Assembly (NCBI GenBank): GCA_902477135.1
Contig: CABSFR010000002.1
Coordinates: 9,649-73,648 of the forward strand
From: an uncultured Eubacteriales bacterium
GTDB taxonomy: Bacteria; Bacillota; Clostridia; Oscillospirales; Oscillospiraceae
Direction of reading: 5' to 3'
DNA: 64,000 bases
In this document: one piece after another, positions 1 through 64,000 of the stretch
Layout of the letters: each line of letters starts with the position of its first letter
How positions within the stretch are numbered: the first letter of the stretch is position 1
The notes under the pieces: generated by a model
Database searches by the model: none
What the model was told of the DNA's origin: nothing
The model's input: the letters and a program-made list of their open reading frames with translations, nothing else
Program-made: the position numbers and the translations under genes

Positions 1-64
1 TCTGATTTTACGACAAATAATGATTGCATCCGGAAGAAAAACACGCTATCCTATTGACACAGGA

Positions 65-84
65 AATTGGAAACGATTCCAATT
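65..84 (+). promoter_or_regulatory. Near-perfect 20-bp palindrome AATTGGAAACGATTCCAATT matching the cre / LacI-family operator consensus (WTGNAANCGNWNNCW). Sits ~45 bp upstream of the ABC transporter solute-binding gene, downstream of a TTGACA hexamer (54-59)
   Basis: Read directly from the sequence: 18/20 positions palindromic, central CG. A LacI-family regulator is encoded in the same operon (3730-4737). Confidence 0.55.
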
Positions 85-126
85 CCCGCAAACAGCAGAT
101 TGCTGAAGAATTAGGAGGAAAAGAAC

Positions 127-1455
127 ATGAAAAAACTCATCGCTCTGCTCTTGGTCCTGGCTATGGTTGTATGCCTCTTCGTGGGCTGCGCCAAGAAGGA
201 CGACAGCAAGAACACCGAGAAGCCCGCTCAGACGGGCAACGAACAGCCGAATGGCGACGGCGCAAAGGGCTCCGTTTACTTCCTGAACTTTAAGCCGGAA
301 GCAGACGAGGCTTGGAAGGAACTGGCAAAGACCTACGAAGCGCAGACCGGCGTTACCGTGAAGGTCGTTACCGCGGCTTCCGGCACCTACTCCGACACCC
401 TCACCGCTGAAATGGCGAAGGACAGCGCTCCGACCCTCTTCCAGTGCGGCAACATGGCCGGTCTGGAAACCTGGCAGGACTACTGCCTGCCGCTCGACGG
501 CACCGACTTCCTCAACGAGATGACCACCTCCGACTTCAACCTCAAGGGTGCGGACGGCAAGACCTACTGCGCAGGCTACTGCTATGAGGCCTTCGGCATC
601 ATCGTCAACAAGGCTCTGCTGGCCAAGGCCGGCTACGCCGTGGAAGACATCACCGACTTCGCTTCCCTGAAGAAGGTCGCTGAGGACATCCACGCCCGTG
701 CTTCCGAGCTCGGCTTCGATGCGTTCAGCTCCGCCGGTCTGGACGGCTCCTCTTCTTGGCGCTTCTCCGGCCACCTTGCCAATATGCCTCTGTACTATGA
801 GGGTGTCAACGCCGACAGCGCGACCATCAACGGCACCTACCTCAATCTGTACAAGAACGTTTGGGATCTGTACATCAACAATGCGACCTGCGCTCCCACT
901 GAGATCGCTGCCAAGACCGGCGACGAGTCCAGAGCGGAATTTGGCGAAGGCAAGGCTGTCTTCTTCCAGAACGGCACTTGGGAATTTGCCAACCTGACCG
1001 GCAACTATTCCATGAACCCCGACGATCTCGCGATGATCCCCATCTACTGCGGCGCTGAGAACGAGCAGAACTCCGGTCTTGCCTGCGGCACCGAGAACTG
1101 CTGGGCAGTCAACGCGAAGGCTTCCGCTGACGATCAGAAGGCGACCCTCGACTTCCTGTACTGGGTCGTTACCTCCGACGAAGGCACGAAGATGATGGCC
1201 GAGCAGTTTGGCCCCATCCCCTTCAAGAACGCCAAGGAATCCACCAACGTCTTCTTCAACGATGCCAACAAGCTCATGAGCGAAGGTAAGTACACCGTGA
1301 CTTGGGCATTCAACTACACCCCGAACGTTGACGCATGGCGTCAGGGCGTCGTTGATGCGCTGCTGGCTTACTCCACCGCCAATGGTTCTTGGGACGATGT
1401 CGTCAAGGCCTTTGTTGACGGCTGGGCAACCCAGTACAAGCTCCAGAACGGCTAA
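127..1455 (+). CDS. ABC transporter extracellular solute-binding lipoprotein (family 1, sugar/maltodextrin type)
   Basis: Lipoprotein signal peptide MKKLIALLLVLAMVVCLFVGC. RBS AGGAGG 8 nt upstream. Followed by two MalFG-type permeases, a LacI regulator and malQ. Confidence 0.85.
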   Translation: MKKLIALLLVLAMVVCLFVGCAKKDDSKNTEKPAQTGNEQPNGDGAKGSVYFLNFKPEADEAWKELAKTYEAQTGVTVKVVTAASGTYSDTLTAEMAKDSAPTLFQCGNMAGLETWQDYCLPLDGTDFLNEMTTSDFNLKGADGKTYCAGYCYEAFGIIVNKALLAKAGYAVEDITDFASLKKVAEDIHARASELGFDAFSSAGLDGSSSWRFSGHLANMPLYYEGVNADSATINGTYLNLYKNVWDLYINNATCAPTEIAAKTGDESRAEFGEGKAVFFQNGTWEFANLTGNYSMNPDDLAMIPIYCGAENEQNSGLACGTENCWAVNAKASADDQKATLDFLYWVVTSDEGTKMMAEQFGPIPFKNAKESTNVFFNDANKLMSEGKYTVTWAFNYTPNVDAWRQGVVDALLAYSTANGSWDDVVKAFVDGWATQYKLQNG

Positions 1456-1472
1456 TAACGATTTCTGACTCT

Positions 1473-1498
1473 GGGGGCGGGCGCAAGTCCGCCCCCAA
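1473..1498 (+). terminator. GC-rich hairpin (TGGGGGCGGgcgcaagtCCGCCCCCA) between the SBP gene and the permeases. Weak U-tail, so probably a partial terminator / mRNA stabiliser typical of ABC operons
   Basis: Inverted repeat read from the sequence. Confidence 0.4.
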
Positions 1499-1537
1499 AT
1501 TCAAAAGCCGAGGCAGCGGCGGAAGGGAAGAAATTCT

Positions 1538-2860
1538 ATGGGACTGTTTGGAATGGCGTTATGCCTTGTGGGGATCGGTGTCGCCGTGCGCGCACTGCTC
1601 GCCTGTTATGCGCAGGGGCTTCCCCTTTCGCAGCTTTATGACAAATATTTGACCAACGGAAACGCGATGCTGCTCATTCTGGCAGGCCTTGCGTTGATCG
1701 TCGGCGTGATCCTGCTTTTGGTCGGCAGGCGCCGCACGGCAGCCGTGAAGAAGGGCTTCTGCGGCCTGTCGCTCACCCTTGCGGCGGTGATGCTCGGCTT
1801 GCTTTCCTATTACGCCTTCGGTAAGCGGGTCTGTTTCGGATCGTTCAATGCCGGATGGCTCTTTGCCGGACTTGCGGTGCTTGTGCTCGCGGGCGGCATC
1901 GTGCTGATGTGTGCGGATCGCAAGGCGCTCTCTAAGTACCTCAAGGCGCTCTTCTTGGTGCCGAGCGCCAAGAGCGGCTCGCTCAACAGCCGCCTGCTGC
2001 GCCGCCCCATTCAGCGCTGCTTCCCGATCTTTATCGTCCCGACGCTTATCGCGTTCTTTATCGGATTTGTGTATCCCTTCTTCTTGGGACTCTATCGCTC
2101 CTTCTGCAACTTCACTTCGCCGGTCGATTTTCACTACGCCGGTATCGAAAACTATTTTAAGGCCTTCCGAGACGAGGGCTTCCGCCACGCCTTCGGATTT
2201 ACCGCCCTCTACGCGGTCGTTTCGATCGTGATCGTTAACCTCTTCTCCTTTGCCCTTGCCTATGCGCTGACGCAGAAGATCAAGGGCTCCAACCTGTTCC
2301 GCACCGTTTTCTTCATGCCGAACCTCATCGGCGGCATCGTTCTGGGCTACGTCTGGAAGCTCCTGTTCGATGCGATCCTCCGTGCGGCAAACATGGTTCC
2401 TATGCTGACAAATTCCACATACGGCTTCTGGGGCCTTGTCATTTTGGTGGCATGGCAACAGATCGGCTATATGATGATCATTTATATCGCGGGCCTGCAG
2501 GCCGTCCCGACGGATATGCTCGAGGCGGCGAAGATCGACGGCGCGAGCCGCTGGCAGACGCTCTGGCGTGTCACCATTCCCAACGTCATGCCCTCGATCA
2601 CCATCTGCTTCTTCCTCACGCTGACCAACTCCTTCAAGCTCTTCGACCAGAACCTTGCGCTGACGGCCGGTTCTCCCACCGTCCCGGGCAAAAACGTTCT
2701 GCTCACCGAGATGCTTGCCCTGCATATCTACAATACCAATAAGATCAATAACCGCTGGAAGGGAACCGCGCAGGCCGAGGCCGTCATCTTCTTTGTCCTC
2801 GTGGCCGGAATGGCGATCGCCCAGCTTGTCGCAACGCGCAAAAAGGAGGTACAGCAGTAA
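1538..2860 (+). CDS. ABC transporter permease (MalF/UgpA-like) with an extra ~145-aa N-terminal four-helix TM extension
   Basis: EAA-loop motif EAAKIDGASRWQTLWRVTIPNVMPSI. RBS GGAAGGGAAG upstream. Confidence 0.85.
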   Translation: MGLFGMALCLVGIGVAVRALLACYAQGLPLSQLYDKYLTNGNAMLLILAGLALIVGVILLLVGRRRTAAVKKGFCGLSLTLAAVMLGLLSYYAFGKRVCFGSFNAGWLFAGLAVLVLAGGIVLMCADRKALSKYLKALFLVPSAKSGSLNSRLLRRPIQRCFPIFIVPTLIAFFIGFVYPFFLGLYRSFCNFTSPVDFHYAGIENYFKAFRDEGFRHAFGFTALYAVVSIVIVNLFSFALAYALTQKIKGSNLFRTVFFMPNLIGGIVLGYVWKLLFDAILRAANMVPMLTNSTYGFWGLVILVAWQQIGYMMIIYIAGLQAVPTDMLEAAKIDGASRWQTLWRVTIPNVMPSITICFFLTLTNSFKLFDQNLALTAGSPTVPGKNVLLTEMLALHIYNTNKINNRWKGTAQAEAVIFFVLVAGMAIAQLVATRKKEVQQ

Positions 2861-3723
2861 TGGAACGGATGCCGCTGAAAAAGAAAAAACGGGACGTCGG
2901 CGGGACGATCCTCACCGTCCTGTTTGTACTCGTCTGCCTGTTTTACCTCTATCCGATCATTCTTGTCTTCATCAATGCCTTTAAGAAAGAATCCTCCATC
3001 AACCTGCACACCTTCGCGCTGCCCACCGGAAAGACCTTTGCCGGACTGGACAACTTTGTCACCGGTGTGACGGTCGGCGACTATCCGTTCTATAAATCCC
3101 TGATCTTCAGCATGATCATCACGGTTCTCTCCGTGGCGCTCATCCTCCTGTGCACCTCCATGGCGGCGTGGTACATCTCCCGTGTGGGCAGCCGCTTCAC
3201 GAAGATCTTCTACTTTGCCTGCATCTTCTCCATGGTCGTGCCGTTCCAGATGGTCATGTTCCCGCTGGTCGATGTTTCGACCAAGCTCAAGCTCAACACC
3301 CCGTGGACGATCCCCATCGTCTACCTCGGCTTCGGCGCGGGTCTTGCGATCTTCATGTTCTCCGGCTTTGTCAAGAGCCTGCCGCTCGAGATCGAAGAGG
3401 CGGCGGCCATCGACGGCTGCGGCCCGATGCGCACCTTCTTCAGCGTGGTGCTGCCCATGCTCCGCCCGACGCTGATCTCCGTCGGCATTCTGGAGACCAT
3501 GTGGGTCTGGAACGACTACCTCCTGCCCAGACTTGTGCTGGACATCACCGAGTACCGCACCATTCCCATCCATGTGCAGTATTTGCAGGGCAGCTACGGC
3601 AAGGTGGACATGGGCGCGAGCATGGCCGTTATGGTCTTCAGCCTCCTGCCGATCATCATTGTCTACCTCTTCTGCCAGAAGTATATCATCAAGGGCGTCG
3701 CTGCGGGCGCGGTCAAGGGCTGA
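2860..3723 (+). CDS. ABC transporter permease (MalG/UgpE-like)
   Basis: EAA motif EEAAAIDGCGPMRTFFSVVLPMLRPTLI. Start overlaps the previous stop. Confidence 0.85.
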   Translation: MERMPLKKKKRDVGGTILTVLFVLVCLFYLYPIILVFINAFKKESSINLHTFALPTGKTFAGLDNFVTGVTVGDYPFYKSLIFSMIITVLSVALILLCTSMAAWYISRVGSRFTKIFYFACIFSMVVPFQMVMFPLVDVSTKLKLNTPWTIPIVYLGFGAGLAIFMFSGFVKSLPLEIEEAAAIDGCGPMRTFFSVVLPMLRPTLISVGILETMWVWNDYLLPRLVLDITEYRTIPIHVQYLQGSYGKVDMGASMAVMVFSLLPIIIVYLFCQKYIIKGVAAGAVKG

Positions 3724-3729
3724 GACACG

Positions 3730-4737
3730 ATGACGATCAAGGATCTTGCCCGCGAAACGGGGTACTCCATCGGTACCGTTTCTCGCGCCCTCAATGACCA
3801 TCCGAACGTCAGCGACAAGGCGCGCAAAACGATCCTTGCAGCCGTGGAACGGTACGGTTTTTCCGTCAATGCCAATGCGAAAAACCTGAAACAGCAGCGC
3901 TCCAAGAGCATCATCGCCATCGTCAAGGGCACGTCGAACGATCTTTTTGCCGCGATGGTCGAGCAGATGCAGAAGCTCTTTTACGACTCAAAATACGAAC
4001 TGATCACGGACTATATCGACGAGGACGACAACGAGGTGCGCCGCGCGGTGCAGCTGTGCGCCGAGCGCAAGCCGCTGGGGGTGCTCTTCCTCGGCGGCAG
4101 CAACCGCAACTTCCGGACGGATTTTCAAAAGATCTCCGTCCCCTGCGTCATCGTCACGAACGACGCGCGCGAGCTGCACCTTTCCGGACTGTCGAGCGTC
4201 AGCACCGACGATCGTGCGGCCGCGCGCTGCGCGGTCGATCGCCTGTTCCGCAGCGGCCACCGGCGCATTGCGCTGCTTGGCGGCGGCGACCGTTCCGATA
4301 CGTCCCACCTGCGCTACCTCGGTTGGGCGGACAGCTGCGAAGCGCACGGCGTCGCGCCGGAGCGGCTGCCCTGCACGCCGACGCGCTATTCCTATCAGGG
4401 CGGCTATCTTGCCATGCGCGAGGTGCTCAAGCGCAGCCCCGACGTCACGGCGGCCTTCGCCGTGGCGGACGTCGTCGCCATCGGCGCGATGCGCGCGATC
4501 CGCGAGGCGGGCAAGCACGTTCCGGAGGACGTCTCTGTGGTCGGCTTCGACGGCTTGCAGATCGGGGCGTATATGTCTCCGCAGCTGACTTCCGTCCGTC
4601 AGGATATTCGGCAGCTTGCCGTTCGCAGCGTCCGCATCCTGACCGATTGCATTGAAAACGGCCGCAGCGCACGCCATGAGACGGTCGAGTTTAGCCTGAT
4701 TGAGGGCGAAAGCGTTGCATCGCCAAAGGAAAAATGA
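3730..4737 (+). CDS. LacI-family transcriptional regulator (maltose/maltodextrin operon repressor-like)
   Basis: N-terminal HTH MTIKDLARETGYSIGTVSRALN and a periplasmic-binding-protein-like sugar-binding core. Confidence 0.85.
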   Translation: MTIKDLARETGYSIGTVSRALNDHPNVSDKARKTILAAVERYGFSVNANAKNLKQQRSKSIIAIVKGTSNDLFAAMVEQMQKLFYDSKYELITDYIDEDDNEVRRAVQLCAERKPLGVLFLGGSNRNFRTDFQKISVPCVIVTNDARELHLSGLSSVSTDDRAAARCAVDRLFRSGHRRIALLGGGDRSDTSHLRYLGWADSCEAHGVAPERLPCTPTRYSYQGGYLAMREVLKRSPDVTAAFAVADVVAIGAMRAIREAGKHVPEDVSVVGFDGLQIGAYMSPQLTSVRQDIRQLAVRSVRILTDCIENGRSARHETVEFSLIEGESVASPKEK

Positions 4738-4747
4738 GGTTGTTTTT

Positions 4748-6211
4748 ATGCGTGAAAGCGGTGTTTTGCTCCACCTTTCGTCGCTGCCGTCCCCTTGGGG
4801 CATCGGCACGATGGGAGCGGAAGCCTATAGCTTTATTGATTTTCTTCGCCGTTCCGGCCAGCGCTGCTGGCAGCTCCTGCCGCTGTATCCCACGGGCTAC
4901 GGCAATTCGCCCTATCAGTGCCTTTCCACCTTTGCGGGGAACCCTTATCTGATCGACCTGCGGCAGCTTGTGCAGGAGGGACTGCTCCTTGCCGACGAGC
5001 CGGAGGCTTACGACTGGGGCAGCGACGAGCGCCGCGTCGATTTCGGCGCGCTCTACCGCAACCGTTTGGCGCTGCTGCGCGTTGCGCACTCCCGCTTCCG
5101 CCCGACGGCGGAGTATGAGGCCTTTTGCAGCGGCCATTCGTGGCTGCGGGACTACGCGCTGTATATGGCGCTCAAGGATCATTTCGGTGCGCAGCCTTGG
5201 ACGCAGTGGGACGCACCCTACCGCAACCGCGACGCACGCACGCTGCGCGTCTTTGCCGACGAAAACGCGGACACGTTGGATTTTTACTGCTTTACGCAGT
5301 ATCTTTTCTTCCGCCAGTGGAAGGCGCTGCGCGCCTACGCCGCCGCGCAGGGGATCAGCCTGATCGGCGATGTGCCGATCTACGTCCCGCTGGACAGCGC
5401 CGACGTCTGGGCGGAGCCGCAGTGGTTCCAGCTCACGCGCGACGGCACGCCGGCGGCGGTCGCGGGCTGCCCGCCGGACTCCTTTAACGCCAACGGCCAG
5501 CTCTGGGGCAACCCTCTCTATGACTGGGCGCGGATGGAAAAGGACGGGTTTTCTTGGTGGATCCGCCGCCTGCGCGCGGCGGCAAGCTGCTACGACCGCA
5601 TCCGCTTGGATCATTTCCGCGGGCTGGAGAGCTATTGGTCGGTGCCGTGGGGCGCGGCCTCCGCGCGCTTTGGCCGCTGGGTCAAAGGCCCGGGCGCGGC
5701 GCTGATCGACGCGATCCGTGCCGCCCTGCCGGAGGTGCGCTTCATCGCGGAGGATCTTGGCTTCCTGACGCCGGAGGTGCGGGAGCTGCTGCGGCATTCC
5801 GGCTTCCCCGGCATGAAGGTGCTGGAGTTTGCCTTTGACCCGCGCGAACCGGGCAATTATCTGCCCGATACCTATACGGAAAACAGCGCCTGCTATACCG
5901 GCACGCACGACAACGAAACGCTGGCCGGGTGGCTGTGCCTCGCGACGCCGGAGGTGCTCGAAACGGCGCGCACCTATCTCAAAGTTACGCCGCAGGACGA
6001 TCTGCGCCGCGCGATCCTGCGCTGCGGCGCGCAGTGCGCCTCCGATCTGTTTATGGCACAGATGCAGGACTACCTCGGCTTGGACGCGCGCATGAACCGT
6101 CCGGGCACGACCGACGCGGAGAATTGGGTCTGGCGGCTGCGCCGCGGCGAACTGACCGACGCAGTAGCGCAGGAGATGCGCGAGCTTGCCGTGCTCGGAA
6201 ACAGAACTTGA
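4748..6211 (+). CDS. malQ: 4-alpha-glucanotransferase (amylomaltase, GH77)
   Basis: MRESGVLLHLSSLPSPWGIGTMG N-terminus and DHFRGLESYW catalytic region. Start chosen at the ATG 8 nt after RBS AAGGAAAAATGAGG (the track ORF begins 48 nt earlier). Confidence 0.85.
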   Translation: MRESGVLLHLSSLPSPWGIGTMGAEAYSFIDFLRRSGQRCWQLLPLYPTGYGNSPYQCLSTFAGNPYLIDLRQLVQEGLLLADEPEAYDWGSDERRVDFGALYRNRLALLRVAHSRFRPTAEYEAFCSGHSWLRDYALYMALKDHFGAQPWTQWDAPYRNRDARTLRVFADENADTLDFYCFTQYLFFRQWKALRAYAAAQGISLIGDVPIYVPLDSADVWAEPQWFQLTRDGTPAAVAGCPPDSFNANGQLWGNPLYDWARMEKDGFSWWIRRLRAAASCYDRIRLDHFRGLESYWSVPWGAASARFGRWVKGPGAALIDAIRAALPEVRFIAEDLGFLTPEVRELLRHSGFPGMKVLEFAFDPREPGNYLPDTYTENSACYTGTHDNETLAGWLCLATPEVLETARTYLKVTPQDDLRRAILRCGAQCASDLFMAQMQDYLGLDARMNRPGTTDAENWVWRLRRGELTDAVAQEMRELAVLGNRT

Positions 6212-6217
6212 CGGTCT

Positions 6218-6254
6218 GAGGCGTCAGGCAAACTGCCTGACGCCTTTATTTCAT
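6218..6254 (+). terminator. Rho-independent terminator after malQ (GAGGCGTCAGGCaaaCTGCCTGACGCCTT + TTATTTCAT)
   Basis: Perfect 12-bp stem followed by a T-rich run. Confidence 0.7.
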
Positions 6255-6257
6255 GGA

Positions 6258-6288
6258 AAGAGCCGCCTCCCGAAGGAGGCGGCTCGTC
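6258..6288 (-). terminator. Hairpin GAGCCGCCTCCcgaaGGAGGCGGCTC just 3' of trpB2 on the minus strand
   Basis: 11-bp perfect stem. Moderate U-tract on the minus strand. Confidence 0.5.
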
Positions 6289-6291
6289 ATT

Positions 6292-7653
6292 TTAGAACTT
6301 AGGCAGCTTGGCGAGGCTCTTTGCGATGTCCTCGTCGGTCGGAATGCTGTCGGTCATCGTGCCGTCATTGAAGTTCTTGTAGGCATAGAGGTCAAAGTAG
6401 CCCGTGCCGGTCAGGCCGAAGAGAATGTTTTTCGCTTCGCCCGTTTCGCGGCAGCGGATCGCCTCGTCGATGGCGACCTTGATGGCGTGACTGCTCTCCG
6501 GCGCGGGCAGAATGCCCTCCGAACGTGCAAATTCCTCCGCAGCGGCAAAGACCGCCGTCTGCTCGACGCTCGTCGCCTCCAGATAGCCGTCGGCATAGAG
6601 CTGCGAGATGATGCCGCTCATGCCGTGGTAGCGCAGGCCGCCCGCATGGTTGGGGGAGGGAATGAAGCTGCTGCCCAGCGTGTACATCTTTTGCAGCGGG
6701 CAGACCATGCCGGTGTCGCAGAAGTCGTAGGCATAGACGCCGCGTGTCATCGAGGGGCAGGAGGCAGGCTCGACCGCGATGATGCGCATATCCGCTTCGC
6801 CGCGCAGCTTCTGCCCGACGAAGGGCGCGATCAGACCGCCTAAATTGGAGCCGCCGCCCGCGCAGCCGATCACGATGTCGGGACGGATGCCGTATTTGTC
6901 CATCGCGGTCTTGCATTCCAGACCGATGACCGACTGATGCAGCAGAACCTGAGACAGGACGCTGCCGAGAACGTAGCGATAGCCGTCGAGCTTTGTTGCC
7001 GTCTCGACCGCCTCCGAGATCGCGCAGCCGAGCGAGCCGTTCGTGTTCGGGAAGCGCTCCAAGATCTGGCGGCCGACCTGCGTCGTGTCGGAGGGAGAGG
7101 GTGTCACGCTTGCGCCATAGGTGCGCATGACCTCGCGGCGGAAGGGCTTCTGCTCATAGGAGACCTTGACCATATAGACGCGGCAGTCCAGATCGAAGTA
7201 GGCGCACGCCATGGAAAGCGCGGTGCCCCACTGACCGGCGCCGGTCTCGGTGGTCACGCCGCGCAGCCCCTGCTTCTTGGCATAGTAGGCCTGCGCGATG
7301 GCGGAGTTGAGCTTGTGGCTGCCGGAGGTGTTGTTGCCCTCAAATTTGTAGTAAATGTGCGCGGGGGTGTTGAGCTTCTTTTCCAGACAGTAGGCGCGCA
7401 CCAGCGGCGACGGGCGATACATCCGGTAAAAGTCCCGAATTTCCTGCGGGATCGGGAGATAGGGTGTGTCGCAGTCCAGCTCCTGCTGCGCAAGCTCGCG
7501 GCAAAAAACGCCGGAAAGCTCGTCGAGCGTCATCGGCTCGTGCGTCGCGGGATTGAGCAGGGGTGCGGGCTTCGTTTTCATGTCGGCGCGGACGTTGTAC
7601 CATGCGCGCGGCAGCTCCGATTCTTCCAGATAGATCTTGTAGGGGATTTCCAT
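6292..7653 (-). CDS. trpB: TrpB2-type tryptophan synthase beta-like PLP enzyme (stand-alone, no trpA nearby)
   Basis: ~450-aa TrpB2-length protein (MEIPYKIYLEESELPRAWYNVRADM...) with the PLP-binding fold. RBS AAAGGAGC 7 nt before the ATG at 7653. Confidence 0.8.
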   Translation of the reverse strand: MEIPYKIYLEESELPRAWYNVRADMKTKPAPLLNPATHEPMTLDELSGVFCRELAQQELDCDTPYLPIPQEIRDFYRMYRPSPLVRAYCLEKKLNTPAHIYYKFEGNNTSGSHKLNSAIAQAYYAKKQGLRGVTTETGAGQWGTALSMACAYFDLDCRVYMVKVSYEQKPFRREVMRTYGASVTPSPSDTTQVGRQILERFPNTNGSLGCAISEAVETATKLDGYRYVLGSVLSQVLLHQSVIGLECKTAMDKYGIRPDIVIGCAGGGSNLGGLIAPFVGQKLRGEADMRIIAVEPASCPSMTRGVYAYDFCDTGMVCPLQKMYTLGSSFIPSPNHAGGLRYHGMSGIISQLYADGYLEATSVEQTAVFAAAEEFARSEGILPAPESSHAIKVAIDEAIRCRETGEAKNILFGLTGTGYFDLYAYKNFNDGTMTDSIPTDEDIAKSLAKLPKF

Positions 7654-7679
7654 GGTTCTTGCTCCTTTCAAAAATGGGT

Positions 7680-8010
7680 CGGGAAAGGATAAAAAAATCC
7701 TGTCCCAGAAAAATTGCTGGGACAGGAATAAAATCTTCCTGCGGTGCCACCCGGCTTGGCGCTTGCGCGCCCGCTCATGCGTACCTGCATACGCTGACCT
7801 TGTTAACGAAGGGTCGGCTCCGTCTTGCCTACTTGCTTCAGCTTGCCCTCAGGCGCCCATTCGGCATCCGCGTCCATACCGCACTCCCACCAACGGCGGC
7901 TCTCTGTGATTTTCGCAAAACGCTTACTTACGCGCCTTCAACGGTTTACCGTATTAAACCACAGCGCGGGTCGTTTGTCAAGACCCTCCGGCCGCATTTT
8001 TTCGCTTTGG
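7680..8010 (-). promoter_or_regulatory. T-box riboswitch leader (probable tRNA-Trp) controlling trpB2. T-box motif CCGGGUGGCACCGC (complement of 7751-7764). A 10-bp perfect terminator stem CCUGUCCCAG/CUGGGACAGG (7709-7736) plus a U7 tract (7701-7707) lies immediately before the RBS
   Basis: Minus-strand RNA read directly from the sequence: ...AAGCGCCAAGCCGGGUGGCACCGCAGGAAGAUUUUAUUCCUGUCCCAGCAAUUUUUCUGGGACAGGAUUUUUUUAUCC. The GGGUGGNACCGCG consensus is matched. The downstream amino-acid biosynthesis gene fits. Confidence 0.7.
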
Positions 8011-8029
8011 TAAAAATGTAAATTTGGGA

Positions 8030-8060
8030 CTGGAAAAGCGTTGCTTTATGGTGTATAATG
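8030..8060 (+). promoter_or_regulatory. Extended -10 promoter (TGtTATAAT at 8052-8060) for the adenosine-deaminase-family gene
   Basis: TGnTATAAT read from the sequence; the -35 is poor. Confidence 0.4.
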
Positions 8061-8092
8061 ATAGGAAAAAGGATACCATGGGAGGAGAACTT

Positions 8093-9067
8093 ATGTATCA
8101 GGGAAAGGTCGACCTGCATCTGCATCTGGACGGATCGCTGTCGGAGCAGGTCGTTTTTGAATTGGCGCAGCGCGGCGGATTTCCGATGACCATGCAGGAG
8201 ATCTGCGATGCGATCTACGTTCCGGAAAACTGCACCGATCTTGTCGAGTACTTAAAGCGCTTCGAGCTGCCCACGCGCGTGCTGCAAACACCCTACGCGC
8301 TGGAATACAGCGCCTTTGAGCTGGTCGGCCGTCTGGCGCGGCAGGGACTGGTCTATGCCGAGATCCGCTTTGCTCCGCAGCTGCACACCCGTCAGGGCAT
8401 GACGCAGAGCGAGGTGGTGCGCAGCGTTCTGCGCGGCGTGCGGCAGGCGCAGGAGGCCAATCCGTCCATTCGCGCGGGCGTCCTGCTGTGCGCGATGCTG
8501 GGCAGCGACCGGCAGACCAACGAGCAGATCGTGCCGCTGGCCGCCGACTTTGCGGGACAGGGTGTCGTGGGCGTCGACCTTGCGGGTGCAGAAGACGTTT
8601 ATCCGATCGAGGACTACGCGCCCATCTTCCGCGAGGCCTACCGCGAGCAGATCCCCTTCACGCTGCATGCGGGCGAGCGCGGCAACGCGGAAAATGTCCG
8701 CAAGGCGGTCGAGCTTGGTGCGCGCCGCGTGGGACACGGCTGCGGCGCCATCCGCAGCGAGGCTTGCATGGAGCTTCTCCGGCGCGAGCGCATCGTGATC
8801 GAGACCTGCCCCGTCAGCAACCTGCACACGAAGATCGTTGCCCGCCCCGAGCAGCATCCGATCGCGGAATTCTTCCACCGCGGCCTTGCCGTCACGGTGA
8901 ACACCGACAACATGACCTGCTCCAATACGACCCTCAAGCGTGAGCACGAAGTACTCTTCAACGCGTTCCATTTCAGTGACGAAGACTTCCGGCTGATGGA
9001 CAGAAACGCCATCGGCGGCGCGTTCCTGCCGGAGGCAGAGAAGCCCGCGCTGTTGGAAAAACTTTGA
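8093..9067 (+). CDS. add: Adenosine/adenine deaminase family metallo-hydrolase. The usual SxNTDDP signature reads TVNTDNM here
   Basis: VDLHLHLDGS zinc-binding N-terminus and a TIM-barrel-length protein. Start at the ATG 8 nt after RBS GGGAGGAG (the track ORF starts 69 nt earlier). Confidence 0.75.
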   Translation: MYQGKVDLHLHLDGSLSEQVVFELAQRGGFPMTMQEICDAIYVPENCTDLVEYLKRFELPTRVLQTPYALEYSAFELVGRLARQGLVYAEIRFAPQLHTRQGMTQSEVVRSVLRGVRQAQEANPSIRAGVLLCAMLGSDRQTNEQIVPLAADFAGQGVVGVDLAGAEDVYPIEDYAPIFREAYREQIPFTLHAGERGNAENVRKAVELGARRVGHGCGAIRSEACMELLRRERIVIETCPVSNLHTKIVARPEQHPIAEFFHRGLAVTVNTDNMTCSNTTLKREHEVLFNAFHFSDEDFRLMDRNAIGGAFLPEAEKPALLEKL

Positions 9068-9070
9068 TTG

Positions 9071-9117
9071 TAAAAGCAGCGCTGCCTCCCAAAGGAGGCG
9101 GCGCTGCTTCTTATTTT
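9071..9117. terminator. Bidirectional rho-independent terminator (AAGCAGCGCTGCCTCCcaaaGGAGGCGGCGCTGCTT + TCTTATTTTG) shared by add (+) and the yjjB-like gene (-)
   Basis: 16-bp stem with T/A runs on both sides. Confidence 0.7.
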
Positions 9118-9542
9118 GCTTTGTTTCGGTAAAACAGCCGCACGCAGAGCGAGGCAAGCAGAATGCCCGCGCTGATGCCGAGGCAGGCATCCAGTGTCTT
9201 CAGACCGTAGTCACCCGCCGCTGCGTAGTTGTTTGAGAGAATGTTCGCGATGGTGTAGTAGAGCGAGCCGCCCGGCACGAGGACAACGATGGCAGGCGTC
9301 AGAAAGGTGACGACCGGCGCTTTGCGCAGCCGCGCGGCGACCTCGCAGTACATGGTCATGCAGAAGGCCGCGATCGTGTTGGCGAAAAAGCTGCCGACGG
9401 GGGCGCACAGCAGGTAGATCACCCACGTTACGCCGCCGCAGAGCGCCGTGTAGACAAGGTGGCGCGGGCGAACGCCGAAGAGAATGGCAAAGCCGAGCGT
9501 TCCGAACAGTGCGCTGAGCAGGGGGACGAGAAACTCTTTCAT
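9111..9542 (-). CDS. Threonine/serine exporter family protein, C-terminal-type subunit (YjjB/DUF3815-like, 4-5 TM)
   Basis: 143-aa all-TM protein. 4-nt overlap with the upstream yjjP-like gene. Confidence 0.7.
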   Translation of the reverse strand: MKEFLVPLLSALFGTLGFAILFGVRPRHLVYTALCGGVTWVIYLLCAPVGSFFANTIAAFCMTMYCEVAARLRKAPVVTFLTPAIVVLVPGGSLYYTIANILSNNYAAAGDYGLKTLDACLGISAGILLASLCVRLFYRNKAK

Positions 9543-10318
9543 ACTGCGCCTCCCATGATGTAGATCGCAATGGCGAAGCCGAAGGCGATCATGACGGCAA
9601 GCAGCACCGACTGGATGAGCTGGAGCGCGCCGGAGATCACGTCGCCGCCCATCATGTCGCGCACGGCGTTGTTCAGCGCCACCCCGGGCACGAGGATCAT
9701 AATGGTGCCGATCATGATCTTGTCCGGATGCTGCCCAAGTCCGAGCCGCGTCAGGCCGAGACCGACCAGACCGGCCAGCAGGGAAGCGAGCACCATGACG
9801 ATCATGCGATTGACAAAGCGCGGCGCATAGCGCTGGAAGATCGTCACCGCGCAGCCGGCTGCGGCGGCGCAGAGGCTGTCAAGCAGGTTGCCGCCGAAGA
9901 AGAAGACGAACCCCGCAGCGGCGCACATAGCCCCCAAGCAGACAAGCCAGAAGGGGTAGGGGCGGCGCGACTTTGCCTCGACGATCCGCGCCCGCAGCTT
10001 TGACAGCGGCAGCGCGCCGGTGCAAAGCTCGCGCGAGATCTCATTGAGCGCCTCGACCATATACATATTGTTCTTCGTTTCGTAGATGCGCCGCATTTGC
10101 TGGGAACGCACGCCGTCGCGCATCTGCACGGAGGCGACGATGAGCGACGGGATGGTGAAGACCTCCACGTGCTGCGCGCCGTAGGCAGCGCAAATGCGCT
10201 CGATGGTGTCCTCGACGCGGTGGATCTCGCCGCCGCTTTTCAAAATATGCTCACCGACATCCAGCGCGGCGCACAAAACGGTGTCCGCCTGCTCGATCGG
10301 CAGGGTCACTGTTTCCAT
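9539..10318 (-). CDS. Threonine/serine exporter family protein, N-terminal-type subunit (ThrE/YjjP, DUF1212-like)
   Basis: METVTLPIEQADTVLCAALDVGEHILKSGGEIHRVEDTIERI... soluble N-domain plus a C-terminal TM bundle. ATG is 4 nt after the TGA of the CotH gene; RBS GGGAGTGA. Confidence 0.7.
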   Translation of the reverse strand: METVTLPIEQADTVLCAALDVGEHILKSGGEIHRVEDTIERICAAYGAQHVEVFTIPSLIVASVQMRDGVRSQQMRRIYETKNNMYMVEALNEISRELCTGALPLSKLRARIVEAKSRRPYPFWLVCLGAMCAAAGFVFFFGGNLLDSLCAAAAGCAVTIFQRYAPRFVNRMIVMVLASLLAGLVGLGLTRLGLGQHPDKIMIGTIMILVPGVALNNAVRDMMGGDVISGALQLIQSVLLAVMIAFGFAIAIYIMGGAV

Positions 10319-10322
10319 CCGG

Positions 10323-12608
10323 TCACTCCCTGTCCGCGATAAAAGCCTCGTAGAAGCGCGTGATGATCGCCGCAAGCTCGGCGCGGGTGATGTTGTTAAA
10401 CGGGCGGAAGGTGCCGTCCTCATAGCCGACGATCACCTTGTTTTCGATCGACCATTCCACGGCGTTTCTTGCGTAATTGGAGACACTCCAGCTGTCCTTC
10501 ATGCGGCCAAGATTGCTCGTGCCCTGCACGGCGGGCGAACCGAGGTAGCGGTAGAGCAGCACGACGACGTCCTGCCGCGTGATCGGCTCGTTCGGACGGA
10601 AGGTGCCGTCGTCATAGCCGTTGACCACGTTCTTTTTATATGCCCACATGACGGCCGGCGCGAACCACTCGCCATTGTCTACGTCGGAGAAGACGCGGCT
10701 GTAGGCCACGCGCTCATCGCCGGACAGGCGCATGAGCACCTGCGCGGTCTGCGCGCGGGTCGTGTTGCCCAGCGGCTCGAAGATGCCGAAGCCGACGCCT
10801 TGCAGCAGGCCGTAGCGCGCGGCGCTCATCACGCTTTCGTAGTACCAGACGTTCTGCGGCACATCGTAGAAGACGATCAGGTCTTCCTTGCTGTCCTTGT
10901 TCCAGCTTGCGTAGTTTTCCGTCAGCCAAGCATCGCGGGTGGTGATATAGCTGCGCAGCGCGTTCACATTCCCGCCCCAGTCCACCGCGCCCCAGACGAT
11001 GCTGTTGGCGCGCGCGGAGGCGGAAAGCTCCTGACGATAGGCCTCAAAGGCGCTCATAGCGGGGTCGACGCTCTCGCCGGAGAGCATCGCCTTGACAAGC
11101 GGGGAGATCCTGCCGAGGTAGACGTCGTGCACGCTCTGGCGGAACGCGCCGTCGTTGTACATTGCCTGCGCGAAGTTACCGTAGAGCGTGAAGAAGCCGT
11201 CCGGCTGCGCGCAGTTATCCACATAAGGACCCCAAGAGATGCCGAAGCTCAGGTCGTAGTCCCAGACGGGATTTGCCACCAGCTTTGCGTCTTCGCCCTT
11301 GTCCTTATACATGAAGTTGGAGGTGCGGAAACCGTCCGGATTTTTGGTCAGCTCGTTTACCAGATAGTTCGTTGCAAAGCTCTCGATGTCGGCGTAGTCC
11401 GACGTCTTCTTTCCGGTGCGGTTGTTGACGCCCTGCGCATAAACGGCGTCTTCAAAGTCCTGATAGTAGGAGGCGATGTAGTCCATTTCCTCCTTGCTTG
11501 CGCACTCCGGACTCTTTACCACGACGTAGTTGTTGCGGCTCGTCGTGATGTAGCAAAGCTCCGCCTGCGCGCGCACCGCCGAGTCCATCTCCAGCAGGTA
11601 TCCGCCCGTGATGTCGGACGGGGAGTTCATGCCCTTGCAGTAGGTGTAGGTCGCGCCGTTTTCCGTCGTACCCTTCTCGATGGGAAGGCTTTCCAGATCG
11701 ACGCCCGGGTTTGCCTCCTCGTTGAGGTCTTCCATGTCGGTGATGTTCACGCGTCCCTTGCCGATCTCGACCTTTTCGCACAGCAGGTAAGCGCCGCGGT
11801 ATTCGCCGTCGTAGAACAGGCTGACCGGACGGCACTGGATCGCGCCCATCATGCCCAGCGCGACGGACAGATCATAGACGATGTTGTTTCGCAGCATCGT
11901 GGGGTCGGCCGCGTTGGTCAGCAGCACCCATGTCCTCGAAGCGTTGGCCTTTTCGCCCGTTTCGAGCAGGTCGGCCTTCTGCTCCAATTTGATCTGGTAG
12001 GGCTTTTTGTCGTTTTGCCATGTGGAGTTGCCGCGCCCCTTGATCTGCTTGAGCTTTCCCTCATGGACGACCGAGCCGTCCGGATTGACAAGCACCATGG
12101 CGCCGGTGGCCTTGTTGGACTTCGTCGGGCTGGATTCCACCCAAGCTCTGCCCTTGTTCACCGGATCGTCGCTGACGAGATACAGGCTTGCGACGCCTGT
12201 CGTCGGCACGACCGTCACGGCATATTCGCAGGTTTGGTCGCCGGACTGCGCCAGCAGCGTGATCGGATAGGTGTCGCCCTCGCCGCAGATCTCCTTGAGA
12301 TCGACCGGCTCACCGCTGCCGATGCCGCAGGCGGAGACCGCGCCGCGCACCGCCGTCATCGCCGAAGCGTCGCTGAGGCGGAAGTAGATGTGTGCGGCGG
12401 TCGGCTCCTCCGAGGCGGAGAGGAAGAGATAATTGACGCCGCCGATGGTCTTGACGTTGGAGCGTGCGTTTTCCAGCGAGGCGTCGCCGGAGGACCAGAC
12501 GGCCTGAAATTCCAGTTTTTCATCCGCGCTGACAAGGCCGGTCATCAGCCCAAGGCTGAGACTCAGCACAAGCAGCATGGAGAGCATCCATCGAAGCTGT
12601 TTTTTCAT
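10323..12608 (-). CDS. Secreted CotH-family atypical protein kinase with three C-terminal SLH (S-layer homology) cell-wall-anchoring repeats
   Basis: Signal peptide MKKQLRWMLSMLLVLSLSLG. Central region aligns to B. subtilis CotH (KKPYQIKL / TMLRNNIVYDLSVALG / VSLFYDGEYRGAYLL / NPVWDYDLSFG versus KKSYHISF / SLMRNKLSLDFFSELG / FAFLKMNGKNEGVYL / IPWDYDATWG). C-terminus has 3x SLH (FSDVDNGEWFAPAVMWAYKKNVVNGY...). The exact start is ambiguous (ATG 12608 versus TTG 12632). Confidence 0.8.
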   Translation of the reverse strand: MKKQLRWMLSMLLVLSLSLGLMTGLVSADEKLEFQAVWSSGDASLENARSNVKTIGGVNYLFLSASEEPTAAHIYFRLSDASAMTAVRGAVSACGIGSGEPVDLKEICGEGDTYPITLLAQSGDQTCEYAVTVVPTTGVASLYLVSDDPVNKGRAWVESSPTKSNKATGAMVLVNPDGSVVHEGKLKQIKGRGNSTWQNDKKPYQIKLEQKADLLETGEKANASRTWVLLTNAADPTMLRNNIVYDLSVALGMMGAIQCRPVSLFYDGEYRGAYLLCEKVEIGKGRVNITDMEDLNEEANPGVDLESLPIEKGTTENGATYTYCKGMNSPSDITGGYLLEMDSAVRAQAELCYITTSRNNYVVVKSPECASKEEMDYIASYYQDFEDAVYAQGVNNRTGKKTSDYADIESFATNYLVNELTKNPDGFRTSNFMYKDKGEDAKLVANPVWDYDLSFGISWGPYVDNCAQPDGFFTLYGNFAQAMYNDGAFRQSVHDVYLGRISPLVKAMLSGESVDPAMSAFEAYRQELSASARANSIVWGAVDWGGNVNALRSYITTRDAWLTENYASWNKDSKEDLIVFYDVPQNVWYYESVMSAARYGLLQGVGFGIFEPLGNTTRAQTAQVLMRLSGDERVAYSRVFSDVDNGEWFAPAVMWAYKKNVVNGYDDGTFRPNEPITRQDVVVLLYRYLGSPAVQGTSNLGRMKDSWSVSNYARNAVEWSIENKVIVGYEDGTFRPFNNITRAELAAIITRFYEAFIADRE

Positions 12609-12677
12609 GTGCAAATGCGCCCGAAGGCACAATTCACTCCTTTGCTGCGTTTTTAAGGTGCCGGAACACCTTCCAGA

Positions 12678-12706
12678 AAGTATATCAGTTTTTGACTTTT
12701 TTCGCA
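12678..12706 (-). promoter_or_regulatory. Sigma-A-type promoter for the CotH-SLH operon (minus strand: TTGCGA-17-TATACT)
   Basis: Hexamers read from the reverse complement of 12678-12706. Confidence 0.5.
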
Positions 12707-12784
12707 AGTACCTTTTGGCAGATTGCACACATTTTAGCGTTAGTCTTGACTTTCATGCGGATTAATGCAATAATAGGGGTGTGA

Positions 12785-12814
12785 ATGCCGGCTGCGTTGG
12801 AAATATGTTACAAT
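12785..12814 (+). promoter_or_regulatory. Extended -10 promoter (TGtTACAAT, 12806-12814) for the giant SLH protein gene
   Basis: TGnTACAAT read from the sequence. Confidence 0.45.
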
Positions 12815-12864
12815 TTTTAGCATGCCGGCAGAACCAAAAATTTGTTTTTTCTGGAGGAAAAAAG

Positions 12865-15800
12865 ATGAAACACACGTTCACCCGGCGTATCATCTGTCTG
12901 CTGCTCATGGCGGCGATGATCGCGGCGCTGTGCCCGACTTTTGTATCGGCACAGGGCGAAACACGTGGCTTTCAGAAGCCCGATGGCAGAGTCATCGTCG
13001 CCGAGACGGACTACACCATCGCAAAAGGCGTAAAGGAGACGCAGGTAATTCTAAATAACTCCGAGGGCACCGCACAGGTGTATGGCTACATGGCGACGAT
13101 CGCACCGAACGCCTCCGTGAAGCCGAAGGCATCCTATGCAGGATATTACACCGAGGGTAGCACCGTCACGAGCCGTGCCGAGGCCGCGAAGAGCCTGAAG
13201 TGGGATCTTCGCACCACGACCGGTCAGGCGGCCGACTACGAGAAGGCGACCGGTGAGCAGGTCGCTCTGGCGGTCAACGGCGACTATTATAATATGCAGA
13301 CCTGCCAGTCGCTTGGCTACCTCATTATGGAAGGCAACGTTGTGCAGACCGGTGTTGAGCAGGAGCCGTATTTCGCGGTTCTGAAGGACGGCAGCTATGT
13401 CATCCGCGACTATGGCACGCCGCACGATGATGTCGCCGAGGCGATCTCCGGCCCGTTCTGGCTGGTCAAAAACGGCGAGATCATGGTTGCGGATACCGAT
13501 CCGACGCTTGCACCGCGCCACTCCATCGGTCTGAAGGAAGACGGCACGCTGGTCGTCTTTATGGCAGACGGCCGTGCGGGACTTTCCGCTGGTATGACGG
13601 TCTATGAGATCGCAAAGATCCAGAAGGCGCAGGGCGTCGTCAACGCAATTTACCTTGACGGCGGCGGTTCTGCTACCTTCAGCTCCCGCCACGAAGGCAG
13701 CGAGCGGCTGGAAATTCAGAACCATCCCTCCGACGGCCCAGAGCGCGTCGTCGCTTCTACGCTGCTGTTCGTCAAGACCGAGAAGAGCACAGGCAAATTT
13801 GACCATGCCGCGCTCAAGCCCAATAACGAACTGTTTGTTGCGGGTTCGTCGGTGCAGTTTACCGCAAACGGCGTTGACGGTACGGGCTATCCCGTTGCTC
13901 TGCCCGAGAGCCTCACCTGGAAGCTGAAGGACGCGAGCTTCGGCACCATCGACGCCTCCGGCCTCTTCCGTTCTAACGGCAAGTGCGGCACCGTCGAAGT
14001 CGAGCTGCTGTGGCGAGGCGACACCGTCGGCGCGACCAGCATCGAGGTGCAGGAGCCGGACGCGCTCTCCTTTGCCTCCAATTCCATCAACCTTGCTTTC
14101 AAGGCAAGCTCCGATCTTGGCCTGCGCGTTTATTGCCAGAACCGTCTGATGGAGCTGAGCGGCTTTACCTTCAACTGGAAGCTCACCCCCGTTTCCGAAG
14201 GCAAGACGCCCGAGCAGATCGGCTCTTTCTCCGGCAATACGTTCACGGCGGTCAAGGCGGCCGAGACGCTACAGGCGACCGTTGAGGTCTCCTATACCAG
14301 AACGGACGGAACGGTTCTGTCCGACACCATTTTTGTTGAGATCGGCAGGATGCCGCAGGTCATCTTTGACTTCGAACCGGATGAGAACGGCAACGTTCTG
14401 AAATACGGCGAGTACGACTGGGGCAACAGCAGCTACGGCGCGACGTGGCCGGAAGATACCGACCCGATCACCTACCTCGGTTGGGACGCTGCCGCGAATG
14501 CACTGATCACGAAGAACGAGTCCGGCCCGTTCACCTTCGACGGCTCTTATCTGGACGGCCCGAACGATGCGACCTATCATCCCGCCTCCACCTTGCTCGG
14601 AGCGAGAGGCTACAGCTTCTTCACGTGGCACACCGGCTATATGAAGCAGCATTCCGCCCTTTTGAATAATGTGACCGCAGACAACGGTCAGGTTCGTTTC
14701 GGCGACCACGCGATGGAGCTGAAATATGACTACACCGACCTTGCGCCCGGCTACAGAAACGTGAATCTGTACATCCGCAACGCCAAGCTCGCCGACGACG
14801 TGACCACCGACGTCAACTCCGGCTATGCCATCGACGGCACCCCCTCCGGTTTGGGCGTTTGGGTCTATGCGCCGGAAGGCACGCCGAACTATTGGCTCTG
14901 GACGACCGTCGCCTACTGGGATGAGGCGAGCGGCCTTTACAAGGACGCTTACCTCCACTTTACCACGCAGGAGGGCCGCAGCATTCAGTATAACGGCATT
15001 TACTGGGACGGCTGGATGTACTGCGAGGCAGACCTGAGCGGCCTTGCACAGTATGTCACGCCCGAGCATCCGCTCAAGCTCATCACCGGACGTCCGCTGA
15101 TCCTGATGACCTTCATCCCCGGCGGCTCCGCGAACGAAAACGGCGATAAGATCCCGATGGGCGACTTTGCCAAGGGCAGCATCTACTTTGATAACTTCCG
15201 CGTCGTCTACGGCGACACCGTCGACGATATGGACAACCCCGTCGTCAGCTCTCTGACCGCCAACGGCACGGAGCTGAAGGAGGACGGCTCCAGCGTTCTG
15301 ACCGACAGCAAGATCACGCTGGCCGCTGCCTTTACCGATCCCGACGGCGATAATGCCACCGGCATCCATGCCGAGAAGACCGCGATCTACGTGGACGGCC
15401 TGCATCAGGAGCTGCCCACCGCGACCGCGACGAATGCTTCCGTCACCGTCACGCTCCCGAACGGCGAGCACAGCGTTATGATCTCCGTCGCCGATAAGTT
15501 CGGTAACGTCACCAAGGTCACGCGCTACTTCACCGTCAATGCCGCGCAGAGCAAGCTCGGCAAGATCACGCTGACCGGCGAAGCGACCGCGACGATCGGC
15601 ACCACCTATGCCCTCACGCTGGCGGTGGAAAACTCCGATCAGGTCAAGTCCCTTGAGGCACAGATCAAGCTGACCGAGACCTTCGGTGCGCCGACGGTCG
15701 AGTTTACGGACGGCTACACCGGAACAAGCGCCTATGAAAGCGGCATCCTGACCGTTCAGGCGACAACCGACGCACCCAAGGCGGGCGCTGCCGCGAAGAT

Positions 15801-18354
15801 CGTCTTCACGCTGGCTCCCTCCATTGCCAAGGGCACCGTCATGTCCTACACCGTCGAGAAGGGAACCTTCGAGGACGGCGAAAATTCGCTCACCTTCGCC
15901 CAGAGCACCGCGACCGTCGGCGTGACCGCGCCCTATGCGCTCTCCGCTGACATCATGGTGGCCGGCTCGACCGGCAAGATCTACGTCACGACCGCAGACG
16001 GCAAGAGCGCGGGTAAGGTCAGCGTCTATGCCGTGAAGGAAGGCGAGGAGGACGAACTGGTCGGCACCACGAACAACGGCGGCGTTCTGGTAACGAACCG
16101 CTTCTGCCGCACGGCGGGCGAGAAGTTTGTCATCTACGCCAAGGGCGAGAGCGGCTATTCCTTCCGCGTCTCCGGCGTCACCAACGGCATCGGCAGCAAC
16201 GAGGTCACGCCCATCAACGTCCGCCTCAACGCGGGCAAGGACGCGACCACGACGCAGAGCCTCACGTGGTTCAGCGCGGCCGAGTATACCGCGCAGAAGG
16301 CCGTCGTCCAGTTTACGACGCAGGCGGCCTACCAGTCCGGCACCTACGAGTTTACCACCGTCACCGGAACGAGCAAGCTCATCGCCTTTAACGGCAGCGG
16401 CGACGACAACAACGCCACCCTGCTCAACACCGTTACGCTCTCCGGCCTGCAGGCAGGCACGACCTACTGCTACCGTGTCGGCGACGGCATCGAAGGCCAC
16501 TTCTCCGAGGTCTCCACCTTCACCACGGCCAAGGAGTCGGGCAAGACGTCTTTCTTCGTCATGGGCGACACGCAGCTGAGCAACAACCCCGCCTCCGACG
16601 CCGAGTCGATCGCCTACATGGAAGCGATCGCCGCAGCGATCGCGCAGAAGGGCGTTGACTTCGGCATCCAGACCGGCGACTATATTGACGTTGCCAACAG
16701 TCTGGGCGCGTGGAACCAGATCCAAGGTCTCTTTGCCGCGCAGTACCCGACCACCCCGATCATTCAGGTGCTCGGCAATCATGAGTACTACGGCGATATG
16801 ACCGGCGACAAGGCTGCCGCGATCTTCAATCTCCCCGATAAGGATTACTATTCCGTGCAGTACGGCGATGTCTACGTCGCGGTTATCAACTGCAATGCCG
16901 ATATTGCATCCGCCGCGAAGTGGCTGGTCGAAGATGCTGCTAAGAGCGACTGCACATGGAAGATCCTGACGCTCCATCAGCCGCCTTACTACACCAACCC
17001 GAAGGGCTCCAGCGCGCCGTATAACAAGGCGATCCCCGCTGCGGCGGAGCAGGCTGGCATTGACTTCGTGTTCTCCGGCCATGACCATTCCTATGCCCGC
17101 ACAAGCCCCATCCTGAACGGTGAGGTGAATGAGCAGAACGGTGTTGTGTACTTCATCTGCGGCGACCTCGGCGAGAAGTCTCGCAGCTCCCAGTACAAGC
17201 CCGAGGATAACCCCGATTTCCACTTTGCGAAGATCACGCAGAACTACGACGCGGTCTACCTGATGGTCGAGCTGAACGACGGCAAGATGACCGTCACCGC
17301 CTACAATGTCGACGGCACCGTGATAGACTCCGTCTCGAAGGAAAAGCGGAAGACGGATCCCGATCCCACCCCCGAGAAGCACGACTATATCTACGACCGC
17401 ACGACCGGTAAGCTGACCTGCACCGAGACCGATTGCACCCAGAAGGAAGCCCCCGCGGACTACACCGGCTGGGCAAAGGATTCCAAGAGCGGCAAGCGGA
17501 TGTACTTCCTTGCAGGCAAGTATAAGACCGGCTGGTTCACCATCGGCGAGGATCTTTACCACTTCGACGCCAAGACGGGCGAGGAGCATAAGGTCACCGT
17601 CACCGAGAACACCGTGACGACTTGCGGCGTGCAGGGCAAGAAGACCGTCAAGTGCGAGTGCGGCGAGACGAAGACCGTCGAACTCAGCCGCGCGGGCGCG
17701 CATATCAACGTGCCGAAGACCAACGAAGACGGCAGCGTCTACTATATCTGCTCCAGATGCGGCAGAATGACGATCTATGATCTGACCTTTGTCGATGTGA
17801 AGGACACCGACTGGTTCGCGCCCACGGTGGACTATGTTGTCCATCACGGCCTCTTCAACGGCCGCAATGAGATGATCTTCGACCCGAATGCCTCCATGAC
17901 CCGTGCGGAGCTGGTCTCCGTCCTGTGGCGCCTGGTCGGTTCTCCCAACTTTGAGGATACGTCCAGCACGGTATTTGCGGACGTTCCCGACGGATGCTGG
18001 TACGCGGCAGCCGTCAACTGGGCTTATAAGAACAAGATCGTCAACGGTATTGACGAGACGCACTTTGCGCCCGAGGCGAAGATCACGCGCGAGCAGATCG
18101 TTACCATCCTCTTCCGTTATGCCGACGCCAGCGGCTTTGCCTCGAAGGATCGCGCCGACATCACGAAGGACTTTAAGGATGCCGGCCGCGTTTCTTCCTA
18201 TGCCAAGGAAGCAATGGCGTGGGCGGTCGCCGCGAAGCTCATTCAGGGCGATAACGGCCAGATCAACCCGCTCAATAACGCGACCCGTGCGGAAGTCGCA
18301 ACGATGATCATGCGCTACGACAAGCTGCGCACACCGCAGGAATCTCAGGAATAA
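12865..18354 (+). CDS. 1829-aa secreted SLH-anchored multidomain protein: N-terminal NAGPA-like phosphodiester glycosidase domain (DUF2233), Ig/FN3-like repeats, calcineurin-like (purple-acid-phosphatase-type) metallophosphoesterase domain, Cys-rich module, 3x SLH
   Basis: Signal peptide MKHTFTRRIICLLLMAAMIAALCPTFVSAQG (ATG 12865, RBS GGAGG). LAVNGDYYN...GRAGLSAGMTVYEIAKIQKAQGVVNAIYLDGGGSATF (phosphodiester glycosidase). GDTQ...GDYID...GNHEY...HQPPY...GHDHSY (metallophosphatase). Three SLH repeats at the C-terminus. Confidence 0.85.
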   Translation: MKHTFTRRIICLLLMAAMIAALCPTFVSAQGETRGFQKPDGRVIVAETDYTIAKGVKETQVILNNSEGTAQVYGYMATIAPNASVKPKASYAGYYTEGSTVTSRAEAAKSLKWDLRTTTGQAADYEKATGEQVALAVNGDYYNMQTCQSLGYLIMEGNVVQTGVEQEPYFAVLKDGSYVIRDYGTPHDDVAEAISGPFWLVKNGEIMVADTDPTLAPRHSIGLKEDGTLVVFMADGRAGLSAGMTVYEIAKIQKAQGVVNAIYLDGGGSATFSSRHEGSERLEIQNHPSDGPERVVASTLLFVKTEKSTGKFDHAALKPNNELFVAGSSVQFTANGVDGTGYPVALPESLTWKLKDASFGTIDASGLFRSNGKCGTVEVELLWRGDTVGATSIEVQEPDALSFASNSINLAFKASSDLGLRVYCQNRLMELSGFTFNWKLTPVSEGKTPEQIGSFSGNTFTAVKAAETLQATVEVSYTRTDGTVLSDTIFVEIGRMPQVIFDFEPDENGNVLKYGEYDWGNSSYGATWPEDTDPITYLGWDAAANALITKNESGPFTFDGSYLDGPNDATYHPASTLLGARGYSFFTWHTGYMKQHSALLNNVTADNGQVRFGDHAMELKYDYTDLAPGYRNVNLYIRNAKLADDVTTDVNSGYAIDGTPSGLGVWVYAPEGTPNYWLWTTVAYWDEASGLYKDAYLHFTTQEGRSIQYNGIYWDGWMYCEADLSGLAQYVTPEHPLKLITGRPLILMTFIPGGSANENGDKIPMGDFAKGSIYFDNFRVVYGDTVDDMDNPVVSSLTANGTELKEDGSSVLTDSKITLAAAFTDPDGDNATGIHAEKTAIYVDGLHQELPTATATNASVTVTLPNGEHSVMISVADKFGNVTKVTRYFTVNAAQSKLGKITLTGEATATIGTTYALTLAVENSDQVKSLEAQIKLTETFGAPTVEFTDGYTGTSAYESGILTVQATTDAPKAGAAAKIVFTLAPSIAKGTVMSYTVEKGTFEDGENSLTFAQSTATVGVTAPYALSADIMVAGSTGKIYVTTADGKSAGKVSVYAVKEGEEDELVGTTNNGGVLVTNRFCRTAGEKFVIYAKGESGYSFRVSGVTNGIGSNEVTPINVRLNAGKDATTTQSLTWFSAAEYTAQKAVVQFTTQAAYQSGTYEFTTVTGTSKLIAFNGSGDDNNATLLNTVTLSGLQAGTTYCYRVGDGIEGHFSEVSTFTTAKESGKTSFFVMGDTQLSNNPASDAESIAYMEAIAAAIAQKGVDFGIQTGDYIDVANSLGAWNQIQGLFAAQYPTTPIIQVLGNHEYYGDMTGDKAAAIFNLPDKDYYSVQYGDVYVAVINCNADIASAAKWLVEDAAKSDCTWKILTLHQPPYYTNPKGSSAPYNKAIPAAAEQAGIDFVFSGHDHSYARTSPILNGEVNEQNGVVYFICGDLGEKSRSSQYKPEDNPDFHFAKITQNYDAVYLMVELNDGKMTVTAYNVDGTVIDSVSKEKRKTDPDPTPEKHDYIYDRTTGKLTCTETDCTQKEAPADYTGWAKDSKSGKRMYFLAGKYKTGWFTIGEDLYHFDAKTGEEHKVTVTENTVTTCGVQGKKTVKCECGETKTVELSRAGAHINVPKTNEDGSVYYICSRCGRMTIYDLTFVDVKDTDWFAPTVDYVVHHGLFNGRNEMIFDPNASMTRAELVSVLWRLVGSPNFEDTSSTVFADVPDGCWYAAAVNWAYKNKIVNGIDETHFAPEAKITREQIVTILFRYADASGFASKDRADITKDFKDAGRVSSYAKEAMAWAVAAKLIQGDNGQINPLNNATRAEVATMIMRYDKLRTPQESQE

Positions 18355-18363
18355 CAGAAACAA

Positions 18364-18400
18364 CCACCCCTGCCGATCGCTCGGCAGGGGTGGTTTTCCT
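18364..18400 (+). terminator. Rho-independent terminator (ACCACCCCTGCCGAtcgcTCGGCAGGGGTGGT + TTTCCT)
   Basis: 14-bp perfect stem plus a U-run. Confidence 0.75.
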
Positions 18401-18460
18401 ATGGGATGTGAAGTGGTAAACTAAAAATGGACACAGAGGGGGGTACATTTTAGGGCAGGC

Positions 18461-18495
18461 AAAAGGCCTTCTCTGACGAGAAGGCCTTCTTATTT
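18461..18495 (-). terminator. Terminator hairpin (AAGGCCTTCTCtgacgAGAAGGCCTT) for the minus-strand membrane protein gene
   Basis: Inverted repeat flanked by A/T runs. Confidence 0.55.
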
Positions 18496-18503
18496 GAGCA
18501 GGT

Positions 18504-19039
18504 TCATCTGCCCAGCTTATCCTTAAACAGATCGTAGCCGATCATGCGGCTGCCGAGCTTCAGACGATGCCCCTCCTGCGTGCGCAGACGGATATAGTGC
18601 GTGTTGTCGTCCAGCTCCTCGACGATGCGCGCTTTTTTCACCTCGCTGATGTGAAATTCATAGCGCTTTCCCACCGTCGGGCAGACCAGCGCGTCGTCGC
18701 CGCGCACGATCACGCGGAAACGGTTGTACTGGAAGCAGGTCACGGCAAAGATCAGCGCGCAGAGCAGCGCAAGCCCGAAGGTGACAAGACGCAGCGTCGG
18801 GGTGGTCTTGATCAGATCCACAAGGACAAAGAGCACGACGCCGCCCAGCAGGAAGGCAAAGCCCGTGAGCAGGCGCGAAAAGGGCTGGCGGACGCTGAAG
18901 GAGTTGCTGTTGCCCTCCGTCTTTCGATCCGCGCGCGTCAGGCCAAGCGTCTTCGAGAGCACAAGGGCGGCGATCGCAAGGCAGGCGACGATGCCGATGA
19001 TAAGGTAGAAGAAGGTGCTGCCGGTCAGAAACTGCATGG
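18504..19039 (-). CDS. Hypothetical membrane protein (4 TM + ~80-aa cytoplasmic C-domain)
   Basis: ATG at 19039 with RBS AAAGGAGA at 8-nt spacing. The N-terminal 32 codons of the track ORF are excluded. Confidence 0.55.
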
Positions 19040-19065
19040 TTAGGGTCTCCTTTTCTCTATTTATT

Positions 19066-20097
19066 TTAGAAGCACTTGCGTGGGTGCTGTCTGTCGCAGG
19101 ATTCGACTTTTCCGCAGCGATAGCATAGCTCATTTTCGCAGACCCCTTCGGAAAAGAAGGAGAGAATGTTCTCTGCCGTGGTGGCGGCGATGTTCGAAAG
19201 CGCCTCGTGTGTTAAAAAAGCCTGATGAGAGGTGACAAGGACGTTCGGCATGGAGATCAGCCGCGCCAAGCGGTCGTCGCGCATGATATGGTCGGAGAAG
19301 TCTTCAAAGAAGAAGTCGGACTCCTCTTCGTAGACGTCCAGACAGGCCGCACCGATCTTGTGCGCCTTGATCCCGTCCAGCAGCGCCTCCGCGTCGATCA
19401 GCGCGCCGCGCGAGGTGTTGATGAGCACGACACCCGTCTTCATCGCGGCAATGGCGTCACATCCGATCATGTGGTGCGTCTCCTCCGTCAGCGGGCAGTG
19501 CAGCGAGATCACGTCGCTCTGCGCAAGCAGCTCCGGCAGGGAAACATAGGTGATGCCGCTGTCAGAAAGCGGGTATTTGTCGTAGGCAATGACCTTCATG
19601 CCAAAGCCGCGGCAGATGTCGATGAACACACGGCCGATCTTACCCGTGCCCACGACGCCGACGGTCTTTCCGTGCAGGTCAAAGCCGACCAGCCCGTCCA
19701 GCCGGAAATTAAAGTCGCGCGTGCGGATATAGGCCTTGTGCGTCCGCCGGTCGATGGTCAGGAGCATCGCCATGGCGTGCTCCGCGACGGCGTAGGGCGA
19801 GTAGGCCGGAACGCGGACGACGTGCAGCCTTCCAAAGCAGTGGCGCACATCGACGTTGTTAAAGCCTGCGCAGCGCAGCGCAAGCAGCCGAACGCCCTGT
19901 GCGCAGAGCCGGTCGATGACGGCGGCGTTTACCGTGTCGTTGACAAAGACGCACACGCCGTCAAAACCGCGCGCCAATTCCGCCGTGTCCTCGGTGAGCT
20001 TGGCTTCGAAGAATTTGAAGGTGATGCCGCGCGCCTTCCCGACGGCCTCAAAACAGGGAACATCATAACTTTTCGTATCAAAAAACGCGATCCTCAT
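19066..20097 (-). CDS. D-isomer-specific 2-hydroxyacid dehydrogenase (D-lactate dehydrogenase-like) with an unusual Cys-rich C-terminal tail (CENELCYRCGKVESCDRQHPRKCF)
   Basis: NAD-binding GxGxxG (VGVVGTGKIGRV) and the D-LDH fold. ATG overlaps the TGA of murC (ATGA). Confidence 0.8.
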   Translation of the reverse strand: MRIAFFDTKSYDVPCFEAVGKARGITFKFFEAKLTEDTAELARGFDGVCVFVNDTVNAAVIDRLCAQGVRLLALRCAGFNNVDVRHCFGRLHVVRVPAYSPYAVAEHAMAMLLTIDRRTHKAYIRTRDFNFRLDGLVGFDLHGKTVGVVGTGKIGRVFIDICRGFGMKVIAYDKYPLSDSGITYVSLPELLAQSDVISLHCPLTEETHHMIGCDAIAAMKTGVVLINTSRGALIDAEALLDGIKAHKIGAACLDVYEEESDFFFEDFSDHIMRDDRLARLISMPNVLVTSHQAFLTHEALSNIAATTAENILSFFSEGVCENELCYRCGKVESCDRQHPRKCF

Positions 20098-21476
20098 AGA
20101 AGCCTCCCGCTTATTTTTTTGAGCAGCAGGTCTCCGGCCTTATAAATGTCGCCCGCGCCTACCGTCAGAATAATATCGCCCGCTTGGGCAATGGACTTGA
20201 GATAGGCGGCGACCTCCGGCAAGGTCTCAAAGTAGACCGCCCCGGGGATATTTTGCGCAAGATCGCGCGAAGAAATACCGATTTTGTTGCTTTCGCGCGC
20301 GGCGTAGATCTCTGCCAGCACGGCGACGTCCACGCGGCACAGCTCGTTTACGAAATCCTGAAACAGCGCCTTGGTGCGCGTGTAGGTGTGCGGCTGGAAG
20401 GCGACGATCACGCGGCGGAAGCCCATCTGCTTGACCGTGTCGATCAGCGCGTGCAGCTCGCCGGGGTGGTGCGCATAGTCGTCATAGAGCTTTGCGCCGT
20501 TGACCTCGCCCTTGTATTCCATGCGGCGGCCGGCGCCCGTGAAGGAGGCAAGCCCCGCGCTGATGTGCTCGCCCTCGACGCCCATGACGTAGGCGGCGGC
20601 GGAGGCGGCAAGGGCGTTAAACACATTGTGCCGCCCGTAAACGCTCAGCCGGATATGGCAGATCTTCTTTCCGAAGCAGACAAGGTCAAAAGAGGTGAAG
20701 TCCTCCGAGAGGTTCTCCGGATGCACGTCGTTTTCTTTGCGCAGGCCGAAGGAGACATAGTGCAGGTCGGCGAGCGTCTGCACGGTGTTCTCGTCGTCGC
20801 CGTTTGCGATGACATAGCCCGTGCGCGGCACCAGACCGGCAAATTTGCGGAAGGAGCGCTCGACGGCTGCAAGATCCTTAAAATAGTCCAGATGATCCGC
20901 CTCAATGTTGTTGATCACGGCGACGGTGGGGTAGAAGTTCAGGAAAGAGTCGCAGTATTCGCAGCTTTCCATGATGATGGTGTCGCCGTTTCCAACCCGA
21001 TGACCGGCGTGCAGCAGCGGGAGATAGCCGCCGAGCATGACCGTGGGGTCGCGCTGCGCCTCCATGAAAATGTGCGTCACCATGGAGGTCGTGGTCGTTT
21101 TGCCGTGCGTGCCGGCGATGCAGATGGCGTTCTTGTATTCGCGCATCAGGACGCCCCATGCCTGCGCGCGCTCGAAAACGGGAATGCCCATGGCGCGCGC
21201 GGCGGCGATCTCGGGATTGTCGTTATGCGCGGCGGCGGTGCGGATGATGCAATCTGCGCCCTCGATGTTTTCGGCACTGTGGCCGATATGAACGGTAATG
21301 CCCTTGGCGATCAGCTCGTCGGTGGAAACGGAGGAGTTCATATCCGATCCCGTGACGATCATTCCCATTCCGCGCAGCACCAGACCCAGCGGGCGCATGG
21401 AAACGCCGCCGATACCGACCAGATGCACGTGCTTTCCGGCAACAAGATAGCTGTCCAGACGTTTACGAATTGACAT
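20094..21476 (-). CDS. murC: UDP-N-acetylmuramate--L-alanine ligase
   Basis: N-terminal HLVGIGGVSM and Mur ligase central/C-terminal domains. Own promoter TTGTAA-17-TATAAT on the minus strand at ~21520-21552. Confidence 0.9.
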   Translation of the reverse strand: MSIRKRLDSYLVAGKHVHLVGIGGVSMRPLGLVLRGMGMIVTGSDMNSSVSTDELIAKGITVHIGHSAENIEGADCIIRTAAAHNDNPEIAAARAMGIPVFERAQAWGVLMREYKNAICIAGTHGKTTTTSMVTHIFMEAQRDPTVMLGGYLPLLHAGHRVGNGDTIIMESCEYCDSFLNFYPTVAVINNIEADHLDYFKDLAAVERSFRKFAGLVPRTGYVIANGDDENTVQTLADLHYVSFGLRKENDVHPENLSEDFTSFDLVCFGKKICHIRLSVYGRHNVFNALAASAAAYVMGVEGEHISAGLASFTGAGRRMEYKGEVNGAKLYDDYAHHPGELHALIDTVKQMGFRRVIVAFQPHTYTRTKALFQDFVNELCRVDVAVLAEIYAARESNKIGISSRDLAQNIPGAVYFETLPEVAAYLKSIAQAGDIILTVGAGDIYKAGDLLLKKISGRLL

Positions 21477-21552
21477 GGCTTCAAACCTCCGAATGCGGCG
21501 GATGAGCGCCGCTTCATTTCTGATACATTATTATAGTATAGTCGCGGCGGGT

Positions 21553-22146
21553 TTACAAGAGGGAAAACGTCTTCCGGCCGCCGTCCGGATGCGGAAAGGC
21601 GAGAAAAACGGAGACGAGCGCAAGCGTGCCGCCCGTTTGCGAGCCGTACTTTCGGTCGCCGAGGAGCGGAAAGCCGCGCGAGGCAAACTGCACACGGATC
21701 TGGTGCGTGCGGCCGGTAAACAGATGCACGCGAACAAGCGCGTCCTCGCCCGCCTGCAAGACGCGGTAGGAGAGCCGCGCGGGCTTTACGCCCCGTCGGC
21801 TGCGGAAGACGACGTAGGTCTTGTTTTTCTGCCGGTCGTGGTACAGCAGGTCTTCCATTTCGCCCTCCGGAGGCTGCGGCGTGCCGTGGCAGCGCAGAAG
21901 GTACTCCTTTTCAAAGCCGTTTCCCATCGCGGCGCAGAGAAAAGCGGCCGCCTGCGCGTCCTTGGCAAATACCATCAGCCCCGCCGCCTCCCGATCCAGA
22001 CGGTGCACGGGAAACAGCGCGCGCGGCGCGAGAAGGTCGGTCACGGCGGGCTTGCCGGAGGCGTCCTTTGCCGAGAGCACGCCGTGCGGCTTTACGCACA
22101 CGACGAGCCGCGCATCTTCATAAACAACGGAAAAATCGGTATTCAA
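21553..22146 (-). CDS. RluA-family pseudouridine synthase
   Basis: HRLDREAAGLMVFAK catalytic motif. Probable TTG start 9 nt after GGGAGG (the track ORF extends 36 codons further upstream). Confidence 0.7.
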   Translation of the reverse strand: MNTDFSVVYEDARLVVCVKPHGVLSAKDASGKPAVTDLLAPRALFPVHRLDREAAGLMVFAKDAQAAAFLCAAMGNGFEKEYLLRCHGTPQPPEGEMEDLLYHDRQKNKTYVVFRSRRGVKPARLSYRVLQAGEDALVRVHLFTGRTHQIRVQFASRGFPLLGDRKYGSQTGGTLALVSVFLAFPHPDGGRKTFSLL

Positions 22147-22207
22147 GCGCGCATCCCTCCCATTTTCTATATCATACGGGAAACGAAAAGAAAATGCAAG
22201 CGAGGAC

Positions 22208-22259
22208 TTGCGAAAATCAGAGTAAAGTGGTATAGTTTGGTTGAAAAAAATCAAACTAT
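22208..22259 (+). promoter_or_regulatory. copA promoter (TTGCGA-17-TATAGT) overlapped by an 8-bp perfect inverted repeat ATAGTTTG-N12-CAAACTAT spanning -10 to about +17
   Basis: Read from the sequence. Candidate operator for a metal-responsive repressor, or a 5'-terminal mRNA stem-loop. Confidence 0.45.
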
Positions 22260-22277
22260 GCGAAGAGGTGAACCACG

Positions 22278-24656
22278 ATGAAGGAAAAGTATCGCGTAAC
22301 AGGTATGTCCTGCGCAGCGTGCAGCGCGCGGGTGCAGCGCGTGACGCAGGCGCTCGACGGCGTGAACAGCTCCAATGTGAACCTGCTTGCCGGTACGATG
22401 GAGATCGACTACGACGAGACGCGCCTTACGCCGGAGAAGATCGTTCAGGCGGTCAAGGACGCCGGCTACGGCGCGGAGAAGATCACCGACGCCATGCCCC
22501 GAAAGAACGCGTCGCAGGAGGAAGCCATGCGGAAGATGCGCCTGCGTCTGCGCGTGTCCATCCCGTTTTTGATCGTTCTGATGTATTTCTCCATGGGGCA
22601 TATGCTGCACCTTCCGCTCACCCACGCCCTGCACGGCACGGTGTGGATGGGGCTTTTGCAGCTTGCGCTGACCCTGCCGGTCGTCATCGTCAACCGAACC
22701 TATTATGCAAAGGGGCTTAAGACCCTTCTGCACGGCGCGCCCAATATGGACACGCTGATCGCCATCGGCTCGGGCGCGGCGCTGCTCTACGGGATCGCCG
22801 TTACGGTGCAGATGGCACTTGGCCACCACGGCGGCGAGCTTTACTACGAGTCGGCCTCGATGATCCTGACGCTTGTGACGCTGGGCAAGTATTTTGAGAC
22901 GAAGTCCAAGGGCAAGACGGGCGAGGCGATCGCGTCGCTTATGGATCTTTCTCCGCAGACGGCGACCGTCGAGCGCGACGGCGCTTGGGTGCAGGTGCCG
23001 ACGGCACAGGTGCGGCAGGGAGAGCGCGTTCAGGTGCGCCCCGGCAGCCGGATCCCCGTGGACGGCACCGTGCTCAGCGGCGAGAGCGACGTGGACGAAA
23101 GCGCTCTGACCGGCGAGAGCATACCGGCACACAAAACGGTGGGAAGCACCGTCGCCTCGGCGACCATGAACCAGACCGGTGCGCTGATCTTTCGGGCGGA
23201 CAAGGTCGGCGAGGACACCACCCTTGCGCAGATGATCCGTCTGGTCGAGGAGGCGGGCAGCTCCAAAGCGCCGATCTCGCGGCTGGCCGACCGCGTCGCG
23301 GGCGTGTTCGTTCCCGTTGTGATCGGCATCGCGGCGCTGACGCTGCTGGTCTGGCTGCTGCTGGGCAAGGGTGTCGCCTTTGCGCTTTCCGCCGCGATCT
23401 CCGTGCTCGTGATCTCCTGCCCCTGCGCGCTCGGACTTGCGACGCCGGTGGCCATTATGGTCAGCACCGGCCGCGGCGCAAAGCTCGGCATCCTGATCCG
23501 TTCGGCGGAGGCGCTGGAGACGCTTCACCATGTCGATACCGTTGTGATGGACAAGACCGGCACGCTGACGGAGGGCAAGCTCTTTGTAACGCAGCTGCTC
23601 GGCGAGGATCCGGAGCGCCTTTTGCGGATCGCGGGCGCGCTGGAGAGCGCTTCGGAGCATCCGATCGCCCGCGCCGTTCTGGCCGAGGCGGAGAAGCGCG
23701 GCGCGGCGCTGCCTGCGGCGGAGTCCTTCGAGGCGACGCCGGGCAAGGGCGTGTGTGCCGTCATTGAAGGCAAGCGCTGGTTCTGCGGCAACCGCGGCTA
23801 TTTGGAGCAGCAGGGGATCACCATCCCGCAGCGGGAGCTTCCGGTCGGAACGCTGCTCTTCTGCGGCAGCGCCGACACCTATCTTGGCGTGCTCGTTTTG
23901 GCGGACGTGGAGAAGAAGACCGCACGCAGCGCCGTCCGGCAGCTCCACGCGCAGCACATCCATGTCCGTATGCTCACCGGCGACAACCGCGCAACGGCGC
24001 AGAGCGTCGCGCAGCGCCTCGGACTGGACGACGTGCGCGCCGAGGTGCTCCCTGCGCAGAAGGAGCAGGAGGTCGCGCAGCTACAACAGCAGGGACACCG
24101 CGTCGCCATGGTCGGCGACGGGATCAATGACGCGCCCGCGCTGGTGCGTGCGGACGTTGGCATCGCCATCGGCGCAGGTACCGACATTGCCATCGAGTCG
24201 GCGGACGTTGTGCTGATGCGCAGCGACCCGCGCGATGTGGCGACCGCCGTAAAGCTCAGCCGTGCTACCATTAAAAACATCCGCATGAATTTGTTCTGGG
24301 CATTTTTCTACAATTCGCTCGGGATCCCCGTAGCCGCGCTGGGTCTGCTCAATCCGATGATCGGCGCCGCGGCGATGAGCTTCAGCTCCGTTTGCGTCGT
24401 CAGCAACGCCCTGCGCCTGCGCCGGTTCCGGCCGCAGGAAGAAACCGAGAAAGGAGGCAACGAGATGACCATTCAGATCGAAGGCATGATGTGCGAGCAC
24501 TGCCGCAGCCATGTGGAAAAGGCGCTGCGCGCCGTGGCGGGCGTCGAGAGCGTCGAAGTCAGTCTGGAAAAGAAGTGCGCGAAGGTGACGGGAAACGCGG
24601 ATCCGGAAGCACTGGAACAGGCGATTGTTGATGCCGGTTATAGCATTGTCAAATAA
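22278..24656 (+). CDS. copA: Cu(I)-translocating P1B-type ATPase with N- and C-terminal heavy-metal-associated domains
   Basis: [11 protein letters not shown] and [14 protein letters not shown] motifs, CPC in TM6 ([12 protein letters not shown]), [15 protein letters not shown]. Confidence 0.92.
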
Positions 24657-24672
24657 AAAAGTTTTATTTTCC

Positions 24673-24703
24673 CCCTGACATTTTTCTCCGAAATCTGCTA
24701 TAA
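24673..24703 (+). promoter_or_regulatory. Promoter for the carD-like gene (TGACAT-18-TGcTATAAT)
   Basis: Hexamers read from the sequence. Confidence 0.45.
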
Positions 24704-24732
24704 TGGAAGCAGAACGAAGGGGGGTAAGCGGT

Positions 24733-25233
24733 ATGGCTTCCATAGGTCAGACTGTCGTGTACGGCACAGAGGGCGTTTGCATCGTGTCGGAGATCCGCGA
24801 GATGAAGATCGGACGCGAAACGGCGCAGTACTATGTACTCCGGCCAATCTACCGCGAGAATGCGACCGTGTTTGTTCCGCTGAACAACGCGGTGCTGTGT
24901 GCGAAGATGCGTCCCGCACTGACGGCGGCCGAGGTCGAGACCATGCTGTCGGGACTTGCGCAGGAGAACACGCCGTGGATCGACGATCCCACGCAGCGTA
25001 AAGATTCCTTCCAGAAGATCCTCCTGAGCGACGACCGCCGCAGCCAGCTGCATATGGTGCGGCTGCTCTACCGGCACCGCCGCAAGCTGCAAGAGCTGGG
25101 CAAGCGCCTGCGCATGAGCGACGAACAGCTTCTGCGCGACGCCGAAAAGCTCATCAACGACGAGCTTTCCTATGCGCTGGGCATCGAGCGCGGCGAAGTG
25201 CCCGCCTACATTCGCGGCAGATTGCAGGAATGA
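24733..25233 (+). CDS. CarD/CdnL-family RNA-polymerase-binding transcription regulator
   Basis: N-terminal Tudor-like RNAP-interacting domain (GQTVVYGTEGVCIVSEIREMKIG...YYVLRP). ATG at 24733 after AAGGGGGG. Confidence 0.75.
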   Translation: MASIGQTVVYGTEGVCIVSEIREMKIGRETAQYYVLRPIYRENATVFVPLNNAVLCAKMRPALTAAEVETMLSGLAQENTPWIDDPTQRKDSFQKILLSDDRRSQLHMVRLLYRHRRKLQELGKRLRMSDEQLLRDAEKLINDELSYALGIERGEVPAYIRGRLQE

Positions 25234-25288
25234 GGCTTGCTTTTTCGCATCGCCCGCGCTATGATACGAAAAAAGGAGGAATGTACCT

Positions 25289-25660
25289 ATGGAAACGATC
25301 TATACCGACAAGGCGCCTGCCGCCATCGGTCCTTACAGTCAGGCAATGCGCGTGGGCAGCTTGGTCTATACTTCCGGCCAGATCCCCATCGACCCCGCAA
25401 CGGGCGAGGTCGCTGCGCAGGACATCACGGGGCAGACCGAGCAGGTCATGAAGAATTTGGACGCCGTCCTGACGCAGGCGGGCAGCGGTTTTGACAAAGC
25501 GGTCAAGACCCTTTGCTTCCTCAAGGACATGGGCGACTTTGCCGCCTTCAATGCCGTCTACGCGAAGTACTTTACCGGAAAGCCCGCAAGAAGCTGTGTC
25601 GCGGTCTCCGCGCTGCCGAAAAACGTGCTGGTCGAGGTAGAAGTCATCGCCGAGGTGTAA
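25289..25660 (+). CDS. ridA: RidA/YjgF family reactive-intermediate (enamine/imine) deaminase
   Basis: 123 aa, PYSQAMRVGSLVYTSGQIP...CVAVSALPKNVLVEVEVIA. Confidence 0.85.
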   Translation: METIYTDKAPAAIGPYSQAMRVGSLVYTSGQIPIDPATGEVAAQDITGQTEQVMKNLDAVLTQAGSGFDKAVKTLCFLKDMGDFAAFNAVYAKYFTGKPARSCVAVSALPKNVLVEVEVIAEV

Positions 25661-25678
25661 TGAAAGAAGAAGACAAAC

Positions 25679-25715
25679 CGCAGGACGGAAGGTGTTCCGT
25701 CCTGCGTTCTCTTTG
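25679..25715 (+). terminator. Hairpin GCAGGACGGAAggtgTTCCGTCCTGC after ridA. Weak U-tail
   Basis: Perfect 11-bp stem. Confidence 0.45.
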
Positions 25716-25764
25716 CTTTGCCTGAAAAATCACAGAAAAACCGATAAAAAAGGCAAAATAGTGC

Positions 25765-25793
25765 TTGACATTCACGGGCCAGTGTATTACTAT
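25765..25793 (+). promoter_or_regulatory. Strong sigma-A promoter of the S10 operon (TTGACA-17-TACTAT), followed by a ~300-nt structured leader
   Basis: Consensus -35 and near-consensus -10 at optimal spacing. Confidence 0.6.
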
Positions 25794-26091
25794 ATAGGGG
25801 CGCGCGCAGGGAGACATTCCACGCTCCCGCGTGTGTCAAATGCGATGAAGCAGGAGATTGCGCCGGTTCCGGCGGTAACTTCTGCGGAGTATGTCCGGTC
25901 ATCGGGCGGCTGAGGTAATTTCGTGTATGTGGCGTATATCGCCGCAGGTGAAACTGCGCGGCCGGCAAACGTCGGTCGTTTTTCATGGATGCGGAGTGAT
26001 ACGCACGGTTAAGCGTGCACCAAATCGTACCTCGACCGTACCCAGCAAGACAAGAAACTGAGTACGCTAATTTCAAGGAGGAAACACAAAA

Positions 26092-26400
26092 ATGGCAAAC
26101 ACCATGATCAGAATTCGCCTCAAGGCTTATGATCATCAGCTCATCGACTCTGCTTCCGAGAAGATCGTTGAGTCCGCAAAGCGCAACGGCGCCGCTGTCT
26201 CCGGCCCCATCCCCCTGCCCACCCGCAAGGAGATCGTGACCATCCTGCGTTCCCCGCACGTCAACAAGGACAGCCGCGAGCAGTTCGAGCGCAGAACCCA
26301 CAAGCGTCTGATCGATATTCTCAACCCCAACGCGAAGTGCATCGAAGCTCTGCAGGGCCTCGACCTTCCCGCCGGTGTTGAGATTGAGATAAAGCTGTAA
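26092..26400 (+). CDS. rpsJ: 30S ribosomal protein S10
   Basis: Conserved sequence; first gene of the S10 operon. Confidence 0.97.
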
Positions 26401-26529
26401 CCGATCCGTTTGAGATTACAGCGATCCCCGACCGCCGGCCGAGGCGGTCTCGGGTCATGTTGGCAGACCAATGACTCCCCAATGGTCAAGTCTTCCAACC
26501 AATAACCTAACATGAAGGAGTAACAACAA

Positions 26530-27249
26530 ATGCAGAAAGCAATCATCGGTAAAAAGGTCGGAATGACCCAGATCTTCGATGAGAGCGGCCATGTGATCCC
26601 CGTCACCGTTATCGAGGCGGGTCCCTGCGTCGTAGCTCAGAAGAAGACAATGGAAAACGATGGCTATGTTTCCGTTCAGCTCGCTTACGGCGATGTCGCC
26701 GAGAAGAAGCTGACCAAGCCGGAGCTGGGTCATCTGAAGAAGGCGGGCGTCTCCGCCAAGAAGCACCTGAAGGAATTTAAGCTGAACAACGCTGCCGAGC
26801 TTGAAGTCGGCGCGGAGATCAAGGCCGACACCTTTGCCGCCGGCGATCACGTCGACGTGACCGGCACCTCCAAGGGCCATGGCTATCAGGGTGTCATCAA
26901 GAGATGGAACGCGCAGCGCACTCCCACCAGCCACGGCGGCGGCCCCGTCCATCGCCATGCAGGCTCCATGGGCTCCTCCTCCGATCCCTCCCGCATCTTC
27001 AAGGGCAAGATCGGCGCAGGCCACATGGGCGTTGAGCGCGTGACCGTGCAGAACCTCGACGTTGTGAAGGTCGATGCAGACCTGAACATGATCGTCATCC
27101 GCGGCGCGATCCCCGGTCCCAAGGGCGGTCTCGTCTATATCAAGAGCACCGTTAAGAACATCAAGGTTCGCACCGGCGCTACCGCGATCAGCAAGAACCC
27201 GCAGAAGGCCTCCGGTCGTAACCCGCAGAAGGCATCTGCAAGAGGCTAA
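26530..27249 (+). CDS. rplC: 50S ribosomal protein L3 (with a C-terminal NPQKAS tandem-repeat extension)
   Basis: GMTQIFDE...; operon order. Confidence 0.97.
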
Positions 27250-27267
27250 GGAAAGGAGAGTTGACTG

Positions 27268-27888
27268 ATGAAGACAAACGTTTACGATATGAACGGCAAG
27301 CAGGTCGGCGAGGTTGAACTTTCCGAGGCCATCTTCGGCATCGTGCCGAACGAGTCCGTTGTGCATGACGTGGTGAAGAACCATTTGGCAAACTGCCGTC
27401 AGGGCACGCAGTCCGCACTGACCCGCGCGGAGGTTTCCGGCGGCGGCAAGAAGCCGTGGCGTCAGAAGGGCACCGGACATGCTCGTCAGGGCAGCACCCG
27501 CGCTCCGCAGTGGACGCACGGCGGCGTCGTTTTCGCGCCGAAGCCCCGCAGCTACGGCTACACGCTCAATAAGAAGGTTCGCCGTCTTGCTCTGAAGTCC
27601 GTTCTGAGCGCAAAGGCTCAGGCCGAGAACATCGTCGTCATCGACGAGATCAAGATGGACGAGATCAAAACCAAGAAGTTCGCCGGCTTCCTCGCAGCGG
27701 TCAACGCCGACTGCAAGGCTCTGGTCGTCACCGCCGAGGTCAACGAGAATGTCGTCCTGTCGGCGCGCAACCTCCCCGGCGTCGAGACCACTTTTGCAAA
27801 CCTTGTCAACGTTTACGACGTGCTCAACGCAAAGAAGCTCGTTCTGGACAAGGCTGCGCTTGCCAAGATTGAGGAGGTATTCGCATGA
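27268..27888 (+). CDS. rplD: 50S ribosomal protein L4
   Basis: Conserved sequence and operon order. Confidence 0.97.
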
Positions 27889-28181
27889 AGACTGCTTACG
27901 ACATCATCATCCGTCCGGTCATCACCGAGCAGTCCATGGAAGCAACCGAGCTGAAAAAGTACGTTTTCATGGTCGCCCCCGACGCGAACAAGACCGAGAT
28001 CAAGAAGGCGATCAGCGAGATCTTCGGCGTGAAGGTCGAGAAGGTCACCACCATCTGCATGGATGGCAAGAAGAAGCGCCAGGGTCGTTATCCCGAGGGC
28101 CGCACCGCTTCCTACAAGAAGGCTGTCGTGAAGCTGACTGCCGATTCCAAGACCATCGAATTCTTCGAGGGCATGGTCTGA
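27885..28181 (+). CDS. rplW: 50S ribosomal protein L23
   Basis: Conserved sequence and operon order. Confidence 0.97.
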
Positions 28182-28213
28182 TCCATCTCAACAACAAAGG
28201 AGTGTAACGCAAA

Positions 28214-29050
28214 ATGGCGATTAAAACTTACAAGCCTTATACCCCCGCTCGCCGCGGCATGACCGTGTCCGCGTTTGAGGGAGTTGACAAGAAGGCAAAG
28301 CCGGAGCGTAGCCTGGTTGAGACCCTGAAGAAGCATTCCGGTCGCAACAGCTACGGCAGAATCACCGTCCGTCATCGCGGCGGCGGCAACAAGAGAAAGT
28401 ACCGCGTGATCGACTTCAGACGCAACAAGCTGGAAATGCCGGCGAGCGTCGAGCGCATCGAGTACGATCCCAACCGCAGCGCTTTCATCGCGCTGGTCAA
28501 GTATGAAGACGGCGAGTTGCGCTATATCCTGGCTCCTGTCGGCCTGAAAGTCGGCGATACCGTCGTCGCTTCCGCTGCTGCCGACATCAAGCCCGGCAAC
28601 TGCCTGCCCATTGCCAACATCCCCGTTGGTACCGTCATCCACAACATCGAGCTTCAGCCCGGTTCCGGCGCGCAGCTCGTCCGCTCTGCCGGCGTCGCAG
28701 CCCAGCTGCTGGCGAAGGAAGAGAAGTATGCGCAGGTGCGTCTGCCCTCCGGCGAGGTGCGCTATGTCCGCCTCAACTGCACCGCGTGCATCGGTCAGGT
28801 CGGCAACATCGACCATGGCAACATCCACATCGGTAAGGCCGGCCGTACCCGTCACATGGGTATCCGCCCGACCGTCCGCGGCTCCGTCATGAACCCGAAT
28901 GACCACCCGCACGGCGGCGGCGAAGGCCGCGCTCCTGTCGGTCGTCCCGGCCCTGTCACCCCGTGGGGCAAGCCGGCGATGGGCTACAAGACTCGCAAGA
29001 CGAAGAACCGTACCGATAAGTTCATCATCAAGCGCAGAAACAGTAAGTAA
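28214..29050 (+). CDS. rplB: 50S ribosomal protein L2
   Basis: [12 protein letters not shown] motif. Confidence 0.97.
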
Positions 29051-29064
29051 GGAGGAAATGAATA

Positions 29065-29343
29065 ATGAGCAGAAGCATTAAGAAAGGCCCGTTTGTTGCT
29101 CCTGAGCTGTATAAGCGCGTTGAAGAGCTGAACAAAGCCGGTGAAAAGAAAGTGCTGAAGACCTGGTCCAGATCTTCCACCATTTTCCCCTCCTTCGTCG
29201 GTCACACGATCGCTGTCCACGACGGTCGTAAGCACGTTCCCGTCTATGTGACAGAAGATATGGTTGGTCATAAGCTGGGCGAATTCGTCCCCACTCGGAC
29301 GTTCCGCGGTCATTCCGGCTCCAAGACCTCCAATGCGAAGTAA
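29065..29343 (+). CDS. rpsS: 30S ribosomal protein S19
   Basis: Conserved sequence and operon order. Confidence 0.97.
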
Positions 29344-29355
29344 GGAGGAGTTAAC

Positions 29356-29691
29356 ATGGAAGCAAAAGCTAATCTGAAATACCTGCGTATTTCTCCGCGC
29401 AAGGTGAAGATCCTCTGCGATCTCATCCGCGGCAAGGATGCAAAGACTGCTTGCGCCTATATCATGCAGACCCCGAAGGCAGCTTCCGAGCCTATGCTCA
29501 AGCTCCTTAAGAGTGCGATGGCAAACGCCGAGAACAATCACGGTATGAACAAGGACAACCTCTATGTCTCCACCGCGATTGCAAACCCCGGCCCCACCCT
29601 CAAGCGCGGTATGCCGAGAGCAAAGGGCAGATATAACCGCATTCTCAAGAGAACGACTCATCTCACCATCGGCGTGAGTGAGAAGGCGTAA
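29356..29691 (+). CDS. rplV: 50S ribosomal protein L22
   Basis: Conserved sequence and operon order. Confidence 0.97.
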
Positions 29692-29701
29692 GGAGGTTAC
29701 T

Positions 29702-30487
29702 ATGGGACAGAAAGTTAATCCTCATGGTCTGCGCGTCGGCGTGATCAAGGACTGGGATTCCCGTTGGTATGCCCGCAACGACAAGGTCGGCGATCTGGTC
29801 GTCGAGGACTACAACATCCGTAAGGATCTCAAGAAGAGACTCTATGCCGCCGGCATCGCAAAGATCGAGATCGAGCGCAGCGATGCGCGTGTGAAGATCA
29901 ATCTGCACTGCTCCCGTCCCGGTGTCGTCATCGGCAAGGGCGGTCAGGAGATCGAAAAGCTCCGTCAGGAGCTGGAGAAGAAGGTCGGCAAGTCCGTCAT
30001 TCTGAACATCGTCGAGGTTCGCAGCCCCGACCTCAATGCACAGCTCGTCGCGGAGAACATCGCCGCGCAGCTGGAGAAGCGTATTTCGTTCCGCCGTGCC
30101 ATGAAGCAGGCGATGCAGAGAGCGACCCGTCTGGGCGCGAAGGGCATCAAGTGCGCTTGCGGCGGCCGCCTCGGCGGCGCGGAGATCGCGCGCAGCGAGT
30201 CCTATCACGAGGGCACCATTCCGCTGCAGACGCTCCGTGCGGACATCGAGTACGGCTTCGCTGAAGCGAACACCACCTACGGCAAGATCGGCTGCAAGGT
30301 CTGGATCTACAAGGGCGAAGTGCTCAACAGCACGCTGCGCCAGACGGCTCCGGAACCCGCTCGCCGTGAGCGCCGCAACAATGACCGCCGTCGTGACGAC
30401 CGTCGCGGTGGCGACCGTCGGGACAACCGCAGACCCTTCAATGGCGAGCGTCGTCGTGACGATCGCAGGGAAGGAGGCAACCGCTAA
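29702..30487 (+). CDS. rpsC: 30S ribosomal protein S3 with a ~45-aa Arg/Asp-rich low-complexity C-terminal tail
   Basis: [13 protein letters not shown] start; KH domain. Tail [41 protein letters not shown]. Confidence 0.96.
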
Positions 30488-30921
30488 TGTTAATGCCTAA
30501 GAGAACAAAGTTCCGCCGAGTACAGCGCGGCCGCATGAAGGGCGCTGCCTCTCGCGGTAATAAGGTGTCCTACGGCGAATACGGCATTCAGGCCGTGGAG
30601 CCCGGCTGGATCACCGGCAACCAGATTGAAGCGGCTCGTATCGCAATGACCCGTTACACCAAGCGTAGCGGTCAGGTCTGGATCAAAATCTTCCCCGACA
30701 AGCCTGTTTCCAAGAAGGCGCTCGGCGTCCGTATGGGCTCCGGTAAGGGCGCGCCCGAGTATTGGGTCGCCGTTGTCAAAGCGCAGAAGGTCATGTTCGA
30801 GATCGGCGGCGTTTCCGAAGAGGACGCCCGCGAGGCGCTCCGCCTTGCGCAGCACAAGCTGCCCATCAAGACCAAGATCATCAAGCGGGAAGATGCAGTA
30901 TCTGAGAATGGTGGTGAATAA
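30487..30921 (+). CDS. rplP: 50S ribosomal protein L16
   Basis: [11 protein letters not shown]... Confidence 0.97.
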
Positions 30922-31118
30922 TGATGAAGGCAAAAGAACTCAGAGCCATGTCCGTGGCAGACCTCGAAGCGAAGGCAGCAGAACTGAAGAAGGATCTGTT
31001 CTTCCTGCGGATGCAGCACGCAACGAACCAGCTCGATAATCCGATCAAAATCGCCGCTGTCAAGAAAGACATTGCCCGCATCAAGACTATTATTCGTGAG
31101 AAAGAGACCGCAATCTGA
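30921..31118 (+). CDS. rpmC: 50S ribosomal protein L29
   Basis: Conserved sequence and operon order. Confidence 0.95.
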   Translation: MMKAKELRAMSVADLEAKAAELKKDLFFLRMQHATNQLDNPIKIAAVKKDIARIKTIIREKETAI

Positions 31119-31132
31119 GGAGGTAAGCGAAA

Positions 31133-31396
31133 ATGACTGAAACTACAAGAGCTTTCCGCAAAACCAGAGTTGGTCAGGTCGTCTCCGATAAGATGGACAA
31201 GACCATCGTAGTGGCTATTGAGGATAGCGTGCAGCACAAGCTGTACAAGAAGATCGTGAAAAGAACCTACAAGCTGAAGGCGCACGACGAGAACAACGAG
31301 TGCGGCGTCGGCGATACCGTGAAGGTCATGGAGTGCCGTCCCCTGTCCAAGGATAAGAGATGGCGTCTCGTCGAGATCATCAAGAAGGCTGAATAA
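31133..31396 (+). CDS. rpsQ: 30S ribosomal protein S17
   Basis: Conserved sequence and operon order. Confidence 0.96.
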
Positions 31397-31412
31397 GGAG
31401 GTCAACAACTAA

Positions 31413-31781
31413 ATGATTCAACAGGAAAGTTATCTGAAGGTTGCTGACAACACCGGCGCGAAGGAGATCAAGTGCATCCGTGTGCTTGGCGGCTCCAAGC
31501 GTAAGTTCGGCAACATCGGCGACGTGATCGTCGCCTCCGTCCGCAAGGCTGCTCCCGGCGGTACCGTGAAGAAGGGCGAGGTCGTCCGCGCCGTTATCGT
31601 CCGCACCGCGAAGGGCGTCCGCCGCGCCGACGGCACCTATGTTCGTTTCGATGAGAACGCCGCCGTCCTGATCAAGGAAGACAAGAATCCCCGCGGCACC
31701 CGTATCTTCGGGCCGGTTGCAAGAGAGCTTCGTGATAAGGAATACATGAAGATCCTCTCCCTCGCACCGGAAGTCATTTAA
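31413..31781 (+). CDS. rplN: 50S ribosomal protein L14
   Basis: [18 protein letters not shown]... Confidence 0.97.
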
Positions 31782-31796
31782 TGGGGGTAAGCGAGT

Positions 31797-32102
31797 ATGA
31801 ACATTAAGAAAAACGATACCGTTATTGTCCTGTCCGGCAAGTCCAAGGGCAAGAAGGGCAAGGTTCTCACCGCCATGCCCAAGGAAAACAAGGTCATTGT
31901 TGAGGGCATCAACGTCGCTACCTGCCACGTCAAGGCACGCAAGCAGAACGATGTCTCCGGCATTGTCAAGCGTGAGATCCCGATCCGTGTGGATAAGGTT
32001 CAGCTCTACTGCGCCAACTGCAAGCGCGGCGTCCGCGTCGGCTTTACCGTCGACGGCGACAAGAAGACCCGCGTCTGCAAGAAGTGCGGCAAGGAAATCT
32101 AA
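31797..32102 (+). CDS. rplX: 50S ribosomal protein L24 carrying a C-terminal Cys4 (CxxC...CxxC) zinc-ribbon-like motif
   Basis: KOW domain N-terminus. C-terminal CANCKRG...CKKCGK replaces the usual Ser/Ala-containing tail. Confidence 0.95.
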
Positions 32103-32119
32103 GGAGGAGGAACGATAAA

Positions 32120-32659
32120 ATGGCAAGACTGCAAGTGAAGTACAAAGAAGAGATCGCTCCTGCTCTGATGAAGAAGTTCCAGTACAAGAGCGTCATGCAG
32201 ATCCCCCAGATCGCCAAGGTCATTGTGAACGTCGGCTGCGGCGACAGCAAGAACAACGCCAAGGAGATCGAGGCCATCTGCAAGGACATCGCCACCATCA
32301 CCGGCCAGAAGCCCATCACCACCAAGGCGCGCAAGTCCGTCGCGAACTTCAAGGTTCGTGAGGGCGAGACCGTCGGCGTGAAGGTCACTCTGCGCGGCGA
32401 CAAGATGTGGGAGTTCATCGACCGCCTCTTCAACGTGGCGCTGCCCCGTGTCCGCGACTTCCGCGGCATCAACCCCAACGCTTTCGACGGCCGCGGCAAC
32501 TATGCCATGGGTCTGAAGGAGCAGCTCATCTTCCCGGAAATCGAGTATGACAAGGTCGATAAGATCCGTGGTATGGATATCTGCATCTGCACCACCGCCA
32601 ATACCGACGAGGAAGCCAAGGAACTGCTGACGATGGTCGGCGCTCCGTTCCACGCTTAA
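32120..32659 (+). CDS. rplE: 50S ribosomal protein L5
   Basis: [12 protein letters not shown]... start at the ATG after AAGGAGGAGG. Confidence 0.97.
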
Positions 32660-32677
32660 TTTGGGAGGAAGAACGAA

Positions 32678-32863
32678 ATGGCAAGAAAAGCAATGATCCT
32701 CAAGCAGCAGGCGGGGAACAAGTTCTCCACCCGCCGCTACAACCGCTGCAAGATCTGCGGCAGACCGCATGCCTACCTGCGCGATTACGGCATCTGCCGT
32801 ATCTGCTTCCGTGAACTGGCCTACAAGGGCGAGATCCCCGGCGTTAAGAAGGCAAGCTGGTAA
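32678..32863 (+). CDS. rpsZ: 30S ribosomal protein S14 type Z (zinc-binding, 61 aa)
   Basis: [20 protein letters not shown]. Confidence 0.96.
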
Positions 32864-33006
32864 ACCACACTGTTTTGGTGTGATCCAAATGTAAAACAGG
32901 CATCAGAAGTCAGAGGAAAATGGAGTGGGCGTGCCCGCTCGCATTCCTCTGATACTCTGGCGTCTTAACGGGTACAGCCCGTAACTTCTAAAGGAGGTAA
33001 CATCAC
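32864..33006 (+). promoter_or_regulatory. Unusually long (143-nt) structured spacer inside the spc operon between rpsZ and rpsH, containing three hairpins
   Basis: Stems GTTTTGG/CCAAAAC, CAGAGGAA/TTCCTCTG (8 bp) and ACGGG/CCCGT immediately before the rpsH RBS. Candidate S8 autoregulatory element. Confidence 0.3.
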
Positions 33007-33405
33007 ATGCAAATCACCGATCCCGTAGCAGACATGCTGACCAGAATCCGCAATGCTAACTCTGCGAAGCACGACACCGTTGATGTCCCCGCTTCCAACC
33101 TGAAGAAGGACATCGCAAAGATCCTGCTCGACGAAGGCTACATCAAGGCCTACACCGTCGAAGAGGATGGCAAGCAGGGCATGATCCACATCACCCTGAA
33201 GTATCTCGGCAATAAGGAGAAGGTCATTTCCGGTCTTCGCCGCGTCTCCAAGCCCGGCCTGCGCGTTTATGCCGGCGCGGAAGAGCTGCCCAAGGTCCTG
33301 CGTGGCCTCGGCATTGCCATCATTTCCACTTCCAAGGGCGTTATGACCGACAAGGCTGCGCGCGCGGCGCACGTCGGCGGCGAAGTCCTTGCGTTCGTCT
33401 GGTAA
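33007..33405 (+). CDS. rpsH: 30S ribosomal protein S8
   Basis: Conserved sequence and operon order. Confidence 0.97.
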
Positions 33406-33417
33406 GGAGGTAATACA

Positions 33418-33963
33418 ATGTCCAGAATCGGCAGAATGCCTATCACTGTACCGGCCGGCGTCGAGGTCACTGTCGCTGAGGGTAACGTAGTTACCGTCAA
33501 AGGCCCGAAGGGTACCCTGACAAGCAAATTCCATCATGATATGATCATCAAGCAGGAAGGCGCGGTCATCACCGTCTCCCGTCCCAACGATGAGCATCTG
33601 AACAAGAGCCTGCACGGCCTGACCCGCACCCTGCTGCACAACATGGTTGTCGGCGTGGACAAGGGCTTCACCAAGGAGCTGGAGGTCAACGGCGTTGGCT
33701 ACCGTGCTCAGAAGCAGGATAAGCAGCTCATCCTGAACGTCGGCTATTCTCATCCCGTCACCATGGACGAGATCGACGGCATCACCATCGACGTTCCCGC
33801 ACCGAACAAGATCGTCATCCACGGCATCGACAAGCAGGTCGTCGGTCAGTTCGCTGCCAACGTCAGATCCAAGAGACCTCCCGAACCCTACAAGGGCAAG
33901 GGCATCAAGTATACCACCGAAGTCCTCCGTCATAAAGAGGGCAAGGCCGGCGGTAAGAAGTAA
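33418..33963 (+). CDS. rplF: 50S ribosomal protein L6
   Basis: Conserved sequence and operon order. Confidence 0.97.
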
Positions 33964-33979
33964 TCGGAGGTGTGCGTAA

Positions 33980-34339
33980 ATGATTAAAAAGATCGACAAG
34001 AAGGCAATGCGCCTGCATCGCCATGTTCGCGTTCGCGGTAAGATCTCCGGCACACCGTGCAGACCCCGCCTGAATGTTTTCAGAAGCAACGCCAACATCT
34101 ATGCGCAGATCATTGATGATGTTAACGGAGCCACGCTGGTTTCCGCTTCTACCGTGGAAAAAGAGTTCGAAGGCGCCACCGGCAACTGCGAAGCGGCCAA
34201 GAAGGTCGGCAAGCTGCTTGCTGAGCGTGCGAAGGCCAAGCAGATCGAAGAGGTCGTGTTTGACCGCGGCGGCTATGTCTATCACGGCCGTGTCGCTGCT
34301 CTGGCAGAGGGCGCCCGCGAAGGCGGACTCAAATTCTAA
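33980..34339 (+). CDS. rplR: 50S ribosomal protein L18
   Basis: Conserved sequence and operon order. Confidence 0.96.
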
Positions 34340-34354
34340 GAGGAGGAACAGAAA

Positions 34355-34867
34355 ATGGCTTATAACAGAGCGCCTGAAAAGGACAATGCTCCCGAAATGA
34401 TCGAACGTGTCGTTTACCTTAACCGTGTCAGCAAGACCGTTAAGGGCGGCCGTGTTATGAAATTCTCCGCGCTGGTCGTTGTCGGCGACGGCAAGGGCAC
34501 CGTGGGCTACGGCCTGGGCAAAGCGGCGGAAGTTTCCGAAGCCATCCTCAAGGGCATCGCCAATGCCAAGAAGAACCTGCAAAAGGTCACGCTTTCCGGC
34601 ACGACGATCCCCCACGAGGTCATCGGCATCTATGGTGCAGGCTCCGTCCTGATGAAGCCCGCTTCCGTCGGTACCGGCGTCATCGCCGGCGGCGCTGTGC
34701 GTGCCGTCATGGAGGCTGTCGGTATCACCAACATCCGTACCAAGTGCCTGCGCTCGAACAATCCGCAGAACGTCGTCAAGGCGACGATGCAGGGTCTGCT
34801 GAGCCTGCGTGGACCGGAAGAGGTCGCTCGCATCCGCGGCAAGAGCGTGGAAGAGATTATCGGTTAA
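34355..34867 (+). CDS. rpsE: 30S ribosomal protein S5
   Basis: Conserved sequence and operon order. Confidence 0.97.
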
Positions 34868-34882
34868 AGGAGGATACGAACA

Positions 34883-35065
34883 ATGGCACATTTGAAGATC
34901 AAGCTCGTCAAGAGCGTTTCCGGTCGTATCCAGAAGCACATTGCCACGGCGGAATCCCTCGGCCTTCGCAAGATCGGCCAAGAGACCATCCAGCCCGACA
35001 ATGAGCAGACCCGCGGCAAGATCGCCAAGATCGGCTATCTGCTCGAGGTCACCGAAGTAGAATAA
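34883..35065 (+). CDS. rpmD: 50S ribosomal protein L30
   Basis: Conserved sequence and operon order. Confidence 0.95.
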
Positions 35066-35078
35066 GGAGGAGACAAGA

Positions 35079-35519
35079 ATGGAACTGCATGAACTTGCTC
35101 CCGTTCTGGGTTCTACCCAGGTTGCCAAGCGCAAGGGCCGCGGCTGCGGCACCGGCAACGGCAAGACCGCCGGTCGCGGTCACAAAGGTCAGAAGGCTCG
35201 CTCCGGCGGCAAGGTCCGCGTCGGATTCGAAGGCGGCCAGATGCCTCTGGCACGCCGCATCCCGAAGCGCGGCTTTAACAACATCTTTGCAAAACCCCTC
35301 ACTGCCGTAAACCTCGGCGATCTCGAAGTATTTGAGAACGGCGCTGTCGTTGACGCGGCGGTTCTGGAAGAAAAGGGCATCATCCGTGATTGCAAGTACG
35401 GTCTGAAGGTGCTTGCCAACGGAACGCTCACCAAGAAGCTGACTGTAAAGGCTGCGTCCTTCTCCGGCTCCGCAAAGGCAAAAATTGAGGAGGCAGGCGG
35501 AAAGGCTGAGGTGGTGTAA
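35079..35519 (+). CDS. rplO: 50S ribosomal protein L15
   Basis: Conserved sequence and operon order. Confidence 0.96.
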
Positions 35520-36809
35520 GTGCTTACGACACTTCGCAACGCATGGAAGATCGAGGAACTGCGCAAAAAGCTGCTGTTCACCCTGCTCATCATCCTGCTC
35601 TACCGTATCGGCAACGTCATTCCCGTCCCCTTTGTCAACTTCCGCAACATGGCTGCCATGTTTGAGCAGGAGCTGTCCGGCACCATCTTCGGCCTGTTCG
35701 ATATGATGTCCGGCTCCGCCTTCTCCACCGCGACGATCTTCGCGCTGAGCATTCAGCCGGCGATCAACGCCTCGATCATCATTCAGCTCCTCACCATCGC
35801 TATCCCCGCTCTGGAACGCCTGAGCAAGGACGGCGGCGAAGAGGGCAAGAAGAAGATCGCCCGCATCACCCGCTACACCACCGTCGGCCTCGGCGTCCTC
35901 ATGGGCTTTGCCTATTACATGATGCTGAACAACTACAACGATCTGTATTCCGGCGGTCTGCTCACCGAGACGGGCTTCCTACAGGCCGTGATCATCATTA
36001 TGACCTTCGCCGCCGGCTCCACGCTGGTCATGTGGCTGGGCGACCAGATCACCGCCTATGGTATCGGCAACGGCATCTCCATGATCCTGCTTGCCAACAT
36101 CATCGCCCGTATCCCCAGTGGCATCATTGCTCCGCTGATCAATATGCTCTGGGCGCAGTGGTATTGGGTCCTGCTTCTGGTCGTTGCAATGCTCGCCATC
36201 ATCGTATTCATCGTCTATGTTTCTCAGGCAGAGCGCCGCATTCCGGTGCAGTATGCAAAGCGCGTCGTCGGCCGCAAGGTCTACGGCGGCCAGAACAGCC
36301 ATCTGCCTCTGAAGGTGAATATGTCCGGCGTCATGCCGATCATCTTCGCGCAGTCCATCGCTTCGCTCCCCGCAACGATCTGTGCGTTCGTGGGAACGAG
36401 AAGCGGTTGGTGGTATGAGAACGTGTTCGACAGCACCAGCGTCGTCTACGCCATCTGCTATCTGCTGCTCATCGTGGCATTCAGCTACTTCTATGCCACC
36501 ATTCAGTATAACCCCGTTGAGGTTGCCAACAACCTCAAGAGCAACGGCGGTTTCATCCCCGGCTTCCGTCCGGGTCGCCCGACCTCTGATTTCATCCGTA
36601 AGGTCATCAACAAGATCACGCTCTTCGGTGCCATCTACCTCGGCATCATCGCGGTTCTTCCGATCGTTATGGGCGTTATCACGGGCAACACCACCTTCTC
36701 CTTCGGCGGTACGTCGGTCATCATTATCGTGTCTGTCGCGCTTGAGACCGTCGCAGCCATCGAGGCGCAGATGATGATGCGCAATTACTCCGGTTTCCTG
36801 AAGAAGTAA
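35520..36809 (+). CDS. secY: Preprotein translocase subunit SecY (GTG start overlapping the rplO stop)
   Basis: 10 TM and conserved SecY motifs; operon position. Confidence 0.96.
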   Translation: MLTTLRNAWKIEELRKKLLFTLLIILLYRIGNVIPVPFVNFRNMAAMFEQELSGTIFGLFDMMSGSAFSTATIFALSIQPAINASIIIQLLTIAIPALERLSKDGGEEGKKKIARITRYTTVGLGVLMGFAYYMMLNNYNDLYSGGLLTETGFLQAVIIIMTFAAGSTLVMWLGDQITAYGIGNGISMILLANIIARIPSGIIAPLINMLWAQWYWVLLLVVAMLAIIVFIVYVSQAERRIPVQYAKRVVGRKVYGGQNSHLPLKVNMSGVMPIIFAQSIASLPATICAFVGTRSGWWYENVFDSTSVVYAICYLLLIVAFSYFYATIQYNPVEVANNLKSNGGFIPGFRPGRPTSDFIRKVINKITLFGAIYLGIIAVLPIVMGVITGNTTFSFGGTSVIIIVSVALETVAAIEAQMMMRNYSGFLKK

Positions 36810-36823
36810 TCGGAGGCGAGTGC

Positions 36824-37462
36824 ATGAAACTCATTCTGTTGGGTGCGCCCGGCGCGGGGAAGGGAACGCAGGCGGAGCTTTTGGCCTCCAAGCTGCAAAT
36901 CCCCACCATCTCCACGGGCAATATCCTTCGGGAAGCGATCAAAAACGGTACCCCGACCGGCTTGAAAGCAAAACGTTTCATGGATCAAGGCAAGCTGGTT
37001 CCGGACGATGTCATTGTCGGCATCGTTCGGGAGCGGCTGACGCAGAGCGATTGTGAAAACGGCTACATCCTCGACGGTGTGCCGCGCACGATCGCTCAGG
37101 CGCAGAGCCTTGTGGAACAGGGTGTCGAGATCGATCGGGTCGTATCCATCGAAATCGCCGATGAGGTGATCGTAAAGCGCATGAGCGGACGCCGCGTCTG
37201 CGGCAACTGCGGTGCGAGCTATCATCTCACGGCCAATCCGCCCAAAACGGAGGGCATCTGCAATACGTGCGGTTCTCCGCTCGTGGTGCGCAAGGACGAC
37301 AGACCGGAAACGGTGCTCGATCGTCTTGCCGTCTATCATGAGCAGACCGAGCCGCTCAAGGGCTTCTACGAAAAACTCGGCAAGCTGTGCTCTGTCGAGG
37401 GAGACCAGCCCATCGAAGATGCGACTCGTGATATTATGGCGGCGTTAGGTGAGGCGCAATGA
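36824..37462 (+). CDS. adk: Adenylate kinase with a Cys4 zinc LID domain
   Basis: GAPGAGKGTQ P-loop; CGNCGASYH...CNTCGS. Confidence 0.96.
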   Translation: MKLILLGAPGAGKGTQAELLASKLQIPTISTGNILREAIKNGTPTGLKAKRFMDQGKLVPDDVIVGIVRERLTQSDCENGYILDGVPRTIAQAQSLVEQGVEIDRVVSIEIADEVIVKRMSGRRVCGNCGASYHLTANPPKTEGICNTCGSPLVVRKDDRPETVLDRLAVYHEQTEPLKGFYEKLGKLCSVEGDQPIEDATRDIMAALGEAQ

Positions 37463-38214
37463 TTTCAATCAAGAACGCAAGCGAGCTTGCGATCATGCGA
37501 AAGGCCTGTAAAATTACCGCGGCAGCCCGTGCTTTGGCAGGGGAAATGGTAAGACCGGGCATGACCACCAAGCAGATTGATCGAGCGGTTCACGATTATA
37601 TCGTGTCGCAGGGCGCAACACCTTCTTTCCTTCACTACTCCGGCTATCCCGCCAGCGCGTGTATTTCCGTGAACAATACCGTCATTCACGGCATACCCGA
37701 CGGCAGGGTGCTGCGGGAGGGCGACATCGTCTCCGTGGACGTCGGCGCGTGCTGGCACGGCTTCCATGGTGACTGCGCCGCAACTTTTGCCTGCGGAAGC
37801 ATCACTTCCGAGGCGCAAAAGCTCATTGATGTCACGAAGCAGAGCTTTTTCGAGGGCGTGAAATTCGCGCGCGAGGGCAATCGGGTTTCGGATATCTCCC
37901 ATGCCGTTCAGACGTATGTCGAGGCAAACGGCTTCTCCGTGGTGCGTTCCTTTGTCGGACACGGCGTCGGCGAGCACCTGCACGAGGAGCCGGAGGTACC
38001 GAACTTCGGAAAGCCGGGCAGAGGTCCGAGACTTGTCCGCGGCATGACCATTGCGGTCGAGCCGATGGTCAACGTCGGCACCTACGAGGTGCGCATCCTG
38101 AAAGACGGATGGACAACGGTCACTGCCGACGGTAAGCTCTCGGCACACTACGAAAATACTTTGCTGATCACAGACGGCGAGCCGGAAATTCTCACCGTCG
38201 CTGAGGGACAGTAA
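37459..38214 (+). CDS. map: Type I methionine aminopeptidase
   Basis: Conserved pita-bread fold metal ligands; operon position. Confidence 0.95.
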   Translation: MISIKNASELAIMRKACKITAAARALAGEMVRPGMTTKQIDRAVHDYIVSQGATPSFLHYSGYPASACISVNNTVIHGIPDGRVLREGDIVSVDVGACWHGFHGDCAATFACGSITSEAQKLIDVTKQSFFEGVKFAREGNRVSDISHAVQTYVEANGFSVVRSFVGHGVGEHLHEEPEVPNFGKPGRGPRLVRGMTIAVEPMVNVGTYEVRILKDGWTTVTADGKLSAHYENTLLITDGEPEILTVAEGQ

Positions 38215-38505
38215 ATGGAGCCAAAGGTATCCGATCTTGTGTGTTCGGTTGCCGGCCATGACAAGGGAATGCTGTTTTATGTGCTTGACACAGACGGTGT
38301 GTACGTTTTCCTTGCCAACGGCAAGCAGCGCAAGGTCGAGCAGCCCAAACGGAAAAAGAGCAAACACGTCCGTGTTATCCCTCGGCAAGAAACCAGGCTG
38401 ACGGAGAAGCTCCTCTCCGGCAAGCCGATACTCAACAGCGAATTACGAAGGGAACTGGCTGCAATCAGTCAGACAATCAACGTTTCAACCAAGGAGGGTT
38501 CTTAA
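38215..38505 (+). CDS. KOW-domain-containing small RNA-binding protein (the conserved map-infA intervening gene of Clostridia)
   Basis: 96 aa and KOW-like [15 protein letters not shown]; position between map and infA. Confidence 0.7.
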
Positions 38506-38507
38506 AC

Positions 38508-38726
38508 TTGGCAAAGGACGACGTAATCGAACTTGAGGGCATCGTGACCGATGCATTGCCAAATGCCATGTTCAAAGTCAAGATCGGCGGCGAACACGTC
38601 ATTTTAGCACACATTTCCGGCAAGCTCAGAATGAACTATATCAAGATCTTGCCCGGTGACAAGGTAACTGTTCAGATGTCTCCGTATGATCTGACCCAAG
38701 GCCGGATCACATGGAGAAGCAAGTAA
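38508..38726 (+). CDS. infA: Translation initiation factor IF-1 (TTG start)
   Basis: S1-like OB fold [12 protein letters not shown]...; RBS AAGGAGGG. Confidence 0.95.
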
Positions 38727-38757
38727 TTTAATTGTTCTCATATGGAGGTTAAACAGT

Positions 38758-38871
38758 ATGAAGGTTAGACCGTCCGTGAAGCCCATGTGCGAAAAATGCA
38801 AGATCATCAAGCGCAAGGGGCGCGTCATGGTAATTTGCGAAAACCCCAAGCATAAGCAGAGACAAGGCTGA
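38758..38871 (+). CDS. rpmJ: 50S ribosomal protein L36 (37 aa; C-x2-C...C-x4-H zinc form). Not in the supplied ORF track because it is below the 60-aa cutoff
   Basis: Translation of 38758-38871: [37 protein letters not shown]. Confidence 0.93.
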
Positions 38872-38891
38872 TTAGGAGGTGCTTGAAGTAA

Positions 38892-39260
38892 ATGGCACGT
38901 ATTGCTGGTATTGACCTGCCCCGCGAGAAGAGAATTGAGATCGGTCTCACTTATATCTTCGGCATCGGCAGAAAAAGCGCGAAAGACATCCTCGAGATGG
39001 CTGGCGTAAATCCCGACATCCGCGTGAAGGACCTGACGGAAGATCAGGAAGCTGCGCTGCGTGATGTGATCGACAAGAACTACACCATCGAAGGCGACCT
39101 CCGCCGTGAAGTCGCTCTGAACATTAAGCGCCTGACGGAGATCGGCTGCTATCGCGGTCTGCGTCATCGCCGCGGCCTGCCGGTTCGCGGTCAGCGCACC
39201 AAGACCAATGCTCGTACCCGCAAGGGTCCGAAGAAGACCATTGCGAATAAGAAGAAGTAA
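38892..39260 (+). CDS. rpsM: 30S ribosomal protein S13
   Basis: Conserved sequence and operon order. Confidence 0.97.
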
Positions 39261-39274
39261 GGAGGGATATGTAA

Positions 39275-39676
39275 ATGGCAAAGGCAAATGCAAAGAAAGT
39301 CGTTAAGCGCCGTCGCGAGCGCAAAAATGTTGAAAAGGGCGCCGTTCATATCCGTTCCTCTTTCAACAACACCATGGTCACTGTGACCGACCTGCAGGGC
39401 AATGCTCTTTCTTGGGCATCCTCCGGCGGACTCGGCTTCCGCGGTTCCCGTAAGTCCACTCCGTATGCCGCACAGATGTGCGCGGAGACCGCTGCGAAGG
39501 CAGCGATTGACGCTTGCGGTCTGAAGACTGTCGAAGTCTATGTCAAGGGTCCCGGTCAGGGACGTGAAGCTGCCATTCGTGCGCTTCAGTCTGCCGGCCT
39601 CGAAGTCGTCTCCATCAAGGACGTCACCCCCATTCCTCACAATGGCTGCCGTCCCCCGAAGAGACGCCGCGTCTAA
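39275..39676 (+). CDS. rpsK: 30S ribosomal protein S11
   Basis: Conserved sequence and operon order. Confidence 0.97.
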
Positions 39677-39699
39677 TTCGTTAAGGAGGATAAGTCAGA

Positions 39700-40296
39700 A
39701 TGGCGAAAAATACTCAGCCCGTTCTTAAGCGTTGCCGTACGCTCGGCGTTTCTCCCGCAGCTATGGGTTATTCCAAGACTTCCAATAAGAACCCCGGCGG
39801 CCAGAGAAGAACCAAGAAGTCCGAGTATGCGTTGCAGTTGACCGAAAAGCAGAAGGTCAAGTTCGTTTACGGTATTCTGGAAAAGCAGTTCCGTATGTAC
39901 TATGAGAAGGCAGCCCGCGCCGAGGGCAACACCGGCGAGGTTCTGCTGACCATGATCGAGCGCCGTCTGGACAACGTCGTTTACCGTCTGGGCTTTGCGG
40001 CTACCCGCCGCGAGGCGCGCCAGCTTGTCAACCACGGTCACTACACCGTCAACGGCAAGCGCGTGAACGTCCCGTCCTACCTCGTCAAGCCCGGCGACGT
40101 CGTCGCCGTCTGCGAGAAGAGCTGCTCCAACAATCGTTTCAAGAAGCTGAAGGAAGACGATGCTTTTGTCGCCGCCCCGAAGTGGCTTGACCGCGACAAG
40201 AACACCCTCTCCGGTAAGGTTTTGGCAATGCCGGCAAGAGACGATATCGACTTCGAGATCGCCGAACACCTCATCGTCGAGTTGTACTCCAAGTAA
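39700..40296 (+). CDS. rpsD: 30S ribosomal protein S4
   Basis: Conserved sequence and operon order. Confidence 0.97.
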
Positions 40297-40376
40297 AGCT
40301 TCACCCTCGTTTATTGGTAAGCTGTTTTCACCGCGAGACCTTGTGTTTTGCACAATTTAAAGGAGGGTATTAGTTT

Positions 40377-41333
40377 ATGGTAGAAATTGACAAGCCGCGT
40401 ATTGAGTGTATCGACTCTCCCGAAGATCCTTCCCATGGCGTATTTATCGTAGAACCGCTGGAGCGGGGCTACGGTACGACCTTGGGTAATTCTCTGAGAA
40501 GAATTCTTCTGTCCTCACTGCCCGGCACCGCCGCGACCTCGATCAAGATCGCCGGTGTCCAGCATGAGTTCTCCACCATCCCCGGTGTGAAGGAAGATGT
40601 TACGGAGATCGTCCTGAACATCAAGAGAATTATCTTCAAGATGAACTGCGACGGTATCAAGACGGTTTATATCGACGCCAACGGTGAATGCGAAGTCACG
40701 GCGGGCGACATCAAGACCGACGACGATGTGGAGATCATCAACAAGGATCTGCACATCTGCTCGCTCGGGCCGGATGCATCGCTGAACATGGAGATCACCA
40801 TGAGCCGTGGTCGCGGCTATGTGCCTGCCGACCGCAACAAGACCCCGCAGACCCCCATCGGCGTCATTCCCGTCGACTCCCTCTATTCGCCTGTCTATCG
40901 CGTCAACTACACGGTGGAAAACACCCGTGTCGGCAACATGACCGATTTTGACAAGCTGACTCTGGAAGTCTGGACCGACGCGACCACCACTGCAAAGGAC
41001 GCGGTTTCCATTGCAGCGAAAATTCTCACGGAGCATCTGACGCTGTTCACCGACCTGTCCGAAACGGCAGCCGGTCAGTCCATCGTCGTTGCCAAGACCA
41101 CGGAGAGCGAACCGGCAGCCCTCAAGCTGACCATCGAGGAGCTGGATCTTTCCGTCCGCAGCTTCAACTGCCTCAAGCGCGCCAACATCAACACCGTCCG
41201 CGATCTGATCTCCAGAACGCCGGAGGAAATGATGAAGGTTCGCAACATGGGTAAGAAGTCGCTCGACGAGGTTCAGAATAAGCTGACCATGATGGGCCTG
41301 TCGCTCGCAGCGGAAGAATCCGGCACCAATTAA
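40377..41333 (+). CDS. rpoA: DNA-directed RNA polymerase subunit alpha
   Basis: Conserved N-terminal dimerisation domain and C-terminal domain; operon position. Confidence 0.97.
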
Positions 41334-41370
41334 GATTTACCTTGACCTTTCAAGAAGGAGGATATAACGA

Positions 41371-41712
41371 ATGTTTGGAACCCGTAAGCTCGGCAGAACC
41401 AGCACGCAGCGCAAGGCGATGCTTCGCCAGCTGACCACGGATCTGCTTGACAACGGCAAGATCGAGACGACTTTCTGCCGTGCGAAGGAGCTGCAGCCCG
41501 TCGCGGAGAAGATGATCACCCTCGGCAAGAAGGGCGATCTGGCTGCCTACCGCCGCGCTCTTTCCTATATCACGAAGGAAGACGTTGCTCACAAGCTGTT
41601 TAAGGAGCTGGCTCCCAAGTATGCCGACCGCAACGGCGGCTACACCAGAGTCACCCGTATCGGGATGCGCCGTGGCGATGCTGCCGAGATGGCAGTGATC
41701 GAACTGGTGTGA
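41371..41712 (+). CDS. rplQ: 50S ribosomal protein L17
   Basis: Conserved sequence and operon order. Confidence 0.97.
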
Positions 41713-41718
41713 TCCGTA

Positions 41719-41766
41719 GAGAGCCGCTGCCTTTGGCAGCGGCTCTCGGACTGTCAAAAGAGTCCG
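41719..41766 (+). terminator. Tandem hairpins (GAGAGCCGCTGCCtttgGGCAGCGGCTCTC then CGGACTgtcaaaagAGTCCG) ending the ribosomal supercluster. No canonical U-tract
   Basis: 13-bp perfect stem immediately after the rplQ stop. Confidence 0.5.
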
Positions 41767-42014
41767 TAACCGTCAAAATAATTTCACTATTTTGCAAAAA
41801 TCTGACTGTAGAAGTTAAAACGATTGAACATGATTTTTCAACTTTTATAGAGTGATGATTGCTTGCTTCGCAAGAATTTTGACTTACTTCGCAACTCGCA
41901 TCCTACCGTATTTATATACGCCGACGGACGCGAGTTGCTCGTCTTCCGAACTTTTTGGCAGCGGCTCTTTTATTAAAATCACGGCCATGGAGCCGTATAC
42001 CAAAGAGGCAAACA

Positions 42015-42692
42015 ATGAACGAATTAGACAGAATCGACATCACGCAGATGCTCCTGCATGAAAACGGGAGCGTGCTCTACCGTGGGGCGGAGGGCGTGCT
42101 CGTGCGCGGCCCGAAGAGCGGCACACTGCTCACCGACATGACCGACGGCGATTTTCTCGTAAAAAAGCTGCGCGAGCTGTCGCTCACGGAGAACGTACAG
42201 CTCACGGTCAAGAGCGAGAGCGTCCGCGACACCCTGCGCGCGCAGCTGGGCTGCTCGGATGAGACGCCCTGCACGCAGTGGGTCTACGAGAAGAAGGAAG
42301 CACCCGCCTATCCCGCCTGTGACATCCGTCCGCTGACCTTGGACGATGCGCAGACCGTGGCGGAGCATTACGGCCTTGTGGAGCACTCCCTGCCCTATGC
42401 GACCGACCGCATCCGCGCGGGACGTATGTGGGGACTTGTGGAGGACGGTGCGCTTGCCGGGTTTATCGGGATGCACAGGGAAGGCGCGATGGGAATGCTG
42501 GAGATCCTGCCGGAATACCGCAGAAAGGGCTACGGCTTCGCGCTCGAGGCCTTCCTGATCGGTTGGCAGCTACAACAGGGCTGGACGCCCTATTGTCACG
42601 TGGTTTATGGCAACGAGGCCTCCGAGCATCTGCAAATAAGGCTTGGCATGACCAAATGCGACGCGCCCGCGATATGGACGTGGAACGACTGA
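42015..42692 (+). CDS. GNAT-family N-acetyltransferase
   Basis: C-terminal acetyl-CoA-binding motif ...ILPEYRRKGYGFALEAF. ATG at 42015 (the track ORF starts 60 nt earlier). Confidence 0.65.
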   Translation: MNELDRIDITQMLLHENGSVLYRGAEGVLVRGPKSGTLLTDMTDGDFLVKKLRELSLTENVQLTVKSESVRDTLRAQLGCSDETPCTQWVYEKKEAPAYPACDIRPLTLDDAQTVAEHYGLVEHSLPYATDRIRAGRMWGLVEDGALAGFIGMHREGAMGMLEILPEYRRKGYGFALEAFLIGWQLQQGWTPYCHVVYGNEASEHLQIRLGMTKCDAPAIWTWND

Positions 42693-42745
42693 AACAAAGA
42701 AGCACCGGAAACGGCACGCGAAACGCGGCTGTTTCCGGTGTTTTG

Positions 42746-44305
42746 TTATCGCAGGCCGCCCTCTGTCGCGCGGGTCATCGTCCGTTTGCCCCCGATGCTG
42801 CGTCGGATCACGCGCCGCAGCCAAGGACGATCCGTGCAGACATCCGAAAGGCAGTAAAGCGCGCAGAGCACGGCGAGGAAATAGACGCTGCGCAGCGCCA
42901 GAGCCAAAACCGGCTGCGTCGGATGGGGCAGCAGCGAGGTGACAAACAGGCAGGGCAGCAGGCAGAAGACGGGCTTGAGCAGCTGCCACAGAAGCAGACG
43001 CAGGCCAACGACACGCAGCAGGCGGCGGACACTCAGAAAGAGATTGATCGCGTGCGTGAGCGTGAAGGTGAAGACATAGCCCGCAACGCCGTATCTGGGC
43101 AGAAGGAGAAACAGCAGCACGACGTCCAGCGCGGAGGTGAGCGTGTTGTAGCGCACGCAGCTAAGCTGCTCGGCAAGCCCCTTGAGCATCCCGTCGGTGA
43201 TGGCGTCGAGATACAGCATCAGGATCATCGGGGCAAAAGTGCGGAGGTAGCGCCCCGCGTCGGCACTGTGATAGATGAGCGTGCCCAGTGCATCGGCGTT
43301 GACGAAGAGAAAACCGGCGACGAGGCAGGAAAAGAGCATCGTCAGGCGCAGACACTTTCCCGCAAGGTCGCGCACGCGGAGCGTGCGCCCCATGGCAAGG
43401 CAGCGGGAAAGCTCCGGCACGAGCAGATCGGCCAGCGCATAGAGCAGCGCGGCGGGAAACATCAGGATCGGAAAGACCATCGCGTGGATCGTTCCGTAGT
43501 CGGCAAGCGCGCGCGCCGAGGAGCCGCCCCAGCGAGACAACCCATAGGGGATCAGCAGTTGCTCCGCCGTTGTCAGCCCCGCGCGCAGATAGTCGTTCAG
43601 CGCCAGCGGCACGCACAGGCGCAGCAGGCGGGGCGTCATTGCCTCCCGCGACGCGTGCACATGGCGCACATCCCGCCGGTAGCGCGCGTAAAGAAGGAAA
43701 AAGTCAAAAACGCAGCCCAATGACGAACCCAGCGTGATGGCGCAGCAGGCGCGCCGCGCGTCCGTCCAGCGCAGAAGCAGCAGAAGTGTCAGCGCGACGG
43801 AGACCAATCGTTCCGCGATCTCGATGCCGACGAGCTGACGGATGCGCCCGCAGGCGGTATAGTAGCCCGTCATAATGCCGCACAGGCAGGAAAACGGCAG
43901 CAGCAGCCCCATGACCCACAGCGACAGCGCGGCGCGTTCGTCGCGCAGAAGCGCGGAGGCGATACGGCCGGAGAAGAGCATCAGTCCCAACCCCGCCACG
44001 GTGCTCACCAGCAGACCGTAGCGCAGACAAACGCGCATCGCCTGCTTCACACCGCCGGTGCGGCGGTGCCCGAACTCCTCCGCTGCAAGGTACATTGCGC
44101 TGGTGCGGATGCCGGACGTGCCGAGCAGGAGGGCAAACGCGCCGATCGTCCCGATCAGCTGCAAAAGCCCCAAGCCCTCCGCGCCGATGCGGTAGGAGAG
44201 AAATACGTTAAACCCGATGGAGATCAGCCGCAGCAGCAGATTCGTAGCCGTCAGCAGCAGCGCCCCGCCCAGAATGGAACTTTTCAAGCCATCACCCCGC
44301 CACAA
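42746..44305 (-). CDS. MOP-superfamily oligosaccharide/lipid-II flippase family protein (Wzx/MurJ/SpoVB-like, 14 TM)
   Basis: 519-aa polytopic protein with a polysaccharide-biosynthesis-protein-type N-terminus. Confidence 0.7.
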   Translation of the reverse strand: MWRGDGLKSSILGGALLLTATNLLLRLISIGFNVFLSYRIGAEGLGLLQLIGTIGAFALLLGTSGIRTSAMYLAAEEFGHRRTGGVKQAMRVCLRYGLLVSTVAGLGLMLFSGRIASALLRDERAALSLWVMGLLLPFSCLCGIMTGYYTACGRIRQLVGIEIAERLVSVALTLLLLLRWTDARRACCAITLGSSLGCVFDFFLLYARYRRDVRHVHASREAMTPRLLRLCVPLALNDYLRAGLTTAEQLLIPYGLSRWGGSSARALADYGTIHAMVFPILMFPAALLYALADLLVPELSRCLAMGRTLRVRDLAGKCLRLTMLFSCLVAGFLFVNADALGTLIYHSADAGRYLRTFAPMILMLYLDAITDGMLKGLAEQLSCVRYNTLTSALDVVLLFLLLPRYGVAGYVFTFTLTHAINLFLSVRRLLRVVGLRLLLWQLLKPVFCLLPCLFVTSLLPHPTQPVLALALRSVYFLAVLCALYCLSDVCTDRPWLRRVIRRSIGGKRTMTRATEGGLR

Positions 44306-44373
44306 GTATATGACGCCCGTCCGAAAAAAAGCCCCGCGATGAAAAAATCATCGCGGGTGCGGGTTATAACAGG

Positions 44374-44844
44374 TTATAGTAGGTTGGTCGTCCCGTTGAG
44401 CGTTGCCTCCATGAGACGTTCGTCTTCGTAGCGGAGCTTAAGGGAGAAAAACGGGACGTTCTGCTGCATCAGCCGCAGAAAGATCCGGTCGCCCTCCCAT
44501 TGCGGCAGAGCGGAAAAACGCTCGATGGGGATCCATTCCAGCACCCCTTCGTCGCACTGCCGCAGCGTACCTTCAAAATCAGTTGCGTGGAACAGGTGCA
44601 TATACTCGCCCTCCCACCGGTCGGAAACGAAGGTCACGATCCCGCAGTAGCGCCAGCACTTCAGCGTCAAGCCGGTCTCCTCGCGCGCCTCCCGCAGAAG
44701 GCACTCCTCGGGGCTTTCGTTTTCCTCCAGCTTTCCGCCGATCCCGATCCACTTGTCGTGATTGAGGTCGTTCTTCTTTTTTACGCGGTGCAGCAGCAGA
44801 TAGCAGCCGTCGCGTTCAATGTAGCAAAGCGTTGTGTTCTTCAT
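44374..44844 (-). CDS. NUDIX hydrolase (MutT/8-oxo-dGTPase-like)
   Basis: Nudix box GGKLEENESPEECLLREAREETGL. ATG overlaps the stop of the upstream DUF296 gene. Confidence 0.8.
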   Translation of the reverse strand: MKNTTLCYIERDGCYLLLHRVKKKNDLNHDKWIGIGGKLEENESPEECLLREAREETGLTLKCWRYCGIVTFVSDRWEGEYMHLFHATDFEGTLRQCDEGVLEWIPIERFSALPQWEGDRIFLRLMQQNVPFFSLKLRYEDERLMEATLNGTTNLL

Positions 44845-45236
44845 GTCGTTTGAAAGATCAGCTCGTCGTAGCCGGTCGCCTCGTCCCATTCGGTCTCGAT
44901 GCGCCAGCCGTCCAACACGCCGATGACCAGCTCACAGGTGGTGTTTACGATGCAGCCTTCGACCAGATGGCCGCCGATCACGCCCAGATCCTCCCGCGCG
45001 AGGGAGATGTGCAGGTGGCAGCGCGCGGCGCTCACCGTGCCGAAGAGAGAGACGATCTCGCAAGGCTCCTCGATCCTGCGCACCGTGACACCGGAGGCGT
45101 CGCGGACGCGGCCGGCGGAGATGCAGCCCACGGCCGACAGCACAACGCCCGCAGCAAGGTCGTTTTCCTTCGCAAAGGCGCGAATGGACAGCAGCAGGTC
45201 GTCGCCTCGGTGCAGGCGCTTACACAGTGTCTTCAT
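44841..45236 (-). CDS. PPC/DUF296-domain protein (predicted DNA-binding, AT-hook-associated fold)
   Basis: 131 aa and DUF296-type beta-sandwich signature. Confidence 0.55.
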   Translation of the reverse strand: MKTLCKRLHRGDDLLLSIRAFAKENDLAAGVVLSAVGCISAGRVRDASGVTVRRIEEPCEIVSLFGTVSAARCHLHISLAREDLGVIGGHLVEGCIVNTTCELVIGVLDGWRIETEWDEATGYDELIFQTT

Positions 45237-46125
45237 GCGCGTTCAGGATGACTTGGATCGCGTCGTGCACGTTTTCGACCACGCAGTGTGCGCTGCCCTC
45301 CGCGCGCTCGCCGTCGAGCGTCCAGTCCATGTCGGCAGGCGCCTCGATCTCAACACGCGAGCTGGAGACAAAGGTCAGCATCGGCGTGTGGTAATCCTGC
45401 GTCGTCAGCGCCAGCACGCAGTCGTTCAGCTCCAGCAGGCTGTGCGGCTTGCGGATGAGCATCAGCTCGAACAGACCGTCGTTGAGATCCACAATGTCGG
45501 AAGAGAGCGTCAGGACGCCTGCGACCGACGTGGAGTTGCTGATCGCACCGAAGATGTAGTCGTCCTCGTAAACGGCTCCGTCCGCCGTGGTAAAGCGCAG
45601 GTGCTTGCTGCGGATGGAGGCAAGCTCCTTCACACCCGCCAGCAGGTAGGCAAAGTGACCCAGCGCGTTTTTGAGGTTCTGCGGCGTGGCATAAGAGGCG
45701 CGCGTGAAGGCGCCGAAGGAAGCGACATAGGAAAAATAGCGGCCGTTGAAGCGGCCGACGTCGAGCGTGCGCGGCTTGCCGTCGACGATGTCCCGCGCGG
45801 CTTGCAGCAGGTCTTTGGAAAGGTTCAGGCTGTTTGCAAAGTCGTTGGTGCTTCCGGCGGGGATATAGGCCATCGGAACGGAAAGCTCCGCCTGCTTCAG
45901 GCCGGAGAGGACTTCGTTGAAGGTGCCGTCGCCGCCGATGCAGAGAACGACGTCAAATTCGCCGCCGCGCTGCGCTGCGCACGCCGTAGCGTCGCCGCGT
46001 GCGGCGGTCATGTAGGCCGTCACGTCGTAGCCGCCGCGGTTCAGAATGGAGATGATCTCTGCAAGCACGCGGTTTGCGCGCTTCTTCCCCGAACAGGGGT
46101 TCATGATCAAGAGCAGTTTTTTCAT
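45220..46125 (-). CDS. Diacylglycerol kinase catalytic-domain family lipid kinase (YegS/DagK-like)
   Basis: CIGGDGTFNEV and NPCSGKKRA motifs. Confidence 0.8.
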   Translation of the reverse strand: MKKLLLIMNPCSGKKRANRVLAEIISILNRGGYDVTAYMTAARGDATACAAQRGGEFDVVLCIGGDGTFNEVLSGLKQAELSVPMAYIPAGSTNDFANSLNLSKDLLQAARDIVDGKPRTLDVGRFNGRYFSYVASFGAFTRASYATPQNLKNALGHFAYLLAGVKELASIRSKHLRFTTADGAVYEDDYIFGAISNSTSVAGVLTLSSDIVDLNDGLFELMLIRKPHSLLELNDCVLALTTQDYHTPMLTFVSSSRVEIEAPADMDWTLDGERAEGSAHCVVENVHDAIQVILNAHEDTV

Positions 46126-46136
46126 TTCGGCTCCTT

Positions 46137-46808
46137 TCACAGGTACAGGGTCAGCAACAGGACGATCGCCAGAGCGACGCCGATCAGAAGGAACAGGATC
46201 AGCTCACGGCTGCGCGGCTTGCGAATGTGGAAGGGAAGAACAAAGCAGAGCGCGGTGACTGCCGCGAGCGCGGCCAGCGCATAGCCCCAGCCGCTGTGCG
46301 CAAACATGAAGCGATAGGGGAAGATGCAGCCGTAGCGGTTGAGGCAGACGACGGCGGAAATGCAGAAATAGGTCGGGAAGATCAGCGCAGCCGAGGTGAT
46401 GGGCAGGCCGGTGTAGTTCTTGCGGACGTCGTCGGAGGTCTTCTGGCGCATTTCTTCGGTGACGTTGAAATACGCAAGGCGGATCAGGCCGGCCAGCACG
46501 TAGAGCGGGGCGATCAGCCACGCATACCAGCAGCCGCGGCAGAGACTCAGAAGGATGACGGCGGGCAGAACGCCGAAGGCGACAATGTCGCTCAGGGAGT
46601 CGATCTGGATGCCGAAGGCGCGCTCTTCCGCCGTGCGGTTTTTCTTGGTGCGCGCGACCTTGCCGTCGAACATATCGCACAGGCCGCACAGCAGCAGCGC
46701 GATCGTTGCCCAGATCGGGTGCCCCGTGGTGGCCAGCGCCATGCCGAGCACGGAGGAACAAAGACTCAAATAGGTCAGAACGACCGTATAATCATAAAAG
46801 CCAATCAT
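46137..46808 (-). CDS. pssA: CDP-alcohol phosphatidyltransferase (phosphatidylserine synthase-like)
   Basis: D-x2-DG-x2-AR...G-x3-D-x3-D motif (CDMFDGKVARTKK...GIQIDSLSD). Confidence 0.7.
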   Translation of the reverse strand: MIGFYDYTVVLTYLSLCSSVLGMALATTGHPIWATIALLLCGLCDMFDGKVARTKKNRTAEERAFGIQIDSLSDIVAFGVLPAVILLSLCRGCWYAWLIAPLYVLAGLIRLAYFNVTEEMRQKTSDDVRKNYTGLPITSAALIFPTYFCISAVVCLNRYGCIFPYRFMFAHSGWGYALAALAAVTALCFVLPFHIRKPRSRELILFLLIGVALAIVLLLTLYL

Positions 46809-46908
46809 GCAACCCTCTCCATCGTTTTTTATTTCCTTCGATGCTTTCGCAACCTTTACATTATCGCCTGTTTTGTGCGTTTCGTCAAGTGCTGACGCGG
46901 AAAAAGCG

Positions 46909-47640
46909 TCAAAATTCGCCGCAGGCGTACATCAGTGCCGCGAGCGCGCACAACGGCGCGGTCTCGCACCGCAAAATGCGCTTGCCCAGCGTGCAGATCT
47001 CCAGTCCCGCCTGCTGCGCCTGCGCGACCTCCTCTTCGGTAAGCCCGCCCTCGGGGCCGGTCAGCAGCGCCGCCGTCCGGAAGGGCGCGCGCTCCACGGC
47101 CTGACGGAAGGTGTGCTCCTCTTCGTTTTCATAGAAGCAGACGGAAAGCTCCGCCTGCGCCGCGCGCTCGACGGCGGCGAGGTAGGAGGGCAGAACGACG
47201 ACCTGCGGGATGCGCCCGCGGCGCGACTGCTCTGCGGCGGAGGCAGCGATGCGCTGCCAGCGCTCCAGCTTTTTTGCAAGCGATTTTTCGTCCGGACGCG
47301 AAACGCAGCGGGCGGACGGAAAGCAGACGATCTCCGCCGCGCCAAGCTCCGTCGCCTTTTGGATGACGTGCTCCAATTTATCCGCCTTTGGGAAGGAGAG
47401 GTAGATGCCGCAGCGCACCGCAGCTTCGCTTTGCGAAGGGGTGCGGTCGTGGACAACAAGCGCGATCTGCCCTGAAGAAACGTCGGAAACGGTGCAGCGG
47501 TAGTCGCAGCCCTCCGCGTCGCAGAGCGTCACTTCGTCGCCGCGCTTGAGCCGCAGCACGCGCGCGTGCGCGGCGTTTTCGCCGGTGAGCACCATGAAGT
47601 TTTCGCCGATCTCTTCCTTCGGCACAAAAAAGCGGGGCAT
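46909..47640 (-). CDS. rsmE: 16S rRNA (uracil1498-N3)-methyltransferase
   Basis: PUA-like N-domain and SPOUT C-domain (LLTGPEGGLTEEE). ATG 47640 after GGGAGG. Confidence 0.8.
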   Translation of the reverse strand: MPRFFVPKEEIGENFMVLTGENAAHARVLRLKRGDEVTLCDAEGCDYRCTVSDVSSGQIALVVHDRTPSQSEAAVRCGIYLSFPKADKLEHVIQKATELGAAEIVCFPSARCVSRPDEKSLAKKLERWQRIAASAAEQSRRGRIPQVVVLPSYLAAVERAAQAELSVCFYENEEEHTFRQAVERAPFRTAALLTGPEGGLTEEEVAQAQQAGLEICTLGKRILRCETAPLCALAALMYACGEF

Positions 47641-47735
47641 AAAAAGACCTCCCAACGTGCAGATCACATTAGAATCCGGTAAAAAGCATTTGATAGCGGC
47701 AGGTGAAATTCCGCACGACGCCAAAATACACATTC

Positions 47736-47763
47736 ATTGTAACAGAAGAAGAAAAAAACCGCA
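47736..47763 (-). promoter_or_regulatory. Promoter of the rsmE operon (minus strand: TTGCGG-17-TGtTACAAT)
   Basis: Hexamers read from the reverse complement. Confidence 0.5.
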
Positions 47764-47779
47764 AGTGCGAAAAAAGGTG

Positions 47780-47808
47780 TTGACAAAACAGGTGATTTGA
47801 AGTACAAT
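47780..47808 (+). promoter_or_regulatory. Strong promoter (TTGACA-17-TACAAT) driving a ~190-nt leader ahead of the polysaccharide deacetylase gene
   Basis: Consensus hexamers at optimal spacing. Confidence 0.65.
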
Positions 47809-47815
47809 GATCGAG

Positions 47816-48008
47816 CAAATTGGATACGCGAGTGTGCTGGAATAGGTAGACAGGCACGTTTGAGGGGCGTGTGACAACCGTCGTGTGCGTTCAAGTCGCA
47901 TCACTCGCACCAAGGATAAGCGATTGCTGTAGCAATCGCTTATCTTGTATTTACATTTCCGCGCCTGCTGAGCAGTAGGCGCTTTTTTGTGCCAAAGGAG
48001 GCTCGACC
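47816..48008 (+). promoter_or_regulatory. Structured 5' leader / attenuator with three elements. (1) A 7-bp long-range helix (GCGAGTG ~47828 pairing with CACTCGC ~47911) enclosing ~75 nt. (2) A perfect 13-bp palindrome GATAAGCGATTGCtgtaGCAATCGCTTATC. (3) An intrinsic terminator GCGCCTGCTgagcAGTAGGCGC + TTTTTTGTG ending 12 nt before the RBS
   Basis: Structures read from the sequence. Likely a riboswitch or protein-dependent attenuator; the ligand is unknown (Mn2+ is one hypothesis because mntP lies downstream). Confidence 0.5.
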
Positions 48009-49088
48009 GTGAACAGACGTTTTGCAACGCTGGCAGCGACCCTGCTGCTGCCGCTGGCGCTGCTGTTGATGCTTGCGGCACCCACGCAGCTGTTTGATAC
48101 CGCGCCGGTGCGTCCGGACGCGGAGCCTGCCGCCGCGACGCAGACGGTGCACCCCGCGACGGAACCGCCCGAAACGACGGTGACGCCCGAAACGACGCCT
48201 GCGACAGAGCCGACGCCCTCTACGCAGGAGCCGTCGCAGCCGCCCGAGACGGAGCCGCCGACGACCGAGCCGCCTGCGACCGAACCTACGCCCGAGACGA
48301 CAACGCCGCCGGATACGCGCGCGAGCGTGACGGTGCCGATCCTGATGTATCACCACTTTGCCGAGGAGGGCAACGACAGCACCGTCATCACGCCGGAGAA
48401 CTTCCGCGCGCAGCTGGAAGCGGCGCAGGCGGCGGGGTGGCAGGCGGTCTCCATGCTGGAGCTTTACGACTATGTTTACTACGGCTGCGCCCTGCCGGAG
48501 AAGCCCTTCTGCATCACCATCGACGACGGTTACCTGAGCAATTACACGCTTGCTTACCCGATCTTGCAGGAACTGAACATGAAGGCGACGATCTTCTGCA
48601 TCGGCTCTTCCTTTGGAGCAAGCACCTACAAAGACACGCAGACGCCGATCACACCGCATTTTGATTTTGCGCAGGCGCAGGAAATGATGGATTCCGGACT
48701 GATCAGCATCCAATGTCATACATATGATATGCATCAGTGGGCGGCGCAGGAGCCGGAGGGGCAGGCGCGCACCGTAATGGCACCGCTTGCGGGCGAGACG
48801 TCAGAGGCATTTGCCGCGGCCATCGTGCAGGACATCGCGCGTTACCGCGAAATGTACAAGGGTGCGCTGGACGGCTCGCTGTATGTGCTTGCCTACCCGG
48901 GCGGCGTGTTCTCCGCGCAGACCGAACGCGTGCTGCACGAGAACGGCTTTCCTATCACCCTGAGCACGAAGGCCTCCAAGCGAAACCTGCTGGTTCGCGG
49001 GCAGCCGGAGACGCTCTATGCGCTGGGACGTCTGAACGTCACCGAGGCGCAGTCACCGCAGGACATTCTGAACTATCTTTCCAAATAA
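48009..49088 (+). CDS. Polysaccharide deacetylase (NodB/CE4) family protein with N-terminal TM anchor and a Pro/Thr/Glu-rich linker; GTG start
   Basis: VPILMYHHF...CITIDDGY NodB motifs. Linker PETTVTPETTPATEPTPSTQEPSQPPETEPPTTEPPATEPTPETTTPP. Confidence 0.8.
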   Translation: MNRRFATLAATLLLPLALLLMLAAPTQLFDTAPVRPDAEPAAATQTVHPATEPPETTVTPETTPATEPTPSTQEPSQPPETEPPTTEPPATEPTPETTTPPDTRASVTVPILMYHHFAEEGNDSTVITPENFRAQLEAAQAAGWQAVSMLELYDYVYYGCALPEKPFCITIDDGYLSNYTLAYPILQELNMKATIFCIGSSFGASTYKDTQTPITPHFDFAQAQEMMDSGLISIQCHTYDMHQWAAQEPEGQARTVMAPLAGETSEAFAAAIVQDIARYREMYKGALDGSLYVLAYPGGVFSAQTERVLHENGFPITLSTKASKRNLLVRGQPETLYALGRLNVTEAQSPQDILNYLSK

Positions 49089-49103
49089 CGGGGGTCGTCT
49101 GTT

Positions 49104-49667
49104 TTGAAACTGCTGGATCTTATCCTAACTGCCATCGCGCTGTCCATGGACGCCTTTGCGGTGTCTGTCGGAAAGGGACTTTGCGCGCCGCGTGTGCGCC
49201 TGCGCCACTGCCTGACCTGCGGCGTATATTTCGGCGGCTTTCAGGCGCTGATGCCGCTGCTGGGCTACTATCTGTGCACGTCCTTTGCCCGCTACATCAC
49301 CCGCTTTGACCACTGGATCGCCTTCGTGCTGCTCGCGCTCATCGGCGCGAATATGCTCCGCGAGGCCTTTTCCGAGGAGGAAGAGAATGTGGACGCCTCC
49401 TTCGGCGTCAAGACGATGCTCGTCATGGCGGTCGCCACGAGCATCGACGCGCTGGCGACCGGCGTGACCTTTGCCATGATGGAGGGAACGAACATCTGGC
49501 TGGCGATCACCATCGTCGGCAGCACGACCTTCCTGTTTTCCGCCATTGGTGTGAAGATCGGCAGCGTGTTCGGTGCAAAATACCGTTTCGGCGCGGAGGT
49601 GCTGGGCGGCGTGATCCTGATCCTGATGGGTCTGAAGATCCTCATCGAGCACTTGGCCGGAGGCTGA
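49104..49667 (+). CDS. mntP: Manganese efflux pump MntP (TTG start)
   Basis: LSMDAFAVSVG and the repeated MntP half-domains. Confidence 0.85.
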   Translation: MKLLDLILTAIALSMDAFAVSVGKGLCAPRVRLRHCLTCGVYFGGFQALMPLLGYYLCTSFARYITRFDHWIAFVLLALIGANMLREAFSEEEENVDASFGVKTMLVMAVATSIDALATGVTFAMMEGTNIWLAITIVGSTTFLFSAIGVKIGSVFGAKYRFGAEVLGGVILILMGLKILIEHLAGG

Positions 49668-49670
49668 GCC

Positions 49671-50177
49671 ATGGAGCGGTGCGACATTTACGATGCCGAG
49701 CGCAGGCCGCTGGGAAAAACGAGGCCGCGCGGCGCCGTCCTTCCGCGCGGGGAATATCACTTGACCGCCTTCGTCTGGGTCTTTAATTCCGCCGGACAGG
49801 TGCTTCTGACCAGACGCGCGCCGGAGAAGAAGAGCTACCCCAACCAGTGGGCGATGACCGGCGGCGCGGTACAGGCGGGCGAGGATACACGGCAGGCGAT
49901 CTGTCGGGAGCTGCGGGAGGAGACCGGCCTGCGGGCGCAGCCGGAGGCGTTTTGGAGAGCGGAGACCTTCCGCTTTGAGGACACCATCTGCGACGTATTC
50001 TTTCTGCGCATGGACGCGCCGATCGGCGCGCTCACCTTGCAGCCCGAGGAGACCAGCGAGGCGCGCTGGGTCGACAGAGCGGAGCTGGAGCGGATGATCG
50101 CGAAGCGATTGATCGCCCGTCCGGATGCGCTGCACTACGCGCAGTTCGGCGACAAGCTGGACGGATGGATAAAATAA
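49671..50177 (+). CDS. NUDIX hydrolase
   Basis: Nudix box GGAVQAGEDTRQAICRELREETGL. Confidence 0.8.
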   Translation: MERCDIYDAERRPLGKTRPRGAVLPRGEYHLTAFVWVFNSAGQVLLTRRAPEKKSYPNQWAMTGGAVQAGEDTRQAICRELREETGLRAQPEAFWRAETFRFEDTICDVFFLRMDAPIGALTLQPEETSEARWVDRAELERMIAKRLIARPDALHYAQFGDKLDGWIK

Positions 50178-50218
50178 CCGCCAAGATCGGAAAAATGCCC
50201 GATCTTGGCGGATTTTTT
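50178..50218 (+). terminator. Strong rho-independent terminator (CCGCCAAGATCGGaaaaatgcCCGATCTTGGCGG + ATTTTTT)
   Basis: 13-bp perfect stem plus a U-tract. Confidence 0.8.
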
Positions 50219-50230
50219 AGCGAAAAAACC

Positions 50231-50259
50231 TTGACGCGGAGGAAAAAGTATGGTAAAAT
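50231..50259 (+). promoter_or_regulatory. rpoB promoter (TTGACG-17-TGgTAAAAT)
   Basis: Hexamers read from the sequence. Confidence 0.55.
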
Positions 50260-50440
50260 AATGCTCCATACTGCGAAAGTGCCGCCCTGCGGCCACCTCC
50301 ACCTCTTATTCTGATTATACCACGTCCCGCGCGGAAAGACAAGAGGGGAGAATGAAAAAAGGACAACGCGTCCGCGTGTGTCACAAACGCAGCACCCGAT
50401 CGTACGAAACACACCAAGAAGAAAGGCGTGAAGATAGCAT

Positions 50441-54131
<3,691 letters not shown>

Positions 54132-54135
54132 TACG

Positions 54136-57828
<3,693 letters not shown>

Positions 57829-57835
57829 TGACCAA

Positions 57836-57880
57836 AGGGCGCGTTGCAAAATAAGGATTGCAGCGCGCTCTTATTTTATC
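57836..57880 (+). terminator. Imperfect hairpin plus TTATTTTAT after rpoC
   Basis: GGGCGCGTTGCAA...TTGCAGCGCGCTC. Confidence 0.5.
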
Positions 57881-57909
57881 TACCGGTGGAAACAAATGTG
57901 CTTTCTCCA

Positions 57910-57938
57910 TTGCAAAAAACGTGGATTTGCGGTATGAT
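57910..57938 (+). promoter_or_regulatory. Promoter (TTGCAA-17-TATGAT) of the surface-glycan modification cassette
   Basis: Hexamers read from the sequence. Confidence 0.5.
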
Positions 57939-57968
57939 ATTCCCATCAATGATCGGGGGAGAGCGGAT

Positions 57969-59411
57969 ATGCACGCGTTACGATTTCGGGATTTTCTCGC
58001 GCGTGAGCGGTTTGCCGTTATAGCGGCCACCGTTCACTGGCTTACTTCGTTTGTTACCGAACGCTTTATTTTTGAGGTCGCGCCGACGGCCGACCTGCTG
58101 AACTATATTCTCTGCAAGGCCATCCTGTTTGCTGCGCTGTTCGGCTTCTGGCGTCTGATCTGGAAGGGACTGCTTGCTCCCGACCGCCGTACCAATCCGG
58201 AGCGCGCCTACCTGTCCTATGCGCTGCCGTATCTTTTTGCGCTGGTGCTGTGGATGCTCCTTGTGCGCCCCTATGAGCTGGTCGCGGACGAGCTGAGCCT
58301 GTATGAGCGCGCGCTCCGGCTGGACAGCTTTGCCTATTGGTTTAACTATCTTTCCGGCTTTTACTGGATCACCTGTCTGATGGTGCTGCCGCACTATCTC
58401 GGGCCGGTGCTGATCAAGCTGCTTTTACAGGCGCTCATCGCGGGCTACTGCGTCGCGCGGCAGGTTCGCCGCAGCGGCAGGCGGGGACTGCTGATGTACC
58501 TGCTGTTTTTGCTCCCCTTCACGATGGACATGGCGGTCTCCGCGCACCGCCTGCCCACCTACGGCATTGCCTACCTGTTTTTGATCGCCAAGCTGTATTA
58601 TGATTGGCTCGACCACAAGGCGCTGACGCGCACGACCCTCATCCTGCTCAGTGCGCTGATCGGTGTGCTGGCCTTCTGGCGCTCCGAGGGCATCTACCTT
58701 GTGCCGTTGGGTGCGATCCTGCTTTTGGTTGCCTACCGCCTAAAGCCGTGCAAGGCGCTTTGGAAGCAGGCCGCGCTCTACGCGCTGACCCTGCTTGTCG
58801 TCTTTCTTCCGCAGTGCAAGGCCTATGCCGAGTCGGAGGCGAGCCTGAGCCTCAGAACGAAGCCGCTTTGCGGCTATCTCCTGTGCAATATGTTCCGAAA
58901 CGGCCTGACGCCGGAGGACATTGCCGAGGAGCGCGCGGACATCGAGGCGTATCTCAAGCTCGACACGATCTATGATTATATCGAGCGCTATGGCGACGAG
59001 AACTATTATCAGGCCTACGTGATGGAAGGCGTGGAGGACGCGGACTATGCTGCGCAGGAGCGCTTTTGCGCGGCGGTCAAGCGCGTTGTCCTGAAGCACC
59101 CGATGATCTATCTGCGCGCGCAGTGGAACACATGGCGCTATCTCCACCGGCAGTATCCGCTCTCCGGCGCGAGAGCCGTGTTCCACCTGACCTATTGGCT
59201 GTGCATTCCCTGCGCGCTGGTGCTGGCAGCCTGCGTCTATGCGCTGCTGCGGCGCAGGTGGCTGGTCTTCTGGATCACGGGCGGCGGCATTGCAAACTGG
59301 CTGCTTGTCTTTTTGCTGATGCCCGCGGCTTATGCCAAGTATTTCTATGTTGACTACCTGATGGGTTATTTCTTCTTGCTTGCGTGGGTCTTAAAATGCA
59401 GAAAATCCTGA
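57969..59411 (+). CDS. Polytopic (~12 TM) membrane protein. Putative GT-C-type glycosyltransferase/polymerase (GtrC-like role) by context; no confident family assignment
   Basis: 480 aa, hydrophobic throughout. ATG 57969 after GGGGGAGAG. First gene of a gtrA/GT2-containing cluster. Confidence 0.4.
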   Translation: MHALRFRDFLARERFAVIAATVHWLTSFVTERFIFEVAPTADLLNYILCKAILFAALFGFWRLIWKGLLAPDRRTNPERAYLSYALPYLFALVLWMLLVRPYELVADELSLYERALRLDSFAYWFNYLSGFYWITCLMVLPHYLGPVLIKLLLQALIAGYCVARQVRRSGRRGLLMYLLFLLPFTMDMAVSAHRLPTYGIAYLFLIAKLYYDWLDHKALTRTTLILLSALIGVLAFWRSEGIYLVPLGAILLLVAYRLKPCKALWKQAALYALTLLVVFLPQCKAYAESEASLSLRTKPLCGYLLCNMFRNGLTPEDIAEERADIEAYLKLDTIYDYIERYGDENYYQAYVMEGVEDADYAAQERFCAAVKRVVLKHPMIYLRAQWNTWRYLHRQYPLSGARAVFHLTYWLCIPCALVLAACVYALLRRRWLVFWITGGGIANWLLVFLLMPAAYAKYFYVDYLMGYFFLLAWVLKCRKS

Positions 59412-59824
59412 AAAAGTTTCTTCAATTTGTGCTGGTTTCCGGCGTGGGCTGGCTGATCGACTTCGGCATCTACACGGTGCTGACGCGGCTTTGCGCCTTT
59501 CCGGTGGCCGGAGCGAACTATCTCAGCTCCATGGTCTCCGTCACCTTTGTCTTCTTCGTCTCCACAAAGAAGATCTTGGAGACGCGCGGCGGCAGCTGGT
59601 GGCGGAAATACCTGCTCTATGTGCTCTATCAGTTGCTGCTGATCACGGCGGTGTCGTTCTTGGCGCAGTGGATCGACCGGCTGCTGCGCGGCTGGACACT
59701 GCTGTGCAGCGTGCCGCTGCTGCGGCGCAACACCGCGTTGCTTTCGAAGATTCTCATCACACCGATCACCATGGTTTGTAACTTCTTCGTCCTGAGACGA
59801 ATTGCGGAGGGAAAACGTGAGTAA
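59396..59824 (+). CDS. GtrA-family small 4-TM protein (lipid-linked-sugar translocase-like)
   Basis: ~140 aa, 4 TM, GtrA-like FLQFVLVSGVGWLIDFGIY N-terminus. Overlaps the upstream gene. Confidence 0.75.
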   Translation: MQKILKKFLQFVLVSGVGWLIDFGIYTVLTRLCAFPVAGANYLSSMVSVTFVFFVSTKKILETRGGSWWRKYLLYVLYQLLLITAVSFLAQWIDRLLRGWTLLCSVPLLRRNTALLSKILITPITMVCNFFVLRRIAEGKRE

Positions 59825-60611
59825 AATTCTGATCTTTATTCCGATGTATCGCTGCGAAAAGCAGATTCCCAGAGTGCTGGCGCGCATTGCCGCACTCGGA
59901 GAGGAGCAAAAGCGATTTGCCGAGGTGCTTGTGGTGGACAACCGCAGTCCGGATGGCAGCATTGCCGCTGCGCGGCAAGCGCTGTCGAAGCTGTCCATTC
60001 CGGCACGCGTCGTGCGCAACTGCGAAAACTACAGCCTCGGCGGGTCGCATAAGGTCGCCTTTCAGTACGCCGTCGAGCAAGGCTTTGACGGTGTCGTCGT
60101 GCTGCACGGCGACGATCAGGGCGACATCGCGGACATTCTGCCCTATCTTCGCAGCGGCGAGACGGAGCGCTATGACTCGCTGCTCGGCTCCCGCTTTTCC
60201 AAGGACTCAAAGCTCGTCAACTACAGCGGTTTTCGCATTTTCGGCAACCGCGTCTTCAATGCCGTCTTTTCCCTCTTTACCGGAAAACGGGTGCAGGATC
60301 TCGGCGCGGGGCTGAACTATTACAAGACGAGCTACCTCCGCTCAAAATTCTACCTGTCGTTTCCCAATGACCTGACATTTAATGTATATCTTCTGCTCTA
60401 TGGGATCTATTGCAAGTCCGTCTTCCGCTTCTTCCCCCTGACGTGGCGGGAGGAGGATCAGGTCAGCAACGCAAAGCTGTTTTCGCAGACCAAGCGGATG
60501 CTCGGGCTGCTGATGCAATATCTCTTCTGCCGCAAAAAGCTGTTTTCCAGGGACGGCGGCGGGAAGGACTATCGCTATGAAGTCATGGCAGAATATCTGC
60601 CGGAGGGTTAA
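59817..60611 (+). CDS. Family 2 glycosyltransferase (GtrB/DPM1-like, soluble form)
   Basis: ILIFIPMYRCE...VVDNRSPDGS...VVLHGDDQGD (DxD). GTG start 6 nt after GGAGGG. Confidence 0.8.
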   Translation: MSKILIFIPMYRCEKQIPRVLARIAALGEEQKRFAEVLVVDNRSPDGSIAAARQALSKLSIPARVVRNCENYSLGGSHKVAFQYAVEQGFDGVVVLHGDDQGDIADILPYLRSGETERYDSLLGSRFSKDSKLVNYSGFRIFGNRVFNAVFSLFTGKRVQDLGAGLNYYKTSYLRSKFYLSFPNDLTFNVYLLLYGIYCKSVFRFFPLTWREEDQVSNAKLFSQTKRMLGLLMQYLFCRKKLFSRDGGGKDYRYEVMAEYLPEG

Positions 60612-60612
60612 C

Positions 60613-61350
60613 ATGGATACCTATCTGATGATGCCGATGGCGGGCGCGGGCAGCCGCTTTTTTCGGGATGGCTACGAGTGTCCGAAGCCGCTGATCGAAC
60701 TGCGTGGCAAGCCGTTTTTCTACTGGGCGGCAATGAGTGTGGTCGGGAAGATCCCCCTTGCGGGCGTCCGGTTTGTCGTTCTGCGGGAGCACATCGAGCG
60801 TTTCGCCATCGACCGCCGCATCCGCGACTACTTTTCGCAGGCAGAGGTGATCGTCCTTGACCACGTGCTCCGCGGGGCTGTCCTGACCTGCATGGAGGGC
60901 GTGAAGGATCTGTCCGCAGATGTACCACTGCTCTTTAACGACTGTGACCATCTGTTTTGCAGTGAGGCCATGGAGGCTCTGTGCCGTTTGCCGCAGCAGC
61001 AGCGCCCCGACGGCGTGCTGCTGACCTTCCACGCGACGGAGCCGAAATACAGCTTTGTTGCGCTGGATGCCGCCGGAAACGTAGAGCGGACGGTGGAAAA
61101 GCAGGCTATCAGCACGGAGGCCATCTGCGGCGCTTATTACTTTAACCGCAAGGAGCTTTTCGACCGTTACGCAGCGCGCTACCTTCAGGTGTGCCGCTAT
61201 GAGGAGTTCTTCATGAGCGGCGTGTACAACGAGATGATCGCCGACGGCCGCACGGTGCGCAGCCTGAAAACGCAGCTCCATGTTTCCTTCGGAACGCCGG
61301 AGGAGTACACGGCGGCGGAATGCCACCCGTTTTTTGAGGGGAAAACATGA
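60613..61350 (+). CDS. Sugar-/alcohol-phosphate nucleotidyltransferase (LicC/MurU/TarI-like NTP-transferase fold)
   Basis: N-terminal LMMPMAGAGSRF...KPLIELRGKP signature. RBS GGAGGG. Confidence 0.75.
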   Translation: MDTYLMMPMAGAGSRFFRDGYECPKPLIELRGKPFFYWAAMSVVGKIPLAGVRFVVLREHIERFAIDRRIRDYFSQAEVIVLDHVLRGAVLTCMEGVKDLSADVPLLFNDCDHLFCSEAMEALCRLPQQQRPDGVLLTFHATEPKYSFVALDAAGNVERTVEKQAISTEAICGAYYFNRKELFDRYAARYLQVCRYEEFFMSGVYNEMIADGRTVRSLKTQLHVSFGTPEEYTAAECHPFFEGKT

Positions 61351-63245
61351 CGGTACTGTATTTTCTGTGCGCTGTGGGCTTTTTGACCCTTGGGCACGTC
61401 TGCAAGGCGATCCGTTGGCGCAGGTTCGTCGGCGTCTATGAGGACACGCCGCTGCCCACGCTGCTCAGCGCGTTGGCCTCCGGCTATCTGGTCAGTTTCT
61501 ATCTGCCGCTGCATCTGGGCGAGGTCGTCCGCGTTGCGCTCTCCGGCAGAAAGATGAAGAACGGCTACGGCTATGCCATGGCGACCATCGCAGTGGATCG
61601 CTGCCTTGACGTCGTGTGTGTGGCGCTGATCTTCCTTGCCCTTGCGACGATCACGGCGTCCAAGACGATCCTGCACACGGCGCTGACTTATCTTATTTTG
61701 ACGGTGGCGCTGCTCGCGGTGCTGCTGCTTGTCGCGCTCAACAGCCGCCCCTGTAAAAAAATGGCGCTGCTGGGCTGCTCGGTCTTTAACGAAAAGATCA
61801 AGTTCCGTCTGCTGCTGTTTCTCTGGTCGCTGATCTCCTCCTTCAAGGATCTGATCCGGAAGGTCAACGTCTGGAAGCTGCTCCTCGACACCGTGATCAT
61901 GTGGGCGGCCTACCTTGCTTCCTACGCGATGCTCGCACGGATGCTTTGCAGGCAGGGGGCGGCAGTCGGATTTGTCGATGTGTTTTACATGATGTTCCAT
62001 ACCGGTGCGCTGTTCCGCTCCACCTTCGCGGTGACGAGCGGGATGTTCCGGCTGGTGCCTGAGCTGCTGCTGTGCGCATTCATTCTCGTGCCGCTGCCGC
62101 TGCTCCTGCTGGCCTCCGTGCTGATGCGCAAGGCCAAGCCGGCGACCGCAAGTATGCGCCTTCTGCCGCATTTGGAGCCGGAGGAGCAAATGCAGTTTCT
62201 CAACGCGTACTTCGAGGGCGAGCGGCCGGAGGCGATGCACGAGTTTCTTTCCATGAATGCGGATGCCTGCATCATCCGCGACTGTTCCTCCGGTTCCGAC
62301 GCGACCACGATGCTCTGCATGACAAAGGACGGGACGGTCTACCGCAAGTATGCCTTCGGTACGGCTGCTGCCGAAAAGCTCTTCGAGCAGGTGCAGTGGC
62401 TGCACGAGCAGACGGGTAAGCTCCCCCTGCCGGAGATCTGCAACGAAAAGCGGGGCAAGTACTCCTACCGCTATGATATGCCCTATGACAATTCCGCCGT
62501 GGGCTTTTTTGAGTATATCCACAGCCAGAGCGCGGAAAAAAGCTGGCACATCCTGCGCTCCGTGCTGGAGACCTTGCAGGAAAAGCTCTACACCGGTCAG
62601 ACGGCCGCCATTGACGAGGCGATGATCGAGCGCTATGTTACGCAGAAGGTCGAGGGCAACCTGCAAACCATCAGCCAGAGCCGCGCGCTGCGCGCGCTCT
62701 GCGAATATGAAACGCTGGAGATCAACGGTGTGACCTATCGCGGCCTGCCGCGCCTGCGGAAGATGTTCGAGATCCCGCACCTGCGTGAGATTTTTCAGGC
62801 GGAGCGCCGGGCGAACGTCCACGGTGACCTGACGATCGAAAACATCGTCTGTCGGCCGGAGCACGACGATTTTTACATCATCGACCCCAATCCGGACAAC
62901 CCCGTCAAAACGGCGGGCGTCGACTACGCGAAGCTGTTGCAGTCGCTGCACGGCGGCTATGAGTTCCTGCGCTATTCCCGTCCCGCTACGGTGGAGGGAA
63001 ACGCCGTGAACTTCCTTCAGCCCAATTCCGAGCGCTACCGGCAGATTTACTGCCGCTTTGATGCGTGGATGGCGGAGCACATGACCTTCGAGGAGCACCG
63101 CAGCGTTTACTACCATGAGATGATCCACTGGCTGCGCCTGATGCCGTATAAGATGCGCAAGAGCGAAAAGGGCGCGATCAAATACTTCGCCGCGATGATC
63201 GTCGTGATGAACGACATTTATGATCGCTTTGAGGAGGAGAAATGA
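61347..63245 (+). CDS. Fusion protein: N-terminal UPF0104/MprF-type flippase-like TM domain (residues ~1-300) plus C-terminal APH/choline-kinase-like phosphotransferase domain
   Basis: TM domain motif AIRWRRF...LPLHLGEVVRVAL. Kinase Brenner motif VHGDLTIENIVC and IIDPNPDN. Confidence 0.7.
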   Translation: MTVLYFLCAVGFLTLGHVCKAIRWRRFVGVYEDTPLPTLLSALASGYLVSFYLPLHLGEVVRVALSGRKMKNGYGYAMATIAVDRCLDVVCVALIFLALATITASKTILHTALTYLILTVALLAVLLLVALNSRPCKKMALLGCSVFNEKIKFRLLLFLWSLISSFKDLIRKVNVWKLLLDTVIMWAAYLASYAMLARMLCRQGAAVGFVDVFYMMFHTGALFRSTFAVTSGMFRLVPELLLCAFILVPLPLLLLASVLMRKAKPATASMRLLPHLEPEEQMQFLNAYFEGERPEAMHEFLSMNADACIIRDCSSGSDATTMLCMTKDGTVYRKYAFGTAAAEKLFEQVQWLHEQTGKLPLPEICNEKRGKYSYRYDMPYDNSAVGFFEYIHSQSAEKSWHILRSVLETLQEKLYTGQTAAIDEAMIERYVTQKVEGNLQTISQSRALRALCEYETLEINGVTYRGLPRLRKMFEIPHLREIFQAERRANVHGDLTIENIVCRPEHDDFYIIDPNPDNPVKTAGVDYAKLLQSLHGGYEFLRYSRPATVEGNAVNFLQPNSERYRQIYCRFDAWMAEHMTFEEHRSVYYHEMIHWLRLMPYKMRKSEKGAIKYFAAMIVVMNDIYDRFEEEK

Positions 63246-63823
63246 AACAGAGGCTTGCCATTTTTGACTTCGATGGTACTTTGTTTGACACCGTGCCCGC
63301 CAACTACGCCGCTTATCGGCAGGTGCTGGAGCCGTACGGCGTTTCGCTGAGCGAGAACTGCTTCGCGAGCGCGTGCAACGGGCGGTACTATCGGGATTTT
63401 CTGCCCCCGCTGCTGCCCGACGCAAGCCGCGAGCAGATCGACGCGATCCATCGGGCGAAGATCGAGTGCTACCCGAGCTTTTACGATCGGATCGTCGAGA
63501 ACACGGCGCTTTTCGACCTTCTCGCGGCGCTTTCCGAGACATATTTTATTGCGCTGGTCTCCACGGCGACGAAGCAAAGCGTGCTTGACATCCTTACAAA
63601 ATTCCGCCGCGTATCGGCCTTTGACCTGATCCTCACGCAGCAGGATGTGCCGAAGAAGAAACCGGCGCCGGACGGCTTCCTGATGGCGATGCGCCACTTT
63701 CATGTTGCGCCGGAGCAGACGATCATCTTTGAGGATTCGCCCGAGGGCGAGCAGGCGGCACAGGCCTGCGGCGCGGCCTGCCTGATGGTGCACGAGATCG
63801 TTTCGGGAGGGAAGACGGCATGA
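63242..63823 (+). CDS. HAD-IA family phosphatase (beta-PGM/MupP-like)
   Basis: Motif I IFDFDGTLFDT, motif II VSTATK, motif III KKKPAPDGF, motif IV EDSPEG. Confidence 0.8.
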   Translation: MKQRLAIFDFDGTLFDTVPANYAAYRQVLEPYGVSLSENCFASACNGRYYRDFLPPLLPDASREQIDAIHRAKIECYPSFYDRIVENTALFDLLAALSETYFIALVSTATKQSVLDILTKFRRVSAFDLILTQQDVPKKKPAPDGFLMAMRHFHVAPEQTIIFEDSPEGEQAAQACGAACLMVHEIVSGGKTA

Positions 63824-64000
63824 AACGCAGATCGCAGTTCGACGCTCTTCGCATTGCCGCCTGCTGCATGGTCGTCATGATCCATGTGAGCTTTTCCAAA
63901 TGGGACGCCGCGCCGGTGCGGTCGCTCCATTTTACCGTCTGCAACCTCTTTGACAGCATGGTAAGCCCCGCCGCCGTTCCGCTGTTCGTCATGCTCTCCG
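63820..64000 (+). CDS. Acyltransferase family 3 (OatA/OafA-like O-acetyltransferase), 5' fragment running off the window
   Basis: MKRRSQFDALRIAACCMVVMIHVSF... typical AT3 N-terminus. ATG overlaps the HAD stop. Confidence 0.65.
   Translation, partial: MKRRSQFDALRIAACCMVVMIHVSFSKWDAAPVRSLHFTVCNLFDSMVSPAAVPLFVMLS

Follow-up and report, generated by a model that had tools for sequence, protein, structure and literature searches.

Directly behind rpoC, seven genes run in one direction, and the fifth joins a flippase-like membrane domain to a kinase. What does such a gene set make, and what does the fused kinase act on? We analyzed this locus within a window of 64,000 nucleotides, the whole stretch of DNA under study. 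In our reading, the operon probably activates a sugar, loads it onto a lipid carrier, flips it across the membrane, and attaches it to a cell-surface polymer. The basis is the folds and families of the products, their invariant catalytic residues, and the conserved linkage of the genes.

Layout and linkage of the operon

The rpoC open reading frame ends at 57828. The original prediction described a co-directional run of overlapping or abutting genes behind the rpoC terminator, and the coordinates and strands bear it out. Gene starts are those of the gene caller in the identical contig L001. The features are:

57835..57872, + strand: rpoC terminator-like hairpin, the upstream operon boundary (15-bp stem with 8 G-C pairs, then ATTTTATCT)
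57910..57938, + strand: promoter-like site TTGCAA-17-TATGAT (consensus scan, 9/12 matches)
57969..59411, + strand: G1, GT-C fold membrane glycosyltransferase, 480 aa
59384 (or 59396)..59824, + strand: G2, GtrA-family small membrane protein (PF04138)
59802 (or 59817)..60611, + strand: G3, GT2 (GT-A) glycosyltransferase (PF00535)
60613..61350, + strand: G4, sugar-1-phosphate nucleotidyltransferase, 245 aa (PF00483)
61347..63245, + strand: G5, whole PplT::kinase fusion, 632 aa
61347..62129, + strand: G5 N-terminal domain, MprF-type flippase-like (PplT / LPG_synthase_TM) membrane domain (PF03706)
62130..63245, + strand: G5 C-terminal domain, putative small-molecule kinase of APH/choline-kinase fold, new family (predicted fold, catalytic motifs)
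63242..63823, + strand: G6, HAD-IA (beta-PGM/YqaB-like) phosphatase, 193 aa (PF13419)
63820..64000, running past the window end, + strand: G7, acyltransferase-3, 5' end only in the window (PF01757; 341 aa in L001)

The site at 57910..57938 had been proposed as the single promoter of the run, and it is present. Because the consensus scan of 7 kb returned 3 promoter-like sites against 2.5 +/- 1.5 expected, which is chance frequency, what speaks for this site is its position. A GGGGGAG lies about 8 nt 5' of the G1 ATG at 57969, and 4-nt ATGA overlaps mark the G4/G5, G5/G6, and G6/G7 junctions. In L001, a weak terminator-like hairpin 3' of G7 closes the operon, and past G7 come a fresh promoter-like site and PreT/PreA-like genes. 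The GC content of the cassette (57-61%) is like that of the flanking rpoBC region.

Relatives of the G5 fusion were found in 182 species-level genomes, with carriers in Oscillospiraceae, Lachnospiraceae, Paenibacillus, Treponema, Desulfovibrionaceae, and a Pseudochrobactrum plasmid. Among the 54 complete loci, those with enough sequence on either side, the nucleotidyltransferase was always present (54/54), followed by the GT2 (53/54) and the HAD protein (52/54). The conserved core is thus nucleotidyltransferase, PplT::kinase, HAD, and GT2. Other partners vary: a G1-like GT-C occurs in 31 of the 54, GtrA in 27, and acyltransferase-3 in six, and the 23 loci that lack the G1-like GT-C have other large unannotated membrane proteins. 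The idea of a self-contained seven-gene unit therefore describes a real operon here and overstates what is conserved elsewhere.

The genes were not scattered in related genomes; the block is conserved across phyla, keeping its membership while its order is reshuffled between lineages. Nor did the kinase and the nucleotidyltransferase fall into an unrelated pathway: the gene directly upstream of the fusion is the nucleotidyltransferase in 73 of 88 loci, and the one directly downstream is the HAD gene in 82 of 88. We found no paper on this seven-gene module, in agreement with the earlier remark that no described operon combines these parts.

The kinase fusion and its substrate

Residues 4-214 of G5 matched PF03706 (E 1.3e-13), and a short linker with a conserved P274 (LLPQL in the alignment consensus) joins the last TM helix to the kinase. 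The expected families GtrA, GT2, NTP_transferase, LPG_synthase_TM, HAD_2, and Acyl_transf_3 were all recovered in the cassette, but the expected PF01636 (APH) was undetected on the kinase domain, even when the isolated domain was searched at E <= 10. Against PDB, the kinase had no sequence-level match to any solved kinase. One G5 homologue (P0006) carries a precomputed PF01636 match. With PF01636 silent, the assignment comes from fold prediction and from catalytic motifs that do not vary: the domain shares the APH fold, conserves HGDxxxxN and IDPN motifs, and keeps all catalytic residues. The model points to a small-molecule kinase with APH/choline-kinase fold that forms a family of its own, one that no sequence model appears to detect.

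The fusion had been called unusual, and it proved not to be rare, with 228 clusters at 50% identity and E <= 1e-30. PplT-family proteins, GpgF and HexF among them, are predicted flippases of adjacent lipid-modifying enzymes, as in MprF and GpgSDF, and a survey of the family gives kinase/phosphotransferase fusions as architectures only, with no function assigned (bioRxiv 10.1101/2022.03.11.483950; PMC12713373). G5 itself is not an MprF: it has no aminoacyl-PG synthase domain, carries a C-terminal kinase instead, and sits among polyprenyl-type glycosylation genes. We know of no characterized precedent for a soluble-pathway kinase fused to a flippase.

The kinase could instead act on a lipid, following the logic of MprF and GpgSDF. 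It would phosphorylate undecaprenol, a polyprenyl-P-sugar, or a glycolipid, and PplT would flip the product; the GT2 may use a glycerolipid as acceptor in place of undecaprenyl phosphate, and the HAD protein would later strip the phosphate. PplT domains are usually fused or adjacent to the enzyme making the translocated lipid, and the fused enzyme of MprF makes the flipped lipid, which would favor a lipid substrate here. The kinase also follows the last TM helix after only that short linker, and the loci lacking a G1-like GT-C fit the same idea. However, the kinase is linked most tightly to the soluble nucleotidyltransferase and to the HAD protein, not to the GT2, and in fold it best matches soluble small-molecule kinases. 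Kinase-only proteins (320-362 aa) exist, PplT and kinase are separate genes in one locus, and the GT-C and GtrA partners indicate a polyprenyl-P-sugar route. We consider the lipid proposal unlikely.

Even less probable, to the point that we give it little weight, is a Lic-type decoration, where the kinase and a cytidylyltransferase would yield a CDP-alcohol (choline, ethanolamine, glycerol, or ribitol) for a surface polymer, with GT2, GtrA, and GT-C as unrelated neighbors. The G4 family leaves room for this, giving no nucleotide or substrate assignment, and LicA resembles the G5 kinase at the fold level only. Against it, Pfam and NCBIfam searches of the seven products matched no LicD or CDP-alcohol phosphotransferase, and the GT2 accompanies the triad in all complete loci but one. 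Moreover, a GalE-like SDR lies between GT2 and nucleotidyltransferase in about 26 loci (read from coordinates) and is fused to the latter in a single ORF at one locus. SDRs of this cluster occur in 33 of 84 loci, the 26 or so included, and the best PDB match of the inserted SDR is a UDP-glucose 4-epimerase (E 2.7e-45). With an epimerase inserted and fused in this way, only a sugar nucleotide makes sense, which is why we place an NDP-sugar intermediate in the pathway.

That the kinase is an antibiotic-resistance APH-like phosphotransferase with incidental neighbors is hardly credible: PF01636 is silent on it, no solved APH resembles it in sequence, its membrane-domain fusion is unlike known APHs, and in every phylum it keeps the same partners, nucleotidyltransferase, HAD, and GT2. 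With nucleotidyltransferase and HAD genes at its flanks, it does not stand in a resistance-gene context.

A proposed path from sugar to surface polymer

For the surface glycosylation pathway that we favor, we infer the chemical steps, the sugar and its nucleotide, the acceptor, and the flipping protein as follows. In the cytoplasm, the G5 kinase, G6, and G4 would start from a sugar or sugar 6-phosphate, make the sugar 1-phosphate, and end with an NDP-sugar. The kinase may act before the phosphatase (GDP-heptose style) or, equally, after it (MupP-AmgK-MurU style). At least two supply routes would fit equally well, the salvage named in the original prediction being one and de novo supply another.

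For G4, the PF00483 match was close to the threshold (21.4 bits, cutoff 21.2), and PDB 4EVW, an NDP-sugar pyrophosphorylase, matched at E 2.7e-16. Across 87 sequences, its G11-x-G13-x-R15, K25, D110, and D112 are kept in 95% or more; homologues number more than 1000, the best 120 having at least 50% identity, and there are weak matches to HddC-type proteins. G6 matched PF13419 (E 2e-28) and, as its best PDB hit, the sugar phosphatase TM_1254 (E 4e-18), and at least 95% of 82 sequences keep D9, D11, T108, K140, E164-D165, and cap-domain residues. It could instead be a mutase or pyrophosphatase. Equivalog models for ArnC, MurU, MupP, bPGM, and HddC all scored far below their cutoffs on the cassette.

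The soluble G3 would then hand the sugar to undecaprenyl phosphate, probably helped by G2. G3 matched PF00535 (E 5e-12); its best NCBIfam matches were ArnC, AglJ, Dol-P-hexose transferase, and PpgS, every one below cutoff, and its PDB sequence matches were ArnC and Dol-P-Man synthase only (E 6e-5 to 1.5e-4). Since these nearest relatives are all polyprenyl-phosphate glycosyltransferases, we predict a polyprenyl-phosphate sugar synthase. D104-D105 are kept in at least 90% of 84 sequences, and hydropathy gave no hydrophobic segment and hence no TM segment. G2 matched GtrA PF04138 (36.5 bits, cutoff 26.1, E 6.4e-9), with three separate hydrophobic stretches over a simple hydropathy threshold, and is either a flippase or a membrane partner of the soluble GT2.

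Flipping of the lipid-linked sugar would fall to the PplT domain of G5, with GtrA or ArnE/F-like proteins as accessories or alternatives; housekeeping flippases encoded elsewhere in the genome may also do it. PplT is the only flippase candidate found at every locus. We favor it because a minimal Gemmiger operon holds GT-C, GT2, nucleotidyltransferase, fusion, and HAD only, with unrelated genes on its flanks, because 40 of 88 loci have neither GtrA nor an EamA pair in the fetched DNA, and because PplT-family proteins are the predicted flippases in MprF and GpgSDF.

Outside the membrane, G1 is predicted to move the sugar from the polyprenyl-P-sugar onto a cell-wall or surface glycopolymer. The expected GT-C similarity was confirmed, as G1 has a GT-C fold with an Asp and an Arg invariant over 49 homologues. 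In this organism, G7 would O-acetylate the product as an optional O-acetyltransferase: its 60 in-window codons scored 28.7 bits against PF01757 (cutoff 31, E 9e-7), and the full-length protein in L001 carries the domain. A surface-glycan role is suggested by the neighbors and fusions of related loci, since rml (rhamnose) genes and other glycosyltransferases adjoin the module in Paenibacillus and Pseudochrobactrum, a Galf mutase does so in locus L002, and GtrA::GT-C fusions occur along with AT3::GT-C fusions, the latter in L002-L004.

Known systems and the place of this module

Gtr systems (GtrA/GtrB/Gtr* of Shigella and Salmonella; CsbB-GtcA-YfhO; GacI/J/K/L) likewise encode a GT2, a GtrA-family protein, and a GT-C together (PMC8035078), and the cassette has all of these, the GT2 at family level only. 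GacI is a soluble GT2 working with a separate small membrane protein, GacJ, and the multi-component systems tabulated in the same review add Glc, Gal, or GlcNAc (PMC8035078). The soluble G3 with its small partner G2 matches the GacI/GacJ pair. Donors for those Glc, Gal, and GlcNAc additions are housekeeping UDP-sugars. Unlike the cassette, the tabulated systems have neither a dedicated kinase, HAD, and nucleotidyltransferase arm nor a PplT-domain protein. About half of the loci related to the cassette do without GtrA.

MupP-AmgK-MurU, the MurNAc recycling route of Pseudomonas, was the other likeness put forward. It uses the same trio of enzyme classes (HAD-IA, APH-fold kinase, nucleotidyltransferase) to go from sugar 6-phosphate to NDP-sugar without a mutase. 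This logic holds, but orthology does not: MupP scored 22.7 against a cutoff of 359 and MurU 13.5 against 250, and the kinase has no PDB or Pfam APH match. The cassette also differs in that its genes are contiguous, its kinase is membrane-fused, and its product would enter lipid-carrier glycosylation, not peptidoglycan.

The GDP-D-glycero-alpha-D-manno-heptose pathway, in which HddA, GmhB, and HddC act as kinase, HAD phosphatase, and nucleotidyltransferase, follows the same logic, from sugar-P through sugar-1,x-bisP and sugar-1-P to NDP-sugar. Its kinase HddA is of the GHMP type, and its phosphatase GmhB comes from a HAD subfamily other than that of G6. The cassette is not this pathway, having no GmhA isomerase, an APH-fold kinase, a HAD-IA protein of beta-PGM type, and an HddC score of 19 bits against a cutoff of 300.

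Pentofuranose systems also add side chains outside the cytoplasm from an unusual lipid-linked donor with a dedicated route (Kelly et al. 2024, PMC11127046). They combine PPPRS, a MATE flippase, and a GT136 GT-C, draw the donor from PRPP via a UbiA-like phosphoribosyltransferase with a HAD phosphatase taking part, and include an auxiliary epimerase in some variants; in contrast to the cassette, they have no kinase, nucleotidyltransferase, or GT2 (PMC11127046).

Taken further, and here we are tentative, at somewhat less than even confidence, this would be a widely transferred, undescribed module that unites a new sugar-kinase family, a fused PplT flippase for polyprenyl-phosphate-sugars, and a private kinase/HAD/nucleotidyltransferase supply of an otherwise unmade sugar nucleotide. 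If so, the surface polymers of many Firmicutes from gut and rumen, of spirochaetes, and of some Proteobacteria would bear a sugar not yet recognized in their glycans, and PplT domains would have their first functional context outside lipid head-group modification.

Surface glycan decorations matter for phage adsorption, immune recognition, and antimicrobial-peptide resistance, and they are nearly uncharted in dominant gut Clostridia. With its five to seven genes, the module is compact and portable, and about 180 species have it, cultured strains among them. It leads to the prediction of a specific lipid-linked sugar modification and gives the PplT family a concrete, testable role outside MprF. 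Should the sugar turn out to be an unusual one, the kinase, HAD, and nucleotidyltransferase would together offer glycoengineering a ready enzymatic way to make a new nucleotide sugar.

Operon layout and gene families

Behind rpoC, the window carries seven plus-strand open reading frames with overlaps or 1-nt gaps between neighbours, which agrees with the co-directional, overlapping or abutting genes after the rpoC terminator described in the original prediction.

Features of the cassette region
57828: end of rpoC
57835-57872: hairpin 3' of rpoC, 15-bp stem and T-rich tail
57910-57938: promoter-like TTGCAA-17-TATGAT, 9/12 consensus match
5' of the ATG at 57969: GGGGGAG ribosome-binding site
57969-59411, +: G1, GT-C (polytopic membrane glycosyltransferase fold)
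59384-59824, +: G2, GtrA
59802-60611, +: G3, GT2
60613-61350, +: G4, nucleotidyltransferase
61347-63245, +: G5, fusion of an N-terminal PplT (flippase-like) domain and a C-terminal kinase
63242-63823, +: G6, HAD
from 63820, past the window end, +: G7, acyltransferase-3; full length 341 aa in L001, a metagenomic contig identical to the window

The single promoter proposed at 57910-57938 fits by position and not by match quality: three promoter-like sites were found in the region versus 2.5 +/- 1.5 expected, which puts a 9/12 match at chance level. Thus, only its position backs this putative promoter. In L001, G7 is followed by a weak terminator, a new promoter-like site, and PreT/PreA-like genes. 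The GC content of the cassette is that of the adjoining rpoBC region.

Two antisense ORFs of 971 and 781 aa (54934-57849 and 61197-63542, both on the minus strand) face rpoC and the fusion gene. Both translate to low-complexity, Arg/Ala/Gly-rich sequence, and we interpret them as shadow ORFs in ~60% GC DNA and not as genes. Besides, rpoB (50441-54131) is in two reading frames that switch within ~51951-52060: the ORF at 50441-52060 holds Rpb2 domains 1-2, and the one at 51951-54131 runs from mid-domain 3 through domains 45, 6, and 7. This frameshift in an essential gene probably reflects faulty assembly or sequencing.

Pfam searches confirmed all five families predicted for G2 to G6: GtrA in G2 (36.5 bits vs. 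a cutoff of 26.1), GT2 in G3 (E 5e-12), NTP_transferase in G4 (barely over the cutoff), LPG_synthase_TM on residues 4-214 of G5 (E 1.3e-13), and HAD_2 in G6 (E 2e-28). The predicted acyltransferase-3 was also borne out, since the full-length G7 in L001 carries PF01757; the 60 codons within the window scored 28.7 bits vs. a cutoff of 31. Source names of G4 homologues were generic or wrong, such as "GT2 family" or "dolichyl-phosphate mannose synthase".

The best NCBIfam and PDB matches of G3 were all polyprenyl-phosphate glycosyltransferases (ArnC, AglJ, Dol-P-hexose transferase, PpgS, and Dol-P-Man synthase), with no NCBIfam match reaching its equivalog cutoff. G3 has no hydrophobic segment, and in this it resembles GacI, whose small membrane partner GacJ is a distinct protein (PMC8035078). 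For G6, the closest protein in PDB was the sugar phosphatase TM_1254 (E 4e-18), followed by beta-PGM-like proteins; its HAD motifs, all four of them, were conserved, as was a group of residues in the cap domain. A BT2127-type pyrophosphatase was also considered for G6. Weak evidence against it is the Asn of the window HAD at a position that varies among deposited chains of BT2127 and where the Bacteroides vulgatus homologue has Glu; we take this position to be Glu47, presumably essential for the BT2127 pyrophosphatase activity. Profiles gave no sugar identity, with every equivalog model far under its cutoff.

The PplT-kinase fusion

The kinase of G5 was predicted as APH-like, which held for its fold and catalytic residues and not for Pfam membership: Pfam APH did not match the domain. 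Sequence and profile searches against PDB gave nothing meaningful for it either, and it was placed by fold comparison only. In the full-length model (pLDDT 89.3), the C-terminal half adopts an APH/choline-kinase fold, with Foldseek matches to APH(3'), FN3K, MTR kinase, and LicA (E ~1e-6). Among 85 family members, conservation is 95% or higher for the beta3 K334, the H492, D494, and N499 of the HGDxxxxN loop, and the Mg-binding D513. The soluble kinase domain spans residues ~270-632; in the PplT domain, the conserved residues include R23, E32, R62, D88, and K137. Because of this modelled fold and the conserved catalytic residues, we assign the C-terminal half as an active small-molecule kinase of its own family.

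In L089, a related locus, two neighbouring genes (7189-9089) encode PplT (262 aa) and the kinase (362 aa) separately; the separation may be natural or stem from a frameshift. The kinase-domain homologue search also retrieved kinase-only proteins of about 320-362 aa. Therefore, the fusion is mechanistically non-obligatory, and the kinase does not have to act on a lipid. One preprint lists fusions of PplT with kinases or phosphotransferases as architectures, without function (bioRxiv 10.1101/2022.03.11.483950).

Conservation and locus variants

The genes could have been dispersed in relatives, which the original prediction had named as counting against it; instead, the block is conserved across lineages. 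The protein database holds at least 478 relatives of the fusion, full length down to 39% identity, and the kinase domain alone gave 228 clusters at 50% identity (E <= 1e-30). Scanning one genome per species, we found 182 genomes encoding the fusion. Carriers include Oscillospiraceae, Gemmiger, Lachnospiraceae, Lachnospira, Blautia, Monoglobus, Paenibacillus hunanensis, and Johnsonella ignava, together with Treponema, Spirochaetaceae, Desulfovibrionaceae, and Bacilli/Tenericutes MAGs. Gemmiger gallinarum DSM 109015, Paenibacillus hunanensis CGMCC 1.8907, and Johnsonella ignava ATCC 51276 are carriers available in culture.

In a profile-based neighbour census of 88 loci, the fusion had the nucleotidyltransferase as its immediate upstream neighbour in 73 and the HAD as its immediate downstream neighbour in 82. 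Components were counted in the 54 loci with enough flanking sequence on both sides.

Components found in 54 loci
Nucleotidyltransferase: 54/54
GT2: 53/54
HAD: 52/54
G1-like GT-C: 31/54
GtrA: 27/54
Acyltransferase-3: 6/54

The conserved core is thus the nucleotidyltransferase, the PplT-kinase fusion, the HAD, and the GT2. GtrA, the acyltransferase, and the type of GT-C are interchangeable accessories, which would fit acceptor polymers that vary from host to host. Loci without a G1-like gene hold other large membrane proteins that carry no annotation. Between lineages, membership was kept and gene order changed, which argues strongly for a functional unit. When distant loci were compared with the window, the nucleotidyltransferase (~43-58% identity) was more conserved than the fusion (~35-40%), and its best 120 database homologues were all at least 50% identical, which suggests that the same sugar is activated across hosts.

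The module often lies within polysaccharide loci with rml genes, other glycosyltransferases, and a Galf mutase. On the 33.6-kb plasmid pPB17_3 of Pseudochrobactrum algeriensis (Brucellaceae; NZ_CP075350.1), a fusion copy with 25.7% identity is found in the order GtrA-GT2-nucleotidyltransferase-fusion-HAD, with rfbACBD, an IS3 transposase, and an integrase as neighbours. Such a setting points to horizontal acquisition by Brucellaceae of a cassette that modifies O-antigen. We rejected phage carriage: the lone "Bacteriophage sp." match (MT837550.1, 1-6634, unverified, 6.6 kb) shares 99% identity with a contig of Candidatus Cibiobacter qucibialis and looks like a mislabelled bacterial fragment. 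Two Lachnospiraceae loci (L068, 3819-7916; L073, 12108-16172) carry the fusion without HAD and GT2 neighbours and, near it, an ORF of ~1360 aa in which a complete AcrB/RND transporter is followed, at the C-terminus, by a domain resembling a nucleotidyltransferase.

An SDR of a single cluster was present in 33 of 84 loci, and in ~26 of those 33 we read the coordinates as placing a GalE-like SDR, whose best PDB match was a UDP-glucose 4-epimerase (E 2.7e-45), between the GT2 and the nucleotidyltransferase. In a Tissierella MAG (L059, 6217-7977), it shares a single 586-aa ORF with the cassette nucleotidyltransferase. This placement and the joined ORF argue that the nucleotidyltransferase product would be a true sugar nucleotide, epimerised in some lineages before lipid loading.

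Two Gemmiger loci (L005, L013) have an operon of only GT-C, GT2, nucleotidyltransferase, fusion, and HAD, with unrelated flanking genes, and 40 of 88 loci lack both GtrA and an ArnE/F-like EamA pair. Thus, PplT is the only translocator candidate found everywhere. EamA pairs were discarded as a general flippase since they are confined to L024, L038, and L089; in the latter, two half-size EamA genes stand in place of GtrA. Loci L002-L004 encode, directly upstream of the fusion gene, an 878-aa protein (6350-8986) with an N-terminal acyltransferase-3 (residues 4-329, Pfam) and a C-terminal G1-like GT-C (our own profile), and GtrA is fused to GT-C in L045 and L046. These Rosetta-stone fusions connect the accessory genes with the step of transfer.

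Proposed route and relation to known systems

The most likely mechanism, with a chemistry inferred throughout from folds, catalytic residues, and gene linkage, has five steps. Kinase, HAD, and nucleotidyltransferase would convert a sugar or sugar phosphate to an NDP-sugar; the soluble GT2, probably assisted by GtrA, would put the sugar on undecaprenyl phosphate; the PplT domain and/or GtrA would flip the lipid-linked sugar; the GT-C would move it to a surface polymer; and the acyltransferase-3 would acetylate the product. The first step may be heptose-like (sugar-6-P to sugar-1,6-bisP to sugar-1-P) or MupP-like (sugar-6-P to sugar to sugar-1-P), and the sugar may come from salvage or de novo synthesis.

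The most serious rival is that the kinase product would itself be the flipped lipid, by analogy with MprF and GpgSDF. However, the kinase is tightly coupled to two soluble enzymes, exists in split and stand-alone forms, and has soluble kinases as fold matches. A Lic-type CDP-alcohol route, offered in the original prediction as an alternative, is disfavoured, since the cassette has no LicD or CDP-alcohol transferase and the module has NDP-sugar epimerase variants. A resistance APH, another outcome that prediction had named as counting against it, is excluded by gene context and the lack of sequence similarity.

The system works like Gtr/CsbB-GtcA-YfhO, as predicted, and the cassette shows all three of the defining features of this class that could be tested. 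The Glc, Gal, and GlcNAc of the reviewed Gram-positive systems come from housekeeping UDP-sugars. All systems tabulated in that review add one of these three (PMC8035078). Among known systems, the pentofuranose three-component systems come nearest in having their own lipid-donor pathway; they start from PRPP, with a synthase of the UbiA-like type and a flippase of the MATE type (PMC11127046). With MupP-AmgK-MurU, also predicted as a parallel, and with the GDP-heptose route, the cassette has the logic in common and not orthology. The Bacteroides inositol-lipid cluster combines a nucleotidyltransferase, a CDP-alcohol transferase, a HAD, and an LPG-synthase-like protein (PMC9246714), and was rejected as the same system because the cassette is without the CDP-alcohol transferase.

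In line with the claim that no such operon had been described, we found no description of this gene combination in the full-text literature; many subscription papers were beyond reach, so this absence is not proof. The general logic is familiar; what surprises is the flippase-kinase fusion, the new kinase family, and the wide spread in under-studied gut anaerobes.

Follow-up and report, generated by a model that had tools for sequence, protein, structure and literature searches.

A kinase and a membrane domain are encoded together by a single gene of the window (the whole 64,000-nucleotide stretch of DNA analysed). On the + strand, at 61347..63245 and from an ATG start, lies an open reading frame of 632 residues, hereafter the fusion, which combines a membrane domain resembling lipid flippases with a kinase of the small-molecule type. 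This two-domain architecture is real, widespread and uncharacterised, and the current annotation, "flippase-like domain-containing protein", omits the kinase half. The family comprises at least 815 clusters at 50% identity, with 249 species-representative genomes, in Bacillota and some Spirochaetes; among cultured organisms, it is present for instance in Gemmiger gallinarum, Paenibacillus hunanensis and Johnsonella ignava. The reading that we favour, with roughly an even chance of being right, is that the fusion would act as the inner-membrane hub of a multi-component extracytoplasmic glycosylation cassette, spanning kinase-based supply, GT2 loading, flipping and GT-C transfer. The domains and the neighbouring genes are listed in Table 1.

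Table 1. Domains of the fusion and genes of its operon within the window.
Feature	Coordinates	Strand	Details
Polytopic membrane protein, 480 aa from probable start M38	57969..59411	+	ORF opens at 57858; homologues and the gene call of contig L001 begin at M38
GtrA-family small membrane protein, 142 aa	59396..59824	+	PF04138, 36.5 bits vs cutoff 26.1; L001 gene call
GT2 glycosyltransferase, 264-269 aa, without TM anchor	59817..60611	+	PF00535, E = 5e-12
Sugar-phosphate nucleotidyltransferase (NT), 245 aa from probable start	60613..61350	+	ORF opens at 60577; PF00483, 21.4 bits vs cutoff 21.2
MprF-type flippase-like (PF03706 / UPF0104 / "PplT") membrane domain	61347..62132	+	Fusion residues 1-262
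Cytoplasmic linker with two helices (278-290, 294-303)	62133..62261	+	Residues 263-305; helices from model
APH/choline-kinase-fold small-molecule kinase domain	62262..63245	+	Residues 306-632 plus stop codon
HAD-IA hydrolase, beta-phosphoglucomutase / sugar-phosphate phosphatase subfamily, 193 aa	63242..63823	+	PF13419, E = 2e-28; TIGR02009, E = 3.7e-24
Acyl_transf_3 membrane acyltransferase, start (341 aa in full)	63820..64000	+	Runs past window end

Architecture of the fusion and its kinase domain

The coordinates and length given in the initial annotation were recovered exactly, and the motifs that it quoted (RWRRF, PLHLGEVVRVAL, HGDLTIENIV and IIDPN) are all present in the translation. Its two domain assignments, flippase-like at the N-terminus and kinase at the C-terminus, also held: the Pfam HMM PF03706 matched the fusion with 51.6 bits against a gathering threshold of 33.4, over residues 4-214 and profile positions 34-246 of 302, and the C-terminal half combines a kinase fold with invariant motifs. 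The same model matched 31/31 relatives. The membrane domain has the fold of MprF TM subdomain 1; because the Pfam match starts at profile position 34, one helix of the canonical domain is absent. The transmembrane domain proposed initially stands, whereas the "8+ TM helices" attributed to it were a generous count. Variants of ~700 aa carry the full profile (P0285, positions 2-302). The TM domain is conserved as strongly as the kinase domain: six charged residues in it are invariant, and identity within the family averages 47%. The charged residues singled out in it are R23, E32, R62, D84, D88 and K137. No Pfam match to the DUF2156/LPG_synthase_C aminoacyl-transferase domain was found in the fusion or its relatives, the C-terminal half having the kinase fold instead.

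Between the two domains, linker residues P274, F284, L285, Y288, F289 and N304 are invariant. The linker helix is retained in the one natural split form known (L176), whose kinase begins ...EQLKFLKEYF, and is absent from true standalone kinases, which start at about residue 297. Together with the structural model, this suggests that the linker probably serves to dock the kinase domain and the membrane domain to each other.

In the Pfam and NCBIfam profile search of the fusion, no kinase family reached threshold, the only kinase-family matches being TCAD9 (E = 0.014) and Bud32 (E = 0.066), and sequence and profile searches of the PDB with the C-terminal half returned nothing relevant. The pairing of PF03706 with PF01636 put forward initially was obtained for the fusion as regards PF03706; the PF01636 model gave no match at E <= 0.1 for the window protein and matched 5/31 relatives (best E = 3e-7), and the relative P0258 clears the cutoff with 43.2 bits against 23.2. 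Support for homology to PF01636 is therefore indirect and comes through relatives. The C-terminal half adopts a bilobal kinase fold, closest to small-molecule kinases, and its motifs do not vary among 31 sequences that share 39-70% identity (S317/A319-C324, R333-F337 including K334, H492-G-D494, T496, N499 and I512-D-P-N515). By analogy, the HxDxxxxN catalytic loop is assigned to H492-G-D494-x-T-x-x-N499, the metal-binding Asp to D513 (IDPN) and the ATP-binding Lys to K334 (RKYAF); the H, G, D, N, D and K of these motifs are invariant also in 18 standalone homologues. The kinase domain is predicted to be catalytically active. It matched no named kinase equivalog family of NCBIfam and no curated sugar-kinase family; the kinase family is uncurated, and its substrate class is consequently read from genomic context only.

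The operon and the proposed supply of a nucleotide sugar

The NT stop overlaps the ATG of the fusion by 4 bp (ATGA), and the stop of the fusion overlaps the ATG of the HAD gene in the same way, so that the fusion gene is translationally coupled to the upstream NT and the downstream HAD phosphatase. The best solved relative of the NT is PDB 4evw, a "nucleoside-diphosphate-sugar pyrophosphorylase" (E = 2.7e-16 over full length), with weak NCBIfam matches to RmlA-long, AglF, HddC and MurU. The best PDB match of the HAD protein is TM_1254, a phosphorylated-carbohydrate phosphatase (E = 4e-18), followed by beta-phosphoglucomutases. The identical contig L001 continues beyond the window, and its PF01757 gene at 9209-10234 corresponds to window position 63820 onward, with a 4-bp overlap with the HAD stop.

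The arrangement recurs across the family. Of 65 non-redundant fused loci, all 65 carry the NT, 64 the HAD gene and 58 an ArnC/DPMS-like GT2 that has no TM segment; among 80 genome loci, the fusion adjoins the NT in 68 and the HAD gene in 73. GtrA, NDP-sugar epimerase and GT-C-like proteins are frequent in fused loci, a PF01370 epimerase lying inside the cassette in 23/57 of them (about 40%) and in 3/4 standalone loci. Complete standalone kinases (~340 aa, 35-40% identity, all motifs kept) occupy the same NT-kinase-HAD triad without PF03706, and these triads (L090-L094) lie in polysaccharide clusters with ordinary cytoplasmic glycosyltransferases. Besides, the kinase is covalently fused to HAD in P0181 and P0239, and the NT to the kinase in P0286. 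It is because of the ATGA overlaps, the constancy of NT and HAD, the standalone triads, the kinase fusions, the epimerase and the relatives of NT and HAD that we place the kinase in an NDP-sugar module, which bears out the initial proposal that it feeds the adjacent nucleotidyltransferase. According to the model that we favour, the cytoplasmic C-terminal domain would be an active APH/choline-kinase-fold small-molecule kinase, most likely a sugar (anomeric) kinase. Together with the coupled HAD phosphatase and the NT, it would convert a sugar or sugar-6-phosphate to sugar-1-phosphate and then to NDP-sugar, by a logic like that of MupP, AmgK and MurU and presumably with the phosphatase and kinase steps in that order. 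In loci with an SDR enzyme, the NDP-sugar would then be epimerised.

A choline or ethanolamine substrate had also been suggested initially. In such a LicA/LicC-like pathway, the kinase would act on choline, ethanolamine or another amino-alcohol, the NT would make a CDP-alcohol for a wall polymer, and the membrane domain would replace the LicB permease. A kinase beside an NT is indeed the LicA-LicC arrangement, and the related locus L006 encodes a nearby lysozyme with choline-binding repeats. However, an NDP-sugar epimerase/dehydratase gene lies within the cassette in about 40% of loci, the relatives of the NT (4evw nearest) are sugar-1-phosphate transferases, the transferase is an ArnC/DPMS-like GT2, the HAD protein is of a sugar-phosphate type with no role in the Lic pathway, and aminoglycoside and sugar kinases score equal to or above LicA against the kinase domain. 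Moreover, no LicD or LicB-type family was found among the Pfam matches of the window operon and 10 related loci. Epimerase, sugar-type HAD and GT2 point to a sugar and not to an amino-alcohol, and we regard the latter as highly improbable.

The complete soluble kinases, found in the same triad without a membrane domain, weaken two other mechanisms raised at the outset, namely phosphorylation of a lipid-linked head group coupled to flipping and import coupled to phosphorylation. In the former, the TM domain would offer a membrane lipid to the kinase as its substrate, either undecaprenol (giving Und-P) or a lipid-linked sugar, with phosphorylation coupled to flipping by analogy with MprF. The fused enzyme of MprF and AglD does modify a lipid that is later translocated, but these soluble homologues have neither a membrane partner nor a lipid-phosphate GT2 in their triads, and the covalent NT and HAD fusions argue for a soluble metabolite passed among the three enzymes, which leaves a kinase acting on lipid with hardly any chance.

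The membrane domain and the proposed lipid-linked branch

The best NCBIfam matches of the cassette GT2 are ArnC, AglJ, Dol-P-hexose transferase and PpgS, all far below their equivalog cutoffs, and its best PDB matches are ArnC 9hwj (E = 6e-5) and DPMS 5mlz; judged from its sequence, this enzyme is a candidate polyprenyl-phosphate sugar synthase. A hydrophobic segment is absent in 7/7 cassette GT2s examined (maximum KD19 <= 1.33). When the split locus L176 is added to the fused loci, the GT2 occurs in 59/66 loci versus 0/4 of those with a PF03706-less kinase, a small class of 4 independent loci (Fisher p = 3.6e-4). The membrane domain thus goes with the lipid-phosphate GT2 wherever that enzyme occurs, and does not follow kinase chemistry. 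The GtrA-family protein is proposed to be an Und-P-sugar flippase or a membrane partner of the GT2. Such a gene was found in 24/49 non-redundant fused loci, and an ArnE/F-like EamA pair in 2/49 and in the split locus; in 23/49 loci, no GtrA-like or ArnE/F-like gene lies within 5-8 kb, the GT2 being present in 45/49.

The 480-residue membrane protein has no Pfam match. Its structural model (pLDDT 91.2, pTM 0.90) obtained some probability in Foldseek from GT-C enzymes only, foremost Pmt4 (0.98, but E = 0.17 and TM 0.42), then more weakly PglB (0.33), EmbB (0.28) and ALG3 (0.21). D107-E108 are invariant, which is suggestive only, and a related protein of L006 has a weak DUF2142 match. From the model, this protein is a candidate GT-C-type glycosyltransferase for the last step of the cassette.

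In the favoured model, the TM-less GT2 would load the sugar onto undecaprenyl phosphate, the presumed lipid carrier, while the N-terminal MprF-type domain would keep the module at the membrane and move Und-P-sugar to the outer leaflet. Flipping would occur by promiscuous, energy-independent scrambling as for MprF, its selectivity coming from lipid made directly beside the membrane domain. The GT-C-like protein would hand the sugar to a cell-wall polymer, the putative acceptor, and the Acyl_transf_3 enzyme may acylate the decorated polymer. We place the membrane domain in this lipid-linked branch because of its link to the GT2, the lack of TM segments in the latter, the 23/49 loci without another flippase candidate nearby and the conservation of the TM domain. 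Precedents for the model are AglD, GpgSDF and HexSDF, the scramblase domain of MprF and the MupP/AmgK/MurU pathway, all compared below. Nevertheless, a second flippase looks redundant, since GtrA, the usual proposed flippase, is encoded in this operon as well as in roughly every second locus. Besides, the fused kinase would catalyse the first step of the pathway, unlike the lipid-forming enzyme of MprF or AglD, so that an argument from local concentration requires a putative GT2-fusion complex. The weak GT-C assignment of the 480-residue neighbour (best Foldseek E = 0.17) also counts against the model.

Alternatively, the PF03706 domain could be a membrane anchor and activator, and not a flippase, recruiting to undecaprenyl phosphate both the TM-less GT2 and the soluble NDP-sugar module, as GacJ does for GacI or DPM3 for DPM1, with flipping left to GtrA, an ArnE/F-like protein or a flippase encoded elsewhere. 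The lack of TM segments in the cassette GT2s and the GtrA and EamA genes counted above are consistent with this role. Likewise, in P0169 the same kinase is joined to an unrelated membrane domain, Acyl_transf_3, which fits simple membrane tethering. A variant in which a cytoplasmic GT-A needs a distinct membrane protein has been described (PMC8035078). A GtrA-type protein of L. lactis, encoded elsewhere, serves several systems, so that a locus without GtrA need not mean a genome without it. However, a passive role would not require six invariant charged residues and such identity, the fold is that of the only domain in bacteria for which scrambling of lipids has been demonstrated (PMC11980842), and alternative candidates are missing nearby in 23/49 loci. 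We therefore hold a pure anchor to be possible but doubtful. Anchor and flippase roles are not mutually exclusive.

Import by the membrane domain of a small molecule, such as a free sugar, on which the kinase acts, followed by phosphorylation that would trap it and feed the NT, would account for a cytoplasmic kinase placed directly after the last TM helix with a conserved linker between. MprF-type domains indeed form hydrophilic cavities open to both sides (PMC11980842), and a free sugar can enter the HAD-kinase-NT route. Yet no PF03706 member is known to transport a soluble solute, the occurrence of the membrane domain is correlated with that of the lipid-phosphate GT2, and salvage of external sugar would be equally useful to the standalone triads feeding cytoplasmic glycosyltransferases, which have no such domain. 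Import is thus very improbable.

A stronger form of the flippase reading, which we consider unlikely, is that the PF03706 domain is a genuine Und-P-sugar flippase on which kinase, NT, HAD and GT2 are docked via the linker helix as one membrane "assembly line". Within one complex, a cytoplasmic sugar would then go through phosphorylation, nucleotide activation, lipid loading and translocation, and the nucleotide or substrate state of the kinase might gate translocation. If so, the domain would represent a third class of bacterial Und-P-sugar flippase, and the fused, split and standalone series would allow the gain of flippase specificity to be examined. The identity of flippases for Und-P-linked sugars is unsettled, the GtrA, Wzx, MATE and SMR candidates all being without direct biochemical proof (PMC11127046). 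A role of the MprF-type domain in glycosylation has so far only been predicted, in archaea, and the fusion family connects this domain, in Bacillota common in the gut, with a pathway of GtrB type. An uncurated kinase family is thereby delimited, along with an NT-kinase-HAD route to NDP-sugar for cell-surface glycans, and the fused, split and standalone natural variants of the family are available for experiments.

Comparison with known systems

A flippase-type domain is joined to a regulatory pseudokinase in the mycobacterial MurJ-pseudokinase fusion. The actinobacterial protein-kinase-PplT fusions (Hauser et al. 2022) likewise combine a flippase-type membrane domain with a kinase-fold domain; their kinase is N-terminal and described as a protein kinase, whereas here it is C-terminal, of APH type, with intact catalytic residues and within a metabolic triad. 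The initial view that only aminoacyl-PG synthases are known as partners of PF03706 was wrong, as 148 architectures of this "PplT" domain have been catalogued, with GT-A, GT-B, protein-kinase, HAD, O-antigen-ligase and phosphotransferase partners among them (Hauser et al., bioRxiv 10.1101/2022.03.11.483950). Stand-alone PF03706 proteins, proposed as glycolipid flippases, accompany a glycosyltransferase in the glycolipid operons GpgSDF of P. aeruginosa and HexSDF of C. difficile (PMC12713373). However, their lipids are glycerolipids produced by GT4-type enzymes together with a deacetylase, and the operons have no kinase, NT, HAD module or fusion.

In MprF, the TM domain scrambles lipids promiscuously and owes its specificity to the fused enzyme (PMC11980842). 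Unlike MprF, the fusion carries, in place of DUF2156/LPG_synthase_C, a kinase most likely acting on a soluble metabolite and not a lipid-modifying enzyme. It also lacks the second TM subdomain (TM9-14) in addition to one helix of the canonical profile, and its genomic context is glycosylation, not phospholipid aminoacylation. AglD, analysed in 2015 (Makarova et al., PMC5898192), is an archaeal Dol-P-hexose GT2 fused to PF03706 and neighbouring a GT-C. In both cases, PF03706, there a predicted lipid-linked-sugar flippase, is found together with a GT2 for polyprenyl-phosphate hexose and a transferase of GT-C type, both of them candidates here, for extracytoplasmic glycosylation. In AglD, however, the GT2 itself is fused to PF03706, whereas here it is separate and TM-less and the kinase is the fused partner; AglD is archaeal and the fusion family bacterial. 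The cassette also resembles the three-component (multi-component) transmembrane glycosylation systems GtrA/GtrB/GtrC and CsbB/GtcA/YfhO, in which a protein of the GtrA family is encoded beside an ArnC/DPMS/GtrB-type GT2 and a large GT-C-like polytopic protein. It differs from them in that its GT2 has no C-terminal TM helices, it has its own NDP-sugar supply module, and its constant membrane component is PF03706, GtrA being found in only about half of the loci.

For the supply module, a parallel is MupP/AmgK/MurU, the MurNAc recycling pathway of Pseudomonas (PMC5371407), where a kinase of APH fold is likewise encoded together with a sugar-phosphate phosphatase of the HAD-IA type and a nucleotidyltransferase for sugar-1-phosphate, and an NDP-sugar is made without a phosphomutase. 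The NT did not reach the MurU equivalog NF045761 (E = 0.05, 13.5 bits vs cutoff 250), nor the HAD protein the MupP equivalog NF009696 (22.7 bits vs cutoff 359). AmgK differs in being a soluble enzyme with no fusion partner, and what it makes goes into peptidoglycan and not to a lipid-phosphate GT2. The best reading is that the kinase forms part of a module for NDP-sugar supply akin to MupP/AmgK/MurU, while the membrane domain would serve the Und-P-sugar branch as flippase and/or GT2 anchor.

Domain architecture and distribution of the fusion protein

The position of the fusion ORF and the motifs quoted in the initial annotation were exact, all of these motifs being found in the translation. 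Residues 4-214 matched PF03706 (LPG_synthase_TM) in Pfam with 51.6 bits (gathering cutoff 33.4), whereas the C-terminal half scored above threshold in no curated kinase family of Pfam or NCBIfam, TCAD9 (E = 0.014) and Bud32 (E = 0.066) being the only matches. Hence, the domain databases by themselves bore out the proposed flippase-like half and left the proposed kinase half below threshold. Because PDB sequence searches with the kinase half alone and with a 31-sequence family profile returned nothing relevant, the kinase assignment rests on the predicted fold, the motifs and indirect HMM matches. When the AlphaFold model of the fusion, built on 31 homologues (mean pLDDT 89.6, pTM 0.75), was compared with the PDB by Foldseek, the top matches were solely APH-type small-molecule kinases, i.e., APH(3'), FN3K, APH(2''), APH(9), MTR kinase, LicA and NahK, all with a probability of 1.00. 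The motifs GSDATTMLC, K334 in RKYAF, H492-G-D494-x-T-x-x-N499 and I512-D-P-N515 are invariant in relatives of 39-70% identity, 5 of the 31 relatives match PF01636, and a more distant family member (P0258) lies above the cutoff of this profile. The kinase identity of the C-terminal half was thereby upheld, and both domain assignments are confirmed by the structure model, the motifs and the HMM matches of the relatives. The fusion is a PF03706 member and not an MprF, while its kinase half is APH-like by predicted fold and falls outside every curated kinase family. A regulatory pseudokinase of the MurJ/MviN-like kind was ruled out, as all catalytic residues are invariant and the domain lies within a metabolic triad.

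Since the PF03706 match begins at profile position 34, the domain is one helix short of the canonical one. A strict Kyte-Doolittle scan gave just four clear TM segments because the helices are polar, and the helices were counted in the model instead. Members of a subfamily with ~700 aa (L095 5680-7779; P0285) match the complete profile (positions 2-302) and have one additional helix compared with the window protein; at L095, two GtrA genes in tandem and a NUDIX gene come after this gene.

The fusion has at least 478 full-length homologues with a length of about 635 aa, and those that bear a name are called only "flippase-like domain-containing protein". Relatives are encoded in 249 GTDB species-representative genomes, mostly of Oscillospiraceae, Lachnospiraceae, Gemmiger and other Bacillota, together with a few of Treponema or further Spirochaetes and a single Desulfovibrionaceae MAG. 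Among the cultured carriers are Gemmiger gallinarum DSM 109015, Paenibacillus hunanensis CGMCC 1.8907 and Johnsonella ignava ATCC 51276. An exhaustive HMMER search in which the kinase domain served as the sole query returned 815 cluster representatives at E <= 1e-3, 228 of them at E <= 1e-30. That the full-length architecture recurs in isolate genomes as well as in hundreds of independent assemblies rules out a gene-fusion or assembly artefact. In two human-gut metagenome contigs (L108 and L134, ~7650-9000), the fused gene is broken between its TM and kinase parts, the TM match lying 168-351 bp upstream in another frame, by a possible frameshift, pseudogene formation or assembly error.

The view that aminoacyl-PG synthases are the only known partners of this flippase-like domain was wrong: 148 PF03706 architectures have been listed, including glycosyltransferase, N-terminal protein-kinase (Actinobacteria), HAD and "phosphotransferase" partners (preprint, Hauser et al., bioRxiv 10.1101/2022.03.11.483950). 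For the fusion of PF03706 to a C-terminal APH-fold kinase, its NT-kinase-HAD module and its link to a GtrB-like pathway, no description was found in the literature.

Operon organization and conserved neighbourhood

The fusion gene sits in a tightly packed operon directly downstream of rpoB and rpoC, with a gap of ~140 bp between rpoC and the start of the glycosylation cassette. ATGA overlaps join the stop of the nucleotidyltransferase gene (NT) to the start of the fusion, and the stop of the fusion to the start of the HAD-IA hydrolase gene (HAD), whose stop is in turn overlapped by 4 bp by the Acyl_transf_3 gene. The presence of this acyltransferase beside HAD suggests O-acylation of the same glycan as that handled by the cassette.

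Genes of the operon carrying the fusion and the two genes preceding it, in gene order
Gene	Position in the window	Strand	Length (aa)	Assignment or closest relatives
rpoB (3' part)	51951-54131	same as cassette		immediately upstream of cassette
rpoC	54061-57828	same as cassette		immediately upstream of cassette
Polytopic membrane protein			480	no Pfam match
GtrA			142	PF04138 above cutoff
GT2 glycosyltransferase	59817-60611		264-269	ArnC, DPMS, AglJ, PpgS
NT			245	best solved relative NDP-sugar pyrophosphorylase 4evw (E = 2.7e-16)
Fusion	61347-63245 (ATG start)	+	632	PF03706 and predicted APH-fold kinase
HAD-IA hydrolase			193	best solved relative sugar-phosphate phosphatase TM_1254, then beta-phosphoglucomutases
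Acyl_transf_3 membrane acyltransferase	63820-64000, continuing past the window end at L001 9209-10234		341	

The polytopic protein was modelled with a pLDDT of 91.2 and a pTM of 0.90. Foldseek gave meaningful probabilities only for GT-C enzymes (Pmt4 0.98, PglB 0.33, EmbB 0.28, ALG3 0.21), the best E of 0.17 being non-significant, and a D107-E108 pair is invariant. From its model, this neighbour would likely be a GT-C enzyme and is a candidate for the last step.

NT is found no further than 150 bp from the fusion in 68 of 80 genome loci, and HAD in 73. Neighbour presence was counted in the 57 genome loci flanked on each side by at least 3 kb, in which NT was present 57 times, HAD 56, GT2 52, a large membrane protein 39 and a PF01370 NDP-sugar epimerase/dehydratase 23. 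With metagenomes added and fused loci made non-redundant at 90% identity, NT was found in 65/65 and HAD in 64/65. In one lineage (L006 10731-17923 and L007), a second sugar-modification cluster (SPASM protein, MptE-like, methyltransferase, CTP_transf_3, HMGL-like, HAD) lies downstream of the cassette, and beyond it a GH25 lysozyme carrying choline-binding repeats is encoded.

A probable kinase module for NDP-sugar supply

Of the 150 best matches to the kinase domain, about 20 are complete proteins of 320-362 aa without any TM segment. Four independent loci encoding such standalone kinases were recovered on contigs (L090/L091, L092, L093 and L094), all with the NT-kinase-HAD arrangement, preceded in three of them by an epimerase of the same type. 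Their clusters contain ordinary cytoplasmic glycosyltransferases or genes of other functions, and GtrB-like GT2, GtrA and PF03706 were all absent within 7 kb. A metagenome scan seeded with standalone kinases to enlarge this class returned nearly only fused genes; L108 and L134 were rejected from it as interrupted fused genes, and several further candidates ended at contig ends. The class is thus small, with four independent loci and one split locus, L177 being left out as too short. The split locus, L176 (1848-8647), carries a 262-aa PF03706 gene and, after a 23-bp gap, a 362-aa kinase, together with GT2, NT and HAD. At L092, the gene just upstream of the SDR-NT-kinase-HAD module (3468-5189) encodes 573 aa weakly matching APH (PF01636) and may be a second kinase-like gene of the same cluster.

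Covalent fusions of the kinase to HAD (P0181 and P0239, 513 and 541 aa) and of an NTP_transferase to the kinase (P0286, 568 aa) were also found, and in P0169 (795 aa) an N-terminal Acyl_transf_3 membrane domain replaces PF03706 before the kinase. The retention of NT-kinase-HAD at standalone loci, along with the kinase+HAD and NT+kinase fusions, shows that the three enzymes form one soluble metabolic module. Its epimerase, sugar-type NT and sugar-phosphate-type HAD indicate that the product is an NDP-sugar. They also make the choline or ethanolamine substrate considered initially unlikely, in line with the lack of LicD and LicB among the Pfam matches of the window operon and 10 related loci. 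When the window protein and 18 standalone homologues were scanned against NCBIfam, Bud32, APH(3'), APH(6) and Kdo-kinase were matched below threshold only, and annotation pointed to no named sugar kinase and to no substrate. We infer the substrate class and the order of steps; the nearest described logic is the MupP -> AmgK -> MurU route of Pseudomonas, composed of a HAD 6-phosphatase, an APH-fold anomeric kinase and a uridylyltransferase (PMC5371407), to which HAD, kinase and NT are likened. A GmhB-like order, with the kinase acting first and a bisphosphate phosphatase second, is possible as well.

The membrane domain and its proposed handling of lipid-linked sugar

The PF03706 domain tracks the lipid-linked branch rather than the kinase chemistry. 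Indeed, GT2 is found in 58/65 non-redundant fused loci vs. 0/4 loci with the kinase but without PF03706 (Fisher's exact p = 3.6e-4, L176 included). A linker helix (window residues 278-290; F284, L285, Y288 and F289 invariant) is kept by the split kinase of L176 and missing from standalone kinases, which suggests, from sequence, a defined docking surface. The TM domain matches the kinase in its degree of conservation (mean identity 47% vs. 50%), and R23, E32, R62, D84, D88 and K137 are invariant in the former. The cassette GT2s of the window, L002, L004, L006, L008, L074 and L095 (7/7) have 257-288 aa and no TM segment, the PDB chains of their relatives having 322-374 aa. Since ArnC, GtrB and DPMS bear C-terminal TM helices, unlike these proteins, the cassette GT2s probably need a membrane partner. 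TM-less GT-A enzymes dependent on a separate membrane partner are known from bacterial multi-component glycosylation, where unrelated families fill the flippase slot, none with biochemical proof (PMC8035078, PMC11127046).

In the favoured reading, the PF03706 domain would have two roles, holding the TM-less GT2 and the soluble module at the membrane and translocating undecaprenyl phosphate (Und-P)-sugar. Archaeal AglD is a PF03706 domain fused to a Dol-P-hexose GT2 with a GT-C neighbour, PF03706 being predicted to act as flippase in the glycosylation pathway (PMC5898192), and the flipping of glycolipids is predicted for GpgF and HexF (PMC12713373). Besides, MprF of P. aeruginosa is an energy-independent promiscuous scramblase whose fused enzyme sets the physiological substrate (PMC11980842). 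The main rival is that PF03706 merely tethers or activates while GtrA-type proteins flip Und-P-sugar. A GtrA gene was counted in 23 of the 57 flanked genome loci and a GtrA-like gene in 24 of the 49 non-redundant loci whose flanks reach at least 5 kb, counts that are near-locus only and from which tblastn may miss small, divergent GtrA genes. An ArnE/F-like EamA pair occurs in 2/49 and neither type in 23/49, GT2 being present in 45/49; upstream of L176, two 115-aa EamA genes of ArnE/ArnF-type architecture stand where other loci have GtrA. The data fit these two readings alike, and both may be true; we infer the lipid carrier and the acceptor as well as any flipping. The family provides a bacterial case in which a role of PF03706 in handling Und-P-sugar can be tested, and NT-kinase-HAD a sugar-activation route that annotation misses in abundant gut bacteria. 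Overall, the cassette would operate like a three-component glycosylation system, plus its own sugar supply.
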